64,000 nt of DNA from contig JAVZLQ010000003.1 of the NCBI GenBank assembly GCA_038883655.1, positions 64,001-128,000 on the forward strand, in the 5' to 3' direction. The stretch is from Candidatus Bathyarchaeia archaeon. Its GTDB lineage: Archaea; Thermoproteota; Bathyarchaeia; Bathyarchaeales; Bathycorpusculaceae. The position numbers were made by a program, and so were the translations under genes. The notes under the pieces were generated by a model, which searched no databases, was not told where the DNA came from, and worked only from the letters and a program-made list of their open reading frames with translations. Positions 1-64,000 of the stretch are shown piece after piece (positions within the stretch are counted from its first letter, which is position 1; each line of letters starts with the position of its first letter).

Positions 1-56
1 AAGTAGCTACTCTTAAATGAGACAAAATTTTGCTACATAAGAGTGGAAAAGAGAGC

Positions 57-908
57 ATGGCGATAATCGAAACAAAAGCTCTAACATACTCATATCCGGG
101 AACGACAAAGCCTTCAATTAGTGATATCTCCATCAAAATAGAGAAGGGCGAATTCGTATTAATAACAGGTCCAAGTGGTTGCGGAAAAACAACACTGTGC
201 AGATGCTTCAACGGGTTAATCCCGCACTTTTATCAAGGAACACTAGAAGGCGAGATTACCGTAGCAGGGCTTAAGGTTTCAGAGAACCCAACTTACGAAC
301 TAGCGAAGCACGTTGGGCTTGTATTCCAAAACCCAGAAAACCAGCTCTTTGCGTTATCAGTGGAGAAAGACGTAGCCTTTGGACTCGAAAATCTTGGAGT
401 TTCAAGGGATGAAATACGCAGAAGAGTTGACTGGGCTTTAGAGTTAACGGGCATATACGACTTAAGGGATAGACCGCCACACGAGCTTTCAGGCGGGCAA
501 CAACAACGCGTTGCCATAGCGTCAGTCTTGGCCATGCAACCAGAAGTTATGGTTTTAGACGAGCCAACATCATTCCTCGACCCCTTAAGTGCAAAGAAAA
601 TATTTGAAGTAATTTACGATTTGAACAGAAAACTGGGAATAACCGTAATTCTCGTTGAACACAGGTTGGATTTGACAGCGGCTTACGCCAACCACATCAT
701 AGTGATGGATGATGGAAAAGTGGTTTTAGATGGCGATCCGCGCGAAATTTTGAGTCTACAAGAAACGCGTCTAATTGGAATAGGAATTCCAAAGGCAACA
801 AGGCTTTACCACATGCTCAGAAACGATGGCGTAACACTTGGCAACACTATTCCGCTGTCGTCGGAGGAAATGGCAAACATGCTGAGGGGGGTTTTGAAGC
901 GCAAATGA
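57..908 (+). CDS. ecfA1: ECF transporter ATPase (EcfA1)
   Basis: Walker A GPSGCGKT, VFQNPENQ Q-loop, LSGGQQQR, LDEPT; tandem with a second ATPase and EcfT. ATG at 57 preferred to TTG at 30. Confidence 0.92.
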   Translation: MAIIETKALTYSYPGTTKPSISDISIKIEKGEFVLITGPSGCGKTTLCRCFNGLIPHFYQGTLEGEITVAGLKVSENPTYELAKHVGLVFQNPENQLFALSVEKDVAFGLENLGVSRDEIRRRVDWALELTGIYDLRDRPPHELSGGQQQRVAIASVLAMQPEVMVLDEPTSFLDPLSAKKIFEVIYDLNRKLGITVILVEHRLDLTAAYANHIIVMDDGKVVLDGDPREILSLQETRLIGIGIPKATRLYHMLRNDGVTLGNTIPLSSEEMANMLRGVLKRK

Positions 909-1729
909 TCGAAGTCGAGGATGTCTATTTCACATATCCAAACGGCGTGGAAGCCCTAAAGGGAGTATCACTAACGATAGAGAATGGAGAATTCGTGGCA
1001 ATAATGGGACAAAACGGGGCTGGAAAAACAACCCTGGTCAAGCACTTTAACGGACTACTAAAACCCACAAAGGGTAGAGTGCTCGTTGATGGAGTTGAAA
1101 CAACAAAAGTGAGCGTGGCAACACTGGCCAGAAACGTTGGATTTGTATTCCAAAACCCAGACCATCAACTCTTCAGCGAAACAGTCGAAGAAGAAATAGC
1201 CTTCGCACTGCGAAACTTTGGGTTTAAAGAAAACATAATAAAGAGACGCGTTACATGGGCGCTAAACCTTCTGGGCTTAACACAATACAGAAAAACCTCA
1301 CCGTTCATGCTGAGCGGAGGCGAAAGAAAACGTGTGGCATTAGCCTCCGTCTTGGCTTGGAACCCAAAAATACTCATTTTAGACGAGCCAACAATAGGAC
1401 AGGACTATCAGCAAAAGGAAAGACTTCGACAATTCATAATGCAAATGAAGACTCAGCGAAAAACAGTCGTAGTAGTCACACATGACGTCGAGTTTGTGGC
1501 AGAATGCAATCCAAGGGTCGTACTGATGCGAGAAGGAAAAATTGTTGCAGACGGTCCAGCAAGAGAGGTGTTGACAAATCAAGAGTTGTTAACTCAAGCA
1601 TCGATTGTTCCACCGCAGGTAACGCAGATATTTTTGCAGCTTTCAGATTTGGGATTAAAGAAGGATGTTATCGATATTTATGAAGCACGCGAGATCCTGC
1701 TCAACATTTTAGGGGGAAGAAAAACATGA
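905..1729 (+). CDS. ecfA2: ECF transporter ATPase (EcfA2)
   Basis: GQNGAGKT, FQNPDHQ, LSGGERKR, LDEPT; ATGA overlap with the previous gene. Confidence 0.92.
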   Translation: MIEVEDVYFTYPNGVEALKGVSLTIENGEFVAIMGQNGAGKTTLVKHFNGLLKPTKGRVLVDGVETTKVSVATLARNVGFVFQNPDHQLFSETVEEEIAFALRNFGFKENIIKRRVTWALNLLGLTQYRKTSPFMLSGGERKRVALASVLAWNPKILILDEPTIGQDYQQKERLRQFIMQMKTQRKTVVVVTHDVEFVAECNPRVVLMREGKIVADGPAREVLTNQELLTQASIVPPQVTQIFLQLSDLGLKKDVIDIYEAREILLNILGGRKT

Positions 1730-2514
1730 GTGTATTTGATGGCTTAAAGTTTAGGAAGGTTCACTCGCCAATCCACGATTTAGACCCCAGAATAAAATTC
1801 ACTTACGTATGTGCAATATTTGTGATAGCAATAATTTTTGGAGAACTTATCCCACTCATGGTGCTGTTTGTTATGCAAATTCCCTTCGTCCTACTAGCAA
1901 GAGTAAAACGTGAATGGATGCGCTCCATGCGTGGTGCAGCTTTCCTAGCAACAATAATTTTCCTAACAAATTTCGTGGTAACTTACTTTTTTACCCATTA
2001 CCCGCTGGCAGTAAGCCTAGAAAATGCCTCAGCATTGACATTGCGTTTTATAGTACTTGTCGAATCCTTCTCAATATTTTTCTTGACAACTTCGCCAGAC
2101 ACTTTAAGCCTAGCCCTTGAACAAACACATGTGCCATATGAGTTTACATTTGCCTTTACAACAGCGGTTCGCTTTGTTCCAGTGCTCGCCGAAGAAGCCC
2201 AAACAATAATGGATGCACAAAAGGCAAGAGGCTTGGAGCTTGAACGCGGAAACTTCCTAAAAAGAATTAGGAACTACATTCCAATATTGATACCGCTTCT
2301 AATAAGTGCCATAAGAAGAAGCCTTGAACTTGCAGAAGCCATGGAATCCCGAGCATGGGGAGCAACAAAAAAGCGTACAAACCTTTATGTTCTGAAAATG
2401 CGCAGTGAAGATTTTATTCTTCTAGCCCTAACCATTGGGATTTTAGCCGCAGCCATCTACATCCGCTTAACATTCACGATTCCTTCATTAAGCAAACTTT
2501 TAGGATTCATTTAA
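1726..2514 (+). CDS. ecfT: ECF transporter transmembrane component T
   Basis: LDPRIK N-terminus, TM helices, AQKARG and AMESRA coupling motifs. Confidence 0.92.
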   Translation: MSVFDGLKFRKVHSPIHDLDPRIKFTYVCAIFVIAIIFGELIPLMVLFVMQIPFVLLARVKREWMRSMRGAAFLATIIFLTNFVVTYFFTHYPLAVSLENASALTLRFIVLVESFSIFFLTTSPDTLSLALEQTHVPYEFTFAFTTAVRFVPVLAEEAQTIMDAQKARGLELERGNFLKRIRNYIPILIPLLISAIRRSLELAEAMESRAWGATKKRTNLYVLKMRSEDFILLALTIGILAAAIYIRLTFTIPSLSKLLGFI

Positions 2515-2545
2515 CCGCAAGACTTTTAATAGAGACACATTTGTA

Positions 2546-3169
2546 ATGGTTTTCTCGGAGCTGGAAAAATTGAAATGGTTAAAGGCGGCGGCAAACGAAA
2601 TAATTGCCGGAATAAAAAGCTCAATCGAAGAGCTAAACATGAAGGAAGTTGAAAGACTAATTGAGTTGCTTTTGGAAGCAAAAAACAAGAAAATATTCAT
2701 TGTTGGCATGGGAAGAAGCGGCTTCGTCGCAAGAGCCTTTGCACTACGCCTTATGAACCTTGGGTTCAACGTCTACTTTCTAGGCGAAACCATAACACCC
2801 GCGGCTGAGAAAGGCGACTTATTAATAGCCATTTCAGGAACAGGCTCAACAAAAATGGTCTTAACAGCCAGCGCAGCGGCGAAGGAAATAGGCGCAACAG
2901 TAATTGCCATAACATCGTTTCCCGAGTCTCAGCTTGGAAGGATGGCAGACCACATCGTAACTGTGAAGGGAAGAACGAAAACTGGGTGGCCGCGAGAAGA
3001 GGATTATTTGGCTAGGCAAATTATGGGCGAGAGGGAACCCCTAACTCCGCTTGGAAGCGTCTTCGAGAACAACTGTATGGTCTTTTTAGACAGCCTTGTC
3101 GTCGAATTGATGCATAGGATGGGACGGACGGAAGAGGATTTAAGACGTAGGCACGCAACAATAGAATAA
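2546..3169 (+). CDS. hxlB: 6-phospho-3-hexuloisomerase (SIS domain)
   Basis: GMGRSG, AFALRLMNLG, GETITP, ISGTGST, PLGSVFE, C-terminal RHATIE. Confidence 0.9.
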   Translation: MVFSELEKLKWLKAAANEIIAGIKSSIEELNMKEVERLIELLLEAKNKKIFIVGMGRSGFVARAFALRLMNLGFNVYFLGETITPAAEKGDLLIAISGTGSTKMVLTASAAAKEIGATVIAITSFPESQLGRMADHIVTVKGRTKTGWPREEDYLARQIMGEREPLTPLGSVFENNCMVFLDSLVVELMHRMGRTEEDLRRRHATIE

Positions 3170-3195
3170 GCGTGTGCTTATGGAGCGTGTGGAAG

Positions 3196-3273
3196 ATACG
3201 GGCTAAATGGAAAAAGAAGAGGATGAAGAGGCAGAAGAAAAAGCGGCAGAAGAGAAGAGCGCGGTACAAGTAG
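3196..3273 (+). CDS. rpl41e: Ribosomal protein eL41 (eS32), not in ORF track
   Basis: Translates to (I/M)RAKWKKKRMKRQKKKRQKRRARYK*, aligning with eukaryotic [25 protein letters not shown]. Start is ATA at 3196 or an in-frame GTG at 3187/3172. GGAG at 3182-3185; T-rich tract follows. Confidence 0.85.
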   Translation: MRAKWKKKRMKRQKKKRQKRRARYK

Positions 3274-3276
3274 GGC

Positions 3277-3335
3277 TTATTTTTAAGGTCTTCTTTTGTT
3301 CTGGATTTAATTTTGTTTAGGTTTTGTTTGTTTTA
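3277..3335 (+). terminator. Oligo-T terminator region after eL41
   Basis: Several T-runs (ttattttt, tcttcttttgtt, ttttgtttgtttt) directly after the stop codon. Confidence 0.55.
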
Positions 3336-3436
3336 GTGTTAAGCTGGGTAAGGATTAGGCATGCATATAGCTTATTAAGACTTACTACAAACTATATTTG
3401 GAGGAAACTACACCACACTCTAAAAGGGAAGGTGTA

Positions 3437-4999
3437 ATGCCAAGAAAACCAAAGACCACAGAGCAAACCGAACAAGCAGAAGTAGGTATAATAATAAAGG
3501 AGGAAAGACCAAAAAAACCAACGACGTTCAGGGAAGTTTACCCAATAAAAGAACCATATGTTTATGCAGCTATAGTCAAAAACCCGGAAACCCAAAAAAT
3601 AATGTATGAGGTTATAGAACCAACGCTGCAAAAAGAGGAGGAACAAAAACTACAAGAAATAAAGCGGTTTTTGATGGAAGAGGTTGACGTAAACCTAAAA
3701 GACATAGAAACAAGAGAAAAGGCGGAAAACTACCTAATAGCGAAAACGAAAGAAATAATCAAAAAGTATCGCCTAAAAGTTCCGCAGGAAGCAATAGACA
3801 AACTCACATACTACATTGTAAGGGATTTCGTAGGTTATGGAAAAATAGACCCATTAATGAAAGACCACCTTATAGAGGATATATCGGCAGACGGCGTAAA
3901 CATACCAATATACGTTTGGCACAGAGTTTACGAGTCCTTGCCAACAAACATAATATTCGGGGATGAAGCAGAACTAAACTCATTCATAGTACGCCTCGCA
4001 TACCTCTCTGGAAAAAACATATCAATAGCATCGCCGATTCTTGACGCCTCGCTTCCAGACGGCAGCAGAATACAACTAACTTATGGAAACGAGGTTACGC
4101 GTAGAGGCTCAACATTCACAATTCGACGTTTCAGAGTCGACCCACTAACAATCTCAGACTTAATCGCCTTCAACACAATCTCCTCAGAGATGGCTGCCTA
4201 CCTCTGGTACATAATAGAAAACAGAGCATCAATAATTGTGGCTGGAGGGGTCGCAGCTGGAAAAACGACAATGCTGAACTGCCTCTCGATGTTCATAAAG
4301 CCAGAAATGAAAATAGTAAGCGTAGAAGACACGCAAGAGCTTAACCTACCACACGAAAACTGGATACCCTCAGTCGTACGCCTAGGATTTGGACATGAAG
4401 ACAAACGAAGCGGCACAATAACACTTTTTGACTTGTTAAAAGCGGCTGTTAGGCAAAGACCAGACTACATAATAGTGGGTGAAGTCCGCGGTGAAGAAGC
4501 CTACACGCTTTTTCAGGCCATGGCAACTGGACACTTAGGAATGAGTACAATACACGCTGAGTCTGTTGAAGCCGTGATAAATAGGCTTGAATCCGAACCG
4601 ATGAATATTCCCAAGTCGCTTATAGCCATGACAGACGTCATAATGGTTATGACCAGAACAGAAATCGAAGGAAGACCAGCCAGAAGGGCAACGACAACAA
4701 CAGAAGTCGTCGAGTTTGACCGCAAAAAGAAAAGTATTGTAACCGAGGATGTTTTTCGCTGGAATCCACATGAGGATAAATTCGTCTTTTCTGGTCGCAG
4801 TATGCTTTTAGAGGAGCACATGCACAAAATGGGCGTAAGTGAGGATGATGTTAGACGCGAACTGCATAGAAGAAAGACTGTCTTAGAATGGATGGTTCGC
4901 GAGGGAATAAGGCGCTACACAGACGTGGCAAATGTGATTCGCGAGTATTATGCAAATCCGAATCGCATCTTCCAGAAGGCAAGGGTCGGACTTAAATGA
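3437..4999 (+). CDS. Type IV pilus/type II secretion ATPase (FlaI/TadA family)
   Basis: Walker A GGVAAGKTT, SVEDTQEL Asp box, RQRPDYIIVGEVRG Walker B, TGH..STIHA His box. Confidence 0.92.
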   Translation: MPRKPKTTEQTEQAEVGIIIKEERPKKPTTFREVYPIKEPYVYAAIVKNPETQKIMYEVIEPTLQKEEEQKLQEIKRFLMEEVDVNLKDIETREKAENYLIAKTKEIIKKYRLKVPQEAIDKLTYYIVRDFVGYGKIDPLMKDHLIEDISADGVNIPIYVWHRVYESLPTNIIFGDEAELNSFIVRLAYLSGKNISIASPILDASLPDGSRIQLTYGNEVTRRGSTFTIRRFRVDPLTISDLIAFNTISSEMAAYLWYIIENRASIIVAGGVAAGKTTMLNCLSMFIKPEMKIVSVEDTQELNLPHENWIPSVVRLGFGHEDKRSGTITLFDLLKAAVRQRPDYIIVGEVRGEEAYTLFQAMATGHLGMSTIHAESVEAVINRLESEPMNIPKSLIAMTDVIMVMTRTEIEGRPARRATTTTEVVEFDRKKKSIVTEDVFRWNPHEDKFVFSGRSMLLEEHMHKMGVSEDDVRRELHRRKTVLEWMVREGIRRYTDVANVIREYYANPNRIFQKARVGLK

Positions 5000-5982
5000 G
5001 CACAAGCAAGGTTATAGAAAAAATTAAGCAATTTTGCACACACTTAAGAATGCTTTTTAAAAACTCCACAAGCGAAAAATCTGTGGCCAAGCCCGACGAG
5101 CCGCAGAAAATAGAGTTTTATTCGATGGCATACAAGTTTATTGGAGAAAAAATTGAGCAATTATTGCCGCTTTTCAAAGATTTAGACCTGAATTTGCAAA
5201 AGTCTGGGATTAGAGTAAGCTTCAAAGCCTACGTTAGTTTAACAATTTTTACGGCAATTCTGCTACCAGTGGTTGCATTAGCGATAATTCCGTCGATACT
5301 TTTCTTCGGTTTTAGGGTTCCGCTAATACCTTCGTTCATGTTCGGTGTTGGCGGGGGACTATTTGCTTGTGCCTTTTCTATAATTGGCTTTTACGTTTAC
5401 CCGGTTTACCGTGCAGACAAGATTAAGAGAGATTTGGAGGACGAGTTGCCGTTTACAACTGGTTATATGGCGATTCTCTCAAGTGCGGGCGTTTCTCCAG
5501 AAAAAATTTTCTATTCACTTTCAAACTTGAACCCGCCACTGGCAATAACAAGCGAAGCGAAAAACATCGTCAGAAACATAAACCTATTCGGTTTAGACGT
5601 TATTTCCGCCCTTGAAGAAACTTCTAGGCTAACGCCATCTGAAAGGTTCCGCGAAATGCTTGAAGGCTTCATTTCAACAATACATTCTGGCGGCAATTTG
5701 GCGCGTTTCCTCCGCGAAAAATCCATGCAGTACATGAAGCTAAAGAGGATTAGCCTACGCAAATTTTCAGACACGCTATCAATCCTTTCAGAGTTTTATG
5801 TGGCTTTGCTTGTGACTGGACCACTGCTTTTGGTTATTATGCTTGCGGTTATGAGCATGCTCGGCGGAGGATTAGGCGCGTTAGGTCCAGACATTCTGCT
5901 TAACATCTTAACTTACATTGGAATACCCTTGGGCTCCATAATGTTCCTGATAATTTTGGATGCTGTATCACCTAAATGGTAG
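4996..5982 (+). CDS. Type II secretion F-domain membrane platform protein (TadC/FlaJ-like)
   Basis: ELPF..YMAILSSAG, TPS..F..L..I.SGG motifs, multiple TMs; follows the ATPase. Confidence 0.85.
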   Translation: MSTSKVIEKIKQFCTHLRMLFKNSTSEKSVAKPDEPQKIEFYSMAYKFIGEKIEQLLPLFKDLDLNLQKSGIRVSFKAYVSLTIFTAILLPVVALAIIPSILFFGFRVPLIPSFMFGVGGGLFACAFSIIGFYVYPVYRADKIKRDLEDELPFTTGYMAILSSAGVSPEKIFYSLSNLNPPLAITSEAKNIVRNINLFGLDVISALEETSRLTPSERFREMLEGFISTIHSGGNLARFLREKSMQYMKLKRISLRKFSDTLSILSEFYVALLVTGPLLLVIMLAVMSMLGGGLGALGPDILLNILTYIGIPLGSIMFLIILDAVSPKW

Positions 5983-5988
5983 AGGAAA

Positions 5989-6804
5989 ATGCCAAAAATA
6001 AGCGCACAAGATAAAAAGTTGACGTGGGCGACCTCAATTTTAATAGCTGCTGCCATGGTTGTTTTTGCATTTTTCAACTTCTGGGGAGCAAGAACGTTTG
6101 ACGAGTTCATGTTCTTCGCCTTGATAATTGGTATTTTTCCACCAGCAATCTTGAATTACATCGAGTTTAAATGGAGAAAAGCCATAGATGAGCATCTGCC
6201 AGACCTTTTCAGAAGCATAGTTCAAGCTCAAGAAACGGGAATGACGCTCCCACAAGCCTTGGAAGAAGCATCAAAAAGAAACTATGGGCCGCTGACAAGC
6301 GAGTTGAAGAAGATGACGACGCAGATTTCCTGGGGCATGACCTTTGAAGAGGCCCTTTTAGCCTTGGGGAAACGCGTTAACACCGTGCTTGTGCAGAGAA
6401 CAGTGCCACTTATAATTGAGGCAAGCCGTTCTGGCGGGCATGTGGAAAAGGTTTTTGAACCAACCGGCAAATTCATACAGACAACACTCTTATTGGATAA
6501 AGAGAGACGGAACCAGACGCGCCCCTACATTGCAATAATTTATGTAGCCTACTTCGTCTTCCTCTTCACGGTAATACTCCTCTTCAAGTCATTCTTCGCA
6601 AGTATAGAGGGGCTGCCAACACTTGGAACTGCCGTAATAGCTCCAGAAGAGATGAAGCGCCTATTCTTCCACATGACGGTGGTCCAAGCACTGTTCGGGG
6701 GGCTCATCGCTGGAAAGATGGGTGAAGGCGCGGTAAGCGCGGGCTTAAAACACAGCCTAATAATGATGATCAGCGGCTACTTGGCCCTAAAACTTTTCCT
6801 TTGA
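5989..6804 (+). CDS. Second type II secretion F-domain membrane protein (TadB/C-like)
   Basis: LPDLFR...ETGMTLPQAL, YGPL, QISWG, GLIAGKMGEG. Confidence 0.85.
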   Translation: MPKISAQDKKLTWATSILIAAAMVVFAFFNFWGARTFDEFMFFALIIGIFPPAILNYIEFKWRKAIDEHLPDLFRSIVQAQETGMTLPQALEEASKRNYGPLTSELKKMTTQISWGMTFEEALLALGKRVNTVLVQRTVPLIIEASRSGGHVEKVFEPTGKFIQTTLLLDKERRNQTRPYIAIIYVAYFVFLFTVILLFKSFFASIEGLPTLGTAVIAPEEMKRLFFHMTVVQALFGGLIAGKMGEGAVSAGLKHSLIMMISGYLALKLFL

Positions 6805-6813
6805 GGTGAAAGC

Positions 6814-7233
6814 ATGGCGAATAAAAGAGGGTTTTTTGAGGATAAAAAGGCTATAACTCCGGTGCTCAGCAACCTTTTACTAACAGTTGTGGCAGTGGCA
6901 GCAATGGCAATCGCTACAACAGCCACATACGTGATCACAACAAACCTTCGTGAAACAATTGGTGAACGTGTCATAGTAGAGGATGTTTGGTTTAACAATT
7001 CGACTGGCAGCATCCACATTTACATGCGAAACATCGGAAGAGTCGCCGTCGAAGTTTCGGGGCTATACATAAACCACACAGCACAGTCTTTCAGTCAGCC
7101 CTTCCGTTTAGAACTGGGCGAACATAAGTGGCTTAATATTTCAGGTTATGTTTGGACAAGTGGAAGCCTATACTATATAGACGTTGTTACAAAGAGGGGA
7201 ACTCACATTGCAGAGTATTACAAGGCACCTTGA
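6814..7233 (+). CDS. Archaeal type IV pilin (class III signal peptide)
   Basis: KKA|ITPVLSNLLLTVVAV prepilin-type N-terminus; RNIG...VVTKRG pilin-domain motifs; GAGGTG SD. Confidence 0.8.
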   Translation: MANKRGFFEDKKAITPVLSNLLLTVVAVAAMAIATTATYVITTNLRETIGERVIVEDVWFNNSTGSIHIYMRNIGRVAVEVSGLYINHTAQSFSQPFRLELGEHKWLNISGYVWTSGSLYYIDVVTKRGTHIAEYYKAP

Positions 7234-9010
7234 ACGGTTCAAGAAAGCAAGCGATGGCGTAAGCAACGTGATAGTAGTAATGCTAAGCCTGATTTTGATA
7301 ACGCTTATAGTCTCAAACGTGGTTTTATGGAGCTACCAAATGAACCAGTTCGACCTAGAAAGAATACAGGAAAGCATAAAAGTCGAAAATGTAATACGCA
7401 TTACCAATTCGCCATGGTTTACAACAAATAGCGAATACACAATTTTTATTGGTAGCAGAAACGGAACACACGTAGAGACACATGCTATTGACGGGGCTTA
7501 TGAAAGCTTTATGGAAGAAAACGGCTACATTTACAACCCATCCACGTATAACCCCATAGACTCAACACAATATGTTTCTGGCTCGCTAGCAGATTTAAAA
7601 AACGATGATGATGCGTACCTGACCTTTAGAAGTTACGCCTCGCAAAACATAACGGGCAGTTTTGGCAACACGGTTCAAGGTTCAAATTATACGACTGTTG
7701 GTGCGAACGTCATGTATGGAAGCCTTTTCACATCGCCCCCAGCAACCGTAGTTGCGAAAAACATAACGTTCTACGGCAGAAGCACTTCTCAAACTAGAAA
7801 CGTTAAATGCTTGATTGTTCGGCACAGCGACCTAAAAATAATCGCAATAACGAATCCCGTGTCAATCACAACAACGGCACAATGGTGGACCGCCATTTTC
7901 CCATATCCACCAACCCTAACGCCTAATACAGAGTACCTCTTAATGATAATACCAAACGCGCAGGTCAGATTTTACTACACGACAAGCTCAACCAACCAAG
8001 GATACTATGATACGACTAACAGTTATGCTTCACCAACAGACCCAACGGATGCCTTGAACAATCTTAATCGGTATAGCATTTACTGCAATTATGAACAACC
8101 AGTCGAGTATACTGTTGAAGTGGAGTTTGCTGGAGCATCAAACATGGAAAATTGGACAAGCATAACATGGAAAGTCACCAGTTCTTTTACAGCGGACAAC
8201 GTGAACGTAACATTACAATTATTCAATTACCAGACTAACAGTTATCCAGAAGACGGAGACGGCCATATATCATACGTTTCAAGCGCAATTCCAAACGTTG
8301 ATGAAACGAAAATGCAAACAATAACCGCAAACGCAACGCGCTTTAGGGATAGTTCAAGCAATTGGAAACTGAGGATCAAAGGAGTTAAAGCAACCAATAC
8401 ACAGTTTGATTTAAAATTGGATTTGACGGAATTAAAGCCCGAAATGCAAGATGCTTATGCCCTTAGCATAATTGGCGACTTTGCCATTGACACTAAAAAT
8501 TATCCGATTGCATACATTGAAGCGCTTGAAATTCAAATAAGCCTAAGAGCAAATGACACTATGGAAAATTGGTTTTTGAAAGTTTATAATTGGACAAGCA
8601 CAGAATTCAGCGATGCAATTGAAATGACCTTGACAACAGATTTCACGGATTACGCAGTTAACATAACAGGAAATTGGCAAAGCTTCATTAACGGTGAAGG
8701 TGTAATTCGGATAATGTTCTGCGATGCTAGCCTAGACGCAAACCAAACAACTGTTGATATAGATTTCTTCGCTGTAAGAACAAAAGTTGATGGTGCACAG
8801 TTCAGCGTTAAAAATTCTGGGTCGGCAACGGCTCACATAGTTTCTATATGGGTTATTGATTCAGCGGTTCATAGGCGTTATGAAGCGAATTATTTCGTAA
8901 ATATAGGTGAAGTAGCCACATGCATAAGGGCGGACATAAAGCTTCCAGAAGGAAATTTCATAGTCAAAGTTGTTACTGAAAGGGGAAATATCGCAGTTTT
9001 TACCCTCTAA
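7184..9010 (+). CDS. Large minor pilin/adhesin with inserted beta-rich domains
   Basis: KKASDG|VSNVIVVMLSLILI class III-like signal, C-terminal KNSG...KVVTERGN pilin half, many N-x-S/T sequons. Start may be TTG at 7208. Confidence 0.7.
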   Translation: MLQRGELTLQSITRHLERFKKASDGVSNVIVVMLSLILITLIVSNVVLWSYQMNQFDLERIQESIKVENVIRITNSPWFTTNSEYTIFIGSRNGTHVETHAIDGAYESFMEENGYIYNPSTYNPIDSTQYVSGSLADLKNDDDAYLTFRSYASQNITGSFGNTVQGSNYTTVGANVMYGSLFTSPPATVVAKNITFYGRSTSQTRNVKCLIVRHSDLKIIAITNPVSITTTAQWWTAIFPYPPTLTPNTEYLLMIIPNAQVRFYYTTSSTNQGYYDTTNSYASPTDPTDALNNLNRYSIYCNYEQPVEYTVEVEFAGASNMENWTSITWKVTSSFTADNVNVTLQLFNYQTNSYPEDGDGHISYVSSAIPNVDETKMQTITANATRFRDSSSNWKLRIKGVKATNTQFDLKLDLTELKPEMQDAYALSIIGDFAIDTKNYPIAYIEALEIQISLRANDTMENWFLKVYNWTSTEFSDAIEMTLTTDFTDYAVNITGNWQSFINGEGVIRIMFCDASLDANQTTVDIDFFAVRTKVDGAQFSVKNSGSATAHIVSIWVIDSAVHRRYEANYFVNIGEVATCIRADIKLPEGNFIVKVVTERGNIAVFTL

Positions 9011-10025
9011 CCATTTCTTCTTTTAAGGCTTTTATCGCTTCTTTCTGATTTTTAACCTCCAAAACATGAATGTTATAGAGTTCAGCCATTTTTTTTCCAT
9101 TATCATTTATTTTTGGAATAGCAATCAAGTAGGCGCGATCTGGAGAAACATCAAATATTTTTGCGAATAAAGCGATAACTGGTTGTTCAGAAACAATATC
9201 TTCAACAGCCATTGCCACGTCAATAACAGTCAATTTTTTGATGGTTTTTCCTTCATAAGCTACTATGTCAAACATGTGATTTGCCCCAGACTTGCCTTTC
9301 AAAAAGGCTGGGCTTTCAACTTCAAAACCATTTTCTAGTAGAAAGTCCCTAATTGGAGCGATTATAACCCATCCGCGTGCTGCCTCCTCCCTTGCCTCCT
9401 CCCTTAACGTGTAAGCATAAACATCCTTTATCACGGCATCTTCAAAAGTGAAGGCTATGTGGCAATCTCTGCAAAAATGCGCCACAACCGGGATGTCAAA
9501 ACTCTTCTTGCAGTCCTTGCATGTACACCACGTTCCAGCCCTACGATAATCAACGTCCGGCTTTTTCAGCTCTTCGTGGCATTTTGGGCATACAAGCTTG
9601 TTTCCCTTTTTATAATTTTCCTCGACATCCATATAGCCGCATTTAACATGTTCAATCAATGCGCTTCTCTGAATGTCAAACGATTTACAGTAGACACAAC
9701 AATAGCGCACTGAAATATTCGCGGAGCCGCATTTTGGACAGTAAATGATTTTGTCGTAAAGCCGCCTCTCAAGTATACCCGCATCATAAAGCCTATTCAA
9801 AAAAGCTTCTGCACCACGAACATCACCAACAATTGCTTCGACAATTGGATAATAATATCCCACTTTGGGGTCATAAACAGGTTCAAGCTCTGTTATTTCC
9901 TCACTCAGAAATTTGTTTAAGAAAACCTGCGTATTACGATCTTTGTAAAGTTCCAAACGCTCCAACTTATCGGGTTTAAGCATCCCTTTCCCAGACTGAA
10001 GACGCTTTAAACTGACTAATGACAC
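9000..10025 (-). CDS. TackOD1-like multi-Zn-ribbon protein with C-terminal restriction-endonuclease-like domain
   Basis: CPKC, CVYC, EHVKCG, CPKC, CKDC, CRDC; C-terminal GKSGANHMFDIVA...IDV. Confidence 0.6.
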   Translation of the reverse strand: MSLVSLKRLQSGKGMLKPDKLERLELYKDRNTQVFLNKFLSEEITELEPVYDPKVGYYYPIVEAIVGDVRGAEAFLNRLYDAGILERRLYDKIIYCPKCGSANISVRYCCVYCKSFDIQRSALIEHVKCGYMDVEENYKKGNKLVCPKCHEELKKPDVDYRRAGTWCTCKDCKKSFDIPVVAHFCRDCHIAFTFEDAVIKDVYAYTLREEAREEAARGWVIIAPIRDFLLENGFEVESPAFLKGKSGANHMFDIVAYEGKTIKKLTVIDVAMAVEDIVSEQPVIALFAKIFDVSPDRAYLIAIPKINDNGKKMAELYNIHVLEVKNQKEAIKALKEEMVRG

Positions 10026-10129
10026 TATAACCTAATGATATTTAATGATTTATTTTTTAAGATTTTCACATAAACTTTAAAGGCACCTACAAACTTGATT
10101 TAGTTAGAACAAAGCGGAAAGTAGGTTAA

Positions 10130-10285
10130 ATGAAGACGCAGACAAAGCGATTAGTAAGCTGTCCAAAATGCGGTTTCGCCTTCGATATAACTTATGGTAG
10201 AGCGTTTGCTTGTTCTGGTTGTCCATCATCAGTACAATGCGGAATGGCGAAATGCCCAAAATGTGGAAATGAGTTCCCATTATGA
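10130..10285 (+). CDS. 51-aa Cys-rich zinc-finger microprotein, not in ORF track
   Basis: MKTQTKRLVSCPKCGFAFDITYGRAFACSGCPSSVQCGMAKCPKCGNEFPL*; two CPKCG motifs plus CSGC. Confidence 0.75.
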   Translation: MKTQTKRLVSCPKCGFAFDITYGRAFACSGCPSSVQCGMAKCPKCGNEFPL

Positions 10286-10309
10286 TAAACGACAGTCACA
10301 TTTTTTAAC

Positions 10310-11140
10310 GTGAACAGTCATATTCAAATGCGCAATAGCGGTGATTCGTTGGCAACACAAAAACCTCAGAAAACTTCGCTTGTCCGCTGGACATCGCTAA
10401 AGGTAAAAACATTTATACTCATCTTCTTGATTTTAGCAATCCTAATCGAATACGCAATCGTCTTGTACACGAAGGGGTTAGGCCTAACTGAAAATCCTGA
10501 CAACAGAATATTCGGTGTAATAAGCCCACTATTCCACCTAATCCCATCAGCAGTCGTCATAACACTAGTGTTCAGCTGGACTTACCTAACAAGGTGCATG
10601 GCAATGAAAACTCAAGAAACTGCAAAAAGGAAAACTCTAACCTTTAAAAAGGAAAAGCCAAAAACTTCGTTTCTCAGCAGATTGAAGGTGAAGATATTTG
10701 GCGCCAAGATTTTTGTCAGCCTTCAACAGAAAATGGCGAACGCCACGATAAAAAGCGCCTTAACAACCCTTTTGCTATTCATGGTTCTCGCCCTCACAGT
10801 CTCCATTTTAGCATACCCAAGAATAATTTACGAGGCTGTAGCAAGCGCTTACCGAAACGATACCGCTCTTTTGAATTTTGTTAAGGGCACAACAGAAGCC
10901 TTGGCACCAATTTTCTGGCTATTCTCAGCAGTGGGCAACGCCCTCATTCCGCTTGCACCTACATTCAGAGATTTCGTCTTGGCTCTTGGAACAATAATCA
11001 GCCCACTAGTAGGCTTGGATGCTGCTGGAAAATACTTGGCAATCCAGAATGCTGCAGCTTGGTTTTCAGCTCTGACAGCCCTAATTTATGGAGAATACGT
11101 GTGCAGGGGTCGGCGATACAGAATAAGAAGGAAGGGCTGA
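10310..11140 (+). CDS. Hypothetical membrane protein
   Basis: 276-aa ORF with several hydrophobic segments and basic loops; start uncertain. Confidence 0.6.
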   Translation: MNSHIQMRNSGDSLATQKPQKTSLVRWTSLKVKTFILIFLILAILIEYAIVLYTKGLGLTENPDNRIFGVISPLFHLIPSAVVITLVFSWTYLTRCMAMKTQETAKRKTLTFKKEKPKTSFLSRLKVKIFGAKIFVSLQQKMANATIKSALTTLLLFMVLALTVSILAYPRIIYEAVASAYRNDTALLNFVKGTTEALAPIFWLFSAVGNALIPLAPTFRDFVLALGTIISPLVGLDAAGKYLAIQNAAAWFSALTALIYGEYVCRGRRYRIRRKG

Positions 11141-11149
11141 AAGGGAATT

Positions 11150-12016
11150 TTGATGGCTGACCGCCCAAGGTTTGGTCCGGCTGGTGTGCCTCCAACCTTT
11201 CGCATTTTAAAGGCAAAATTGGAAGATGTTCCGAAACTTTTGAAGGATGAGGGGCTTGACGCTTTTGAATATCAGGCAGTGCGATGGGGCACGAAACCTC
11301 AAATGCGAAGGGAAGAGGCTGAAAAGCTTGGTTTAAAAGCTGCTGAAAATGATGTTTGGCTTAGCTTGCACGGTTCGTACTTCATAAACTTCTGCGGCGA
11401 AAAAGAGGTTATAGAGGCGAGTAAACAGCGCCTAATAGCATGTGCAACAGCGGCAGAATGGATGAAAGCTCACACGGTTGTTTTTCATCCAGGCTTTTAT
11501 GGAAAAGCGCCTCGAACAGAGGTTTTCAAAAACTGTTTAGAAGCATTAAAGGATGTTGTTGAATCACTGGAAGCCTTGAACATTAAAAGTGTTAAAATTG
11601 GTCCAGAGACCATGGGCAAACCGTCACAGCTTGGAAGCCTAGAAGAAATACTAAGCCTATGCGAGGAAGTGGAGCAAACGCAGCCTGTGATTGACTGGGC
11701 ACATTTGCACGCTAGGGAAAATGGACGTTTCAAAACTATTGATGACTTCCGCAGTGTAATTGAAGCCATTGAGAATAGGCTTGGAACAGAAGCCATAAAG
11801 AACATGCATTGCCACTTTACGAAAGTGGAGTTTACGGAAAAAGGTGAAAAGTGCCACCACGTGTTAGAAGAGGAAAGTTACGGACCAGACTTCGCGATGC
11901 TTGCAAAGGTCATTGTAGAATTTAACCTAAAACCAGTTATTATAAGCGAGAGCCCAATTTTGGACTTAGACGCCATAAAAATGCGCGACATACTCAAAAA
12001 GGTGCTTAAAAGTTAA
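11150..12016 (+). CDS. nfo: Endonuclease IV family (TIM barrel) AP endonuclease
   Basis: FGPAG, SLHGSYFIN, VFHPG, GPETMGK, IDWAHLHAR, HCHF, GEK.H, ISESP. Confidence 0.85.
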   Translation: MMADRPRFGPAGVPPTFRILKAKLEDVPKLLKDEGLDAFEYQAVRWGTKPQMRREEAEKLGLKAAENDVWLSLHGSYFINFCGEKEVIEASKQRLIACATAAEWMKAHTVVFHPGFYGKAPRTEVFKNCLEALKDVVESLEALNIKSVKIGPETMGKPSQLGSLEEILSLCEEVEQTQPVIDWAHLHARENGRFKTIDDFRSVIEAIENRLGTEAIKNMHCHFTKVEFTEKGEKCHHVLEEESYGPDFAMLAKVIVEFNLKPVIISESPILDLDAIKMRDILKKVLKS

Positions 12017-12076
12017 TGTTTAATGCGATACATTTTTGTATGCTTTGTGCAGTGCTGTTCTGTTGTGGTGCACGTT

Positions 12077-13324
12077 TTGTCGAGGCTTAAAGGCTTTCAA
12101 AAACTCACGCCAATAGAAGAGGCGAAAAAGCTCTTTTTCAGCAAACTGCAAATCAGAAAGCCCAAAGCTGTAAGGGTAGAGCTTAGCCAAGCGCTAAACC
12201 ATATTCTGGCAGAAGACGTAATTGCGGATGAAGATTTGCCAAGATTTGACCGTTCAGCTGTTGACGGATACGCCATAAAAGCAGAAGAAACTGTTGGTGC
12301 ATCACAGTTTAAGCCAAAAAAGTTCAGGATAACTACGAAGGAAGAAGTTAGAAGCGGCGAAGCGAAACAAGTTTGGACTGGCAATCCGCTTCCAAGAGGG
12401 ACGGACGCCGTTGTAATGCTCGAGAACACAAAGAGAATTGGCGAGGAAATAGAATTGTGGGTTTCAGTTACACCGGGCGAAAATGTCTCGAGAAGGGGTG
12501 AAGATATTCAGAAGGGAACTGTTGCCGTGAAGGCTGGAACTCGCCTTAAACCTCAGCATTTGGGGTTAATAGCAGCCTTTGGAAAAGCTGAAGTCAAAGT
12601 CTTTGAAAAGCCGAAAGTAGCGATACTTGCAACTGGAAACGAACTTATTGAAGTAGGCACAAATCCAAAGGGAGAGCAAATTTATGAAGTGAATAGGCTT
12701 GTCCTTTCAGCTTTGTGCCGTGAGTTAGAGGCTGAACCAGTTGACTTGGGCATAGCAAGAGACGACGTGGACGAGATAACGGCCAAGCTGAAGACTGGTC
12801 TAGAAGTTGCTGACGCAATAATAACCACTGGAGGCACAAGTGTTGGAATTTCAGACCTTGCCCCAGAAGCTGTTAACAAGCTTGGGAAGCCAGGCGTAAT
12901 AGTTCATGGAATAGCCATGCGTCCAGCCATGCCAACAGCCCTAGCCATACTAAAAGAAAAGCCAATAGTAATTCTTTCAGGCAATCCAGTCGCTGCCATG
13001 ATTGGCTTCGAAGTTTTTGCAAAACCTGTGATAAATGCGCTCATGGGACTAGAAAAGGAGGAACCTAGACCTTTGGTTAAGGCGAAAATTACTAAGCGCG
13101 TAACAACAGCTCTTGGACGCAAAACATTTGTTAGAGTTCGCGTTTTCAAAAGCGAAGGAGAGTATTTCGCTGAGCCCATAAGTGCTCGCGGTTCCGGCAT
13201 AATTTCAACGATGACTAGAGCTAACGGCTACGTCGTTGCACCAGAAAACGTAGAAGGTTTAGATGAGGGCGAAACGGTCAATGTCCACTTGTTTGATTCT
13301 GTCGAGGGAGAAGAAAATGTTTAG
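12077..13324 (+). CDS. moeA: Molybdopterin molybdotransferase MoeA (copy 1)
   Basis: PRFDRSAVDGYA, TGNPLP, ATGNEL, TTGGTSVG, LSGNP; TTG start after GGTG. Confidence 0.92.
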   Translation: MSRLKGFQKLTPIEEAKKLFFSKLQIRKPKAVRVELSQALNHILAEDVIADEDLPRFDRSAVDGYAIKAEETVGASQFKPKKFRITTKEEVRSGEAKQVWTGNPLPRGTDAVVMLENTKRIGEEIELWVSVTPGENVSRRGEDIQKGTVAVKAGTRLKPQHLGLIAAFGKAEVKVFEKPKVAILATGNELIEVGTNPKGEQIYEVNRLVLSALCRELEAEPVDLGIARDDVDEITAKLKTGLEVADAIITTGGTSVGISDLAPEAVNKLGKPGVIVHGIAMRPAMPTALAILKEKPIVILSGNPVAAMIGFEVFAKPVINALMGLEKEEPRPLVKAKITKRVTTALGRKTFVRVRVFKSEGEYFAEPISARGSGIISTMTRANGYVVAPENVEGLDEGETVNVHLFDSVEGEENV

Positions 13325-14567
13325 GAAACTTTTAACTTTCGAAGAAGCCCAGCAGAAAATTAAAAAGTACTTCAAGCCCAAGCCGCTTGGCATTAAGGAA
13401 GTCCCGCTCTTAGAAGCTCACAACCGCGTTCTTGCAAAGGACATAACCGCAGATTTAGATATTCCACCATTCAACCGTTCAACAGTCGACGGATACGCCG
13501 TTAGAGCGCGTGACACATTTGGCTCAGAAGAGAACAAGCCCATAATGCTGAAAATTTGCGGAACAGTGAATGTTGGAGAAAAGCCAAAGGTCAAGGTTGG
13601 AAAGGACATGGCGGCTGAAATCATGACTGGAGCACCCATGCCCGAAGGGGCGGATGCTGTTGTTCCAGTAGAACACACGGAACGAAAAAATGATGTAATT
13701 TATGTTTACAGCGCGGTAGTGAAAGATGAAAACGTCATGAAGGCTGGTTCAGACATAAGAAAAGGCGAAACCGTTCTAAAGGCTGGAAAACTTTTGGGCT
13801 CGAGGGAAATAGGAGTCCTAGCCGCCTTGGGAATGGCAAAAGTAAAAGTTTACATTACCCCAAGAGTGGCGGTTTTGTCAACTGGCGCTGAAATAACGGA
13901 GCCGGGCAAGAAACTTTTTCCAGGAAAAATTTATGACATAAACGCTTACAGCATAAGCGCTGCAGTTCTGGAAAGCGGTGGAAAACCAGTTTACCTGGGA
14001 GTATTCCCAGACGATGAGGAAAAGCTGCAAAAGGCGCTGGAAAGGGCTTTGGCGTCAGCAGACATCATATTAACTTCAGGAGGGGTTTCTGTAGGCCCAA
14101 AGGACGTTATTCCCAAAATCTTGGATTCGCTTGGAAAACCAGGCGTAATAATATGTGGAATTGCCACAAAACCTGGAAAACCAACAACCGTGGCTTTGGT
14201 TAACGGTAAACCGGTTTTTTCGCTTCCAGGACACCCAACATCTGCATTGCTGATTTTTCATCTTCTTGTTCGCCCAGTAATTCTGGGAATGGCTGGAAGA
14301 AAAGTGGATGAAGACTTAACGGTTAGGGCTTTCTCAGCAACCCGGCTTTTTCCAGCAAAGGGTAGGCGAACATTCGTCATGGTTAGGCTTGTCCGTGACA
14401 AAAAGAGTCACCTTTTAGCTGAACCCGTCCAATATGGGCTTTCTGGGGCTATAACAACGCTTGCGAGGGCTGACGGTTTCATTGAAATTGCAGAAAACCA
14501 ACAATTCATAGAAGAAGGCGAAGAAGTCACTGTTAAATTGTTCAGCTTGCAAGGTTTCTCCTTTTAG
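13317..14567 (+). CDS. moeA: Molybdopterin molybdotransferase MoeA (copy 2)
   Basis: PPFNRSTVDGYA, TGAPMPEGADAV, TSGGVSVG, KPGKP, LPGHP. Confidence 0.92.
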   Translation: MFRKLLTFEEAQQKIKKYFKPKPLGIKEVPLLEAHNRVLAKDITADLDIPPFNRSTVDGYAVRARDTFGSEENKPIMLKICGTVNVGEKPKVKVGKDMAAEIMTGAPMPEGADAVVPVEHTERKNDVIYVYSAVVKDENVMKAGSDIRKGETVLKAGKLLGSREIGVLAALGMAKVKVYITPRVAVLSTGAEITEPGKKLFPGKIYDINAYSISAAVLESGGKPVYLGVFPDDEEKLQKALERALASADIILTSGGVSVGPKDVIPKILDSLGKPGVIICGIATKPGKPTTVALVNGKPVFSLPGHPTSALLIFHLLVRPVILGMAGRKVDEDLTVRAFSATRLFPAKGRRTFVMVRLVRDKKSHLLAEPVQYGLSGAITTLARADGFIEIAENQQFIEEGEEVTVKLFSLQGFSF

Positions 14568-14943
14568 AAGCTAAATACGCCGTTGCAATCCACGTAAGAA
14601 TTAGGTATGCCACGAATCCTAGGTCTATGATGATATCTGTTCCAAAAAAGTAATAGAGCATAACAGCGGAAAACATTGTAACCATGAAGAAAAGTATGAT
14701 TGCTGTCCATAAAGCCCAAAAACGCTTGCCGAAAACACCGTATGCGGTTATTACGCTTAGGATTCCAATCATGCCAACATGGATTAGGCTTGGGTTTGTA
14801 GCCAAAAAGTAGAAGCATAAAGCGCCGGCAACAATGTAGAATACAAAAGCTAGAAGCATTCCAGTGCTTTCAATTTTGAGTTTAGATTTAATTGACAATT
14901 TCAGTCCGCTCCTTTTGACTCCTAATGCATTTAACGGCAACAT
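14542..14943 (-). CDS. Small 4-TM hypothetical membrane protein
   Basis: Four hydrophobic segments and a basic tail; true start probably about 40 nt downstream after GGAG. Confidence 0.6.
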   Translation of the reverse strand: MLPLNALGVKRSGLKLSIKSKLKIESTGMLLAFVFYIVAGALCFYFLATNPSLIHVGMIGILSVITAYGVFGKRFWALWTAIILFFMVTMFSAVMLYYFFGTDIIIDLGFVAYLILTWIATAYLASKRRNLAS

Positions 14944-15051
14944 TAATAAATTTAATGTCTAAGAGCTTGCTGCACCACATATGCCACTTATAAAACGAAA
15001 AATTTAGAAACAGACGCGATAGAATATGTCACTCCAAAAAGGAGAAAAAGT

Positions 15052-15954
15052 ATGAGTAAACGCGAACTTTTTACTTCGCAATCAAATGTTTTCAGTGGTT
15101 TCCAGAAAAGCTTCAAAGAAGCTGACTACGTGGTTTTTGGAGTTCCATTCGACGCGACAAGCACATACCGTACTGGCGCAAGGTTTGGACCAACAGCCAT
15201 CAGACAAGCATCGCTAAACATTGAAACTTACAGTTTCCGCACCGAAGTTGACGTTGAAAATCTTAAAATACACGATTTGGGAGACTTGCACGTGACAACA
15301 GACACGAAGGAAACGCTCAAAAGAACAGCGGATGTTGCCGCCGAAATTTTTGATGCTGGAAAGGTTCCAGTGGCAATTGGTGGAGAACACACGATAACTC
15401 TTGGCGTAGTTGCGGGTTTAGGCAGCAAAGCGCAAAATACAACGCTTGTAAGTTTTGATGCGCATCTTGATTTGCGAAACGAGTTTATGAGCTTAAAACT
15501 TTCGCATACAACCTTCATGCGGAGAATAAACGAAGAGTTAAAGCCAGCGAAAATCTTTGAGGTTGGCACAAGGGCGGTCTGCAAAGAGGAACTTGCCTAC
15601 GCGAAAAAGGCGAAAATCGATTTCTTCACGGCACAGCAAATAAGAAAGGAAGGCGCACAAGCAGTCGCGGAAAAACTGAAGGAAGAACTTGCAGCATACG
15701 AGGGCATTTACATTTCAGTCGACATGGACATACTTGACCCGGCATATGTTCCAGCAGTGCAGAACCCAGAACCGGAAGGAATCGAAACACATGTGCTATT
15801 GGATATTCTTGCACGTCTCTGCGACAAACGCGTTTTGGGCTTTGACATGGTAGAAATTGCGCCGAACTATGATCAAGGCGTTTCAGCAGTGCAAGCAGCA
15901 AAAGTAATCTTTGAGATGCTCTGTTGCTTGGAAAAAGCTCGAAAAAGGGCTTGA
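15052..15954 (+). CDS. speB: Agmatinase
   Basis: GVPFDAT, GARFGP, GGEHT, FDAHLD, SVDMDILDP ureohydrolase motifs. Confidence 0.92.
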   Translation: MSKRELFTSQSNVFSGFQKSFKEADYVVFGVPFDATSTYRTGARFGPTAIRQASLNIETYSFRTEVDVENLKIHDLGDLHVTTDTKETLKRTADVAAEIFDAGKVPVAIGGEHTITLGVVAGLGSKAQNTTLVSFDAHLDLRNEFMSLKLSHTTFMRRINEELKPAKIFEVGTRAVCKEELAYAKKAKIDFFTAQQIRKEGAQAVAEKLKEELAAYEGIYISVDMDILDPAYVPAVQNPEPEGIETHVLLDILARLCDKRVLGFDMVEIAPNYDQGVSAVQAAKVIFEMLCCLEKARKRA

Positions 15955-15967
15955 TTTCACCCTTCAC

Positions 15968-17320
15968 CTAACTTTTACCTTTTAACATTTTGGCAATAAA
16001 AAAACCATTACAAGAATGCAGGTGCGGATAAAGCCGCCTACACTTTTCTAATCCTCTTAATCCGTGCAAACCCATTTCTGGCTCTACGTCAACTAAGGAA
16101 AACTCTGGATACCACTTCAAGAAACGCTCAATAAGCATCTCATTTTCTTCAGTCGTTATGCTGCAGGTAGAATAAACAAGCTTGCCGCCAGGCTTCACGT
16201 TGTCTACGCAACTACAAAGCATCTGCCACTGAATTTCAGCCATCTTTTCAACAGAACGCCTTGTGAGCCGCCATTTAGCTGAGGGCAGCTTTGCAAAGGC
16301 GCCTGTGCTTGTGCACGGAGGATCTAAAATTACAATGTCCGCTTCCAACTTGAGTGGTGGAAGATTACATGCATCCGCAATTATCGGAGTGGCTATTTTG
16401 ACGCCCATGCGGTTGATTTCGCTTTTCCATATGCCAATTCTACGTTTTGAGTAGTCTATTGAGTATATTGCGCCGCGGTTCTGCATCAACTGCGCCAAAT
16501 AAGTGGTTTTTGCTCCAGGAGCAGCGCAAACGTCGAGGACAACCATGTTAGGCTGGGGGTTTGCCGCTTCAGCAGCAAAGCAGCTTGCCTTGTCTTGTAT
16601 GTAGAATAAGCCTTTTTGGAAGCTCTCTATGTGTGTTAAGGGCTTTTGAGCGGCTAAAACTTTGTAGGCATACTTTAGCTCTTTGACTTTTTCGACTTTC
16701 ACACCTTCCTTTTCAAGCTCGCCCAAAATTGTTTCTTCACTAGCTCTTAACGTGTTCAACCTAATGTATGTTGGAGGAGCTTGCAAGTTTGCCTCCAAAA
16801 TTTTTATAGCTTCAACACGCCCAAAAAGCCTAAAACAGTACTTAACAAACCATGTTGGATGAAACGTTAAAAGCGCAACTCTTTCCTCGTCACCTAACCC
16901 ATCAAATGCGACTTGTGGATCTTGAGTGAGCAAGGCGCCCAAAAAAGGCTCAACTTTTTTGAGGCTTTTCCATCCGAGAATTGCACGGGCAGTTTTCGCT
17001 ATATTTTCAGCTTCCTTAACATCGATTTTCGACCAGTCTCTGGCTATGCGCGTCTGGTAAACGTAAAGTCTCAAAAAGGCTTGGACGCCTAAATCGAATT
17101 CGCTGATGGTTTTCGGCTTCAAAACATTGTTTATGAAAGCGTCTATGAAGTTTCGTCGCCTAACGGTTTCGCAAACGAGCATGTGCGCAAGCCGCACCGC
17201 ATCAGCATCGCCAATGCCCAACTGCCTAACAGTTTTAGCCAACGCAAGGCGCTCGCTTAGCTTTTGCATTTCCATCCAGCTTAGGCTTTCAATGGCAAGC
17301 GTCCAAGCTTCTTTAAGCAA
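15968..17320 (-). CDS. RsmB/NOL1/NOP2/Sun RNA m5C methyltransferase
   Basis: IQDKAS, DVCAAPGAKT, ILDPPCT, YSTCS, EENE, NGFFIA. Confidence 0.9.
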   Translation of the reverse strand: MLKEAWTLAIESLSWMEMQKLSERLALAKTVRQLGIGDADAVRLAHMLVCETVRRRNFIDAFINNVLKPKTISEFDLGVQAFLRLYVYQTRIARDWSKIDVKEAENIAKTARAILGWKSLKKVEPFLGALLTQDPQVAFDGLGDEERVALLTFHPTWFVKYCFRLFGRVEAIKILEANLQAPPTYIRLNTLRASEETILGELEKEGVKVEKVKELKYAYKVLAAQKPLTHIESFQKGLFYIQDKASCFAAEAANPQPNMVVLDVCAAPGAKTTYLAQLMQNRGAIYSIDYSKRRIGIWKSEINRMGVKIATPIIADACNLPPLKLEADIVILDPPCTSTGAFAKLPSAKWRLTRRSVEKMAEIQWQMLCSCVDNVKPGGKLVYSTCSITTEENEMLIERFLKWYPEFSLVDVEPEMGLHGLRGLEKCRRLYPHLHSCNGFFIAKMLKGKS

Positions 17321-17412
17321 CTCTGATTACACCGCTTATTTCATAGTTCTAGAAGATTAATACTTAAGGATATATAAGAAAGCCAATGCAAAATAACCTA
17401 ATTGTGAGTTAG

Positions 17413-17979
17413 ATGGAAATGAGAAAACGAATTCTCGCAGTGATAGTTGTTGAAACACTCACCCTGCTAACATTAACCAGCAGCATAACTTTTGCTGAAG
17501 AGCTGAAAGGAAAAATTGAAGGAAACCTTAACGCCCTAAATTCAGGTTATGCCATCACAACATGGCCATCGGTCACCGAGGAATATTCTTTAGGAGACAA
17601 TGTTACCGTGAGAGCAGCAACAACAGAACCACCTTTTCCAGAAGCAGTGCACGTTGTTTTTAGGTGGCACAAGCCGGATGGAAGCCTCATTGATGTAGGT
17701 CCAACGCTGTTAACGAAAAGTAACGACACTTGGGATGGAAAACCCATCTGGGACGCATATGACACGCAAACATTAGATGTTATAGGTGAATGGGGCGTAC
17801 AAGCACTCTTTATGGATGAACACGGGAAGCTTCAAGGGCCAAACCCGTATGCAATAGTGGCAATAAAGGCAACATCATGCACAATAATTCCAGAAATAAG
17901 CCTAAACATGTTTTTAGCAACTTTTTGGATACTTATCGTTTTCTGCGCGGCCACTATTAAAAGAAGAAAAGGCTTCTGA
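17413..17979 (+). CDS. Secreted protein with C-terminal IPE-TM-basic anchor (PEF-CTERM-like)
   Basis: N-terminal signal peptide; C-terminal IIPEISL, TM helix, IKRRKGF. Confidence 0.6.
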   Translation: MEMRKRILAVIVVETLTLLTLTSSITFAEELKGKIEGNLNALNSGYAITTWPSVTEEYSLGDNVTVRAATTEPPFPEAVHVVFRWHKPDGSLIDVGPTLLTKSNDTWDGKPIWDAYDTQTLDVIGEWGVQALFMDEHGKLQGPNPYAIVAIKATSCTIIPEISLNMFLATFWILIVFCAATIKRRKGF

Positions 17980-18045
17980 AAACCTGCAAACAAAAACAGC
18001 AAGAAATTTTAGTAAATCCGATTAAATAGTGAGTTAGGAGTGCTA

Positions 18046-20721
18046 ATGGCTCAGCGTCGACTGGACGAATTTTCAACCCAAGAAAAGACAAAGGAAGCTG
18101 AAGCGGAAGCTCTACCCTTCACAGAAGCCATAAAAAGGGAAAAAGAAAAACAGGCATCCTCGCCACTGGCGCCAGAAAATCTGCCACCATCATACTTTGT
18201 TTCAGCCACGTATGATGGGAAGACTGGAAAAGCCCTAATCAAGCTTTACGAGGCAGTTTCTGGCAAAATTTATTTTTGGTATGACAACACTGGGCATAAG
18301 CCTTATTGCCTCACAAATCTTTCACCGTTGGAACTCGAAAGAATAGACCGCTTAAAGCATCATCAAGGCTTTGACCATTTTGAGATTGTGGAAAAATTTG
18401 ACCCCTTATTGGATAGGACTGTGAAAGTAACAAAGATTGTAGCTAAAGACCCCTTGGCGATTGGCGGACGCCCAAAAGGCTGCATTAGGGACATAATCCC
18501 AGAAGACTTCCCAAAAGTGGCTGACACACCAATAGCCCAAGAACAAATCAAAGTTTGGGAATCAAAAATAAAGTACTACCAATCATACATTTACGATAAC
18601 GACCTGTGGCCTGGAATGCTTTACGAAGTTAGAAACGGCAAACTCGTCATGAAAAGTTTGGATGAACCAGAAAAAACTGTAAAGCAGATAATGAGCCTAT
18701 TTGAAGGTGCAACAGAAGAGGAGCTGCGGTACATTGAACAGTGGGCAAGGCTTCTGGAGTATCCAGCTCCAAAGTTCCGCCGCGTAGCCCTAGACATAGA
18801 AGTTTACTCGCCTATCCCAACGCGTATGCCAGACGCCCGCGAGGCAGACTATCCAATTGTTTGCGCTTCGCTTTACGGTTCTGATGGACTAATGAAAGTA
18901 TTACTTTTGAAGCGTGAGGGAGTCCGAGAAGGAACCGAACATTTGCCTGCTGACGTAAACCTAGAATATTTTGACTCAGAAGAGAAGCTTATAAGAGCTA
19001 TTTTTGAAGTTTTGTGGGATTATCCTTTCGTCATAACTTTTAATGGAGACGATTTTGACCTGCGTTATTTGGCGCATAGAGCAGAAAAGTTCGGCTTAAG
19101 AAGGGACGAAATTCCGATAGATGTTGGCAAACGCGTCTGCCTCCTAAAATATGGTGTTCACATAGACCTTTACAAGTTCTTTTTCAACCGTTCAATCCAA
19201 ATTTACGCCTTCAACAACCGCTATAGGGACGTAACCCTCGACGATGTTGGCAAAGCCCTAATCGGCATGGAAAAAATACGCCTCGAAAAGAATTTAGGCG
19301 AATTAACTTACACGGAGCTTGCGAAATACTGCTTTAGAGATGCTGAAATAGCCTTCAAACTCACAAGCTTTGAAGACGAGTTGGTAATGAAGCTAATTCT
19401 GGTTTTGGCTAGGATAAGCAGCATGCCAATGGAAGACTTGAGCCGCCAGGGAGTTTCACGTTGGATAAGGAATTTCCTGCACAGAGAGCACCGAAGAAGA
19501 AACATGCTTATCCCAAACGCTGAAGAAATCCTAGCCGCGAAAGGCAAAACCGCCACAAAAGCCATAATAAAAGGCAAAAAATACAAAGGCGCAATAGTCG
19601 TCGAGCCAGTGCCAGGCGTCCATTTTAACGTGGCGGACTTGGACTTCCAAAGTCTATACCCATCAATCATAAAAGTTTGGAACCTAGGCTACCAATCAAT
19701 ACTATGCCAACACCCAGAATGCCGCAGCAACCTAATCCCAGATACGCCGCATTGGGTCTGTACAAAAAAGCGGGCATTAGAAAGCCTCTTGATAGGTTCG
19801 CTTAGGGACTTGCGTGTGCGCTGGTACAAGCCAAGGTCGAAAGACAAGAGCCTTCCAAAGGAGCTCAAAAGCTGGTACAACCCAATCCAAGGCGCACTAA
19901 AAGTCATTTTAAACGCAAGCTACGGCGTCTTCGGAGCCGAAACATTCGACCTTTATTGTCCGCCAGTAGCGGAAGCAACAGCCGCCATAGGAAGACACTC
20001 AATAACGCAGATAATCAACAAAGCTAAAGAACTTAACATCCAAGTGCTTTATGGCGACACGGACAGCATATTCCTAAAGAACCCTTCGAAAGAACAGATT
20101 GAAGAACTATCAAAGTGGGCAGAAAGTGAACTGAAAATGAGCCTAGACGTGGATAAAATCTACAGATACATTGTTTTCAGCTCGCGTAAAAAGAACTACC
20201 TAGGAGTTCTCGAGGATGGAAGCGTAGACGTCAAGGGATTGACGGGCAAGAAGAGGCATATTCCACTGTTCATTAAGAAGGCCTTTGACAAAATGAAGGA
20301 GCGCCTAGCCACGGTGAAAACGCCAGCAGACTTCGAAAAGGCCAAAAAAGACACGTGCGACATAATCCGTGACTGCTATATGCGCCTAAAAAGACGAGAG
20401 TGGACAAGCCTAGAAGAACTAGCCTTCAACGTAGTCTTAGGCGAAGAACCAGAACGCTACACAAAAACAACACCCCAACACGTCAAAGCAGCAAAAATCC
20501 TAAAAGAGGGAGGATTAGAGCTTAAAGCTGGAGACCTCATAAGCTTCGTCAAAGTCATCAAAGAACCACACGTCAAACCAGTGGAGTTGGCGACAAACAA
20601 CGAGATAGACGTTGACAAGTACATTGCATATCTTCACTCAACATTCGATCAGGTTCTGGACGCGTTAGGATTAGACTTTGACGAAATAATAGGGTTAACA
20701 AAGTTAGAGCGCTTCATGTGA
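18046..20721 (+). CDS. polB1: Family B DNA polymerase (PolB1 type)
   Basis: ALDIEV, FNGDDFD exonuclease motifs; DFQSLYPS, KVILNASYG, YGDTDS, KKNY; TACK PolB1-type N-terminus YFWYDNTGHKPYC; no intein. Confidence 0.95.
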   Translation: MAQRRLDEFSTQEKTKEAEAEALPFTEAIKREKEKQASSPLAPENLPPSYFVSATYDGKTGKALIKLYEAVSGKIYFWYDNTGHKPYCLTNLSPLELERIDRLKHHQGFDHFEIVEKFDPLLDRTVKVTKIVAKDPLAIGGRPKGCIRDIIPEDFPKVADTPIAQEQIKVWESKIKYYQSYIYDNDLWPGMLYEVRNGKLVMKSLDEPEKTVKQIMSLFEGATEEELRYIEQWARLLEYPAPKFRRVALDIEVYSPIPTRMPDAREADYPIVCASLYGSDGLMKVLLLKREGVREGTEHLPADVNLEYFDSEEKLIRAIFEVLWDYPFVITFNGDDFDLRYLAHRAEKFGLRRDEIPIDVGKRVCLLKYGVHIDLYKFFFNRSIQIYAFNNRYRDVTLDDVGKALIGMEKIRLEKNLGELTYTELAKYCFRDAEIAFKLTSFEDELVMKLILVLARISSMPMEDLSRQGVSRWIRNFLHREHRRRNMLIPNAEEILAAKGKTATKAIIKGKKYKGAIVVEPVPGVHFNVADLDFQSLYPSIIKVWNLGYQSILCQHPECRSNLIPDTPHWVCTKKRALESLLIGSLRDLRVRWYKPRSKDKSLPKELKSWYNPIQGALKVILNASYGVFGAETFDLYCPPVAEATAAIGRHSITQIINKAKELNIQVLYGDTDSIFLKNPSKEQIEELSKWAESELKMSLDVDKIYRYIVFSSRKKNYLGVLEDGSVDVKGLTGKKRHIPLFIKKAFDKMKERLATVKTPADFEKAKKDTCDIIRDCYMRLKRREWTSLEELAFNVVLGEEPERYTKTTPQHVKAAKILKEGGLELKAGDLISFVKVIKEPHVKPVELATNNEIDVDKYIAYLHSTFDQVLDALGLDFDEIIGLTKLERFM

Positions 20722-20723
20722 CT

Positions 20724-21200
20724 TTATTCTGCCAAGAGCTTTTTCGTCGCTTTTACCAGAAAATATCCGAGAACGTTGATGCTGATGACGGAGCCTATGC
20801 CTATCCCCAACCACCAAATCCACATCTCCATCTCCGTCAACACTGCCAAATACGTTCCAACAATAAACGTTATAACAGCAGTCGCTACGACGCACCCAAG
20901 AAATTCCCTTGAATATTGACCTAATTTCCATGCCAGCACGCCAGCCAAAAGGTTTGCCAAAGAACCAAAGGTAACATCTGCCAAAATGCTTGGCATAGGA
21001 CTTGCAACATTAGCTACGACGCTTCCAAGAGTGACGCCAATAACCGCAGGCCACCCGAAAACCATAGACAACGGAATTAACGCATCCGCAACTCTAACCT
21101 GAACCAATTGAAAACTTATGCCCGCCAAAGCCAAAACAAGAACAGCATATACAGCCGTGAAAATAGCTGTCAAAGCCAATTCTTTACTACCAAATTTCAC
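20724..21200 (-). CDS. queT: QueT family (queuosine/archaeosine precursor) ECF S-component
   Basis: A.YAVL..ISF..VQVRVADAL..L..FG...GVTLG..AN...D..FGSLA pattern; GTG start at 21200 after GGAGGTGG. Confidence 0.85.
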   Translation of the reverse strand: MKFGSKELALTAIFTAVYAVLVLALAGISFQLVQVRVADALIPLSMVFGWPAVIGVTLGSVVANVASPMPSILADVTFGSLANLLAGVLAWKLGQYSREFLGCVVATAVITFIVGTYLAVLTEMEMWIWWLGIGIGSVISINVLGYFLVKATKKLLAE

Positions 21201-21202
21201 TT

Positions 21203-21262
21203 TTCCACCTCCTACACCGGGGTTTATATGGCGGAACGGGTGGAGGCCCACTCACCCGCCAT
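21203..21262 (-). promoter_or_regulatory. Structured queT 5' leader, candidate riboswitch
   Basis: AUGGCGG/CCGCCAU and AGUGGG/CCCGUU stems with a CCUCCA loop complementary to the downstream GGAGG SD. Confidence 0.55.
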
Positions 21263-21292
21263 TTTGCGTCATGAAAAATTCTCTAGTTGCTA

Positions 21293-21730
21293 TTAAGCTT
21301 TGCCTTCTGTTTCGGCTTGAACCTTAACGAGGTCTGTGACTGTTTCAGCTACTTCCACGTTCACGTCTTCGATTGGCAGTCCTCGTCCCTTACTTGAGAA
21401 AAGCAAATCTTGTGGTGGAGGCGGCGTGTTTAGAATTGTCGACAATAGGTACATGGCTGTGAACGCGTGCTGATAAACCCTATGGAAAACGTATGGCACT
21501 TTTGTTTCTGGATCTGCTTCTAACATCTTGCTTATTTCGGAGTCCTTGCCAGTTAATGTTGCCGTACCTTCAATTTCAAATTTCACCACACTTGGCTTTG
21601 TAGAGAGGATGAGGCTGAAGCTGACGGCGACAAATTGGCTTTTGCGCTCTTTCTCTTCAAGCCTTGCCTTAACATCAAAATTTATAGATTCAGCCCCACC
21701 AGTCTTAACGTCAAGCCTCACACCTAACAA
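21293..21730 (-). CDS. Hypothetical protein (possible SecB-like beta-sheet fold); 5' end ambiguous
   Basis: Alternating beta-strand pattern followed by a helix and PPPP; frame stays open upstream to 21799 without a canonical start. Confidence 0.65.
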   Translation of the reverse strand: MLGVRLDVKTGGAESINFDVKARLEEKERKSQFVAVSFSLILSTKPSVVKFEIEGTATLTGKDSEISKMLEADPETKVPYVFHRVYQHAFTAMYLLSTILNTPPPPQDLLFSSKGRGLPIEDVNVEVAETVTDLVKVQAETEGKA

Positions 21731-21917
21731 TTTTGAAATCTCAACCTTAACTGAAACATTAGGAACGTATAGTGCTGGGCAAATAGCTGATTCCCCACTC
21801 TAACCAAACAGCATTATCTTTAGCCATTCAGCCTCTCGCAATAAAGCCTCGACAAAAATCAATTTTTGCCTTTTGTGTGTAGCAAAAAGTTACGCACACA
21901 GCGCATAGAAAACGTGA

Positions 21918-22778
21918 TCAGAAAAACTCGAAAAGAATAGCAAGCGAAGTGAAAAGCGCTACTATAAGCGAAATTATAACTACCACCTGACGTTCTCTCA
22001 GTGGGCGATTATAAGTAATTAGCGTAATCAAACTTCGCCTATGATCTGAAACGAGTTTTTCTCCATTAAAAGAAACACGCGCCTTAGCTCTAAAAAGAAA
22101 ATATGACAACAAAATTAGCGCTGAATTAAAGATGTAGGGCAAAATGCAAATAACCAAACTCGTTTTTAAATCGGAAATTATTGCAAAAGCCGCCAAAGTT
22201 ACCCCGATGGCGAAAGACCCCGTGTTTCCAACAAAAATTCTGCCTCGAAAGTTGAAAAAAGCCAAAATCAGCCAGACAGCAAGCGGAACATAAAGAAGAG
22301 GGGCATTATCCCCAGACATAGCCATTAACCCAACCAACACTATGGCTGGACAAACAGTTTCCAAACCATTCAGTCCCCCAAGCTGGTTCACAGTATTCGT
22401 AGTTATGGTAACAATTAATGGAATAACTACTAAAAAATAAGCAGAACCAAAATCTAAGACAGCGCCTATTATAGGAATGGTCATGGAAGTTCTCACGTTG
22501 AGCCTTATAGCCAAAGAAGCAAGTGGTATAGCGGCAATTAATGGAAAGAAAGCCTTATAGCGCCAACGTAAATCTATCCAATCGTCAAGCAAACCCATAA
22601 ATCCGCCAAACAGTATGCAAACAGCCAAAGTCAAAGCCTTAGAAACATTATCGCTTTGTGAACGGAAGTATTCAAGAAGGAAAAGGTATACGGCACTAGC
22701 TATAACGTAAATCACGCCTAAACCATTCGGAACCAAAGGCTTGTTTGGCTTGTGCATGTCCGGAACTTTCGGAAACAA
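21918..22778 (-). CDS. aglH: UDP-GlcNAc:dolichyl-phosphate GlcNAc-1-P transferase (AglH/GPT, glycosyltransferase family 4)
   Basis: DMHKP..P.VP.GLG, GLLDD, NTVNQLGGLNGLE, FVGNTGS; directly downstream of aglB. Confidence 0.8.
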   Translation of the reverse strand: MFPKVPDMHKPNKPLVPNGLGVIYVIASAVYLFLLEYFRSQSDNVSKALTLAVCILFGGFMGLLDDWIDLRWRYKAFFPLIAAIPLASLAIRLNVRTSMTIPIIGAVLDFGSAYFLVVIPLIVTITTNTVNQLGGLNGLETVCPAIVLVGLMAMSGDNAPLLYVPLAVWLILAFFNFRGRIFVGNTGSFAIGVTLAAFAIISDLKTSLVICILPYIFNSALILLSYFLFRAKARVSFNGEKLVSDHRRSLITLITYNRPLRERQVVVIISLIVALFTSLAILFEFF

Positions 22779-22791
22779 ATGTCACCGCTCC

Positions 22792-25146
22792 TTATGCATT
22801 AGGGTAATCCGCGTAATACTTTTCCCAGTTAATTTTATACAGACAAACTAATGGAACAATGTAACCATAGGCTTGCGATTTTACTTGTGTTAAGTCTAAT
22901 CCAGCAATATACGCTATCTCAAAATACTTGGGCTGAATGTCTTCAATCGTTAAATTATTTGCGGTCCACGTATTTATTTCTGGGTCTTGGTTATAGCCTA
23001 GTCGTAACTCACACCACTGGTGTTTTCCCCAAGCCATCAATTTATAAATTGTAGATTGCATTCCAAAAGCATTCCAAGCCCATCGGTTTGTTGTATTATC
23101 ATACTGCCCAAATTTAGATTCGTCAACCCACGTCGAATTAGCATCTATCAGCCCACTCATGTCGGTAATGCCGTCGCCGTTTGTATCACCTATCTTGAAA
23201 CGCCCTTCCACTTTTCCAGAGATCCGCGCCATCCACATCCACTTTCCTTCATCACCGTAACCAGCCCATGTGCCAGCGGGTAAATTGGTGCCTCCACTAA
23301 CGGAATAAAATGTTGTAAACACGAGAATATACTTGGCATCATAAAGTTTTAGCATCTTTAATGCGTCAGTTTCGTTGGCCATGAATATGAAGCCTATGTT
23401 TTCTATTTGCGTATAGTTTATTGTCGCGTTATCCGCTAGCGATGTTACATTACCGAGAATTGAAAGCCAATAGCCATAGTCCCACCAGCTGCAAACAACT
23501 TTCTCTCCTATTGGTTTAGGCCCTAAATTGCTTCTTAACCAGCTTAACATGTCCAACCATTCCTTAACTGGCTGGTTGGGCGCTATTGGAAGGCTTCCAG
23601 CTGAAATTGTTGTTGGCGTGTATGCTTGTCTGTAAACTTTTGGCACACCACCCGACTGGGGAGAAAAGGCAAAGTTTGTCATTAGGATTAGGAATATTAG
23701 GAATATTGCTGTTCCGCTGAACTCTTTTCCAACATGCTCTAAACCGTGCTTTTTCTTTACAACTGGTTTTGGCGGTTCTTTCAACAACGTGTAGAATGGT
23801 CTTAGAACACCTAGAACGCCGCTTGTTGCCACTAGACTAAAGGCGGGAGCCATAAGTACAAGCAGACGAACCATTGAACAGGCAAAATAGAGCGACGTTA
23901 TGCCGAAAAGTATTATGAATAAGTTTTTGTTTGTTGGTTTTCTGATAAGGAAGTATAGTCCTGCTATGAAGAATATTATGCCTATTCCAAACTCATAATA
24001 TATGGAGCCCCAAGCTGAAATTCTATGTTCAGCAACAGATTCCACAAGCGGGGACTCTGCCCTTGCAAACGGGTTAATTACAGAAATGAACTTGCCAGCA
24101 ATGCTTCCCAGATATCCATATTGCCAAAGAAAGGCGAAACCGCCTATTAAAGCACAAATGAATATTATAGTAAATGTTACACGCATTCCAGTTGATGTTA
24201 TGTTATGCAGAATTTCAGCAACGCATAGTAAGACAAACACTGCGGCAACTGGAATTATAGCTGAAGCCGTTAAATAGCTTAATGAAAGATAAGGAACGTT
24301 TATGGCTATAAATAAACCTAGCCCGAAAGTCACCGTATAGGACAATAGTAGCCTCTGCGAATACCTTTTGATTAAGATTAAAACGAGAACAAACAGTGTA
24401 GTTAACCCAATGGGATAAAAAGCTGCACCCCATCCAGAAATGAAATAGCCTAAAGCCAGTCCAGAGCCAATAGCGTACTTCATCGTAGAGTTGAGTGGTC
24501 TATCCTCTTCAAGTGATTTTAAAAACATATACATAAACAAAAGTAGGGCAACTATGCCTATTGTTTCGTCGTCAAAAAAGCCCAATGATGTCCGCTGAAT
24601 GTAAGATGGACTTAAAGCCAAAAACAGTGCTGAAAACAGTCCAATCGGGGTTCCTCCTATGTCTTTGCCGACAAAATAAATTATCAAGCACGCCAGTGTG
24701 CCCATTATTGCTGGGAAAAGCGCGCAGAAACTCATTAGGTCGATGTTTACTCCTAGCATGGAGATTATTTTGTAAAAAAATGCTGCGGTCATCGGTAGAG
24801 AAGGGTAAGACTGTGACATGTTTATTCCGTCTGGGTACCAGCGTTGGTAGTCAACCCACCCAGGAGGTATGTACGGTGCAAATAAGCCGTTTTCCACCAT
24901 GTATTTTGCTAGACTGTATTGGTAATAGGGGTCAAACTCTGAAAGTAGCAATGTGTTTTTTTCCGGCGCTATTTCCCAACGTAAAGGCAGGATGCGGATA
25001 GTGAATGCGACAAATAGTATAAGCAGTAAAGCTGAAATGGTCATTATTGAGCCATGGCTTATTCTAATTCGCAGTTTCCCCAAACTTTTTATTCTGTTGG
25101 CAATGCTTTCTTTTGATAAGGCTTCGCGAATGTCCATTGAGTCCAT
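22792..25146 (-). CDS. aglB: Oligosaccharyltransferase AglB/STT3
   Basis: EFDPYY, GFFDDE, SVAEH, SWWDYG, ADNAT, DEGK motifs; many TM helices. Confidence 0.95.
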   Translation of the reverse strand: MDSMDIREALSKESIANRIKSLGKLRIRISHGSIMTISALLLILFVAFTIRILPLRWEIAPEKNTLLLSEFDPYYQYSLAKYMVENGLFAPYIPPGWVDYQRWYPDGINMSQSYPSLPMTAAFFYKIISMLGVNIDLMSFCALFPAIMGTLACLIIYFVGKDIGGTPIGLFSALFLALSPSYIQRTSLGFFDDETIGIVALLLFMYMFLKSLEEDRPLNSTMKYAIGSGLALGYFISGWGAAFYPIGLTTLFVLVLILIKRYSQRLLLSYTVTFGLGLFIAINVPYLSLSYLTASAIIPVAAVFVLLCVAEILHNITSTGMRVTFTIIFICALIGGFAFLWQYGYLGSIAGKFISVINPFARAESPLVESVAEHRISAWGSIYYEFGIGIIFFIAGLYFLIRKPTNKNLFIILFGITSLYFACSMVRLLVLMAPAFSLVATSGVLGVLRPFYTLLKEPPKPVVKKKHGLEHVGKEFSGTAIFLIFLILMTNFAFSPQSGGVPKVYRQAYTPTTISAGSLPIAPNQPVKEWLDMLSWLRSNLGPKPIGEKVVCSWWDYGYWLSILGNVTSLADNATINYTQIENIGFIFMANETDALKMLKLYDAKYILVFTTFYSVSGGTNLPAGTWAGYGDEGKWMWMARISGKVEGRFKIGDTNGDGITDMSGLIDANSTWVDESKFGQYDNTTNRWAWNAFGMQSTIYKLMAWGKHQWCELRLGYNQDPEINTWTANNLTIEDIQPKYFEIAYIAGLDLTQVKSQAYGYIVPLVCLYKINWEKYYADYPNA

Positions 25147-25247
25147 CTCTCTCCTACAGAGATTATTAATGTGTTTTATTATCCTTACGGTTAATAGTGT
25201 TTCATAAACTCGACCCACGCGTATATACCTTTCCACGGCGCGTTACT

Positions 25248-26390
25248 TTAGACTGGAATCTTGCGTTTATATCCATATTTTTCCGTATCGTAAAACGGAA
25301 AAGCAACAACCTTCGCTTTCAACATTTTCCCACGTATCTTCACATTCACAATGCTCCCTTCTTGAGCATTCGGTATAGCCACGTAAGCCATGCCTATCCC
25401 GCAGTTAAGCAAAGGCGAAAACGTCCCGCTTGTCACATAGCCAATATTCTCGCCCTTGTCGTTGCAAACTTCATATTTTTGTCTTGGTATGCCTTGTTCA
25501 AGCATAAGCAAGCCAACGCGTTTACGCTTGATTCCTTCATTTTTCTGCTTCAGCAACGCTTCTTTTCCTATGAAGTTGTCCTTCTGAAGCTTTACAACAA
25601 AGCCTAATGCTGCCTCCAGCGGGGTTGTGGTCTCGTCTATGTCGTTTCCGTAAAGGCACATTCCAGCCTCAAGCCTTAGGGTGTCCCTTGCACCGAGACC
25701 GCAAGGTTCTATACCAAAATCTTTACCAGCCTCTAATATTGCATTCCAAAGCTTTACGGCGTTGGCGGGCTTTTCTAATGGAGTGTTCCATATGAAAATC
25801 TCGAATCCGTCTTCGCCGGTGTACCCGGTGCGGGATACAAAAACTTCTATATTCGTAAGGTGTGTGGGCACACCCTTAAACCGTTCGATTTTACTTAGGT
25901 CTTCTGTTGAAAGTTTTTGAAGTGTCTTTTCGGATTTTGGACCTTGAACTGAAAGCATTGCAACGTTGTCCGAAATCTCTGTTATTTTCACGTTAAAGTC
26001 CTTGGAATTTTTCACAAGCCAATTGTAATCTTTTTCGCGGTTAGCTGCGTTTGCAACAAACATGAACTTTTCGCTTTCCAGCCTATAAATTACAAAGTCG
26101 TCTATTATGCCGCCTTTCTCGGTGCACATAACAGAGTATTGCGCACTGTTCGGCGATAATCTAGAAACATCATTAGTTATCACATAATTTAGAAAACGTT
26201 CCGAATCGGGGCCATGAATTATTATGCGTCCCATGTGGGATATGTCAAAAAGCCCCACACTGTTTCGGACAGCCAAATGCTCTTGTATAACGCCCTTGTA
26301 CCATAAGGGCATTTCGAAACCCGCAAAAACCGTTAACTTCGCACTTTTTTTGTGTACTTCGTAAAGTTGCGTTCGCCGCACTCCCTCCAT
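25248..26390 (-). CDS. gcvT: Glycine cleavage system aminomethyltransferase T
   Basis: FAGFEMPLWY, FDISHMG, RTGYTGEDGFE, GLGARDTLRLEAG, TSGTFSP. Confidence 0.93.
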   Translation of the reverse strand: MEGVRRTQLYEVHKKSAKLTVFAGFEMPLWYKGVIQEHLAVRNSVGLFDISHMGRIIIHGPDSERFLNYVITNDVSRLSPNSAQYSVMCTEKGGIIDDFVIYRLESEKFMFVANAANREKDYNWLVKNSKDFNVKITEISDNVAMLSVQGPKSEKTLQKLSTEDLSKIERFKGVPTHLTNIEVFVSRTGYTGEDGFEIFIWNTPLEKPANAVKLWNAILEAGKDFGIEPCGLGARDTLRLEAGMCLYGNDIDETTTPLEAALGFVVKLQKDNFIGKEALLKQKNEGIKRKRVGLLMLEQGIPRQKYEVCNDKGENIGYVTSGTFSPLLNCGIGMAYVAIPNAQEGSIVNVKIRGKMLKAKVVAFPFYDTEKYGYKRKIPV

Positions 26391-26412
26391 TTTGGTAACA
26401 CAACCTTTTGTT

Positions 26413-26583
26413 TTACTTTATCTTCACTGGTTTAACATCAACGTTAATGGGTATAAGAGAAAGCTTTTTGCCACATTGCGGGCACTTTCCATTATGCATG
26501 TGTAAAATTTCATCTGGAGGCTTAAGTTCAGCCCCCTCATACAAAACACAACCACACTGTTGACAGACAACCCGTTGTGGCAA
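26413..26583 (-). CDS. 56-aa zinc-ribbon microprotein, not in ORF track
   Basis: TTG-started MPQRVVCQQCGCVLYEGAELKPPDEILHMHNGKCPQCGKKLSLIPINVDVKPVKIK*; two CxxCG; GGAG upstream. Confidence 0.75.
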   Translation of the reverse strand: MPQRVVCQQCGCVLYEGAELKPPDEILHMHNGKCPQCGKKLSLIPINVDVKPVKIK

Positions 26584-26717
26584 CTAAACACGCTCCGTGT
26601 AGAAAGGAATAACCCGACGCAATATTTATTGATTGCTAATTAGTGGCGGTGGAAATTTATTCTTAGACAATATTTAATTTGGGGAAATGCTTCTCTATAC
26701 GGTTACGTGGCTTGGAA

Positions 26718-28817
26718 ATGGAGAAGTACACGCTAATCATCACCGAAAAGCCAGACGCAGCACAGAGGATAGCCTTGGCGCTGGACTTGCAAGGCAAAGC
26801 AAGGAGAATGGAAGAAAATGGTGTGCCATATTTTGTGGCGAAAAGGGATAAGGACATAGTTGTTGTTCCAGCAATTGGACACTTGTACACCGTTGCTGAG
26901 GAAAGGAGTGGGAGAGGATACTACCCAGTTTTCAGTTTTAGGTGGGTTCCACGACACGTTGCGGAGCGAGGGGCAAAACAAATCCGCACATGGCTTGAAA
27001 CAATTTCAAAATTAGCAGGCAACGCAGACATGTTCATTGATGCTTGCGACTACGACATAGAGGGCAGCATAATAGGGTACTGCATACTCAAATACGCTTG
27101 CGGCAACAAAGAAAACGTCTCAAAACGCATGAAATACTCGACACTAACAAAAGAGGAATTGCAAAAATCATTTGCTGAACTCTTGCCACACCTAGACTTC
27201 GCCTTAATAGAGGCTGGACGCACACGCCACGAAGTTGATTGGCTTTACGGCGTAAACCTAACAAGAGCCTTGACACTAGCGGCAAAGGATTGGAGTGGCA
27301 AATATGCAACATTGAGCACCGGGAGGGTGCAGGGTCCAACATTAAGGTTTCTCGTTGCCAGAGAAAAGGCGATCAGATGTTTTGTTCCAACGCCCTATTG
27401 GAGTATAAAGGCAGAGGTCGAAATAGACGGGGCTGTTTTTGAGGCTGAATTTGAAAAACAAATCATAGAAACAAAAAAAGAGGCAAATGCTATAGTTGAG
27501 ACTTGCAAGGGAAAAGAAGGAAAAATAGAGAACATAGAGGTTAAAAAGTTCCAGCAAATGCCACCAACACCCTTTGATTTGGGCGCTCTTCAAAGCGAAG
27601 CCTACAGCCTTTTTGGTTACACGCCAATACGCACATTAAACATTGCTCAACGCTTGTACCTTGACGCTTTAATTTCGTATCCGCGAACAAGCAGCCAAAA
27701 ACTTCCTCCGACAATAAACTATGAGGAGATACTCAAAAACTTGAATAGGGCGCCAGAATACGGAAAGCTAACGGCGGAACTTCTTGCAGTAAAAGAGTTA
27801 AAGCCAAATGAGGGGAAGAAGGAAGACCCCGCGCACCCAGCAATTTATCCAACTGGAAACTTGCCCGAAAGAGTTTTGGATGAGTCTGAAAGGAGAATCT
27901 GGGATTTGATTGTTAGAAGGTTTATGGCTGTTTTCGGAGAACCAGCACTAAGACAAAGCGTAAAGGCATGCATAAACATAAGCGATTTCCACTTTTACCT
28001 TAGAGGAAGGCAAACCCTGAAGGAAGGGTGGCTCCACTTTTACGAGCCATATGTAAGAGCTGAGGAGGTTATTTTGCCGCCCATAACAGAAGGACAATGT
28101 GTAAAGATTAGAAGAATCGTTCTGGAGGACAAGTTCACTAAGCCACCTCCGCGATATAACCCTGGAAGCCTCCTCAAGAAGATGGAGGAAGCAGGAATTG
28201 GAACAAAGGCAACTAGGGCGGGCATAATACAGACTTTATATGATAGGAAATACGTTAAAGACGAGAGGATGGTTGTAACAGACCTTGGCTTTGAAGTTAC
28301 GGAGCTCTTAAAGAAATATTGCCCAGCGGTTGTTTCGATTAAATTGACAAAGGACCTTGAGGAAAAGATGAACAAAATTCAATTGAACAGCGAAAAAAGA
28401 GAAAACGTGCTTTTGGCGGCTGTTGAAATCTTAAAGCCAGTCATGGAAGAGTTGAAGCTTCAAGAGAAAGTTATAGGCGAGCAGCTAAGCAGCGCCATAA
28501 AACGAGCGAGACTCGAAGAAAGGGTGATTGGCACATGCCCAATATGCAACACTGGAAAACTTATGACACTATACTCAAGGAAAACGGGCAAACGGTTCAT
28601 CGGATGCACAAACTACTTCAAAAACACATGCAAAGCAGCATTTCCACTCCCACAAAGAGGCACAGTTAGGCCGCTTGGAAAGAATTGCCGCGGATGCGGT
28701 TGGCCAATAGTTCAAGTGCGCATGAAAGGAAATCGCCCATGGACGCTTTGTTTTAATCCGCAATGTCCATTAAAAGAGGAGAGGAAAAAGCGAGTTGAAA
28801 TGCAAAATATGCAGTAG
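26718..28817 (+). CDS. topA: DNA topoisomerase IA
   Basis: IITEKP TOPRIM, DYDIEG, STGRVQGP, ISYPRT catalytic Tyr, AHPAIYPT, GIGTKATR, C-terminal Zn ribbons. Confidence 0.95.
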   Translation: MEKYTLIITEKPDAAQRIALALDLQGKARRMEENGVPYFVAKRDKDIVVVPAIGHLYTVAEERSGRGYYPVFSFRWVPRHVAERGAKQIRTWLETISKLAGNADMFIDACDYDIEGSIIGYCILKYACGNKENVSKRMKYSTLTKEELQKSFAELLPHLDFALIEAGRTRHEVDWLYGVNLTRALTLAAKDWSGKYATLSTGRVQGPTLRFLVAREKAIRCFVPTPYWSIKAEVEIDGAVFEAEFEKQIIETKKEANAIVETCKGKEGKIENIEVKKFQQMPPTPFDLGALQSEAYSLFGYTPIRTLNIAQRLYLDALISYPRTSSQKLPPTINYEEILKNLNRAPEYGKLTAELLAVKELKPNEGKKEDPAHPAIYPTGNLPERVLDESERRIWDLIVRRFMAVFGEPALRQSVKACINISDFHFYLRGRQTLKEGWLHFYEPYVRAEEVILPPITEGQCVKIRRIVLEDKFTKPPPRYNPGSLLKKMEEAGIGTKATRAGIIQTLYDRKYVKDERMVVTDLGFEVTELLKKYCPAVVSIKLTKDLEEKMNKIQLNSEKRENVLLAAVEILKPVMEELKLQEKVIGEQLSSAIKRARLEERVIGTCPICNTGKLMTLYSRKTGKRFIGCTNYFKNTCKAAFPLPQRGTVRPLGKNCRGCGWPIVQVRMKGNRPWTLCFNPQCPLKEERKKRVEMQNMQ

Positions 28818-29028
28818 AGAAGCCATAGATAATCGTTACTGCGAACTGCACGCGAAGGCTTACGAGATTGTGGTCAAAAAGTATGAGAAATGGAGGAAAG
28901 CTCTAGAAATTTCTTGGAAAGAGTATTTAAGTGAGATTGTCAAGAATCCACTGACAGGCGAGTGGGCTAAAGAGGTGGCAGAGCACCTACTAAAAAGTGG
29001 AGAACGGGAAAATGTCGAAGAAAGTTAA
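28795..29028 (+). CDS. Small hypothetical protein with CxxC...CxxH motif
   Basis: MKCKIC...YCELH; overlaps both neighbours in an operon-like manner. Confidence 0.65.
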   Translation: MKCKICSREAIDNRYCELHAKAYEIVVKKYEKWRKALEISWKEYLSEIVKNPLTGEWAKEVAEHLLKSGERENVEES

Positions 29029-29434
29029 AAGGCAAATATCTTCAATGTCATACTCACTAACAAAAATATACAAGAAAATTACAACAACAAAACCGTCAAG
29101 CCTCGTTCTTTCAGCAATTGCCATTGCAGCAGCTGTTTTCCTCTTCGGCGGCGGCTTATATAATATAATAATGAAGCCATATCCAGCCGTTTATTATGGC
29201 GGAAGATTTTATCTGCTCTACCCAGAACTCGGTGCGCAGTTCATATTCGACAGCCTTATTTCAATGATTCTGTACGCGCTTGGCATTGTCGGGGTAATCT
29301 CCATGTACCAAAGTACAAAATACGCTTACAACCCAAGACAAGCCTACATTATGTTTCTGGTCGGGATAACCCTAATTCTGATAGCCTACATATACCTTGA
29401 AATCACGATACAGCTGAAAATAACTGGCAGATAA
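29012..29434 (+). CDS. OST3/OST6/OSTC(DC2)-like 3-TM membrane protein
   Basis: PS...FLFGGGLYNIIMKP...YPELGAQFIFDSL resembles DC2 PS...FLITGGIIYDVIVEP...YRVNGQYIMEGL (recalled sequence, aligned by eye). Confidence 0.6.
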   Translation: MSKKVKRQISSMSYSLTKIYKKITTTKPSSLVLSAIAIAAAVFLFGGGLYNIIMKPYPAVYYGGRFYLLYPELGAQFIFDSLISMILYALGIVGVISMYQSTKYAYNPRQAYIMFLVGITLILIAYIYLEITIQLKITGR

Positions 29435-29436
29435 GG

Positions 29437-29931
29437 TTACCACGGATTATTTTTTAAGCCAAGCTTATAGGCAGCAAAATTCGTCAACAAATGTATCGGT
29501 GGAGTTATAATCAACGTTGTTATCGCAAGTTCTACAGTTAAAATTGAAATTGGCACAGCGAACATCATCGCGCCGACAACAAAGTCAACTTGGTCAACTA
29601 TAGGCAGCAATTCTCCTGGTGCAAGCCCCAATCTTCTTTTTAGGAAGGCTCCAGCTAGGTCTCCGAACAAAGCGCCCAGAGATAACAGAAAACCGAAGAA
29701 CGGATGATAGCCGAAGAAAAAACTTTCCACTGAACCAGCAAAGGTTCCAACAAGAAGACCAAAAAAGAAACCTCTATAAGTCTTATTTTTTCCAAAAATT
29801 GGTTTTCCATCAAAAAACTTTTTGTTTAGATCTATTGGAAGTCCCCCGCCCACAATGACTGGAACCGCGTTTGCACAGTAGGCTGGAAAAATGAACTTTA
29901 ACGCTTCAATGATCAAATGCGCCAAGTCCAT
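29437..29931 (-). CDS. carS: CDP-archaeol synthase
   Basis: PAYCAN..P..GGG.PID, DGKPIFGKNKT.RG, GDL.G.FLKRR, P.VDQ.DF, K..PW. Confidence 0.92.
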   Translation of the reverse strand: MDLAHLIIEALKFIFPAYCANAVPVIVGGGLPIDLNKKFFDGKPIFGKNKTYRGFFFGLLVGTFAGSVESFFFGYHPFFGFLLSLGALFGDLAGAFLKRRLGLAPGELLPIVDQVDFVVGAMMFAVPISILTVELAITTLIITPPIHLLTNFAAYKLGLKNNPW

Positions 29932-29944
29932 GATGAAGACCTCG

Positions 29945-30679
29945 TTAGGGTTTTAGGGCGTCGCTTAGTCCTCTCTCCTTTATTTGCAGAAGGCAAGCAC
30001 ATTGCTTCGGTGCTTTGGCGCCCTTCTCGATTATCGCCTTAATTGTTCTCGGGTTTTCTGTCGGTTTCATTGCGATTATTATTTCAGCCCAGAACTTTAA
30101 CACTCTCGTGGCAACAGGCTCCACGCTCACGTATCCTTCTTCAAAGGCACTCCTGACCTGGCTTGTCACCAAAATTGCAATTTTATTTGTTTTCGCTAAT
30201 TGCGCAAGCAACCCCATATGCCTATTTAACTCGCGGTTCAGCTCAAACGTCTTTTGCGGATTTTCAGCGATTCTGGCGCTGTAAAGCGAGGTAACAGTGT
30301 CAACAACCACAAGTCCAAAATGTTTTGTAACATAATCATTTAAATGGTCCACAACAAACGTTTGCTCTTGAAAGCTGCGCGGCTTCATCAAAATAATCAA
30401 TTCCGCAATCTTGTTAAGCTTTCCAGCCGCAATCTGGGACAGCCTTCGCGAAGAAAAAGTGTCATCGCAGTCCACAAACAAAATTTTGTAGCCTTGCATT
30501 GCACAGTTTACAACCACTTGCATCGCCAAAGTTGTTTTTCCAGTTTCTGCCTCTCCATAAACTAAAGTGAGACTTTTTGTTGGTATACCTCCCTCTAAAG
30601 AGTTGTCGATGACTTTGCAGCCTGTTGGAATTTTTTGTAGCACGTCTATGCACATCAACGAATATAAGTCTCGAAACAA
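29945..30679 (-). CDS. radB: RadB-like RecA-family ATPase
   Basis: IPTGC..D..L.GG, YGEAETGKT, VVDTVTSLY, TSQVR; lacks the RadA N-terminal domain. Start probably nearer 30643. Confidence 0.8.
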   Translation of the reverse strand: MFRDLYSLMCIDVLQKIPTGCKVIDNSLEGGIPTKSLTLVYGEAETGKTTLAMQVVVNCAMQGYKILFVDCDDTFSSRRLSQIAAGKLNKIAELIILMKPRSFQEQTFVVDHLNDYVTKHFGLVVVDTVTSLYSARIAENPQKTFELNRELNRHMGLLAQLAKTNKIAILVTSQVRSAFEEGYVSVEPVATRVLKFWAEIIIAMKPTENPRTIKAIIEKGAKAPKQCACLLQIKERGLSDALKP

Positions 30680-30720
30680 ATAATTTGTTTTGTGCTTATG
30701 TGCATTTAAAAGGAGATGTT

Positions 30721-31365
30721 ATGAAGGCAAATATTGCGGTTGCAACGACCTCTGGAAAAGCGTATTACCTAATTGTGAATGAGTTGAAGAGGAGAAATTT
30801 GCCCTTTTTGAGTCTAATTCCAAACGAGGATATTCCAGTAGAGGTAAAAATCGTTTTAACTACGGAGAAAGAGCGCCCACTCATAAAGCATGAAAATGTT
30901 TTAACCTACAAAGAAGGAACCGAACCAGAGGAATTTGTAAACGAGGCTCTGCGCTTCATTCATGGAAAAGAAGAGTACGAACGGCTTGTTATAGGCGTCG
31001 ATCCAGGCGAAATTTTCGGACTTGCAGTTTTGGCTGATGGAAAAGTCGTTGAGACTGAAAACTGCGTCAGCGTTGAAGAAACAGTTGAAAAAATAATGAA
31101 GTTTTTGAAGAGTTTTGAGAAGATATCCGTCGCCTCAATTTCCGTGAAAGTTGGCGATGGTGTGCCAGTCTATAAGGAAAAGCTTTTAGAGTTGCTTGAT
31201 GATGCATTACCTCTAAACGTTACATTAGAAAGCGTTAGTGAAGTTGGAACAGATCGCTACCTTAGCAGAACAAAACATAGGCGCGGGTTAAGAGACATAA
31301 TTTCAGCGATAAGAATTGCTGGGAGAAATGGACAAAAATTTCCAAGGAGGAAAGCGCGTGATTAA
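30721..31365 (+). CDS. Hypothetical protein with RNase H-like (YqgF/RuvX-like) domain
   Basis: IGVDPG..FGLAV, VKVGDG, VSEVGT, DIISAIRIA. Confidence 0.6.
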   Translation: MKANIAVATTSGKAYYLIVNELKRRNLPFLSLIPNEDIPVEVKIVLTTEKERPLIKHENVLTYKEGTEPEEFVNEALRFIHGKEEYERLVIGVDPGEIFGLAVLADGKVVETENCVSVEETVEKIMKFLKSFEKISVASISVKVGDGVPVYKEKLLELLDDALPLNVTLESVSEVGTDRYLSRTKHRRGLRDIISAIRIAGRNGQKFPRRKARD

Positions 31366-32671
31366 GACTGTTGAAAAGGGCAGAACACTGTTGGTTGATG
31401 GACCAGCATCCGTTACGGTCACGTCTGGCTTAGTGGACGTGTTCGGTGCGGTGATAAGTGGGAAAAGCAAAGTTGTGATACGCGAGGGAAAAAGACTGCC
31501 ATTTACTGCAGAGGAAAAAACGGAATTCGACATCTCTCTAGGCGAAAACGCAAGCGTGGAAGAAGTTGATGGAAACACGATTCCCCATTCATGGAATGAA
31601 GCATTTAACGAAGTTTTAAAGATCAAAGAGAGACCCACAGTATTAATGGTTATTGGAAACGTGGACTCTGGAAAGTCAAGTTTCTGCACTTACATAGTAA
31701 ATAGACTTTTGAATGAAAAGTACAAAGTTGCAGTTTTAGACGGTGATTTGGGGCAGTCAGATATAGGACCACCATGCTCGGTCGCCTACAACTTTGTAAC
31801 AAAATTAATGACAGACCTCTTCAACTTGGAGGCGAAAAACGCATTTTTCGTTGGAGTAACATCTCCAAGCTCAGCAATTGACAAGGTAATCGAAGGCTTG
31901 GTCTCTCTAAAAAAGGAGATTCTTGATGGCAACCCAGACTTTATTGTCGTGAATACTGACGGTTGGATTGAAGGCGAAGACGCCGTCAACTATAAGATTA
32001 GACTCGTGAACGAACTCATGCCTAACATAGTTTTGTGCATCAAACAAGGCGACGAGATAACCCCCCTAATAAACGCTCTAGAAGACTTTAGAAAACTTGT
32101 TGTCGAATCGCCTCGAGCCATAAAACAGAGAAGCAGAGAAAAACGCAAGAGTCTAAGGGAGCTTGGATACATAAAATATTTGAAGAACGCTAAGGTGCAA
32201 TCGATCCCGTTAAGCTGGATCAACATCGAGGGAAACGAGCTTCTCAATTTAAGCAAAATTTCTGAAAAAAGCAAGAGGGCGAGAATCATTTACGATTTAC
32301 TGGGGATGAAGCCATTGCATTTTGTGGAGTTGAAAGACAAAATTTATGTTGTTATAGGTAAAAGTCGATGGATAAATGATGAAAATGTTAGAAGGGTCGA
32401 GCAGTTCGTCGAAAAAAGGGTTGAAGTAATCCGAAAAGGGCAAGAGGAAGGAGCGCTTACAGCCCTATACAGTAGCGAAAGAAAATTTTTAGGGATAGGC
32501 GTTCTGCAAGAGGTCGACTATCTTAGAAAAACACTAAAAATTCTTACACCCGTGTCAAAGGAAATTGCGACAATAGTTGTTGGGAAGGTTAAGCTTGACA
32601 AGAATTTAAAGGAAACCCCGTTCTTTGAAAATGCGAGTCCGCAAAATTACCCGTTCATACAAAGGCTCTGA
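31358..32671 (+). CDS. Clp1/Grc3/Nol9-family polynucleotide 5'-OH kinase
   Basis: GNVDSGKSS Walker A, DGDLGQSDIGPP, VNTDGW, RSREKRKSLR lid; N-terminal beta domain. Confidence 0.88.
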   Translation: MIKTVEKGRTLLVDGPASVTVTSGLVDVFGAVISGKSKVVIREGKRLPFTAEEKTEFDISLGENASVEEVDGNTIPHSWNEAFNEVLKIKERPTVLMVIGNVDSGKSSFCTYIVNRLLNEKYKVAVLDGDLGQSDIGPPCSVAYNFVTKLMTDLFNLEAKNAFFVGVTSPSSAIDKVIEGLVSLKKEILDGNPDFIVVNTDGWIEGEDAVNYKIRLVNELMPNIVLCIKQGDEITPLINALEDFRKLVVESPRAIKQRSREKRKSLRELGYIKYLKNAKVQSIPLSWINIEGNELLNLSKISEKSKRARIIYDLLGMKPLHFVELKDKIYVVIGKSRWINDENVRRVEQFVEKRVEVIRKGQEEGALTALYSSERKFLGIGVLQEVDYLRKTLKILTPVSKEIATIVVGKVKLDKNLKETPFFENASPQNYPFIQRL

Positions 32672-32676
32672 GGAGC

Positions 32677-33342
32677 TTAATTAACGCTTTTCAAAATTTT
32701 CGGGCAGAGTGCATTTACCACGCATTGTGCGCACAACGGTTTTTTTGCTCTGCAATATTTTCTTCCAAGCAAAATCAACAAAATGTGCACATCTAAATAA
32801 TCCTCTTGGTTATAAAGCAATTGCAAAGATCCACGCACAACCTCATAGTCGCCAACTTGGGGGGCTAAACCAAGCCTTCGCGCAACACGATTAATATGCG
32901 TGTCAACTGGTATCGTCGGCTTCTTTGAACAGAAAAGCAGTACGACATCAGCCGTTTTAGGTCCAACCCCTGGAAGCTGCAAAAGTTTTTTACGTGCTTC
33001 CTCGAGTGGCAGTGATAAAATTTGGTTTATGTCTCCGCGAAATTTTTCAGATATGATTTTTGATGCACTTTTTATTGTTTTGGCTTTATTCCTATACAGT
33101 CCAGCCACTTTCAAGCATTCTTCAATTTGTCGTGTTTCAGCCTTCGCCAAAATTTCGGGCTTTATTTGGAAGCGCTTCGAAAGATTTTCGAAAGCCCTAG
33201 CAGTGTTCCTGTCGGCAGTGTTTTGTGAAATTATCGTTATAATCAAAGTTTCAAAGGGGTCGTTCCTCGATGAAATCCACTTTGGCTTCGTAAATGATTT
33301 GCGGAGAATTTGAAGTATCCTTTCAGCTCTCTCCTTTGTCAT
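32677..33342 (-). CDS. nth: Endonuclease III (HhH-GPD, 4Fe-4S)
   Basis: ISQNT.D, LPGVGPKTA, VDTH, C-x6-C-x2-C-x5-C. Confidence 0.92.
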   Translation of the reverse strand: MTKERAERILQILRKSFTKPKWISSRNDPFETLIITIISQNTADRNTARAFENLSKRFQIKPEILAKAETRQIEECLKVAGLYRNKAKTIKSASKIISEKFRGDINQILSLPLEEARKKLLQLPGVGPKTADVVLLFCSKKPTIPVDTHINRVARRLGLAPQVGDYEVVRGSLQLLYNQEDYLDVHILLILLGRKYCRAKKPLCAQCVVNALCPKILKSVN

Positions 33343-33416
33343 GCGCTTGCCTCAACATTTTGAAAATAATAAATAGTGAATCGTAAAGCTATAAATAAGC
33401 GACGGAGAAAAGCCTC

Positions 33417-33788
33417 ATGGAACGCGCAAAAATCGTGAAAGAAGAAATCATCGAGCAGAATGTGCATTTTTTGGCAATATGTATGGAGACAAAAAACGCG
33501 TTTCTAATCCTACTAAGCGAGAGAGAAGACAAACTTGGAACGCTCGCCGTAGCAGTTCCAAAAACTGGAGACATGCCAGGACCAGTTTCATCATCCGTCC
33601 TTTTAGGCGACAAAAACGCGATTTCAGCCCGCATGTTCGCAGAGTATTTAGCTTCACGGAAAAAAAAGATAGCCCTTGTTTCTGTCTACCTTGAAACGCT
33701 TAGCGAAATGCAAGCACAATCGATTTTTATGCGTCTAATCGAAAAGGTCACTCATCAAGCATCTGGGAAAGAGGGGACAACCGTATGA
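33417..33788 (+). CDS. Hypothetical protein, possibly proteasome assembly chaperone 4-like
   Basis: LGTLAVAVP...SS.LLG......R..A..LA......VS pattern recalled from the PAC4/POC4 family. Confidence 0.45.
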   Translation: MERAKIVKEEIIEQNVHFLAICMETKNAFLILLSEREDKLGTLAVAVPKTGDMPGPVSSSVLLGDKNAISARMFAEYLASRKKKIALVSVYLETLSEMQAQSIFMRLIEKVTHQASGKEGTTV

Positions 33789-35125
33789 GCCTTAGAGATT
33801 TTCTTGAAAAAATGGAAAACGAGAAAGAAGTTTTGCACATAAAGGACGAGGTTTCAACAAAATTTGAAATTCCTTACATAATGAAAAAGTTTGACAATCA
33901 AGGTCCAATTCTGCTCTTTGAAAAGGTCAAGGATTACAAGACAAAGATTATTGCAAACGTTTGCGGAAAAAGAAGCAGAATATGCAAAGCGCTCGGCATA
34001 AGCCAAGAGCAACTCTATCAGCATTTAGCCAACGCCTGGCTTTCGCCTAAAAAGCCGAAAATTGTTTCAGACGGACAAGTAAAAGAGGTTGCCAAAAAAG
34101 ATTTGTCAAATATTCCCGTTTTGACTCATTTCGAAAAGGATGTTGGTCCATATTTCACTTCGGCGGTTGTTTACGCCAAAAGTGTTGATGGTACGGTTGA
34201 GAATGTTTCTGTGCATAGACTTCAAGTTTTGGATAAGAATCACTTGGCTATTCGTTTGGTTCCAAGACATCTTTTCAAGCTTTGGCAGATGGCAAAAGAG
34301 GCAAATAGAGACTTGGAAGCTTCAATCTCCGTTGGCGTTCATCCAGCAGTCATGCTTGCGGCATCCTCGCCCCTACCATTTGGTGTTAATGAATTTGAGG
34401 TGGCGAACACGCTCATGGATGGAAGACTTCGCCTAATAGAATGCGAGCATATTGACGCGTATGCGCCAGCAGATGCGGAGCTTGTTCTTGAAGGCATAAT
34501 CTCCGTAACAAAGGAGGTTACAGAGGGACCGTTCGTTGACATAACTGGAACGTACGACATGCAGAGAAAACAACCCGTCGTTAAAATTGTGGGCGTAATG
34601 CATAGAAAAGACTACTTTTACCAAGCGCTTTTGCCTTCTGGAGCTGAACATAAACTTCTGATGGGCTTGCCACGCGAAGTACTCATTTGGGAAGCAGTTT
34701 CAAAGGTTGTGCCAAAGGTTTACGCGGTAAATCTCTCGGAAGGCGGAAGCGGATGGCTCCACGCAATCATATCCATCGAAAAACAGCTTGACGGGGACGG
34801 AAAAAACGCTTTGCTAGCTGCTTTTGCGGCGCATCCAAGCCTAAAGCATGCTGTTGTTGTGGACTCGGATATAAACGTCTTTGATATCCATGATGTTGAA
34901 TGGGCTATTGCAACACGCTTTCAAGCATCAGAAGACCTAATTGTCATAAGTAACGCGCGCGGCTCCACCTTGGACTCATCAGCAGACCAAGAGACTGGGT
35001 TAACTACTAAAATGGGGATTGACGCCACAAGACCATTCAACAAACCTAAAGAAAAGTTTGAAAGAGCAAAAATACCAACAAGTAAAGATGTCGAAAAAGT
35101 GTTGGAAAAGCTGTTAAAACAGTGA
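33785..35125 (+). CDS. UbiD-family prFMN decarboxylase (probable anhydromevalonate phosphate decarboxylase)
   Basis: N.SVHR, AELVLEG, EGPF.D.TG.Y, VVVDSDIN, EWAIATR, GS.LD.S, KMGIDAT. Confidence 0.88.
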   Translation: MSLRDFLEKMENEKEVLHIKDEVSTKFEIPYIMKKFDNQGPILLFEKVKDYKTKIIANVCGKRSRICKALGISQEQLYQHLANAWLSPKKPKIVSDGQVKEVAKKDLSNIPVLTHFEKDVGPYFTSAVVYAKSVDGTVENVSVHRLQVLDKNHLAIRLVPRHLFKLWQMAKEANRDLEASISVGVHPAVMLAASSPLPFGVNEFEVANTLMDGRLRLIECEHIDAYAPADAELVLEGIISVTKEVTEGPFVDITGTYDMQRKQPVVKIVGVMHRKDYFYQALLPSGAEHKLLMGLPREVLIWEAVSKVVPKVYAVNLSEGGSGWLHAIISIEKQLDGDGKNALLAAFAAHPSLKHAVVVDSDINVFDIHDVEWAIATRFQASEDLIVISNARGSTLDSSADQETGLTTKMGIDATRPFNKPKEKFERAKIPTSKDVEKVLEKLLKQ

Positions 35126-35191
35126 AGTAGAGAATCGCACACCATTTTATATATGACATTTACAGAAAAGATAGAGGAAGCTGGTGGTCCA

Positions 35192-35686
35192 TTGTCTGAA
35201 GAAACGGAAGAGGAGAAGGAAAGCGGACTGACATTAAAGGTTAGCGACGTAATGATAAAAGAAGTCATAACAATAGACGAAAACGCCACTGTTAAAGAGG
35301 CTGCTGAAATAATGAACAAGTTTGAAATAGGCTGCCTAATCGCTGTTAGGAGGGGCAAAGCGATGGGCATAATAACCGAAAGAGACCTTCTGAAAAGAGT
35401 CGTTGCAGAGGCGAGAGACGCAAGCAAAACGAAGGTTAAGGATATTATGTCAAGTCCACTGGTTGTTGTTGAGCCAAACATGGATTTGGAAGACGCTGTG
35501 AGGCTAATGTTTCAGATGAAGATTAAGAAGCTGCCAGTTGTTGAAGGGAAGCGCCTAGTAGGCTTGGTCTCCTTAACAGATATAGCGCGTTTCCAACCGC
35601 AAATGATAAAAATCCTTAAGCAACTTGCCGCGAGGCAAGCCCCTCCAAAAAGCATCAAAAAAGTCATAGACTACTATGTTGTCTAA
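35192..35686 (+). CDS. CBS-domain pair protein
   Basis: VSDVM..., GIITERD, VKDIMS, LPVV, GLVSLTDI. Confidence 0.88.
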   Translation: MSEETEEEKESGLTLKVSDVMIKEVITIDENATVKEAAEIMNKFEIGCLIAVRRGKAMGIITERDLLKRVVAEARDASKTKVKDIMSSPLVVVEPNMDLEDAVRLMFQMKIKKLPVVEGKRLVGLVSLTDIARFQPQMIKILKQLAARQAPPKSIKKVIDYYVV

Positions 35687-35753
35687 CCTCTGCCCTTTTG
35701 TTTTAACGCAAGAAGCTTAAATGCCACTTAGACCGCATTAATCTGGAGCAAAC

Positions 35754-36815
35754 GTGAAGCAAACATTAATACTAAAAGTTGATTCACAAAACCCAGAGCT
35801 AGAAAAAATACGCATAGCAGCAGACTTTATTAAAAAAGGCGGCTTAGTTGCCTTTCCAACAGAAACCGTTTATGGCTTAGGGGCGAATGCACTAAATGCA
35901 ACAGCGGTTCTAGCATTATTCGAGGCAAAAAGAAGACCATTAGACAACCCGCCAATAGTTCACGTTGAAAAAGCTGAAGAAGTCTATAGATTGGCAAGGC
36001 GTGTTCCAAAAAAAGCCGAAGAATTAATGGAAAAGTTTTGGCCCGGTCCATTAACGTTGATTTTTGAGCGTTCAGAAATTGTTCCAAGCGTAACCGTGGC
36101 TGGACTGGACACTATAGCGATTCGAATGCCACGGCATAATGTGGCTTTAGCTTTGCTTAGGGAAAGCCACTGCCCAATAGCCGCTCCAAGCGCAAACCTT
36201 GCCGGAAAGCCAAGTTCAACAAGTGCCGAGCATGTCCTTGAAGATTTGAATGGGAGAATAGACGCGGTTTTAGATGCTGGACCAACAAACATTGGTGTGG
36301 AATCCACAGTTTTGGATTTAACAAGCGACCCGCCGCAAATTCTCCGTCCAGGAGGAACACCATACGAAGAATTGAAGAAAGTTCTCGGAACAGTGGCGAT
36401 TCATCCAGTTGCAGTTGCGGATAGGGAAATACCAGTCGAAAAAGCCCGCTCGCCAGGCGTCAGACATAAACATTATGCACCAAAAGCTGAAGTTATTGTT
36501 GTTGAAGGAGAAGCCCAAGCGATTGTAAAGAAAGCAAGAGAATTAGCAGAACAGCACGCAAAGAGGGGTTTAAAGGTTGGTGTTCTCGCAACAGACGAAA
36601 CAGCTGCCCATTATGAAGGAGGCTATGTTGTCAAATCTTTGGGAAGCAGAAGAGATTTAGCGATAATAGCCAAAAACTTGTTTAGACTTTTAAGGGAGTT
36701 TGACATGGAAAATGTTGATGTTATAATTGCCGAGGGTGTATCATCTCACGGAATTGGCTTGGCTGTTATGAATAGGCTTCGTAAGGCTGCCGGATACAGA
36801 ATAGTTAAGGCTTAA
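35754..36815 (+). CDS. sua5: Threonylcarbamoyl-AMP synthase Sua5
   Basis: VAFPTETVYGLGA, K.RP.DNP, FWPGPLT, AAPSAN, GVEST, SPG..KHYAP, SUA5 C-terminal domain. Confidence 0.95.
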   Translation: MKQTLILKVDSQNPELEKIRIAADFIKKGGLVAFPTETVYGLGANALNATAVLALFEAKRRPLDNPPIVHVEKAEEVYRLARRVPKKAEELMEKFWPGPLTLIFERSEIVPSVTVAGLDTIAIRMPRHNVALALLRESHCPIAAPSANLAGKPSSTSAEHVLEDLNGRIDAVLDAGPTNIGVESTVLDLTSDPPQILRPGGTPYEELKKVLGTVAIHPVAVADREIPVEKARSPGVRHKHYAPKAEVIVVEGEAQAIVKKARELAEQHAKRGLKVGVLATDETAAHYEGGYVVKSLGSRRDLAIIAKNLFRLLREFDMENVDVIIAEGVSSHGIGLAVMNRLRKAAGYRIVKA

Positions 36816-36833
36816 GTTTTAACCGTCGGATTC

Positions 36834-36852
36834 TTCTAGAAATGTTTATATA
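36834..36852 (+). promoter_or_regulatory. Thermosome promoter: TTCTAGAA palindrome plus TATA box
   Basis: TTCTAGAA at 36834-36841 directly before TTTATATA at 36845-36852. Confidence 0.5.
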
Positions 36853-36922
36853 GAAGCGTTTTCCGTCTAAAATTTGCTTGTTTAACCTCACCTATCACAC
36901 CAAGAGTGTGGAGGTGATGGGA

Positions 36923-38572
36923 ATGGCTGTTGCACCTTCTGGAACTGTTCCGGTTTTAATATTGAAGGAAGGAACAAGCAGAACAAGCGGAAGGGAAGCC
37001 CAAAGAAACAACATTATGGCTGCGAAAATAATAGCTGAAACCATAAAAACGACTCTTGGGCCTCGCGGAATGGACAAGATGCTTGTCAGTAGTTTCGGTG
37101 ACGTGTCAATAACAAACGACGGCGCAACAATAATGAAGGAGCTTGACGTGCAACATCCAGCAGCAAAAATGCTCGTTGAAGTAGCCAAGGCACAGGATAA
37201 CGAAGTTGGCGACGGAACAACAACCGCCGTGGTTTTGGCTGGCGAGCTACTTTCGAAGGCTGAAAATCTCCTCGACCAGAACATCCACCCAACAGTGATT
37301 ATCGACGGCTACAAGAAGGCAAGCGAAAAAGCGCAGGAAGTTCTAGAGAGAATGGCAATTCCAGTAAGCATCAACGACGAAAAGCGCTTGACGGATGTCG
37401 CAGTGACATCTATGGGAAGCAAGGGAATAACCGTGGCAAAGGAACACTTTGCAAGGCTTGCAGTTGAAGCCGTCAAGCAGGTTGCAGAGGAGAAGGATGG
37501 GAAGTTAAAAGCGGACATTGACCTAATAAAGGTTCTAAAGAAGCATGGGAAAAGCTTAGATGAGACGGAACTTGTTAAGGGCATGGTCATCGACAAGGAA
37601 GTTGCACATCCGCAGATGCCCAAGATTGTTAATAATGCGAAAATTGCTCTGCTAAACGCGAAGCTTGAAATTGAGAAGACAGAATTCGACGCAAAAATCA
37701 ACATCGAAACTCCAGAACAGATGAAGCTTTTCCTGGACGAAGAAGAACGCATGCTCAAGGAAATGGTTGACAAAATCGCAGGGGCTGGCGCCAATGTGGT
37801 TTTCTGCGAAAAGGGCATCGATGATGTTGCATTGCATTTCTTGGCGAAACGAGGCATTTTAGCCGTTAAAAACGTTAGCAGCAGCGACATGGAGAAACTA
37901 TCCAAAGCCACTGGCGGAAAAATCGTTGCAAGCGTCAAGGAACTAACGCCAGACATGCTCGGAGAAGCAAGGACTGTTGAGGAGGTTAAAATCGGCGAGG
38001 ACAAACTCGTTTATGTGCGTGAATGCAAGAATCCAAAGGCTGTAACCATAGTCATCAGAGGCGGAACAGAACACGTTATAGACGAGGCTGAACGTTCGCT
38101 TCATGACGCACTTTGTGTTGTAAGAAACGCCATTGAAGATGGAAAAATAGTTCCGGGCGGTGGTGCACCAGAAGCAGAAGTCGCCAAGCAGCTTAGAGAT
38201 TACGCTGTTAAAGTGGGCGGAAGAGAACAACTAGCCATAGAGGCGTTTGCGGATGCCGTTGAGTCCATTCCATTGACGTTGGCAGAAAATGCGGGGTTAG
38301 ACCCAATCGACATAATGGTAGCATTAAGAGCCAAACACGAAAACGCTGCAAGTCCATCATACGGCGTCGACGTTTTCTCTGGAAAAATCAAGGACATGCT
38401 AGAGCTAAATGTTGTCGAGCCTTTAAGAGTTAAGCAGCAAGTCATCAAGTCAGCAACTGAAGCCGCCAACATGATACTGAAGATCGACGATTTAATTGCT
38501 GCTAAGGGCATGGAGAAGGAGAAGGAAGGAAAGAAGCCGTCCAAAGAACCTTCAGAGTTCGGCGAAGACTAA
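36923..38572 (+). CDS. Thermosome (group II chaperonin) subunit
   Basis: [28 protein letters not shown]; GGAGGTG SD. Confidence 0.96.
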
Positions 38573-38682
38573 AACCTTCATTTTCCACAATTTTTCTGTT
38601 GCGATAACGCTTCGCGATTTCGGCTTTTACTAAAGAGTTTTATACCATGTTATGTTTTCACGTTTAGTAAGGTGAAGAAAAT

Positions 38683-38946
38683 TTGAAGGTTAGCTGGCGA
38701 ATCTTGGTTTTAGCTGTAGTTATCGGCGTTTGCATAACGACACTTACTGGTTTTGTCGAAAACAAGTCAAGCGGCATTATTATCCCAGAAAACAAGTGCT
38801 ATGGATTTCCAGTGGTTTGGCGAATAAGCGACGCGTTTACGGGCGAAAAAATCTTGTATTACGAATTTTTCCTTGATTTCTTGTTCTGGATTACAATAGC
38901 CGCAATTATAATTTTACTACTGAAAACTGTGAGCCGCCTACTTTAA
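38683..38946 (+). CDS. Small 2-TM hypothetical protein
   Basis: Two hydrophobic segments flanking YGFP; GGTGA SD. Confidence 0.6.
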
Positions 38947-40596
38947 CATCGGCATTTTAATGCCCTTTTCTTTGGCGATTTTCCGTGCCTTCTCATAACC
39001 TGCATCTGCATGGCGTACTATGGCTGTTCCCGGATCTGTTGTTAGAACCGTTGTTATGCGTTTTTCTACTTCCTTTGTGCCGTCAGCCACCAAACACATG
39101 CCAGCGTGTATGCTGTAGCCTATTCCTACGCCTCCGCCGTGGTGGACGCTGACCCATGTGGCTCCGCCTACGGCGTTAATCAAAGCGTTGAGTAGTGGCC
39201 AGTCTGCAACCGCGTCACTTCCGTCCATCATGCCTTCTGTTTCGCGGTTTGGTGATGCAACGCTACCGCCGTCTAGGTGGTCTCGTCCGATCCATACTGG
39301 ACCGCTGATTTTACCGCTTGCCACCATGTCATTCATTATTTTGCCGAAGCGGGCTCTCTCGCCGAAGCCAAGCCAGCAAACCCTCGCTGGCAAGCCTTGA
39401 AACTTAACTTTTTCTTTTGCTTTTCTTATCCATCGGCACAACTCCCTATTATAAGCGAACTCCCTTAAGATAACATCGTCAAGCGTGTAAATGTCTTCAG
39501 CACTGCCAACAAGTGATGTCCAGCGAAACGGCCCTCTTCCCTCGCAGAACATTGGTCTAATATAGCGTTGGACGAAACCTGGATATGCGAATGCTCTTTT
39601 GAAACCGGCGTTGTATGCTTGTTGGCGGAGGTTGTTGCCGTACTCGAATGTTATGGCACCTTTCTCCATCATCTTAACCATAGTTTCTACTTGTAGGCGC
39701 ATGCTCTCGCTTGCACGGCGCAGATATTCTTGCGGGTCATTTTTTCTAAGCTCGTCTGCCTCCTCCTTCGACAAGCCCGCCGGATAATAGCCATTTAACG
39801 GGTCATGGGCGGATGTTTGGTCTGTTAAAATGTCTGGTATTATGCCTCTCCGCAGTAGTTCTGGATGCACCTCTGCTGCGTTGCCAAGTAGACCTATGCT
39901 TCTTGGTAAGCCTTCTCTTTTTGCTTCTAAAGCTAGTTTGATGGCTTCGTCGAGGTCGTCTGTCCACACTTCCAAATAGCCATGTCTAAGCCTTCGTTCA
40001 ATTGCCCTCTTATCAATTTCAACAATTAAAGCAACGCCTTCATTCATTGTAACCGCCAATGGTTGAGCGCCACCCATTTCGCCTAAACCAGCGGTTAAAA
40101 CAAGTCTACCCTTTAAGGAGCCGCCAAAATGTTCTCTGGCAACAGCAGCAAGCGTTTCATATGTGCCTTGCAATATGCCTTGCGTTCCGATGTATGCCCA
40201 TGAACCAGCAGTCATCTGTCCAAACATGATTAATCCCTTTTGTTCAAGCTCGTAGAAGTAGTCCCATGTAGCCCATTTTGGCACAAGCATGGCGTTAACA
40301 ATTAGGGCTCTTGGAGCCCACTCGTGAGTTTTAAAAACGGCAACTGGTTTGCCGCTTTGGACGAGCATGGTCTCGTCTGGTTCAAGCTCGATTAGGGTTT
40401 CAACAATTTTTTTAAAGCATTCCCAGTTCCGCGCAGCCTTGCCAGTTCCACCATAAACAATAAGCTTTTCAGGGTCTTTCGCCACTTCAGGGTCAACAAC
40501 GTTAAAGAGCATTCGTAGGATTCCTTCAATCTGCCAGTTCTTACAGTGCAGCTCATGCCCAGTTAAAACCTTAACTGGCTTTTCAATTTTAAGCAC
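38938..40596 (-). CDS. hutU: Urocanate hydratase
   Basis: [62 protein letters not shown]. Confidence 0.97.
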
Positions 40597-40671
40597 TTTT
40601 CCACCGTCATAAACTAAAGCAGAAACACTCTATATGTTTTGCTAAATTGTCGAAGTTTACTAAAACCGTTA

Positions 40672-41997
40672 TCATTCAGTTTCGCTTGGAATCACAGGTT
40701 CATAGCTCTTTTCTCTGTCAACAACCAATCTACCATTCTTTATAACCTTGTCAACAAGATTCGCCCCAAAACGGTAGCCGAGAAACTTGTGGTTAGGTAC
40801 ATCCAAAACGATAACGTCAGCCTTTTTCCCCGTTTCCAAACTTCCAACTTCGTGAGCTCTCTTAATGGCGTGCGCCGCGTTGATCGTCGCCGCGGTTATG
40901 GCCTCTGCTGGCGTTAACCTCAAAAAATGGCATGCAAAAGTTATTACTAACTGCATGTTTTCCACCCAGCAGCTTGGGTTAAAATCTGTTCCAATGGCAA
41001 CTGGGACTCCGCTTTCAATCATTTTCCTTGCATCTGCATGTCGCCCACTCATTAAACTGAATGATGCGGCGGGTAATAAAACTGCAATTACGCCTTTGTT
41101 TGCAATGGCTTTGACGCCCTCATCAGACGCATAAAGCAAATGTTCAGCAGAAACTGCTTCAACCTCCGCCGCAAGTTCCGTTCCCCCGCACGTGCTCATT
41201 TCGTCAGCGTGAATTTTGGGACTTAAGCCATAATTTTTTCCTGCCAGCAAAATGCGTTTGCTCTGTTCCAACGTGAAGACTCCTTTCTCGCAGAAGACAT
41301 CACAAAATTCGGCAAGCTTCTTCTCTGCCACCGCTGGAATCATTTCATCAACAACCACGTTAACGTAGTCTGATGGCGCATTCTTGTATTCGGCGGGAAT
41401 TGCATGTGCACCCATAAAAGTCGGCACAACATCGACTGAATGCAACTGCGCGAGACGTCTTATTGCTTCCAGAAGTTTCAGCTCATCCTTTGTAGTTAAT
41501 CCGTAACCGCTCTTAGCTTCAACAGTTGTTGTCCCATATTCTAACATGACATCAAGAGTTTTCAATCCCAAATCAACAATTTTGTCGATGCTTGCCTTTC
41601 GGGTCTCCCTAACAGTTTTTAGTATGCCGCCACCAGCGCTGAGAATCTCCATGTAATAGGCGCCTTCAATACGCATCTGAAATTCATCTTCACGCGAACC
41701 AGCAAAAACAAGATGCGTATGCGGGTCAACGAAGCCTGGTAAAACAATTTTTCCATCCGCACTTATTATTGTTTCAGCCCTAAAGGTTTTTGTTATTTCG
41801 GAAGTTTTTCCAACCGCAGCTATTCTGCCGTCTTTGATTGCTAAACTTCCATTGTGGATTATTCCTAACTCGCGCATCTGCTTGCCAACGCGGGGCTTCT
41901 CGTTTCCGCCAGCAAGCGTAACAAGCTCGTTGGCATTCACTATGAGCAAGTCAACTTTTTCTCTTGCTTTGGTTTTGATGCTCTTACTCAAGGGCAC
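40672..41997 (-). CDS. hutI: Imidazolonepropionase
   Basis: PGFVDPHTH, GGGI, EAKSGYGL, GAHA, DVFCE, KIHADE, SAEHL, TDFNP. Confidence 0.95.
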   Translation of the reverse strand: MPLSKSIKTKAREKVDLLIVNANELVTLAGGNEKPRVGKQMRELGIIHNGSLAIKDGRIAAVGKTSEITKTFRAETIISADGKIVLPGFVDPHTHLVFAGSREDEFQMRIEGAYYMEILSAGGGILKTVRETRKASIDKIVDLGLKTLDVMLEYGTTTVEAKSGYGLTTKDELKLLEAIRRLAQLHSVDVVPTFMGAHAIPAEYKNAPSDYVNVVVDEMIPAVAEKKLAEFCDVFCEKGVFTLEQSKRILLAGKNYGLSPKIHADEMSTCGGTELAAEVEAVSAEHLLYASDEGVKAIANKGVIAVLLPAASFSLMSGRHADARKMIESGVPVAIGTDFNPSCWVENMQLVITFACHFLRLTPAEAITAATINAAHAIKRAHEVGSLETGKKADVIVLDVPNHKFLGYRFGANLVDKVIKNGRLVVDREKSYEPVIPSETE

Positions 41998-42907
41998 CGC
42001 CTTTTTCCATGGCTTTGTAAATCGCCATTTCTAAAACTCTATCTTCGGTTAAATTGTCAATTTTTAGGTAGTACGCGGCAACGTCGATAAGCGCCTTTAA
42101 CGGAGCCATACCGCAAAATTCAGAGCTGACTATCGGAACATTATAGCGTTCACATTCGACCCGTATCATTTCAAAAACACGGTAAAGAGGAGTTTTTTCA
42201 AAATCTGATATGCTCATTCCAATTTGCGTAATATTCTTTTCTGGAATATGCGCAGCCATAGCCTTAACAGTTGAAAAACCACCCCTTTTTGCATGTAGAG
42301 CCTTAGCAATCTTTTTGGCGATGCCCAAATCAGAAGTGCCCAAGTTAACGTTAAACCCAGCCATAACCCTTCTTGCGCCAGTAATCGTAGCGCCAGCCGT
42401 TGGATGTGGTGACGCTGGACCAAAATCTGGTTTCCGCTCGGGCCTGGCGATCATTTCGGCAAGCCGCTCATACTCGCCCTCTCGAATCCAGTCCAAATCC
42501 TTTCTTTCGGGGCTTGTTGCAGCTTCGCCATAAAGGTAAACGGGCACATTGCATTTTTTGGCTAGTTTTTCGCCGAAATCCCTTGCAAGCTTGACGCAAT
42601 CTTCCATTGTGGCGTTTCTTAATGGTATGAATGGAACAACGTCCACGGCGCCGATTCGCGGATGCTGCCCTTTATGCTGACGCATGTCAATTAGCTCTAT
42701 CGCTTTGAAAGAAGCCTTAAGGGCGGCTTCAAGCACAGATTTTTTGTCGCCGACGAATGAAACAACTAGCCTGTTATAATAATCATCAAATGTATAATCT
42801 AGTAAGAAAGTTTTCGGAGTACTCCTAATCTCATTCATTATCGCCTCAACAACTTTCGGGTTTGAGGTGCTAAAGTTCGGCACACATTCTATGATGCAAA
42901 CCATCAA
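41984..42907 (-). CDS. ftcD: Glutamate formiminotransferase (FT domain only)
   Basis: IECVPNFS, IDMRQHKGQHPRIGAVDVVPF, PVYLY, PDFGP, HPTAGAT..GAR. Confidence 0.92.
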   Translation of the reverse strand: MMVCIIECVPNFSTSNPKVVEAIMNEIRSTPKTFLLDYTFDDYYNRLVVSFVGDKKSVLEAALKASFKAIELIDMRQHKGQHPRIGAVDVVPFIPLRNATMEDCVKLARDFGEKLAKKCNVPVYLYGEAATSPERKDLDWIREGEYERLAEMIARPERKPDFGPASPHPTAGATITGARRVMAGFNVNLGTSDLGIAKKIAKALHAKRGGFSTVKAMAAHIPEKNITQIGMSISDFEKTPLYRVFEMIRVECERYNVPIVSSEFCGMAPLKALIDVAAYYLKIDNLTEDRVLEMAIYKAMEKGGALE

Positions 42908-42925
42908 GATTCTCTCCTTTTCTAA

Positions 42926-43008
42926 GCACAGACATTAAGAGACAGCGAATGAGATAAGTGTATTTCGGAGAAAAGAAAACGTTTTCCTTCTACACTCTTA
43001 GCCTGTGC
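42926..43008 (-). promoter_or_regulatory. Putative structured 5' leader of the hut operon
   Basis: Nested complementary segments GCACAGGC/GUCUGUGC, UAAGAG/CUCUUA, GUGUA/UACAC ending just before the SD. Confidence 0.35.
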
Positions 43009-43070
43009 ATGATGTGTTCCGAAAATTATATATTGCATATACCATGAAACCATTGCTTTAAGGTGATTTA

Positions 43071-44042
43071 ATGAAAAAATCACATATAGCAATAATATCG
43101 CTGGCAATGTTGTGCATTTCTTTTGTCGCGCCAGTAAGCGCAGGCATAACTAGCCCCCCGACATGGATAAAACCAGTGTGGAAGAATAAGACGGGTCTTA
43201 GTGCTGACCCGTTTTTGGGGGACGTTTCAGTAGCTTACATTGAAAATACAACATGGACACTAAACATTTGGGTTAAAAATACTGAACGCAATGCAACCGG
43301 GCACCCGGTGGACATAACAGTTAAAAACATTGCAGTGTGGTTTGACTGGAACAAGTTTTACAACACAACAATAAACGTTCTAATAAAATTCAATGACGAA
43401 TACTTATTCACTGTTAGCAACACAACGGAGTCAACAACAATCGCTTCGAACTTCTTCACTCACAGATACAGAATTTACATAGAATTTGAATACACAACCG
43501 TAAGTGGAGGCGTACCAGCAACCATAAAAGGCTCATGGACCTATGATGGTGACCGATTCGCAGTTTTAACACAAGCACAATTTAACGCCTCACAAGCTTC
43601 TTGGGAATACTCATTCCTAAAGAACACGGTAAGCACTTATGTTGCTAGTTATGCTGAATCTTACAGCCTTTACGTCCAAGCGGAAACAGAGGCAAACACA
43701 GCGCTTTATTACTATACACAAGGCGAGTTCAACGCCTCATTACAACATTATCAAACGGCAATAAACTTGATAAAACAAGCATGGACGGTCTACGTAGGCA
43801 TAAAAGCTGAATACGACGAAAATAAGCTGAACAAGGATAAAGCTGAGGCAAACAAACTTCAAGCAGAAGCAAACGCGCTGAACGCAAATGCCACAGCAAG
43901 ATTGATTGAGGCGAATGCGCTTGCACAAGCCATGGTTATAAACGCTGTGGCGCTTGCAATCTTTGGGCTAGGCTTCATGTTCTTCGGCATCGCAGCAATC
44001 GTTTATGCGTGGAGAAAGCCAAAGGCGCCAGCGCAAACATAA
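43071..44042 (+). CDS. Secreted, C-terminally membrane-anchored hypothetical protein
   Basis: Signal peptide, beta-rich domain with many sequons, Ala-rich helical stalk, C-terminal TM plus WRKPK. Confidence 0.75.
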   Translation: MKKSHIAIISLAMLCISFVAPVSAGITSPPTWIKPVWKNKTGLSADPFLGDVSVAYIENTTWTLNIWVKNTERNATGHPVDITVKNIAVWFDWNKFYNTTINVLIKFNDEYLFTVSNTTESTTIASNFFTHRYRIYIEFEYTTVSGGVPATIKGSWTYDGDRFAVLTQAQFNASQASWEYSFLKNTVSTYVASYAESYSLYVQAETEANTALYYYTQGEFNASLQHYQTAINLIKQAWTVYVGIKAEYDENKLNKDKAEANKLQAEANALNANATARLIEANALAQAMVINAVALAIFGLGFMFFGIAAIVYAWRKPKAPAQT

Positions 44043-44121
44043 GCTGCGCGCTTTTTAAATCCCAAATTTTTTATTTTTAAGATTTCTCAAACAGAACAAG
44101 TGCTGTCAGGAGAAAAATGAC

Positions 44122-44718
44122 TTGAATATTGAATTTGAAGTTCCAACGTGGAATCTAATATACAAAATGCTGTTGAACCTCGCTGAAAAAATAAGAAAAG
44201 ACGGGTTCAAACCAGACGTAATTGTTGGGGTATCACGCGGAGGTTGGCCGCCGGCAAGAGTCCTATCAGACCTATTGGACAACCCGAACATTGCCAACGT
44301 CAAGGCTGAATTCTATTTGGGTGTGGCTGAAACAAAGGGCGAGCCTGTCTTGACACAGCCTGTTTCCGTAGATGTTGCGGGTAAAAAGGTGCTTGTTGTT
44401 GATGAAATTGCGGATACGGGTAAAAGCTTGAAGGTTGTTAAGGAGCACTTGCTAGCGAATGGTGCAAAGGAAGTTAAAATTGCCACGGTATATTATAAGC
44501 CCTGGAGCATAGTGAAACCAGACTACTACGAAAGGGAAACACGGTGCTGGGTTGTCTTTCCATGGGAAACGAAGGAAACTGTTAAAAAAATTGTTAAGAA
44601 GTGTAGGGAAACTGGAAAGCCCATTGACAGCGAGATTACAAAGCTTATCGCGGCTGGAGCGCGGAAAAGCCTTGTCAAAAAATTTTTAAAAGAAGCGCTT
44701 AGGGAAGAAAATTGTTAA
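44122..44718 (+). CDS. Purine-type phosphoribosyltransferase
   Basis: VSRGG, VLVVDEIADTGKSL PRPP loop, WVVFPWE. Confidence 0.88.
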   Translation: MNIEFEVPTWNLIYKMLLNLAEKIRKDGFKPDVIVGVSRGGWPPARVLSDLLDNPNIANVKAEFYLGVAETKGEPVLTQPVSVDVAGKKVLVVDEIADTGKSLKVVKEHLLANGAKEVKIATVYYKPWSIVKPDYYERETRCWVVFPWETKETVKKIVKKCRETGKPIDSEITKLIAAGARKSLVKKFLKEALREENC

Positions 44719-45272
44719 AATATGTTGAAGAATTCGGAAAATACGTGCTTATTGCTGGTTTGAAGGGCGCAAAAATTGAGGATACAGAAAAGTTTCTAAA
44801 AAGATTCAGCAAAGAAAACCTCGTGGAGATTCAATTTTTTAATGCATGCTTTGTTGCTGGTTGGCAACACGTGTACTTCGCAGTTTTGAATGCACTAACA
44901 GCCTTCAAGAACAAGCGTAACATTTCAAAAAACTTGGCTATTGAAACAATTCTTTATGCGTCGGCGCAACGCCAGATCAGAAAGGCGTTGGAAAATCTTG
45001 GAATCAAGCCTAAAACCATGGAATTAGCGCTGATAATAGTAGGAGAGGAGCCGAGAACGTTAAAATCTGCTTTGAACGCAATAATACGCGCTGCCAAAGC
45101 AAAAAGAGACGACACGGTTCTCGAGTTGACGGATGAAAAAATTGCTGGTATACGGAAAATCTTTGGAATTTCAGATTTGGAACTCGAAGCGGTCATGAAG
45201 AAGGGCGACCTGAAGAAAGCGCTAGCCGATATTGTGATAGAGCGTATGGCACTTTTGGCAACGCAAGTTTAG
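44712..45272 (+). CDS. cgi121: KEOPS complex subunit Cgi121
   Basis: Q.FNA..VAG..H..FA...A..AF....NISK....E..LYASAQRQI..A....G, C-terminal ERMA. Confidence 0.85.
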   Translation: MLKYVEEFGKYVLIAGLKGAKIEDTEKFLKRFSKENLVEIQFFNACFVAGWQHVYFAVLNALTAFKNKRNISKNLAIETILYASAQRQIRKALENLGIKPKTMELALIIVGEEPRTLKSALNAIIRAAKAKRDDTVLELTDEKIAGIRKIFGISDLELEAVMKKGDLKKALADIVIERMALLATQV

Positions 45273-45275
45273 CTT

Positions 45276-45809
45276 TTAAAGAACCTTCTCTTTGATAACG
45301 GCTAAAATGTCATCCGGCTTTATCACGGATATTCCAGTCAAACCGCCAACAACCTCAACTAAAAGTATCTTGTCAGGTTTGTTCAGGTCCACTTTCCGCT
45401 CGATGTTTGCCGCAGCCGCCTCAATAATATCGCGAGTTGAAGTTTCTGTAAACCGCTTTTCCACGGTGACCCTAAAGGTTTCGTTCTCGCTTATTTTTGA
45501 GCTTAGCTCTGTGGCAACCCGCTGGATTTCGCCAAGGTCTGTGCGTACAACTTTCTCGATGGGAATGACCCTAAGAGTGTAACGGAACTCGTATGGGCGT
45601 TCACGCAGGATTTTGCGCAGCTTCTCCACAGCCTCAAACGGGTTCAAAACAGTTTTCACGGCAACCAAGCCAGCGACACCTGTCTTATCAACAACGGGTG
45701 CGGAATCGCCTATTTCACCTAGAAGGTACCAAAGTTCGGAGCAACATTCATCTTCATTGCCTCTTGAAGTTGTAACTAGTAGGTTAAAATCACGAATCAT
45801 GAGTGTCAA
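45276..45809 (-). CDS. Stand-alone THUMP-domain RNA-binding protein
   Basis: FNLLVTT.RG.E, RVIPIE, TFRVTVEKR, KVDLNKPD. Confidence 0.85.
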   Translation of the reverse strand: MTLMIRDFNLLVTTSRGNEDECCSELWYLLGEIGDSAPVVDKTGVAGLVAVKTVLNPFEAVEKLRKILRERPYEFRYTLRVIPIEKVVRTDLGEIQRVATELSSKISENETFRVTVEKRFTETSTRDIIEAAAANIERKVDLNKPDKILLVEVVGGLTGISVIKPDDILAVIKEKVL

Positions 45810-45869
45810 CCTCTATAGTAACAGTTTCTCTAATGCCTCTTTAACTTTTAAAATAAAGAAGAGGGGAGA

Positions 45870-48800
45870 TTAGGGTTTTGGTTTTAGTTTCCTAATGATT
45901 AAAACGGTCAACGTTACAAGAATTGTTATAGCAAACACTGTAGCCCCAAATGTTGCCCATAAAACCTCGATGCTTAGCGGAAGCTGCTCTTGGACAATCT
46001 TGTTTGCTGCCACTTCGATGCTGCCAACATGTGTTTGTATGCTGGCAACCCCATTTTTTGTTTCAGTGATGTTCCCCATGATTGTGTCTAACAATGTTCT
46101 TATCTCAACGGTTCTATCTGAAACTTGCACTATCGTACCGTTCAGCTGTTCCAGTGTTAGGCTGAGTGAACCAAACTTTGTTCCAACTTCAGCGATTACT
46201 TCGCCTTTTGCATTATTTATTAAGCGTTGGATTCCATCGAGTGCTAAAGTGATGTTGCCTAGCTCAGAAACAATTGTTGCAGTGGAGTTGTTAATTACTT
46301 CAATGTATCCTTGGACTGTTCCAAGTGTTGTTTGAATTTCTATAAGCCTATCAGAAAGTTGCGTAAGAGTCACATTAATCGCATCATTTCCACTCTGAAT
46401 CAGCGCCTTTAGTTCTTCAAAAGAAAGCGTCACCGTGAAGGCTTGAATGCTATACGCAGTTGCGTTAAAGGACGGAAGCGTATAGTAAACTTCAGCCTTC
46501 ACAGACACAAAGTATGTTCCAGGCGTGGATGGCGCTAGAAAACTCACGCGGTACTCTCCCACATTCACACGCTGATAGGACAATGGCACAACTTGCGTGG
46601 GCGTGATCAAGTTTACAGTTAGATTCGCATCGGTTAAAACACCGTTTAACACAACGGCTATCCTAACACTGACGACGTCGCCTGGTTCGTACTGCGTCCC
46701 ACTAGCAATAATAACATTTAGTCTTGACGCGTCTGGAAATGATAAGACAATTTCTTGTCTGAATAGCGCGGAGACTTCTGGCGGCGGTGGCATAGGTCCT
46801 ATGAAAGAGATTATTATGAAGTATTTTCCGGGATTGAATAGTGGAATTGCAAAATCCGTTTCTGCGAAGCCATCCGTAGGTATTGGTATGTACGCGACGC
46901 CCCAGCCGCCAATCGTTAAATAGGCTTCATCTGCAGGTATTATGTTAAGTCCAAAGATTTCAACATGAATCATGGAGCCCGGAGTTGCATTGGGATATTG
47001 TGCAGAGAGTCCGGCAGATATTACGTAGAATCTGGCTTCAACTCCCTTCGCTTTTATTTTGAAAAGCATTAGACCGTTTAGGGTTCTATTGGTGGTTACG
47101 GTTATGCTTGCCTCGCCATTGTAAATTTGGGTCTCAAAAGCGGCTGCGCTTTCATATCCATCCAGGAGGGGGCCAGAAAAGTATGTTTTAACAACTTTTA
47201 CGTTTAGTTTTTCACCTGTCGCGTTAACTCGAATTGTTGCTTCTCTGAACGATTTGAAAATCGGTATTGTGCCATTTGTAATTCCACCCACCTGAATAAA
47301 GTAGCTTGATTCGACTGAAGCGTCAATGTCTAAAGCGTTCACATCATCTATTCTTTCATTGCTGAATGGGTTTTCATAGACTGGAAGTTGTAGTCCAGGG
47401 TCTCCGATGATGTTTAACATGAATATGTTTGCGTAGACATAGTCTAGTATCGTGGGATCGAATAGCGGAACAACCGTGCTAACATATTCTTTTAGCCCTT
47501 CGCTGAATAGTTCGCCTAGGCTTACATTGGTCCGTGTTCCCATAAGCTGATTGTAAGCCTTTAAAATCATCGTATGTAGCATTGTAGCTCCATAGAATTC
47601 AGTGTTCAAAAGTCCTTCATCAAATAAAAAGTATATGCCAACTTCGAATGCTGATCTTGCTGAACCGATGTAGGCTATACCTGCGGCATTAGACATTAAC
47701 AGAGCCTCGCCAAAGCTTGGGACTGGATAGAATGGTGGAGGCAATATACTTTCATCCCAAGCACCATTCATGCAGGCAACGCTGGAAACTACTGGGAGAT
47801 TATTGTTGGAAGCATACGCGTAAAGGTCTGTGATGCTTGCCAATGTTTCAGCGGAAAACGTTGAATCGACTATTATGTAGTCTTCGAGGCTTATGCCTGA
47901 GCCATGACATAGCACAAAAAGCCATCCAGCGCCTCCGTTTCTCAAAATGTTTTGTATGGCACTTCTATTGTAGTTTTCATCTGTGCGCGTCAAAAGGGTT
48001 GTGTTAAACATTTGGTATATCCTTGACGAGTTATGCTTGAAAGCGCTGACTCGCCAAACATGTAGGTGAGACCAAACGGGTATCCGCCGGCCATAAAGAG
48101 GTTTCGCATCCAGTTGGATTGTATCGGAAACGTTGCACTGTACCATGAAAGGATTTTTTGTTAACGACTTTTTGCACACTTGCACTGTCGCTGAATGGTA
48201 TGCGCCCAACCGAACGTTCAGGTATCAGGTCATAATCAGCGCTTGCGTAAAAGTAGTCTGTGGGAATCCATCCTTCCCAAGAATCCATACGGGAAAGGTA
48301 TGCTGATTGATAGTAGAAGCTTGGTGGGACATCCTTAGCACTGCCTACCAATAAAACATTTTTCGGTTTAGTTTGGTTTATGTAAGAGATAATTTTCAAA
48401 GCCAAGGTCCAGTTGTATCTGCTCCTAAGCGTGGAGTATGCTGAATCAGAAGTGAGCGGAGCATAGAAGCCTGGAAATTCTGTGATGTTCTTTGCCGGTG
48501 GATATGTGCTATAAATGTTATCGGTGTTTTCAACTTTTGTAGTAATTCCTAAAGTGGAGTTATAATACTCTGCGAGTGGCTGGACTTTTTCGATTAACCA
48601 TGGAGTTGTGATTATAACCATTTCTTCAGAAGCCTCTTGATATTGCACCAAATTGTACTTAATGAGCACCTTAAAACTTTCAAAAATTGCCAAGTTGTAG
48701 GTTGCTGAATTATACTGCAGAGGATACAAGTGCAAAGTTATAATTGTTTTTCCACTAGATCCATAGCCCACATTATACTTAACTAAGCATCCCGGAAAAT

Positions 48801-49269
48801 ATCTGTTCTGCGCATAAATTTCCCTGTTTTCCTCGTAAACAATTGATTGATTTATTGCCGTTGAGTAATACAATGGTTGATGTGATGGCGCTACTTTACG
48901 TTCAAGGGATTCAACCCTGTACGTCACAGACGTCAAATCAACACTTACGTTTTCTATAACATATTTGTTCGGCAACTCAATGACTTGCACATCATAAGGC
49001 AATGCTGGGTATCCAGGAATGCTTATCCTCGCATCATAGCCTTCAAAGTTCAGAACAATGTATTTGTCAACTCTTTCTTTACTGTAGCCTTCCAGCTTGA
49101 AATTGTAGGAAATTGTTGCATCCGAGTTTTCAGAGAAAGGCCCAACTATCCCCATGCTGTTAAGGATTTCAATGCTTGTTGGTGTGACATTGGAAAAAAC
49201 TGGCGAAATAAAAGCGGAGAAGAGCATCGCCAAAATTATTTTCGCACAAAATTTGCTGTTCTTCTTCAT
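45870..49269 (-). pseudogene. C25 (gingipain-like) cysteine peptidase with propeptide and C-terminal TM, split by two frameshifts
   Basis: Signal peptide; PG.PALP propeptide; LLVGS..VP, TDYFYA, VGRIP; CHGS and SVACMNG catalytic motifs; FGEAL, GIAYIG, NIIGDP. Continuity needs a third frame between 48154 and 48011. Confidence 0.75.
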
Positions 49270-49339
49270 TAACGATTCCCAATTCTATCATAAAGGGCTT
49301 AACATATAAAATAGTGGTGTGAAGAGTTCGTTGAAAAAC

Positions 49340-49404
49340 GGTCAGTGCAGGTTAGTGGCTTTTTCACAGCTTTAGGGCTCTTAGCCGTCGCCTCACATCA
49401 TCCC
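49340..49404 (-). ncRNA. Candidate C/D-box-like double kink-turn small RNA
   Basis: GGG-AUGAUG...CUGA-CC termini, internal GA/GA K-turn geometry, TATA-like ATAAAT about 23 nt upstream, U5 tract downstream. Confidence 0.5.
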
Positions 49405-49438
49405 AAAAGATAAATGCCTACTGCAAAATTTATCTTTT
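49405..49438. repeat. Perfect 11-bp inverted repeat, possible operator
   Basis: AAAAGATAAAT (49405-49415) and ATTTATCTTTT (49428-49438) with a 12-nt spacer. Confidence 0.55.
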
Positions 49439-49520
49439 TTGAATTTGTTAGGACGTTAACCTTAAATTTAAGCGGAACAATTGCACTTGTCTAAAAAGCG
49501 CGGAGGGAGGATACAGGCAC

Positions 49521-50495
49521 GTGTTGAAAAAGGCATCTAGACCCGTCATTGTTGTTCATGGAGGCGCTGGAGCTTGGCATCCAGAACGAAGTCAACATGG
49601 GTTGGAAGGTGTTAAGCGTGCGGCGAAAATTGGCTTTGACATTTTGAGCAGAGGCGGAAGCGCTGTTGATAGTGTCGTAGAGGCTGTTGCGGTTTTGGAG
49701 GATGATGGTTCCTTTAATGCTGGTTATGGCTCAAGCCTGAATATTGAGCGTGAAATCGAGATGGAAGCCTCTGTTATGGATGGAAAAACCCTAAACGCTG
49801 GTGCTGTTGGACTCTTGAGGGATATTAGAAACCCGGTTCGTTTAGCGAGAATAGTTATGGAGAAAACTGACCACGTTTTTGTTGTCGGCGAGGGCGCTGA
49901 AAGACTTGCCAAAATTTATAACCTTGAGAGGAGAAACCCGCTGACGGAGCTTAGGCTAAAGTATTACGAGACGTACAAGAAGGCTTTGCTTGAGGGAAAG
50001 TATGAGTTGCCAAGGCTTCGTGAGCTGGTAAAGAGTTTTCCAGAAATGTTTAAGCTTGAAACTGTTGGGGCGGTTGCCCTAGACAAGGATGGCAATGTTG
50101 CGGCTGCAACCTCAACAGGGGGATTCCCGCTTAAGCTTCCCGGAAGAATCGGCGACTCACCATCAATTGGATGTGGCACCTACGCGGATAACAATTCTGG
50201 AGCCTGTTCAGCCACGGGTGTAGGCGAAATAGCGATAAAGCTTGTTTTGGCAAAGACTGTTTGCAATTACATGGAAAGCGGTAGAACAGCACAAGAGGCT
50301 GTTGAGATGGCGATAAAACTTGTTAATAAGAGGATAGCTGGAGTTTACAATCACATGGGTTTGATTGCCGTTGACGTTTATGGCAGGTTTGGCGCAGCGC
50401 ATAATTCTCCAAATCTCTGCTGGGCTTACGCTACATCGGAAACTTCAGAGCCAGTAGCCTCGCTAACCGCGAAAATGGTGAAGGAAAGTTTGTAG
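49521..50495 (+). CDS. Isoaspartyl peptidase/L-asparaginase (Ntn hydrolase)
   Basis: VHGGAG, FNAGYGS, MEASVMDG, TVGAVA, ATSTGG, GRIGDSP, ATGVGE. Confidence 0.92.
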   Translation: MLKKASRPVIVVHGGAGAWHPERSQHGLEGVKRAAKIGFDILSRGGSAVDSVVEAVAVLEDDGSFNAGYGSSLNIEREIEMEASVMDGKTLNAGAVGLLRDIRNPVRLARIVMEKTDHVFVVGEGAERLAKIYNLERRNPLTELRLKYYETYKKALLEGKYELPRLRELVKSFPEMFKLETVGAVALDKDGNVAAATSTGGFPLKLPGRIGDSPSIGCGTYADNNSGACSATGVGEIAIKLVLAKTVCNYMESGRTAQEAVEMAIKLVNKRIAGVYNHMGLIAVDVYGRFGAAHNSPNLCWAYATSETSEPVASLTAKMVKESL

Positions 50496-50614
50496 GTTGC
50501 ATGTGAAAGTTTGCTTTAGTGATGCGTTTATCGACAGTTGCCGAAGAAAAATGTTTAAAATGTTGTTGTGCTGCTTCACTACGCACCGACAAAAGTTTGG
50601 GAGGTGAAAATGGA

Positions 50615-50686
50615 ATGCGAGAGGAAGAGGAAGAATGGGAAGAAGACTGGGAAGAAGAGGAAGAGTGGGAAGAGGAAGAATGGTAA
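50615..50686 (+). CDS. 23-aa acidic Trp-punctuated micropeptide, not in ORF track
   Basis: MREEEEEWEEDWEEEEEWEEEEW*; GGAGGTGA SD upstream, TTTAAAA TATA-like box near 50554, T-rich tract after the stop. Confidence 0.55.
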   Translation: MREEEEEWEEDWEEEEEWEEEEW

Positions 50687-50804
50687 GCTTTTAAGCTTAT
50701 AGTCTCGTTTTGCTTTTTCTTTCATAAAATTTTCGTTACAATTTTGCCGTTTTTAGGCGCATGTTTATAACCAACAAGTGGTTTCCTTCATTTTCGAGTT
50801 TACG

Positions 50805-52595
50805 ATGACACGCGTAGCGGTGTTGGACGCTGACAAATGTAAACCGAAACGTTGCGGTAGATTATGCTATCGTTTCTGTCCAATCGTTAGAAGCCGCGTT
50901 GAAGCCATTAAATTTGATAACGAAAAGCCAGTAATTGTTGAGTCCCTATGCACTGGATGCGGAATATGCATAAAAAAGTGCCCTTTTAAGGCGATATCCA
51001 TAGTCAACCTTCCAGATGAGTTGGAAAAGGATTGCAGCCACCGCTTTGGAGAAAATACATTCAAACTTTATAGGCTGCCAACACCCTCTGAAGGTGTTGT
51101 TTTGGGATTGCTTGGACAGAACGGCATCGGCAAAACAACAACGCTAAAGATACTTTCTGGCGAGGTAAAACTTAACCTTGGAAGGTACGCTGAACCACCA
51201 GGCTGGGAAGAAATCATCACGCATTTTAGGGGTTCAACGCTTCAGGATTATTTTGCAAAGATGGCTGGTGGAAAACTCAAGGTTGTGCACAAACCGCAGT
51301 ATGTAGATAAAATTTCGAAGGTTGTTTCTGGCAATGTTGGAGAACTCCTAGAAAAAGTGGATGAAAGGGGAAAAATGACAAAATTAGCCGAGCAGCTTGA
51401 ACTGAAACCACTTTGGAACCGCCCACTTGAAGTTTTAAGCGGAGGCGAGCTTCAGCGGGTTGCTGTTGCCGCGGCAATCTGCCGAGAAGCAAACGTTTAC
51501 CTTTTCGACGAACCGTCAAGCTACTTGGATGTGAAGCAGAGGCTTGAGGTAGCCAAAGCAATAAGAAGTTTGAAAGACGATGGGAAAACAATAATTGTTG
51601 CAGAACATGACCTCGCCGTAATCGATTACCTTTCAGACCAAATATGCATATTTTATGGGGAGCCGGGCGTTTACGGCGTGGTTTCAAACGTTCACGGCGT
51701 ACGAGTGGGCATAAACATTTACTTGCAGGGTTATATTCCAGACGAGAATGTTCGCTTTAGAAAGGAATCGATAATTTTCCATGAGAAGCCGCCAACGGTG
51801 AGCTTCGGCGTCGGCGAAACAATGCTGAAATGGGATAGAATTGAAAAAACTTATGAGGGGTTTAGGCTCGTTGCTAATGCTGGCGAAGTAAAACGCGGAG
51901 AAATCATCGGTATTCTGGGGCCCAACGGTATAGGCAAGACAACATTCATTAAGATTCTCGCTGGAATCGAGGAGGCTGACGATGGCAAAAAGTTCGACAC
52001 GCTTAAAGTGAGTTATAAGCCGCAGTACATATCTGCCGAGTATGAAGGAACGGTCCAAGAACTTCTAATAAGCGTGGCAAAAGAGAATTTCAATTCAAGC
52101 TGGTACAGAACGGAGATAATTAATCCTTTAAAACTGGATTTCCTCTTTGACAGAAAAGTCAATGAACTAAGCGGAGGCGAACTACAGAAAGTAGCCATAG
52201 CAACATGTCTATCAAGGCAAGCGGAGCTTTACTTGCTTGATGAGCCAAGCGCATACTTAGATGTTGAAGAAAGGCTGAACATGGCTAGGGCGGTCCGCAG
52301 AGTCGTTGAAAACTACAACGCAACAGCCTTTGTAGTCGAGCATGACGTTGTTGCCCAAGACTTTATCGCAGACCGCCTAATGGTGTTCACAGGAGAACCG
52401 GGCGTTAGAGGCTTTGCAAATTCGCCGACAACTCTAAGAGACGGCATGAACACGTTCTTGAAGGAGATGGGCGTTACTTTCAGAAGAGACCCAGCGACTA
52501 GGAGACCAAGAGTTAACAAGGAAGGCTCGAAGCTTGACAAATTTCAAAAGGAGATCGGAGAATACTATTATGTTCGTTCGTTGGATAAAGAGTGA
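50805..52595 (+). CDS. rli1: Ribosome recycling ATPase ABCE1/Rli1
   Basis: N-terminal 2x[4Fe-4S] Cys motifs, two NBDs (GQNGIGKT, GPNGIGKT, LSGGELQ twice), TFRRDP..RPRVNK hinge. Confidence 0.96.
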   Translation: MTRVAVLDADKCKPKRCGRLCYRFCPIVRSRVEAIKFDNEKPVIVESLCTGCGICIKKCPFKAISIVNLPDELEKDCSHRFGENTFKLYRLPTPSEGVVLGLLGQNGIGKTTTLKILSGEVKLNLGRYAEPPGWEEIITHFRGSTLQDYFAKMAGGKLKVVHKPQYVDKISKVVSGNVGELLEKVDERGKMTKLAEQLELKPLWNRPLEVLSGGELQRVAVAAAICREANVYLFDEPSSYLDVKQRLEVAKAIRSLKDDGKTIIVAEHDLAVIDYLSDQICIFYGEPGVYGVVSNVHGVRVGINIYLQGYIPDENVRFRKESIIFHEKPPTVSFGVGETMLKWDRIEKTYEGFRLVANAGEVKRGEIIGILGPNGIGKTTFIKILAGIEEADDGKKFDTLKVSYKPQYISAEYEGTVQELLISVAKENFNSSWYRTEIINPLKLDFLFDRKVNELSGGELQKVAIATCLSRQAELYLLDEPSAYLDVEERLNMARAVRRVVENYNATAFVVEHDVVAQDFIADRLMVFTGEPGVRGFANSPTTLRDGMNTFLKEMGVTFRRDPATRRPRVNKEGSKLDKFQKEIGEYYYVRSLDKE

Positions 52596-52611
52596 ATGTG
52601 TGTGAAATTTT

Positions 52612-53034
52612 ATGGTTAAACTTGGGAAGGAAGAAAAGATGCTTCTGGAGGCTGCTGCAAAGGCGCTTTACAAGGCATATGTACTTTGGGGTTTCAGAGT
52701 TGGCGCCGCCGTGCTTGGAGAAGACGGCAAAATTTATGAGGGGTGCAACGTAGAAAGCTGGATTTCCGGGCTCGGTATATGTGCTGAAAGATGCGCCGTA
52801 AACCATGCAGTACTGCATGGAAATATGAGGATTAAGGCGGTGGCTTTGGTCATGGAAAAAGAGAACGGTGAAGACCCAAAGCCATGTGGTGCATGTCTAC
52901 AGTACATGGCGGATTTTGCTGAAAATTCCAAAATTAAAATTGTTATGGCAAAAGTGGAAAATGACAAAGTTCTATTTGAGACTGTTAAAGTAAAGACTCT
53001 TGAAGAGTTGCTGCCTTCCCCCTTCAAAAGATAG
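52612..53034 (+). CDS. cdd: Cytidine deaminase
   Basis: FRVGAA, GCNVE, CAERCA, PCGAC, ELLP. Confidence 0.85.
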   Translation: MVKLGKEEKMLLEAAAKALYKAYVLWGFRVGAAVLGEDGKIYEGCNVESWISGLGICAERCAVNHAVLHGNMRIKAVALVMEKENGEDPKPCGACLQYMADFAENSKIKIVMAKVENDKVLFETVKVKTLEELLPSPFKR

Positions 53035-53124
53035 TGAGAAACTCCTTTTGAGCGTAGTTAAATTAAAGTGTGGGCAAAACATTATCCTAAAAAAGCAGTA
53101 GAAAGAGCGTTGGTGAAGCTCAAC

Positions 53125-54651
53125 GTGGCTCAAGTAACCTTCGAAGAAATCAGCGCTTCAGACTTCTTCTACCGAAACAGGGACATAGCGGGCTTCACAA
53201 ACCCTTCGAGAGCCATATTTGCGGCAATAAGAGAACTTGTTGAAAACTCGCTTGACGCCGCCGAAAGCATAAAAGTGCCCCCAGAAGTTTACGTGCGACT
53301 ATCTTATGAAGGCGAAGCAAGCAAAGAAACCCAAATCTACAAACTACGCGTAGAAGACAACGGTACGGGCGTCCCGCCGAGACACATACCATCAGCCTTT
53401 GGACAAGTGCTCTTCGGCTCAAAATATAAGCTAAAACAGCAAAGAGGAACCTTCGGCTTAGGCGGAAAAATGGCAATACTATATGGACAGATCACCACGC
53501 ATCAGCCAGCGTGCATAATCTCAAGCACGGGCATGTCTAGGATTTACATGTATAAGCTTATGATCGACATCCAGCGAAACCGCCCAATAATAGTTGATAG
53601 GAAAGTTTTTTTGAACAAGGAGGGGTGGCGTGGAACAATCGTCGAATTTTGCCTTGAAGGTGACTATCTTAGGGCGATGCCTAAAATTTTGGATTATTTC
53701 AAGCAGACAGCCCTTGTCAACCCATATGCAAACCTAACTTTCGTAGACCCAAAAGGAAGGCTATACAAGTTCACAAGGGTCACAAAGGAAATGCCTGAAC
53801 CCCCAAAAGAAACGTTGCCGCACCCTTATGGCGTTGACGTTGAGCTTCTTCAAAGGCTTATACAAGTTACGCCTCACAAGAACATGCTTGACTTCTTGAA
53901 AAATCATTTCCACAGAGTTGGAGAAATAACCGCGCAAAAGTTTCTTGAATTCAGCAACATAAGCCCAACGAAAAACCCGAAGAAACTTTCACATGAAGAA
54001 ATAGTTAGGCTAATGCAGATGCTTAAAAAGTTTAAGGAGTTCCTTCCGCCAGATGCAAGTTGCCTATCGCCACTTGGCGAAGAACTATTGAAGATGGGAA
54101 TATTAAAGGAGTTAAAACCAGAATTTGTGGCGGTTCACCAGCGCAAGCCAGCAACATACGCTGGACACCCATTCATAGTCGAGGTTGGCATTGCTTATGG
54201 TGGAGAAATCCCAAAGAAGGGGAGCTTCATAATTTACCGTTTTGCCAACCGCATACCTCTGCTTTATGACGAAGCAAGCGACGTTTCAGTTAAAGTGATT
54301 AACGCAATGAACTGGCGCAGATACAAGGTCACACCTGACATGCCAATAGCCATACTCGTACACATTTGCAGCACAAAGGTTCCATACAAAACTGTTGGAA
54401 AAGAGTTTATCGCAGATAGACCAGAAGTGCGGAGAGAAGTTGCAAATGGACTCCGCGAAGTTGCCCGTCAACTTCAGCACTTCCTAACAAAGCGTGAACA
54501 CGTGGACAGACAGCGGAAACGCTTGGGAGTTTTCAGCAAATACCTTCCGAAAATAGCTGAGTTTTCAGCCAAGTTGGCGGGTAAGGATAAGCTCCCAGAT
54601 ATTGAGAAACTTTTAAGGAGTGTGGAAAAGTTTGGAGCAGAAGAAGTTTAA
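53125..54651 (+). CDS. top6B: DNA topoisomerase VI subunit B
   Basis: RELVENSLDA, VEDNGTG, QRGTFGLG, RFANRIPLLYD, STKVPYKT.GKE. Confidence 0.96.
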   Translation: MAQVTFEEISASDFFYRNRDIAGFTNPSRAIFAAIRELVENSLDAAESIKVPPEVYVRLSYEGEASKETQIYKLRVEDNGTGVPPRHIPSAFGQVLFGSKYKLKQQRGTFGLGGKMAILYGQITTHQPACIISSTGMSRIYMYKLMIDIQRNRPIIVDRKVFLNKEGWRGTIVEFCLEGDYLRAMPKILDYFKQTALVNPYANLTFVDPKGRLYKFTRVTKEMPEPPKETLPHPYGVDVELLQRLIQVTPHKNMLDFLKNHFHRVGEITAQKFLEFSNISPTKNPKKLSHEEIVRLMQMLKKFKEFLPPDASCLSPLGEELLKMGILKELKPEFVAVHQRKPATYAGHPFIVEVGIAYGGEIPKKGSFIIYRFANRIPLLYDEASDVSVKVINAMNWRRYKVTPDMPIAILVHICSTKVPYKTVGKEFIADRPEVRREVANGLREVARQLQHFLTKREHVDRQRKRLGVFSKYLPKIAEFSAKLAGKDKLPDIEKLLRSVEKFGAEEV

Positions 54652-55723
54652 AAGCAGCATAATGGAGAAAAGAAAAGAAGTTTTGGCAAGTTTACAGAAT
54701 TTTGGGTTGAAAATTTACAATCAGATGGATAGCGGACACTTTCCAACAGTGGACATGCCAAGTCGTTCAATAGAAAATATTTACTACGACCCAAACCTGA
54801 GGCAGTTCGTTCTTGGCGATAGGCGCATACGCAGAAGCACACGCAACATACGCCACATAAAACCCTTCACGCAACTCGTTTGGGCGGCAGCCTTCTCATA
54901 TGAGTTGACATCGCAAAGGAAAACCTCAACCTTGAGGGACGTTTACTATTCCGCGCAAGCCTATGAGATGACGTTCACAGACCAGCAAGAATCAAACAAC
55001 ATAATAACGGATTTGGAAACAGTCTTGGGATTTTCAAGAGAAGACTTCAACATTTTCCCAGAAGAACGTTCAGCAGTCTTCGGAGACCTAACAATAGAAT
55101 ACACCGTGCCAGGCTACGAGGGCAGAACACTAAACCTGACTTCGCACCCAGACGGCGTCCTTATCGGACCAGCCTTGACTTCCGCAGAGTTCGTTAAAAC
55201 AACAGCCGACAAAGTCATAGCCATAGAGAAAGGCGGCTTGTTCACGCGTTTCATAGAGGAAAACGTACACAAGAAGTTCAATGCGATACTTGTTTTGACT
55301 GCTGGACAAGCGCCGAGGGCTACAAGACATTTTATTAGGCGGTTAAACAGTGAGCTTAAACTCCCAGTTTACATTTTCACGGACGGCGACCCATGGGGAA
55401 TGCACATAGCCATGGTCATAATCTCCGGTTCTGCAAACGCCGCGCATCTACGCGAACTAAACACGCCAGACGCCAAGTGGAGCGGAGTTTGGGCGACTGA
55501 CATTGTTAATTATAAGTTGCCAACAGACCCGTTAGACGATGTGGACATGAAGAGGCTCTACGAGTTGCAGCGCGATCCGCGCTACAAGGACCCACTTTGG
55601 CAGAGGGAAATTAAAACTTTCATGAAAATTAAGCGGAAGGCGGAGCAAGAGGCTTTCAGTAGATACGGCTTAACATACATCGTTGACGAGTATTTGCCAG
55701 CAAAACTTGAGGAGACACGATAA
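54620..55723 (+). CDS. top6A: DNA topoisomerase VI subunit A
   Basis: STLRDVYY catalytic Tyr, IAIEK, FTDGDPWG, KAEQEA; start may be 54632 or 54662. Confidence 0.96.
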   Translation: MWKSLEQKKFKSSIMEKRKEVLASLQNFGLKIYNQMDSGHFPTVDMPSRSIENIYYDPNLRQFVLGDRRIRRSTRNIRHIKPFTQLVWAAAFSYELTSQRKTSTLRDVYYSAQAYEMTFTDQQESNNIITDLETVLGFSREDFNIFPEERSAVFGDLTIEYTVPGYEGRTLNLTSHPDGVLIGPALTSAEFVKTTADKVIAIEKGGLFTRFIEENVHKKFNAILVLTAGQAPRATRHFIRRLNSELKLPVYIFTDGDPWGMHIAMVIISGSANAAHLRELNTPDAKWSGVWATDIVNYKLPTDPLDDVDMKRLYELQRDPRYKDPLWQREIKTFMKIKRKAEQEAFSRYGLTYIVDEYLPAKLEETR

Positions 55724-55795
55724 GGCGAAAAGAGAAGTTTAAAATAACCGTTCATGTTTATGATGTAAAACATTCGTGAACTGGATGGTTAGGGC

Positions 55796-55996
55796 ATGAG
55801 TGAAGGGGGCGGTGGTTTCGGCTTAACCTTGGCTGAAAAGTTTTTCGGATTACTACTGCTTATTGTGGGTGGTCTCACAAGCTACTACACCTTCACAAGC
55901 ATTGGTGATTTGGGAAGCTACATTTGGCTTTTTGGCTTCTTATCAATTTTCATGCTTGCGCTTGGAATGTTTTTGATAACCGCCAAGACGGAGTGA
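55796..55996 (+). CDS. Small 2-TM hypothetical protein
   Basis: 66 aa, two hydrophobic helices, fills the intergenic gap. Confidence 0.6.
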   Translation: MSEGGGGFGLTLAEKFFGLLLLIVGGLTSYYTFTSIGDLGSYIWLFGFLSIFMLALGMFLITAKTE

Positions 55997-56002
55997 AAGC
56001 AT

Positions 56003-56320
56003 TTATTCTCTTTTTTCGACGACTATTTTACATTTTGTAACGAGTGCTGCTATTACGCCTAGGGCTGCAAGCCAAGGAGCCAAGACAGCGCCAATAACGC
56101 CAACTGTTGCCGGTATCTCCAGCAGCACGTTTCCCTTCTCGTCCTTGACTATTATCCGCGTAATGTTTCCTTCCCGTAGGAGCTGCTTCACCCTTTCGAT
56201 TAGGTCGTCTGCGGAAACCGAAAATTCTTCGCGGGTGATTTTTGCAGCTGGGGCGCCGCAGGCATAGCAGAATTTGTCTTCATCTTTCAGTTTTGCTCCA
56301 CATTTTGGGCAGTATGGCAA
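56003..56320 (-). CDS. Zinc-ribbon plus DUF4342-like protein
   Basis: YCPKCG...FCYACG; EEF.V....L...VK.L..EGN..RI.VK...LLEIP.TVG. Confidence 0.75.
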   Translation of the reverse strand: MPYCPKCGAKLKDEDKFCYACGAPAAKITREEFSVSADDLIERVKQLLREGNITRIIVKDEKGNVLLEIPATVGVIGAVLAPWLAALGVIAALVTKCKIVVEKRE

Positions 56321-56419
56321 TTTTTCACCACAAGCTTAGTGACGCGCAGAGGCTTAAAAGTGTTTATTAGGGTATGCAGCATTATTTTTGAAGGGCGTCA
56401 TGAAAAGAGGGCGTTTGCC

Positions 56420-58201
56420 GTGTCTATTCGTCAGCCAATAGTGTGTGTTCTTGGTCATGTGGATACTGGGAAGACTTTGCTTTTAGATAAAATTCGCAAA
56501 ACAAGCGTCCAAGCAAGGGAAGTTGGCGGAATCACACAGCATATCGGCGCTAGCTTCTTTCCAGTTGACACTCTTAAACAACTTATCGGTCCATTGCTGT
56601 CGATGGTTAAGGGCGAAATTGAAATTCCAGGTTTGCTCGTTATCGACACGCCTGGGCATGAGGCTTTTACGAACCTGCGTAAACGCGGCGGAAGCGTTGC
56701 TGACATCGCCATTCTCGTGATTGACGTGCTGCGTGGTTTTGAGGCGCAGACTTACGAGTGTATTGAAATTTTGAAGGCACGTAAGACGCCTTTTCTTGTT
56801 GCTGCTAACAAGATTGACCGCATTCCAGGGTGGAAGTCTCTTCCGGACACGCCTTTCATGAAGGCTTACCAGATGCAGGACCCTTACGTGCGCGAGGATT
56901 TGGATAACCGGCTTTATGATATTATTGGGGTTTTTTCGCGCCTAGGCTTTAGGGCAGACCGCTTTGACCGCATAAAGGATTTTACGAAGACTGTGGCTAT
57001 TGTGCCTACAAGCGCCAAGACTGGCGAGGGCATAACAGAACTTCTCATGGTTCTTGTTGGTTTAACGCAGCAGTACTTAAAGAAGCGCTTGCAGACAACC
57101 GAAGGACCAGCCAAAGGCACGGTTTTGGAAGTTAAGGAAGAACCCGGTCTTGGTTTGACACTTAACACCATTGTTTATGATGGCACTTTGCGTAAGGATG
57201 ATCTGGTTGTTGTTGGCGGTAAGGAAAAACCTATTGTTACGCGGATTAGGGCTATTTTGGTGCCTAAACCACTTGATGAAATTAGGGACCCGCGTGACCG
57301 TTTTTCCTCTGTGGATTCCGTTTCTGCAGCGGCTGGTGTAAAAATAGTCGCGCCTGATTTAGAAGGCGCATTAGCTGGGGCGCCTTTGTATGCTGTTGGT
57401 GAGGGCGAAAGCATCGACAAGTATGTTAGGGCTGTTTCTGAGGAGATTGAGCGTATAAGGATTGCTACCGACGTTGATGGCGTTATTCTGAAGGCTGACA
57501 CGCTGGGTTCTTTAGAGGCTATTGCCGAACATTTGAAGCGCAACAACGTGCCGATCCGGATGGCTGATGTTGGTGATGTTTCAAAGCGTGAGGTTACGGA
57601 GGCAGCCATTGTTAAGGAGCACCAGCCATTTTACGGGGCTATTTTAGCATTCAACGTTAAAGTTTTGCCAGATGCTGAAGAAGAAGCAAAAAATAAGGGC
57701 GTCCAGATCTTTCAAGAACGAATAATTTATCATTTGATAGATAATTATTTGTCTTGGCTTAAAGCTCAAACTGAAGCAAAAATTGAGCATGAATTTGCGA
57801 ATCTGGTTAAGCCAGCGAAGATCCGCATTTTGGAAGGCTATGTTTTCAGAAGGGCTAAACCAGCAATAGTAGGCGTCGAAGTACTAGCGGGAAAAATAAA
57901 GCCAAAACTTGCGCTTGTAAGGGCGGAAGACGGCGAGGAAATAGGCGAAATACTGCAAATTCAAGAGAAGGGACAAGCGCTTTCAGAAGCAAGCAAAGGC
58001 ATGCAAGTAGCCATAAGCCTAGACAAGCCAACAGTTGGAAGACACATATTCGAAAAAGACATATTATACGTGAAAGTCCCAGAACAACACGCTAGGGCTT
58101 TGCAAACAACATTCATGGACAAGCTGACAACAGAAGAGCAAGAAGCACTAAACGAGTACATAAACATAATAAAAAAGAAAACACCATATTGGACGGCATG
58201 A
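56420..58201 (+). CDS. infB: Translation initiation factor aIF5B (IF-2)
   Basis: RQPIV.VLGHVDTGKT, GGITQHIGAS, DTPGHE, NKID, KADTLGSLEA, FRRAKPAIVGV. Confidence 0.96.
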   Translation: MSIRQPIVCVLGHVDTGKTLLLDKIRKTSVQAREVGGITQHIGASFFPVDTLKQLIGPLLSMVKGEIEIPGLLVIDTPGHEAFTNLRKRGGSVADIAILVIDVLRGFEAQTYECIEILKARKTPFLVAANKIDRIPGWKSLPDTPFMKAYQMQDPYVREDLDNRLYDIIGVFSRLGFRADRFDRIKDFTKTVAIVPTSAKTGEGITELLMVLVGLTQQYLKKRLQTTEGPAKGTVLEVKEEPGLGLTLNTIVYDGTLRKDDLVVVGGKEKPIVTRIRAILVPKPLDEIRDPRDRFSSVDSVSAAAGVKIVAPDLEGALAGAPLYAVGEGESIDKYVRAVSEEIERIRIATDVDGVILKADTLGSLEAIAEHLKRNNVPIRMADVGDVSKREVTEAAIVKEHQPFYGAILAFNVKVLPDAEEEAKNKGVQIFQERIIYHLIDNYLSWLKAQTEAKIEHEFANLVKPAKIRILEGYVFRRAKPAIVGVEVLAGKIKPKLALVRAEDGEEIGEILQIQEKGQALSEASKGMQVAISLDKPTVGRHIFEKDILYVKVPEQHARALQTTFMDKLTTEEQEALNEYINIIKKKTPYWTA

Positions 58202-58239
58202 AACGTTAATAAGATTCTACGTCATTCATTGTTTTATAG

Positions 58240-58464
58240 GTGCCAACGATGAAAGTTAGTGTTACCATACACAAGGAAGGAGAATGGTATGTGGCTGTTG
58301 ACCCTGTTACTGGAGTAGCTAGCCAAGGCAAAACTATTGATGAAGCCTTAAAGAATTTTCAAGAAGCCTTTGAATTATGGTTTGAAAACGCAGAAGAATG
58401 GGAGAAAGAACGAGCAATAAAAGGCGAACCAGTCGCCACAATGGTTATTGAGATAAAAGTTTAG
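58240..58464 (+). CDS. hicB: HicB-family antitoxin (short, no DNA-binding domain)
   Basis: EGEWYVA..P..GVASQGKTIDEALKN.QEA.EL. Confidence 0.85.
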   Translation: MPTMKVSVTIHKEGEWYVAVDPVTGVASQGKTIDEALKNFQEAFELWFENAEEWEKERAIKGEPVATMVIEIKV

Positions 58465-58694
58465 CTTTTCTCAGTTAATTTAATGAATTCTTCTGGTGTT
58501 AGTCCAGCTTGAAATAAAATGCCTCTCAAAGTGCCAATGGCTATTTCTTCATGTTTGGGAACAACCACTGTCCGCTTTTTGTCTTTATAAGAACCTTTTA
58601 AAACTATGTGACTTCCCCTCTGCCTCACGACTTTAAAGCCAAGCTTATTCAATATTTTGATTATACTCTTATATGAATGTGGCTTAAGCTTCAA
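58461..58694 (-). CDS. hicA: HicA-family mRNA interferase toxin
   Basis: LGF...RQRGSH, VVPKH.EI..GTLRGIL.QAGL..EEF. Confidence 0.88.
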   Translation of the reverse strand: MKLKPHSYKSIIKILNKLGFKVVRQRGSHIVLKGSYKDKKRTVVVPKHEEIAIGTLRGILFQAGLTPEEFIKLTEKS

Positions 58695-58763
58695 TCAAAC
58701 CACATTCAAAAGACTAAATGTTTAGCAATAAAAGGCTTTACTAACTTTTTAATCAGCAGAGTA

Positions 58764-59876
58764 TCACGAAAGCAAATGCACATTTCCTATGCGTATGTTT
58801 TTTAGGTGTTTTTGGGCTGTTTTTTGGCATTCTGTGGCTTGTTTTCGTGTTGTTGTTGGCAAATCATTCATCACATAGCATGGATAGAAAGCCAAAAGCG
58901 TGTACGGAATATTCGGGTTTATTTGGCTTATGAACTGCGCTATTTTCTCCACTTCTTCCGCGTCTACGTAGCCTGGCACAAGCAGAGTGCTAGCCGTTAG
59001 TACTGGCAGTTCTTCGCGTTTGTGATAGTATTTTTCTCCTATTAGGCGAAAGTTCTCAAGTGAAGGCTTGTTGGATACGCCGCAGAGCGCAATTGATAGT
59101 TCTTCGCTATAGGCTTTTAAGTCAAATTTTATGTTCCCGCCACTTTCAAGCGCGTACTCCGCCGCCCTCTCAGCCAACTTCGGATTCATGTAGCCATTCG
59201 TTTCCCAGCAAACACGCAAAATACAATTTTCAGCTTTCGCCTTCTCCAAAGCCGAACGGCTTGTTTCAAGCGAATGAGGCATTTGAGGCGAAGGGTCGCC
59301 ACCAAAATAGCATATGCACGAAACATGCTTATCCACTTTAGAGGCTAACTCGGCAGCGCTCAAAACGGGCTTATGCTTAACAGACAAGCGACGATAATGC
59401 CAGTTCTGACAGTATAGGCAATCATAACTGCAAGCGCCGTAAAAAACAGCCAAATTCGAATAGCCATACTCTGCAGAAGGCTTATACGCATACCGTGGAT
59501 AACCAGCGCCAGTGCAGCCGGGACAAAACCACCAGCTAACGCAGTTGGTTGGCAAACCATCATAATACCACTCTAAAACGCCCTTCTCCGCTGTGCCGCC
59601 ATAACGCACCAAACGCCCACCAACATTCCAAACCAGACCGCAAAAACCGCACTTACCAACACCAATAACGCAGTTGTTGGCGCAAACACCACACGCAAGC
59701 CCATCAGAATCACGCGGCGGCTCAGCTGGCAAACCATAAAAAGCCCGACTTTCAGCATGCACACGTCTAGTAACTTCCAAAGCTTGCTGAGGCTTCTCCC
59801 TAATACATTTTAAACAGGCACCAATACCATCCGATATTGTGGGCGACTTCTCGCCGCAAACCTTGCATTTTCCCAT
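58764..59876 (-). CDS. Radical SAM protein (PFL-activase-like) with Cys-rich N-terminus
   Basis: CSYDCLYCQN, FGGDP, ETNG, FDLKA, additional CxxC clusters, IGNVHLL C-terminus. Confidence 0.85.
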   Translation of the reverse strand: MGKCKVCGEKSPTISDGIGACLKCIREKPQQALEVTRRVHAESRAFYGLPAEPPRDSDGLACGVCANNCVIGVGKCGFCGLVWNVGGRLVRYGGTAEKGVLEWYYDGLPTNCVSWWFCPGCTGAGYPRYAYKPSAEYGYSNLAVFYGACSYDCLYCQNWHYRRLSVKHKPVLSAAELASKVDKHVSCICYFGGDPSPQMPHSLETSRSALEKAKAENCILRVCWETNGYMNPKLAERAAEYALESGGNIKFDLKAYSEELSIALCGVSNKPSLENFRLIGEKYYHKREELPVLTASTLLVPGYVDAEEVEKIAQFISQINPNIPYTLLAFYPCYVMNDLPTTTRKQATECQKTAQKHLKNIRIGNVHLLS

Positions 59877-60019
59877 AACAAACTCAAAAATAACTAGAAT
59901 AAACAAGCCTAAAAACCTATAGAGGGTATCCAATTTAACAGCACAGAACTGCGCAAAATTGACACGGCAAAAATCTAGAGAGGTCTATCACTATTGCAAT
60001 GGAAAAACACCAAAAAATG

Positions 60020-60952
60020 TTACCTTTTCCCATGTGACGCCCCTCTTGCAAGGGCAACACGCTTACAGTAGGCGCAAACACCGGTAAGCGAAGGAAAACC
60101 ACAGTTTTTACATGGAACAAGCGTTGGCTTCTCCACGGCTTTCTCAAGCAAAGGCAAAAGCTTCAAAAAACTCCTCAACACCTGATGTCTAAAATAGGGG
60201 TTGTTCCGCGACAAAGAATCCAAAAGCGCAACGTTTTCACGTGTTCTGGTGCCCTTGGCAAATGGGCATTCAACCTCACGGAAAGGTATGTCAGTGTATA
60301 GGCAGTAGAGCAAATTCTCATTTTCAGGCGACTTGATTAGAGGCTTGACTTTAATCGTCAAGTTCGGCATGGAGGGCTGCAAAACGGGCTTAAGCCTCAC
60401 AAGTTGGCTCCACTGTCCAGAGAAGAAGTTGTTAAGCATAAAACCGGCAACATCATCCATGTTATGTCCAGTCGCCAAAACCTTGACGCCGGCCCTCTGC
60501 GCAAGCTCATCAAAAGCATGACGCTTAAGCGTACCACAAGCAGAACAAATCTTAGCCTTAAAAACGGTGCGCCTAAAATTCTCAACACTAATGCCTAACT
60601 CCTTTCTGAAATCAAAAACATGAAAATCAATACCCAAAATTTTCGCTAGTGCTTCAGCCTTTGCTTGGCAATGCTCAGAATAACAAGAAATCCCAAGGTT
60701 TACGTGAAGCGCAAAAAGCCTTAGACCCGGAAAGGCAAGTCGCAAACCATGCAAAAGTGCAGCACTGTCCTTTCCGCCGGAAACAGCAACGCCAACAGCT
60801 TCGCCTTCCTTAAACATGTCAAAATCTTCAACAACACGCCTCAAACGCCTAACAAAAAACTGCAAAAAACACTCGGGACACAAGCTTAACCTCGCATAAG
60901 GAATGTGCACCTCAGCCTTGCGCTCATGACACTTGCCGCAAGCCACTGGCAT
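60020..60952 (-). CDS. TtuA/NcsA/Ctu1-like tRNA 2-thiolation enzyme
   Basis: SGGKDS PP-loop, CSACG, TGHNMDD, KPL, CPF, N- and C-terminal Zn fingers. Confidence 0.85.
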   Translation of the reverse strand: MPVACGKCHERKAEVHIPYARLSLCPECFLQFFVRRLRRVVEDFDMFKEGEAVGVAVSGGKDSAALLHGLRLAFPGLRLFALHVNLGISCYSEHCQAKAEALAKILGIDFHVFDFRKELGISVENFRRTVFKAKICSACGTLKRHAFDELAQRAGVKVLATGHNMDDVAGFMLNNFFSGQWSQLVRLKPVLQPSMPNLTIKVKPLIKSPENENLLYCLYTDIPFREVECPFAKGTRTRENVALLDSLSRNNPYFRHQVLRSFLKLLPLLEKAVEKPTLVPCKNCGFPSLTGVCAYCKRVALARGASHGKR

Positions 60953-60988
60953 ATTCCCAATTTACACCCAAAACATTAACTTACAATG

Positions 60989-61279
60989 TTAGCCGCCGCC
61001 AACAGGCGGAATAATCGCTAAAACATCACCATCAGAAAGTTCAGTCGCCAAACCCTTAAGCGTTGAAGCGCTTCGACCGTTGATGAGGAACTGCAAGAAA
61101 CCCTTAACCTCGCCACCAGCATCATAAACATATTCCACAAAACCCTTCCCGTAACGCTCAGCTAAACGCTTAAGGACAGCATCAACAGTAACGCGTTCAT
61201 CATCAGAGAATTCTAAAACTTCCTCCCGTTTACCAGTTAACTCTCTAAGGCTTGTGAAGAAACGCACCGAAATTCGCAT
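60989..61279 (-). CDS. MoaD/SAMP-family ubiquitin-like sulfur carrier
   Basis: VRFF..LRE..G, LING, L.DGD..AIIPPVGGG C-terminus. Confidence 0.9.
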   Translation of the reverse strand: MRISVRFFTSLRELTGKREEVLEFSDDERVTVDAVLKRLAERYGKGFVEYVYDAGGEVKGFLQFLINGRSASTLKGLATELSDGDVLAIIPPVGGG

Positions 61280-61437
61280 GCATAACCCCCTCAAGAAAAT
61301 ATCCGCGCAAGCCATAAATTTAACTGTTACAAAAACGCATGTAATCCGCAGAGAAGCTGGGTAAAAGTTTATATTTTAGTGCATTTTGGTTATCGGAATA
61401 GCTGAAAAACGTTCTAGAGTAATTGGAGGAACCTTGT

Positions 61438-63090
61438 ATGGCTTACTTAACAACAACACAGTCGGGACAACCAGTACTCATCCTAAAAGAGGGGACCACG
61501 CGCAGTAGAGGAAGAGAAGCCCAAAGAAACAACATAATGGCCGCACGCATTATAGGCGAAGTGCTAAAAACAACTCTTGGACCACGCGGAATGGACAAAA
61601 TGCTCATTGACAGTTTAGGCGACATAACAATAACCAACGACGGCGCGGCGATCCTGGACGAAATAGAAGTGGAACACCCAGCGGCAAAAATGATGGTTGA
61701 AATAGCAAAAACCCAAGACGACATGGTAGGCGACGGAACAACAACCGCTGTGGTTTTGGCTGGCGAACTCCTCAAAAAAGCAGAAGAACTCCTAGACCAA
61801 AACATACACCCAACAATAATTGTAAGCGGCTACCGAAAAGCAGCCCAAAAAGCAATGGAAGTAATAAACAAAGTCGCTACGCTGGTAGATATCGAGGACA
61901 GAGAAACGCTCAAAAAAGTAGCATTAACATCAATGGCAAGCAAAGCCGTCGGACCAGCAAAAGAGCACCTAGCAGAAATAGCCATAGACGCAGTTAAACA
62001 AATAGCAGAAAAACGCGGAGAACGCATGGTCGCAGACATAGACAACATCCAAATAATAAAGAAAACAGGAAAAAGCCTCTTCGAAACTCAGCTTGTCAGA
62101 GGCCTAATAATAGACAAGGAAGTCGTTCACCCTGGAATGCCCAAAAAAGTGGAAAATGCAAAAATCGCGCTCTTGGACTGCCCACTAGAAATCGAAAAGA
62201 CGGAGTTCAGCGCAGAAATCCGCATACGAGACCCAGCCCAAATGAAAGCCTTTCTAGACCAAGAAACAAAAATGCTCAAAGAGATGGTTGACAAAATAAA
62301 GGCTTCAGGCGCAAACGTGGTCTTCTGTCAAAAAGGCATAGACGATATGGCTCAACACTTCCTAGCAAAAGAAGGAATACTAGCAGCGAGACGCATAAAA
62401 CAGTCAGACATGGAAAAACTCGCAAGAGCGACAGGTGGAAGAATAATCACAGACCTTGACGACTTAACAGCGCAAGACCTTGGCGAGGCTGGACTTGTTG
62501 AAGAACGAAAAATCGGAGAAGACAAAATGATTTTTGTGGAAAAATGCCGAGACCCACGCTCAGTTGCGATACTTATCCGTGCTGGACTTGAAAGAATGGT
62601 TGACGAGGCAGAGAGAGCCTTAACAGACGCCTTGTCGGTGGTTTCAGACGTGATAGAAAACAACAAGATTGTTGCTGGCGGAGGCGCGGTAGAAGTCGAA
62701 ATAGCAAAGGAACTCCGCGACTACGCCACGAAAGTCGGTGGGCGCGAACAATTGGCAATAGAAGCCTTCGCAGACGCAATAGAAATAATACCGAAAACGC
62801 TGGCTGAAAACGCAGGACTAGAACCAATAGACATAATCGTAGAACTAAGGGCTAATCACGAGAAAAAAGACGGTGTGCACATGGGTGTAAACGTCTTTAC
62901 AGGAAAAGTTGAAAATATGCGAGAAAACGGCGTAGTTGAACCGCTAGTCGTTAAAGAACAAGCAGTAAAAAGCGCTGCAGAATCCGCCTCAATGATACTG
63001 CGCATAGACGACGTAATAGCAGCAACAAAACCAAAAGAAGAGAAGGGACCAGAAAAACCGCCAGGTGAAGGCGAAAGCGAAGAATACTGA
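61438..63090 (+). CDS. Thermosome (group II chaperonin) subunit
   Basis: [40 protein letters not shown]. Confidence 0.96.
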
Positions 63091-63215
63091 TTCCAGTTTT
63101 AAATAATCCCCTTTTTCTATCCGCACTTTATTCTTGATTTTGAGTCTGTCTTATATTAATAATCCATAAAATATATATGATGGAAATCTTGGAAAGTTTG
63201 GAAAAGTGGTGAAAA

Positions 63216-64000
63216 ATGAGAAAGTGCGCTACACTCTTTGCCATCGTCTCCTTGTTCTTGTCTTTGATGGTTATCGTGCACATGGATGTTCCATCTGTCA
63301 GAGCTGCAGACATGTTCTATTATGGAGACTTGATACTTAACGGAAACAACGTCACTATAATCGACAATCAAATTCTCCACATAAACGGCAGCATAATTAT
63401 CACAGAAAATGCCACGCTGATAGTGCGCAATCATGGAGGCATAAACTTTACGCAACAATACAGCGACCAATTTAACATGACTCTCAAAAACCCTGCTAAT
63501 GGAAATCCACGACTCATAATAGAAAATTACAGCGGCATAACAGGAGGCAATTATTTTCTAACCTTGTATTTTTATGGCAACAGTACACTAGAGACATATC
63601 AAGCCACCACCCCTGAAAACGTCATTTTCATCTTCTACGACTCTTCTGTTGCCAACATCACCGAGTCCGAGTTTTGGAGTATTTACGCCCATACTAACAC
63701 AGTCCTCCACATAACAAATGCTTGGATAAATTATGTCTTTCTTTATGGCAACGCAAAAGCCACCATAAGCAACACAGAAATTTATAACAGACTTTTCGCC
63801 GGCGTCTTCTCTGAAGTCGTTATTTCAAATTGTGATATAAGCAATGCAGAAGCTCGTTATCATGTGAAATGTTACATTTACGATTCACTAATTGACAATG
63901 CAACATTATATGACGATGCAAGAGCATGGGTTTTTAACACAACCGTGACTAATGGAAGAGCATACAACAATTCCATTGCCTACATATACTACTACCTTGA
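63216..64000 (+). CDS. Secreted beta-helix-like surface protein (partial, runs off the window)
   Basis: MRKCATLFAIVSLFLSLMVIV...VRA signal peptide, then GDLILNGNNVTII...INGSIIITENATLIV; GGTGA SD; no stop seen before the window end. Confidence 0.75.
   Translation, partial: MRKCATLFAIVSLFLSLMVIVHMDVPSVRAADMFYYGDLILNGNNVTIIDNQILHINGSIIITENATLIVRNHGGINFTQQYSDQFNMTLKNPANGNPRLIIENYSGITGGNYFLTLYFYGNSTLETYQATTPENVIFIFYDSSVANITESEFWSIYAHTNTVLHITNAWINYVFLYGNAKATISNTEIYNRLFAGVFSEVVISNCDISNAEARYHVKCYIYDSLIDNATLYDDARAWVFNTTVTNGRAYNNSIAYIYYYL

What the first reader, a model, noticed from the sequence alone, without database searches (positions are those of the whole stretch)
21200..21297. Candidate archaeal preQ0/preQ1 riboswitch: SD-sequestering pseudoknot in the queT leader
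Seen: the minus-strand leader reads AUGGCGG-GUG-AGUGGG-CCUCCA-CCCGUU-CCGCCAU-AUAAACCCCGGUGUA-GGAGGUGG-AAAA-GUG. It forms a perfect 7-bp stem, a 3-nt bulge and a 6-bp stem (3 GC, 2 GU, 1 AU). The apical loop CCUCC is exactly complementary to the GGAGG Shine-Dalgarno, and an A-rich linker follows the stem. A TATA-like CTTAATA at 21291-21297 would start transcription just before the stem. The segment is much more GC-rich than other intergenic DNA here. Known: bacterial queT genes are commonly controlled by preQ1 riboswitches, class II uses a pseudoknot that buries the SD, and archaea use preQ0 for archaeosine. Inference: this is a translational OFF switch sensing a 7-deazaguanine. By eye it does not match the preQ1-I/II consensus, and I know of no validated archaeal example.
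Basis: partly seen in the sequence, partly recalled or inferred. Interest (0 to 1): 0.85.

Follow-up and report, generated by a model that had tools for sequence, protein, structure and literature searches.

The report
Archaeal queT leader pseudoknot, riboswitch candidate
A short, very conserved folded RNA sits in front of the gene for a 7-deazaguanine (queuosine/archaeosine precursor) importer in many Bathyarchaeia and hides the ribosome-binding site by base pairing, so it is probably a new, archaea-specific kind of riboswitch.

Summary
The minus-strand stretch 21194-21264 is the leader of a QueT gene (Pfam PF06177, E 1e-27). A covariance model of it finds one copy in this genome. It also hits 93 of 151 sampled genomes of the same class (Bathyarchaeia) and members of at least three families of other classes in the phylum.

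Every credible copy with downstream sequence (94 of 94, plus 15 more outside the class) lies directly before queT. In 13 of 13 relatives that have a true QueC, the motif precedes a queT-queC operon.

Compensatory changes support the outer stem P1 (GC/AU/CG/UA at two pairs). They also support the pairing of the apical loop with the Shine-Dalgarno sequence: when the SD differs, the loop differs to match.

About 15 unpaired positions are invariant, as in a ligand pocket. No Rfam 15 family matches, and I found no paper describing it.

The best reading is a translational OFF switch with an H-type pseudoknot that senses preQ0 or a close 7-deazaguanine. Ligand binding, the transcription start and the inner-stem register remain untested.

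The parts
21291..21297 (-). TATA-like box (CTTAATA), overlapping the stop codon of the upstream ORF
   Evidence: Sequence. In 99 homologous leaders an A/T-rich peak (up to 88% A/T) lies 25-36 nt upstream of the P1 core, and 73 of 99 carry a TATA-like hexamer 28-45 nt upstream. Its function as a promoter is inferred.
21194..21264 (-). Whole conserved leader element (the covariance-model match)
   Evidence: R1 match at G000:C3:85194-85264, which is window 21194-21264. Score 88.4 bits, E 3.4e-21, and the only credible copy in the genome.
21256..21262 (-). P1, 5' strand (conserved core 21256-21260)
   Evidence: Core pairs are 96-100% paired. Alignment pair 5-48 reads GC70/AU20/GU4/UA2 and pair 9-44 reads GC90/CG10.
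21253..21255 (-). Junction bulge G-U-G (alignment columns 10-12), nearly invariant and unpaired
   Evidence: G 98%, U 99%, G 92% in 100 members.
21247..21252 (-). P2, 5' strand (G-rich). It can pair with 21235-21240 (register a) or with part of the anti-SD (register b).
   Evidence: register a is 91% paired and register b 88%. The nested minimum-free-energy fold prefers register b in 69 of 100 members.
21241..21246 (-). Apical loop holding the anti-SD (CCUCC)
   Evidence: The pseudoknot columns are 88.8% paired, and 6 of 7 pairs show changes on both sides. Cognate loop-SD duplexes average -12.19 kcal/mol against -10.46 +/- 0.16 for permuted partners, with 0 of 5000 permutations as good.
21235..21240 (-). 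P2, 3' strand (CCCGUU), including an invariant G (21237) and an invariant U (21235)
   Evidence: columns 40 and 43 are 100% conserved, and columns 38-39 are 94-99% C.
21228..21234 (-). P1, 3' strand
   Evidence: as for the 5' strand.
21213..21227 (-). Single-stranded tail. It holds invariant A's (21227, 21223-21225), invariant C's (21219-21221) and GG (21217-21218), followed by a variable linker.
   Evidence: columns 56 and 58-60 are 99-100% A, columns 63-65 are 99-100% C, and columns 67-68 are 94-95% G. No covarying partner was found. Strain variation among co-resident genomes falls at 21216, which is a variable column.
21205..21212 (-). Shine-Dalgarno sequence (GGAGGUGG), the 3' strand of the pseudoknot
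20724..21200 (-). queT, the S-component of a 7-deazaguanine precursor transporter, with a GTG start
   Evidence: PF06177, 97.7 bits, E 9.7e-28, covering residues 8-154 of 158.

Best explanation
The leader of the queT mRNA folds into an H-type pseudoknot. It has three parts.

- An outer stem, P1.
- An inner G/C stem, P2, whose C-rich apical loop pairs with the Shine-Dalgarno sequence 30-35 nt downstream.
- A single-stranded tail between them. Its invariant A and C residues, together with the invariant G-U-G bulge and the conserved G.U pairs at the P1/P2 junction, probably form a pocket for a small molecule.

I read it as a translational OFF riboswitch. When the cell holds enough 7-deazaguanine precursor, the ligand locks the pseudoknot, the SD is buried, and synthesis of the importer stops. 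Where queC follows queT, synthesis of QueC stops as well. The most likely ligand is preQ0, the substrate of archaeal tRNA-guanine transglycosylase.

Without ligand, the G-rich strand of P2 can instead pair with the 3' half of the anti-SD (register b), which leaves the SD available.

Shown here: conservation, the exclusive gene association, P1, and the loop-SD pairing.

Inferred: that a small molecule binds, which one it is, the two-state scheme, and the transcription start.

My sub-confidences are: structured cis-regulatory RNA 0.95, SD-sequestering pseudoknot 0.9, small-molecule riboswitch 0.7, and preQ0 as the ligand 0.55. The overall figure given (0.65) is for a small-molecule riboswitch that senses a 7-deazaguanine.
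For: 1. Conservation. 29 of 30 queT loci of relatives carry the element, although their QueT proteins are only 35-68% identical. The model hits 93 of 151 sampled genomes of the class (71 of 94 high-quality ones). It also hits other classes of the phylum, in families f44 (9/15), f56 (3/3) and f60 (2/2).

2. Gene association.
- 94 of 94 credible hits with downstream sequence are followed at once by QueT, as are 15 of 17 hits outside the class.
- All 13 of 61 relatives with a true QueC have it directly after a motif-bearing queT.

3. P1 covariation.
- Pair 5-48 reads GC70/AU20/GU4/UA2 and pair 9-44 reads GC90/CG10 with no unpaired cell.
- On a QueT tree the partner column changes the same way in 3 of 3 and about 5.3 of 6 independent contrasts, and none goes the other way.

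4. Pseudoknot covariation.
- The pseudoknot columns are 88.8% paired, against 47-57% when the partners are slid, and 6 of 7 pairs change on both sides.
- Matched loop/SD variants seen are CUUCC/GGAAG, CCCUC/GAGGG, GCCCCC/GGGGGC, GCCCUCC/GGAGGGC, CACCUC/GAGGUG, CUCCCA/UGGGAG and UCCGAC/GUCGGA.
- Cognate duplexes are better than permuted ones in 5000 of 5000 permutations.
- G.U pairs occur only on the mRNA-sense strand.

5. Invariant unpaired nucleotides are typical of a binding pocket.

6. Metabolic logic.
- This genome has arcTGT (286.7 bits).
- It has no QueD/PTPS and only weak PP-loop matches to QueC (best 28.7 bits, against about 210-230 bits for true QueC).
- It therefore probably depends on imported precursor.

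7. Precedent. Bacterial queT genes are controlled by preQ1 riboswitches of classes I, II and III (passages read in PMC11625349).
Against: - No experiment or computation here shows ligand binding or ligand-dependent switching.
- No RNA data show the transcript or its 5' end.
- The inner stem has two registers that fit about equally well.
- In the commonest form no nucleotide separates the P2 5' strand from the anti-SD. The full 6-bp P2 and a 6-7-bp pseudoknot may therefore not coexist (my own steric inference).
- The invariant CCCC of the tail can itself pair weakly with the SD. This is predicted in 93 of 100 members, at -5.8 kcal/mol and no better than shuffles. I could find no covarying partner for the tail.
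- A few members have poor loop-SD complementarity: L207, L212 and L174.
- Some queT genes lack the element: G054/L016, G112 and G185.
- The tree-aware tests have few independent contrasts, with median p between 0.03 and 0.5 per pair.
- Part of the pseudoknot signal comes from two common registers that differ by one inserted C/G.
Confidence: 0.65

Rival explanations
1. It is a riboswitch as described, but the ligand is not preQ0. It could be another 7-deazaguanine or purine: preQ1, 7-carboxy-7-deazaguanine (CDG), the archaeosine base, queuine or guanine.
For: Bacterial QueT is described as a preQ1 transporter (passage in PMC11625349). In queT-queC operons the imported compound is probably CDG, the substrate of QueC, since QueD/PTPS is not found in 5 of 5 such genomes.
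Against: The same leader heads both queT-only loci and queT-queC loci. The compound common to both is preQ0, which is the product of QueC and the substrate of arcTGT (established pathway knowledge). I did not search for QueF, so production of preQ1 is not excluded.
Confidence: 0.15
2. The leader is read by a macromolecule and not by a small molecule. One candidate is arcTGT or another protein of the pathway. Another is uncharged or unmodified tRNA, with the leader acting as a mimic of a tRNA element.
For: The product of the pathway is a tRNA modification. The conserved words AGUGG and GUUC resemble tRNA D-loop and T-loop consensus words (recalled, not tested). Invariant unpaired residues would also suit a protein-binding site.
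Against: The element is small (about 65 nt) and is an SD-burying pseudoknot, the architecture used by known small-molecule switches before queT. The AGUGG and GUUC words lie in strands that pair with each other in register a. No regulator gene is consistently adjacent: the upstream neighbours differ between loci.
Confidence: 0.1
3. It is a ligand-independent element: an RNA thermometer, or a constitutive attenuator or stabiliser that merely damps queT translation.
For: SD sequestration by base pairing is what thermometers do. The DNA holders of this stretch are hot-spring metagenomes.
Against: Thermometers conserve pairing, not sequence, and here about 15 unpaired positions are invariant across a class. 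The element occurs only before queT and queT-queC. Record titles of members include bog, sediment and termite-gut Bathyarchaeia, so it is not tied to hot habitats.
Confidence: 0.07
4. It is a DNA-level operator or promoter element (an inverted repeat bound by a transcription factor), not an RNA structure.
For: P1 is an inverted repeat. An A-rich word follows it that could be mistaken for a TATA box about 30 nt before the start codon.
Against: G.U pairs in P1 and in the pseudoknot are tolerated only in the mRNA sense. The loop-SD covariation requires both to be on one transcript. The second position of the A-rich word is T in only 55 of 100 members, so it is not a TATA box. The real A/T-rich peak lies upstream of P1.
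Confidence: 0.02

Closest known systems
preQ1-III riboswitch (class III; Faecalibacterium type)
   Same: It lies before queT. An anti-SD in the loop of a hairpin pairs with the downstream SD, and it is a translational OFF design (passages read in PMC11602147 and PMC11625349).
   Different: Class III is about 100 nt long, with a separate HLout pseudoknot aptamer and a three-way junction. It occurs in bacteria (Ruminococcaceae and metagenomes). This element is about 65 nt with a single nested stem system, is archaeal, and does not match any Rfam model.
preQ1-II riboswitch (class II; the COG4708/queT motif of Streptococcaceae)
   Same: It lies before queT, and the whole SD is one strand of a pseudoknot helix.
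   Different: Class II is an HLout pseudoknot with four pairing regions, including a hairpin between the stem and the SD, and it is limited to Bacillota. Here the 15-20-nt tail has no hairpin and there is no Rfam match.
preQ1-I riboswitch (class I, types I-III)
   Same: It is an H-type pseudoknot in which an A-rich tail follows the 3' strand of P1 and leads to the SD.
   Different: Class I is about 34 nt, and its P1 3' strand is preceded by UC or AC, where the C reads the ligand. Here the P1 3' strand is preceded by UU (94% and 100%), a whole hairpin is nested in the loop, an invariant CCC follows the A's, and there is no Rfam match.

Membership tests
preQ1-I (Rfam accession recalled as RF00522) | Scores against the family covariance model | tested here: not met
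   cmscan against all 4227 Rfam 15 families at E<=10 on window 20900-21600 gave 0 matches. On 20 divergent members at E<=5 it gave only 4 chance matches, none to a preQ1 family.
preQ1-I | The 3' strand of P1 is preceded by UC or AC, and the C specifies the ligand (PMC11625349 passages) | tested here: not met
   Columns 42-43 before the P1 3' strand are U (94%) and U (100%) in 100 members.
preQ1-I | Small H-type pseudoknot with an A-rich tail 3' of P1 | tested here: inconclusive
   The A-rich tail is present (columns 56 and 58-60 are 99-100% A) and the topology is H-type. However, the loop strand sits on an extra nested hairpin and the element is about twice the size.
preQ1-II (Rfam accession recalled as RF01054) | HLout pseudoknot with four pairing regions (P1-P4), and a match to the family model | tested here: not met
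   There is no Rfam match. There is no conserved hairpin between the P1 3' strand and the SD: the tail columns are unpaired or invariant, and the local fold is no better than shuffles (z -0.5).
preQ1-II | The SD forms one strand of a pseudoknot helix | tested here: met
   The loop-SD helix is 88.8% paired with compensatory changes. This shows a shared way of working, not membership.
preQ1-III (Rfam accession recalled as RF02680) | About 100 nt, with an HLout aptamer plus a P4 hairpin whose loop anti-SD pairs with the SD, and a match to the family model | tested here: not met
   There is no Rfam match. The element spans about 65-70 nt. Only the feature of an anti-SD in a hairpin loop is shared.
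Riboswitch (generic) | Conserved structured leader with covariation, tied to the genes of one pathway | tested here: met
Riboswitch (generic) | Direct, selective binding of a metabolite and ligand-dependent control | not testable with these tools
   This needs in-line probing, ITC and reporter assays.
QueT transporter family (PF06177), for the regulated gene | Match to the Pfam model above the gathering score over the full domain | tested here: met
   97.7 bits against a cut-off of 33.7, covering profile positions 1-141 of 141.

The most novel reading that the evidence does not exclude
This is the first riboswitch class that is native to and specific for archaea. It would be a fourth, structurally distinct class of 7-deazaguanine sensor, tuned to preQ0 (the archaeosine precursor) and not to preQ1. 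It would control precursor salvage (queT, queT-queC) across Bathyarchaeia and neighbouring Thermoproteota, which appear to be 7-deazaguanine auxotrophs.
Probability: 0.55. Interest if true: 0.88.

Novelty: new variant of a known kind. Interest (0 to 1): 0.82.

Why it matters
[quoted passage not shown] The 2024 review of the preQ1 family lists three classes, all bacterial, and never mentions archaea.

A widespread, archaea-specific leader that buries the SD would matter in several ways.

- It would show that archaea evolved their own metabolite-sensing RNAs.
- It would add a fourth independent RNA solution for sensing one metabolite family.
- It would give a compact new pseudoknot fold for structural work.
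- It would provide a marker for 7-deazaguanine salvage in uncultured Bathyarchaeia. These seem to lack QueD, and mostly QueC, while keeping arcTGT.

It also makes translational control through the SD in these archaea directly testable.

Tried and rejected
- **Rfam.** No family matched, in the window or in 20 divergent members.

- **RNA evidence.** No RNA holder was listed. Two runs labelled metatranscriptomic are marked as probably DNA and are kept as contigs, so says nothing about expression, strand or transcript ends. I use only to say that contigs with several different flanks share the element.

I did not try it again.

- **A partner for the invariant tail.** A mutual-information scan of all column pairs gave no partner for columns 56-68. 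By eye I considered pairings of the CCC run with the G-U-G bulge, with the P2 G-run and with the SD. None can be tested because the tail does not vary.

- **Inner-stem register.** Registers a and b could not be told apart. Only one change event for columns 15/30 lay on the tree.

- **A smaller variant in L016 (G054).** It has a P1-like hairpin, an ACCCC word and a separate local anti-SD hairpin. It is not shared by G112 of the same genus, so I dropped it as a single case.

- **Weak model hits.**
  - L242 (24 bits) lies before a secreted protein without a Pfam match, and L243 (23 bits) lies inside an oppositely oriented coding region. I rejected both as false positives.
  - I also rejected the two weakest rows (17.2 and 13.2 bits) and the own-genome hit at 13.9 bits.

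- **Pattern scan of genome contigs.**
  - My script read 150 loci in all: the 30 queT loci and the 120 loci from this scan. It found 147 regex matches, of which 54 also carry the A/C-rich tail word.
  - All 54 but one are archaeal; the exception is L093, a Gemmataceae chance match, which I dropped.
  - The bacterial hits are chance matches in GC-rich DNA.
  - Sequences found by the pattern are fixed in the pattern letters by the way they were found, so I based the statistics mainly on hits found through QueT or through the model. Six pattern-derived loci were added to alignment A3.

- **Operator or TATA reading of the A-rich word.** Rejected, because its second position varies.

- **Literature.** Searches found no description of an archaeal preQ0/preQ1 riboswitch or of a Bathyarchaeal riboswitch. 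The library does not hold most subscription-journal papers, and supplements were not seen, so lists of candidate RNA motifs in supplements could hold it.

- **Not used.** Structure prediction, fold search, complex prediction and the large protein searches were not used, because no protein question was open.
Full report
**What is there.**

- A 7-bp outer stem P1 (21256-21262 with 21228-21234).
- A G-U-G bulge (21253-21255).
- A 6-bp inner stem P2 (21247-21252 with 21235-21240).
- An apical loop with CCUCC (21241-21246).
- A tail with an A-rich run, a CCCC run and GG (21213-21227).
- The SD GGAGGUGG (21205-21212), four A's and a GTG start codon.

The ORF that follows (20724-21200) is a QueT transporter (PF06177, 97.7 bits, E 9.7e-28). 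The upstream ORF (21293-21730) has no Pfam match, and its stop codon lies inside the CTTAATA word.

The element has GC 0.597 in a window of GC 0.434. On this one sequence the fold is only mildly unusual, with z -2.1 for the hairpin and -1.8 for 111 nt. The single sequence therefore proves little.

**Conservation.**

QueT was found in 54 of 61 genomes of relatives. In the 30 loci fetched, the protein is 35-68% identical to the window's, yet 27 of them carry an almost identical leader directly before the start codon. Two more (L018, L021) carry it before a first queT further upstream. Only L016 lacks it.

Record titles from a pattern scan place the element in Bathyarchaeia (bog, sediment, hot-spring and termite-gut MAGs) and in one Methanomethylicota MAG. 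The bacterial pattern hits lack the tail and are chance matches.

I built a covariance model (R1) from 51 sequences.
- It finds one credible copy in the window's own genome (88.4 bits).
- It hits 93 of 151 sampled genomes of the class, and 71 of 94 high-quality ones.
- It hits 29 of 151 genomes sampled over the phylum, including families outside the class: f44 9/15, f56 3/3 and f60 2/2.
- Of five genomes without a hit that I checked, three also lack a QueT match, and two have a queT with an unrelated leader.

Contigs of four hot-spring runs pile up on 21177-21257, with summed depth 204-1844 against 0-31 in the queT bins just downstream (20610-21176). They have several different flanks at about 21180-21211 and 21260-21264. 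Many co-resident genomes therefore share the element at 95% identity or more. This says nothing about expression.

**Gene association.**

Of the 97 model matches I set aside the two weakest as noise (17.2 and 13.2 bits). One further match ends at a contig end.
- All 94 remaining matches are followed at once by a QueT homologue. 84 were found by phmmer with the window's protein (E 5.5e-9 or better). The other 10 were found by a QueT HMM in the right frame (E 6e-21 or better).
- Two of the 94 (L192, L197) look frameshifted.
- Outside the class, 15 of 17 hits precede QueT. The two that do not are the weakest (23-24 bits), and I reject them.

In G052 and G060 the order is motif, queT, queC (209.5 bits), queT, then an HD-domain gene. 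Among the 61 relatives a true QueC (E 1e-20 or better, 209-231 bits) occurs in 13. In all 13 it lies directly downstream of a queT that carries the motif. Five of these are seen, and eight were fetched and scanned (seven at 72-84 bits, one at 25.9 bits). G020 also has a second, weaker QueC-like match elsewhere.

**Structure.**

On the 100-member alignment A3, the structure P1 + P2 + pseudoknot has 87.9% of cells paired. Column shuffles give 81.9 +/- 0.5 (0 of 500 reach the observed value), and slid partners give 47-57%.

P1 is proven by compensatory change.
- Pair 5-48 reads GC70/AU20/GU4/UA2.
- Pair 9-44 reads GC90/CG10 with nothing unpaired.
- The two outermost pairs, present in the window, form in only 41-56% of members, so the conserved P1 core is 5 bp.

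The loop-SD helix (columns 23-29 with 75-82) is 88.8% paired, and 6 of its 7 pairs change on both sides. Much of that count comes from two common forms (CCUCC with GGAGG, and CCUCCC with GGGAGG). Rarer, independent matched pairs are also present: CUUCC/GGAAG, CCCUC/GAGGG, GCCCCC/GGGGGC, GCCCUCC/GGAGGGC, CACCUC/GAGGUG, CUCCCA/UGGGAG and UCCGAC/GUCGGA. Several of these are not good matches to a canonical SD, so the loop follows the mRNA and not the ribosome.

An alignment-free test gives a mean duplex energy of -12.19 kcal/mol for cognate loop/SD segments, against -10.46 +/- 0.16 for permuted partners (0 of 5000 permutations as good).

Because relatives are not independent, I counted contrasts on a FastTree tree of 96 QueT proteins.
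- For P1 pair 9/44 the partner follows in 3 of 3 contrasts.
- For P1 pair 5/48 it follows in about 5.3 of 6.
- For pseudoknot pair 26/79 it follows in about 5.8 of 8, with 0.2 against.
- For pair 27/78 it follows in about 4.6 of 8, with 0.3 against.
- For pair 29/75 it follows in about 2.5 of 4.
- The direction is uniform, but the per-pair p values are modest (0.03-0.5).

**What is not settled in the structure.**

An alternative register (b), in which the same G-run pairs with the 3' half of the anti-SD, is 88% paired and has a few double changes (UA72/CG4/GC1 at columns 15-30). The nested minimum-free-energy fold prefers register b in 69 of 100 members and register a in 2. Some members (L005, L067/L185, L114) have almost no P2 beyond three pairs.

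I read the two registers as possible alternative states.

The tail is the most conserved part and has no covarying partner. A56 and A58-60, C63-65 and G67-68 are 94-100% conserved, as are the bulge G10-U11 and G40/U43 in P2. Nested folding pairs the CCCC run weakly with the SD in 93 of 100 members. That hairpin is worth only -5.8 kcal/mol and is no better than shuffles.

**Promoter.**

In 99 leaders with 70 nt of upstream sequence, A/T content peaks at 76-88% between -35 and -27 from the P1 core and is 45-70% elsewhere. 73 of the 99 have a TATA-like hexamer 28-45 nt upstream, most often at 30-35 nt. By the usual archaeal spacing (established knowledge: the start lies about 25 nt after the box), transcripts would begin a few nucleotides before P1.

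The A-rich word inside the element is not a TATA box, because its second position is T in only 55 of 100 members.

**Metabolic setting.**

The window's genome (93% complete) has an arcTGT-type TGT (286.7 bits). It has no PTPS/QueD match and only weak PP-loop matches to QueC (28.7 bits at best). PTPS was also not found in 5 of 5 QueC-bearing relatives that are 95-100% complete.

These archaea therefore seem unable to make 7-deazaguanines de novo and must import a precursor. The precursor would be preQ0 where only queT is present, and probably 7-carboxy-7-deazaguanine where queC follows. This is inference from pathway knowledge. I did not search for QueE or QueF.

**Mechanism proposed.**

The element is an OFF switch. 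Ligand binding, probably in a pocket made by the bulge, the wobble-rich base of P2 and the A/C tail, stabilises register a and the loop-SD helix and blocks initiation. Without ligand, register b holds part of the anti-SD and the SD is free or only weakly held.

The common end product of both locus types is preQ0, which is also the substrate of arcTGT, so preQ0 is my first choice of ligand.

**Comparison with known systems.**

Bacterial queT genes are controlled by preQ1 riboswitches of classes I, II and III (passages of PMC11625349 and PMC11602147). The archaeal element works like them: the SD sits in a pseudoknot, as in class II; the anti-SD sits in a hairpin loop, as in class III; and an A-rich tail follows P1, as in class I.

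It is a member of none of them.
- No Rfam model matches.
- The nucleotides before the P1 3' strand are UU, not UC or AC.
- There is no hairpin in the tail and no separate HLout aptamer.

**Novelty.**

I found no description in the held literature. The 2024 review names three classes, all bacterial, and the word stem 'archae' does not occur in it. The 2017 survey states that archaea use very few known classes, mainly TPP and fluoride. I could not see supplements or subscription-only papers.

I rate it a new variant of a known kind: a new class, in a new domain, of a known regulatory principle.

**Verdict.**

- Confidence that it is a structured, SD-sequestering leader specific for queT: about 0.9.
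- Confidence that it is a small-molecule riboswitch: about 0.7.
- Confidence that the ligand is preQ0: about 0.55.

Noticed in passing
L021:273-2590 (G052), L018 (G060), and 11 further relatives: The operon order is motif, queT, queC (in two genomes followed by a second queT and an HD-domain gene). True QueC occurs in only 13 of 61 relatives and always in this position. PTPS/QueD was not found in the window's genome or in 5 of 5 QueC-bearing genomes. Bathyarchaeia of this order look like 7-deazaguanine auxotrophs that salvage preQ0 or 7-carboxy-7-deazaguanine.
   Followed up: partly
L007, L022, L024, L171 (start region of queT): At the position where relatives have a GTG, TTG or ATG start after the SD, these loci have ACG. 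L167 has ATA or a similar codon. This may be non-canonical initiation, or the start may be shifted.
   Followed up: no
L192, L197: The queT downstream of an intact motif is split over two or three frames. These are pseudogenes or assembly errors.
   Followed up: no
L016:1380-1510 (G054): This queT leader is different. It has a P1-like hairpin followed by an ACCCC word, then a longer insert and a local hairpin that pairs GCCUCC with the G-rich SD. It may be a rearranged variant. It is not shared by G112 of the same genus.
   Followed up: partly
window 20448-20528: There is a second pile-up of metagenome contigs (summed depth 106-679, against about 0-50 beside it) inside the C-terminal part of the family-B DNA polymerase ORF (18040-20721, + strand). 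This short stretch is shared by many co-resident genomes.
   Followed up: no
window 21235-21252: The conserved words AGUGG (P2 5' strand) and GUUC (end of the P2 3' strand and start of the P1 3' strand) resemble tRNA D-loop and T-loop consensus words. This is recalled, not tested. Given that the pathway modifies G15 of tRNA, mimicry of a tRNA element is a remote possibility.
   Followed up: no
window 21293-21730 (-): The 145-aa ORF upstream of the leader has no Pfam match. Its C-terminal end and the spacer are conserved in the same-genus genomes (L010, L012), but other relatives have different upstream neighbours.
   Followed up: no
window 21216: The only variant inside the element among co-resident strains (A>G on the + strand, seen in all four runs) falls in a variable linker column of the family alignment.
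   Followed up: partly
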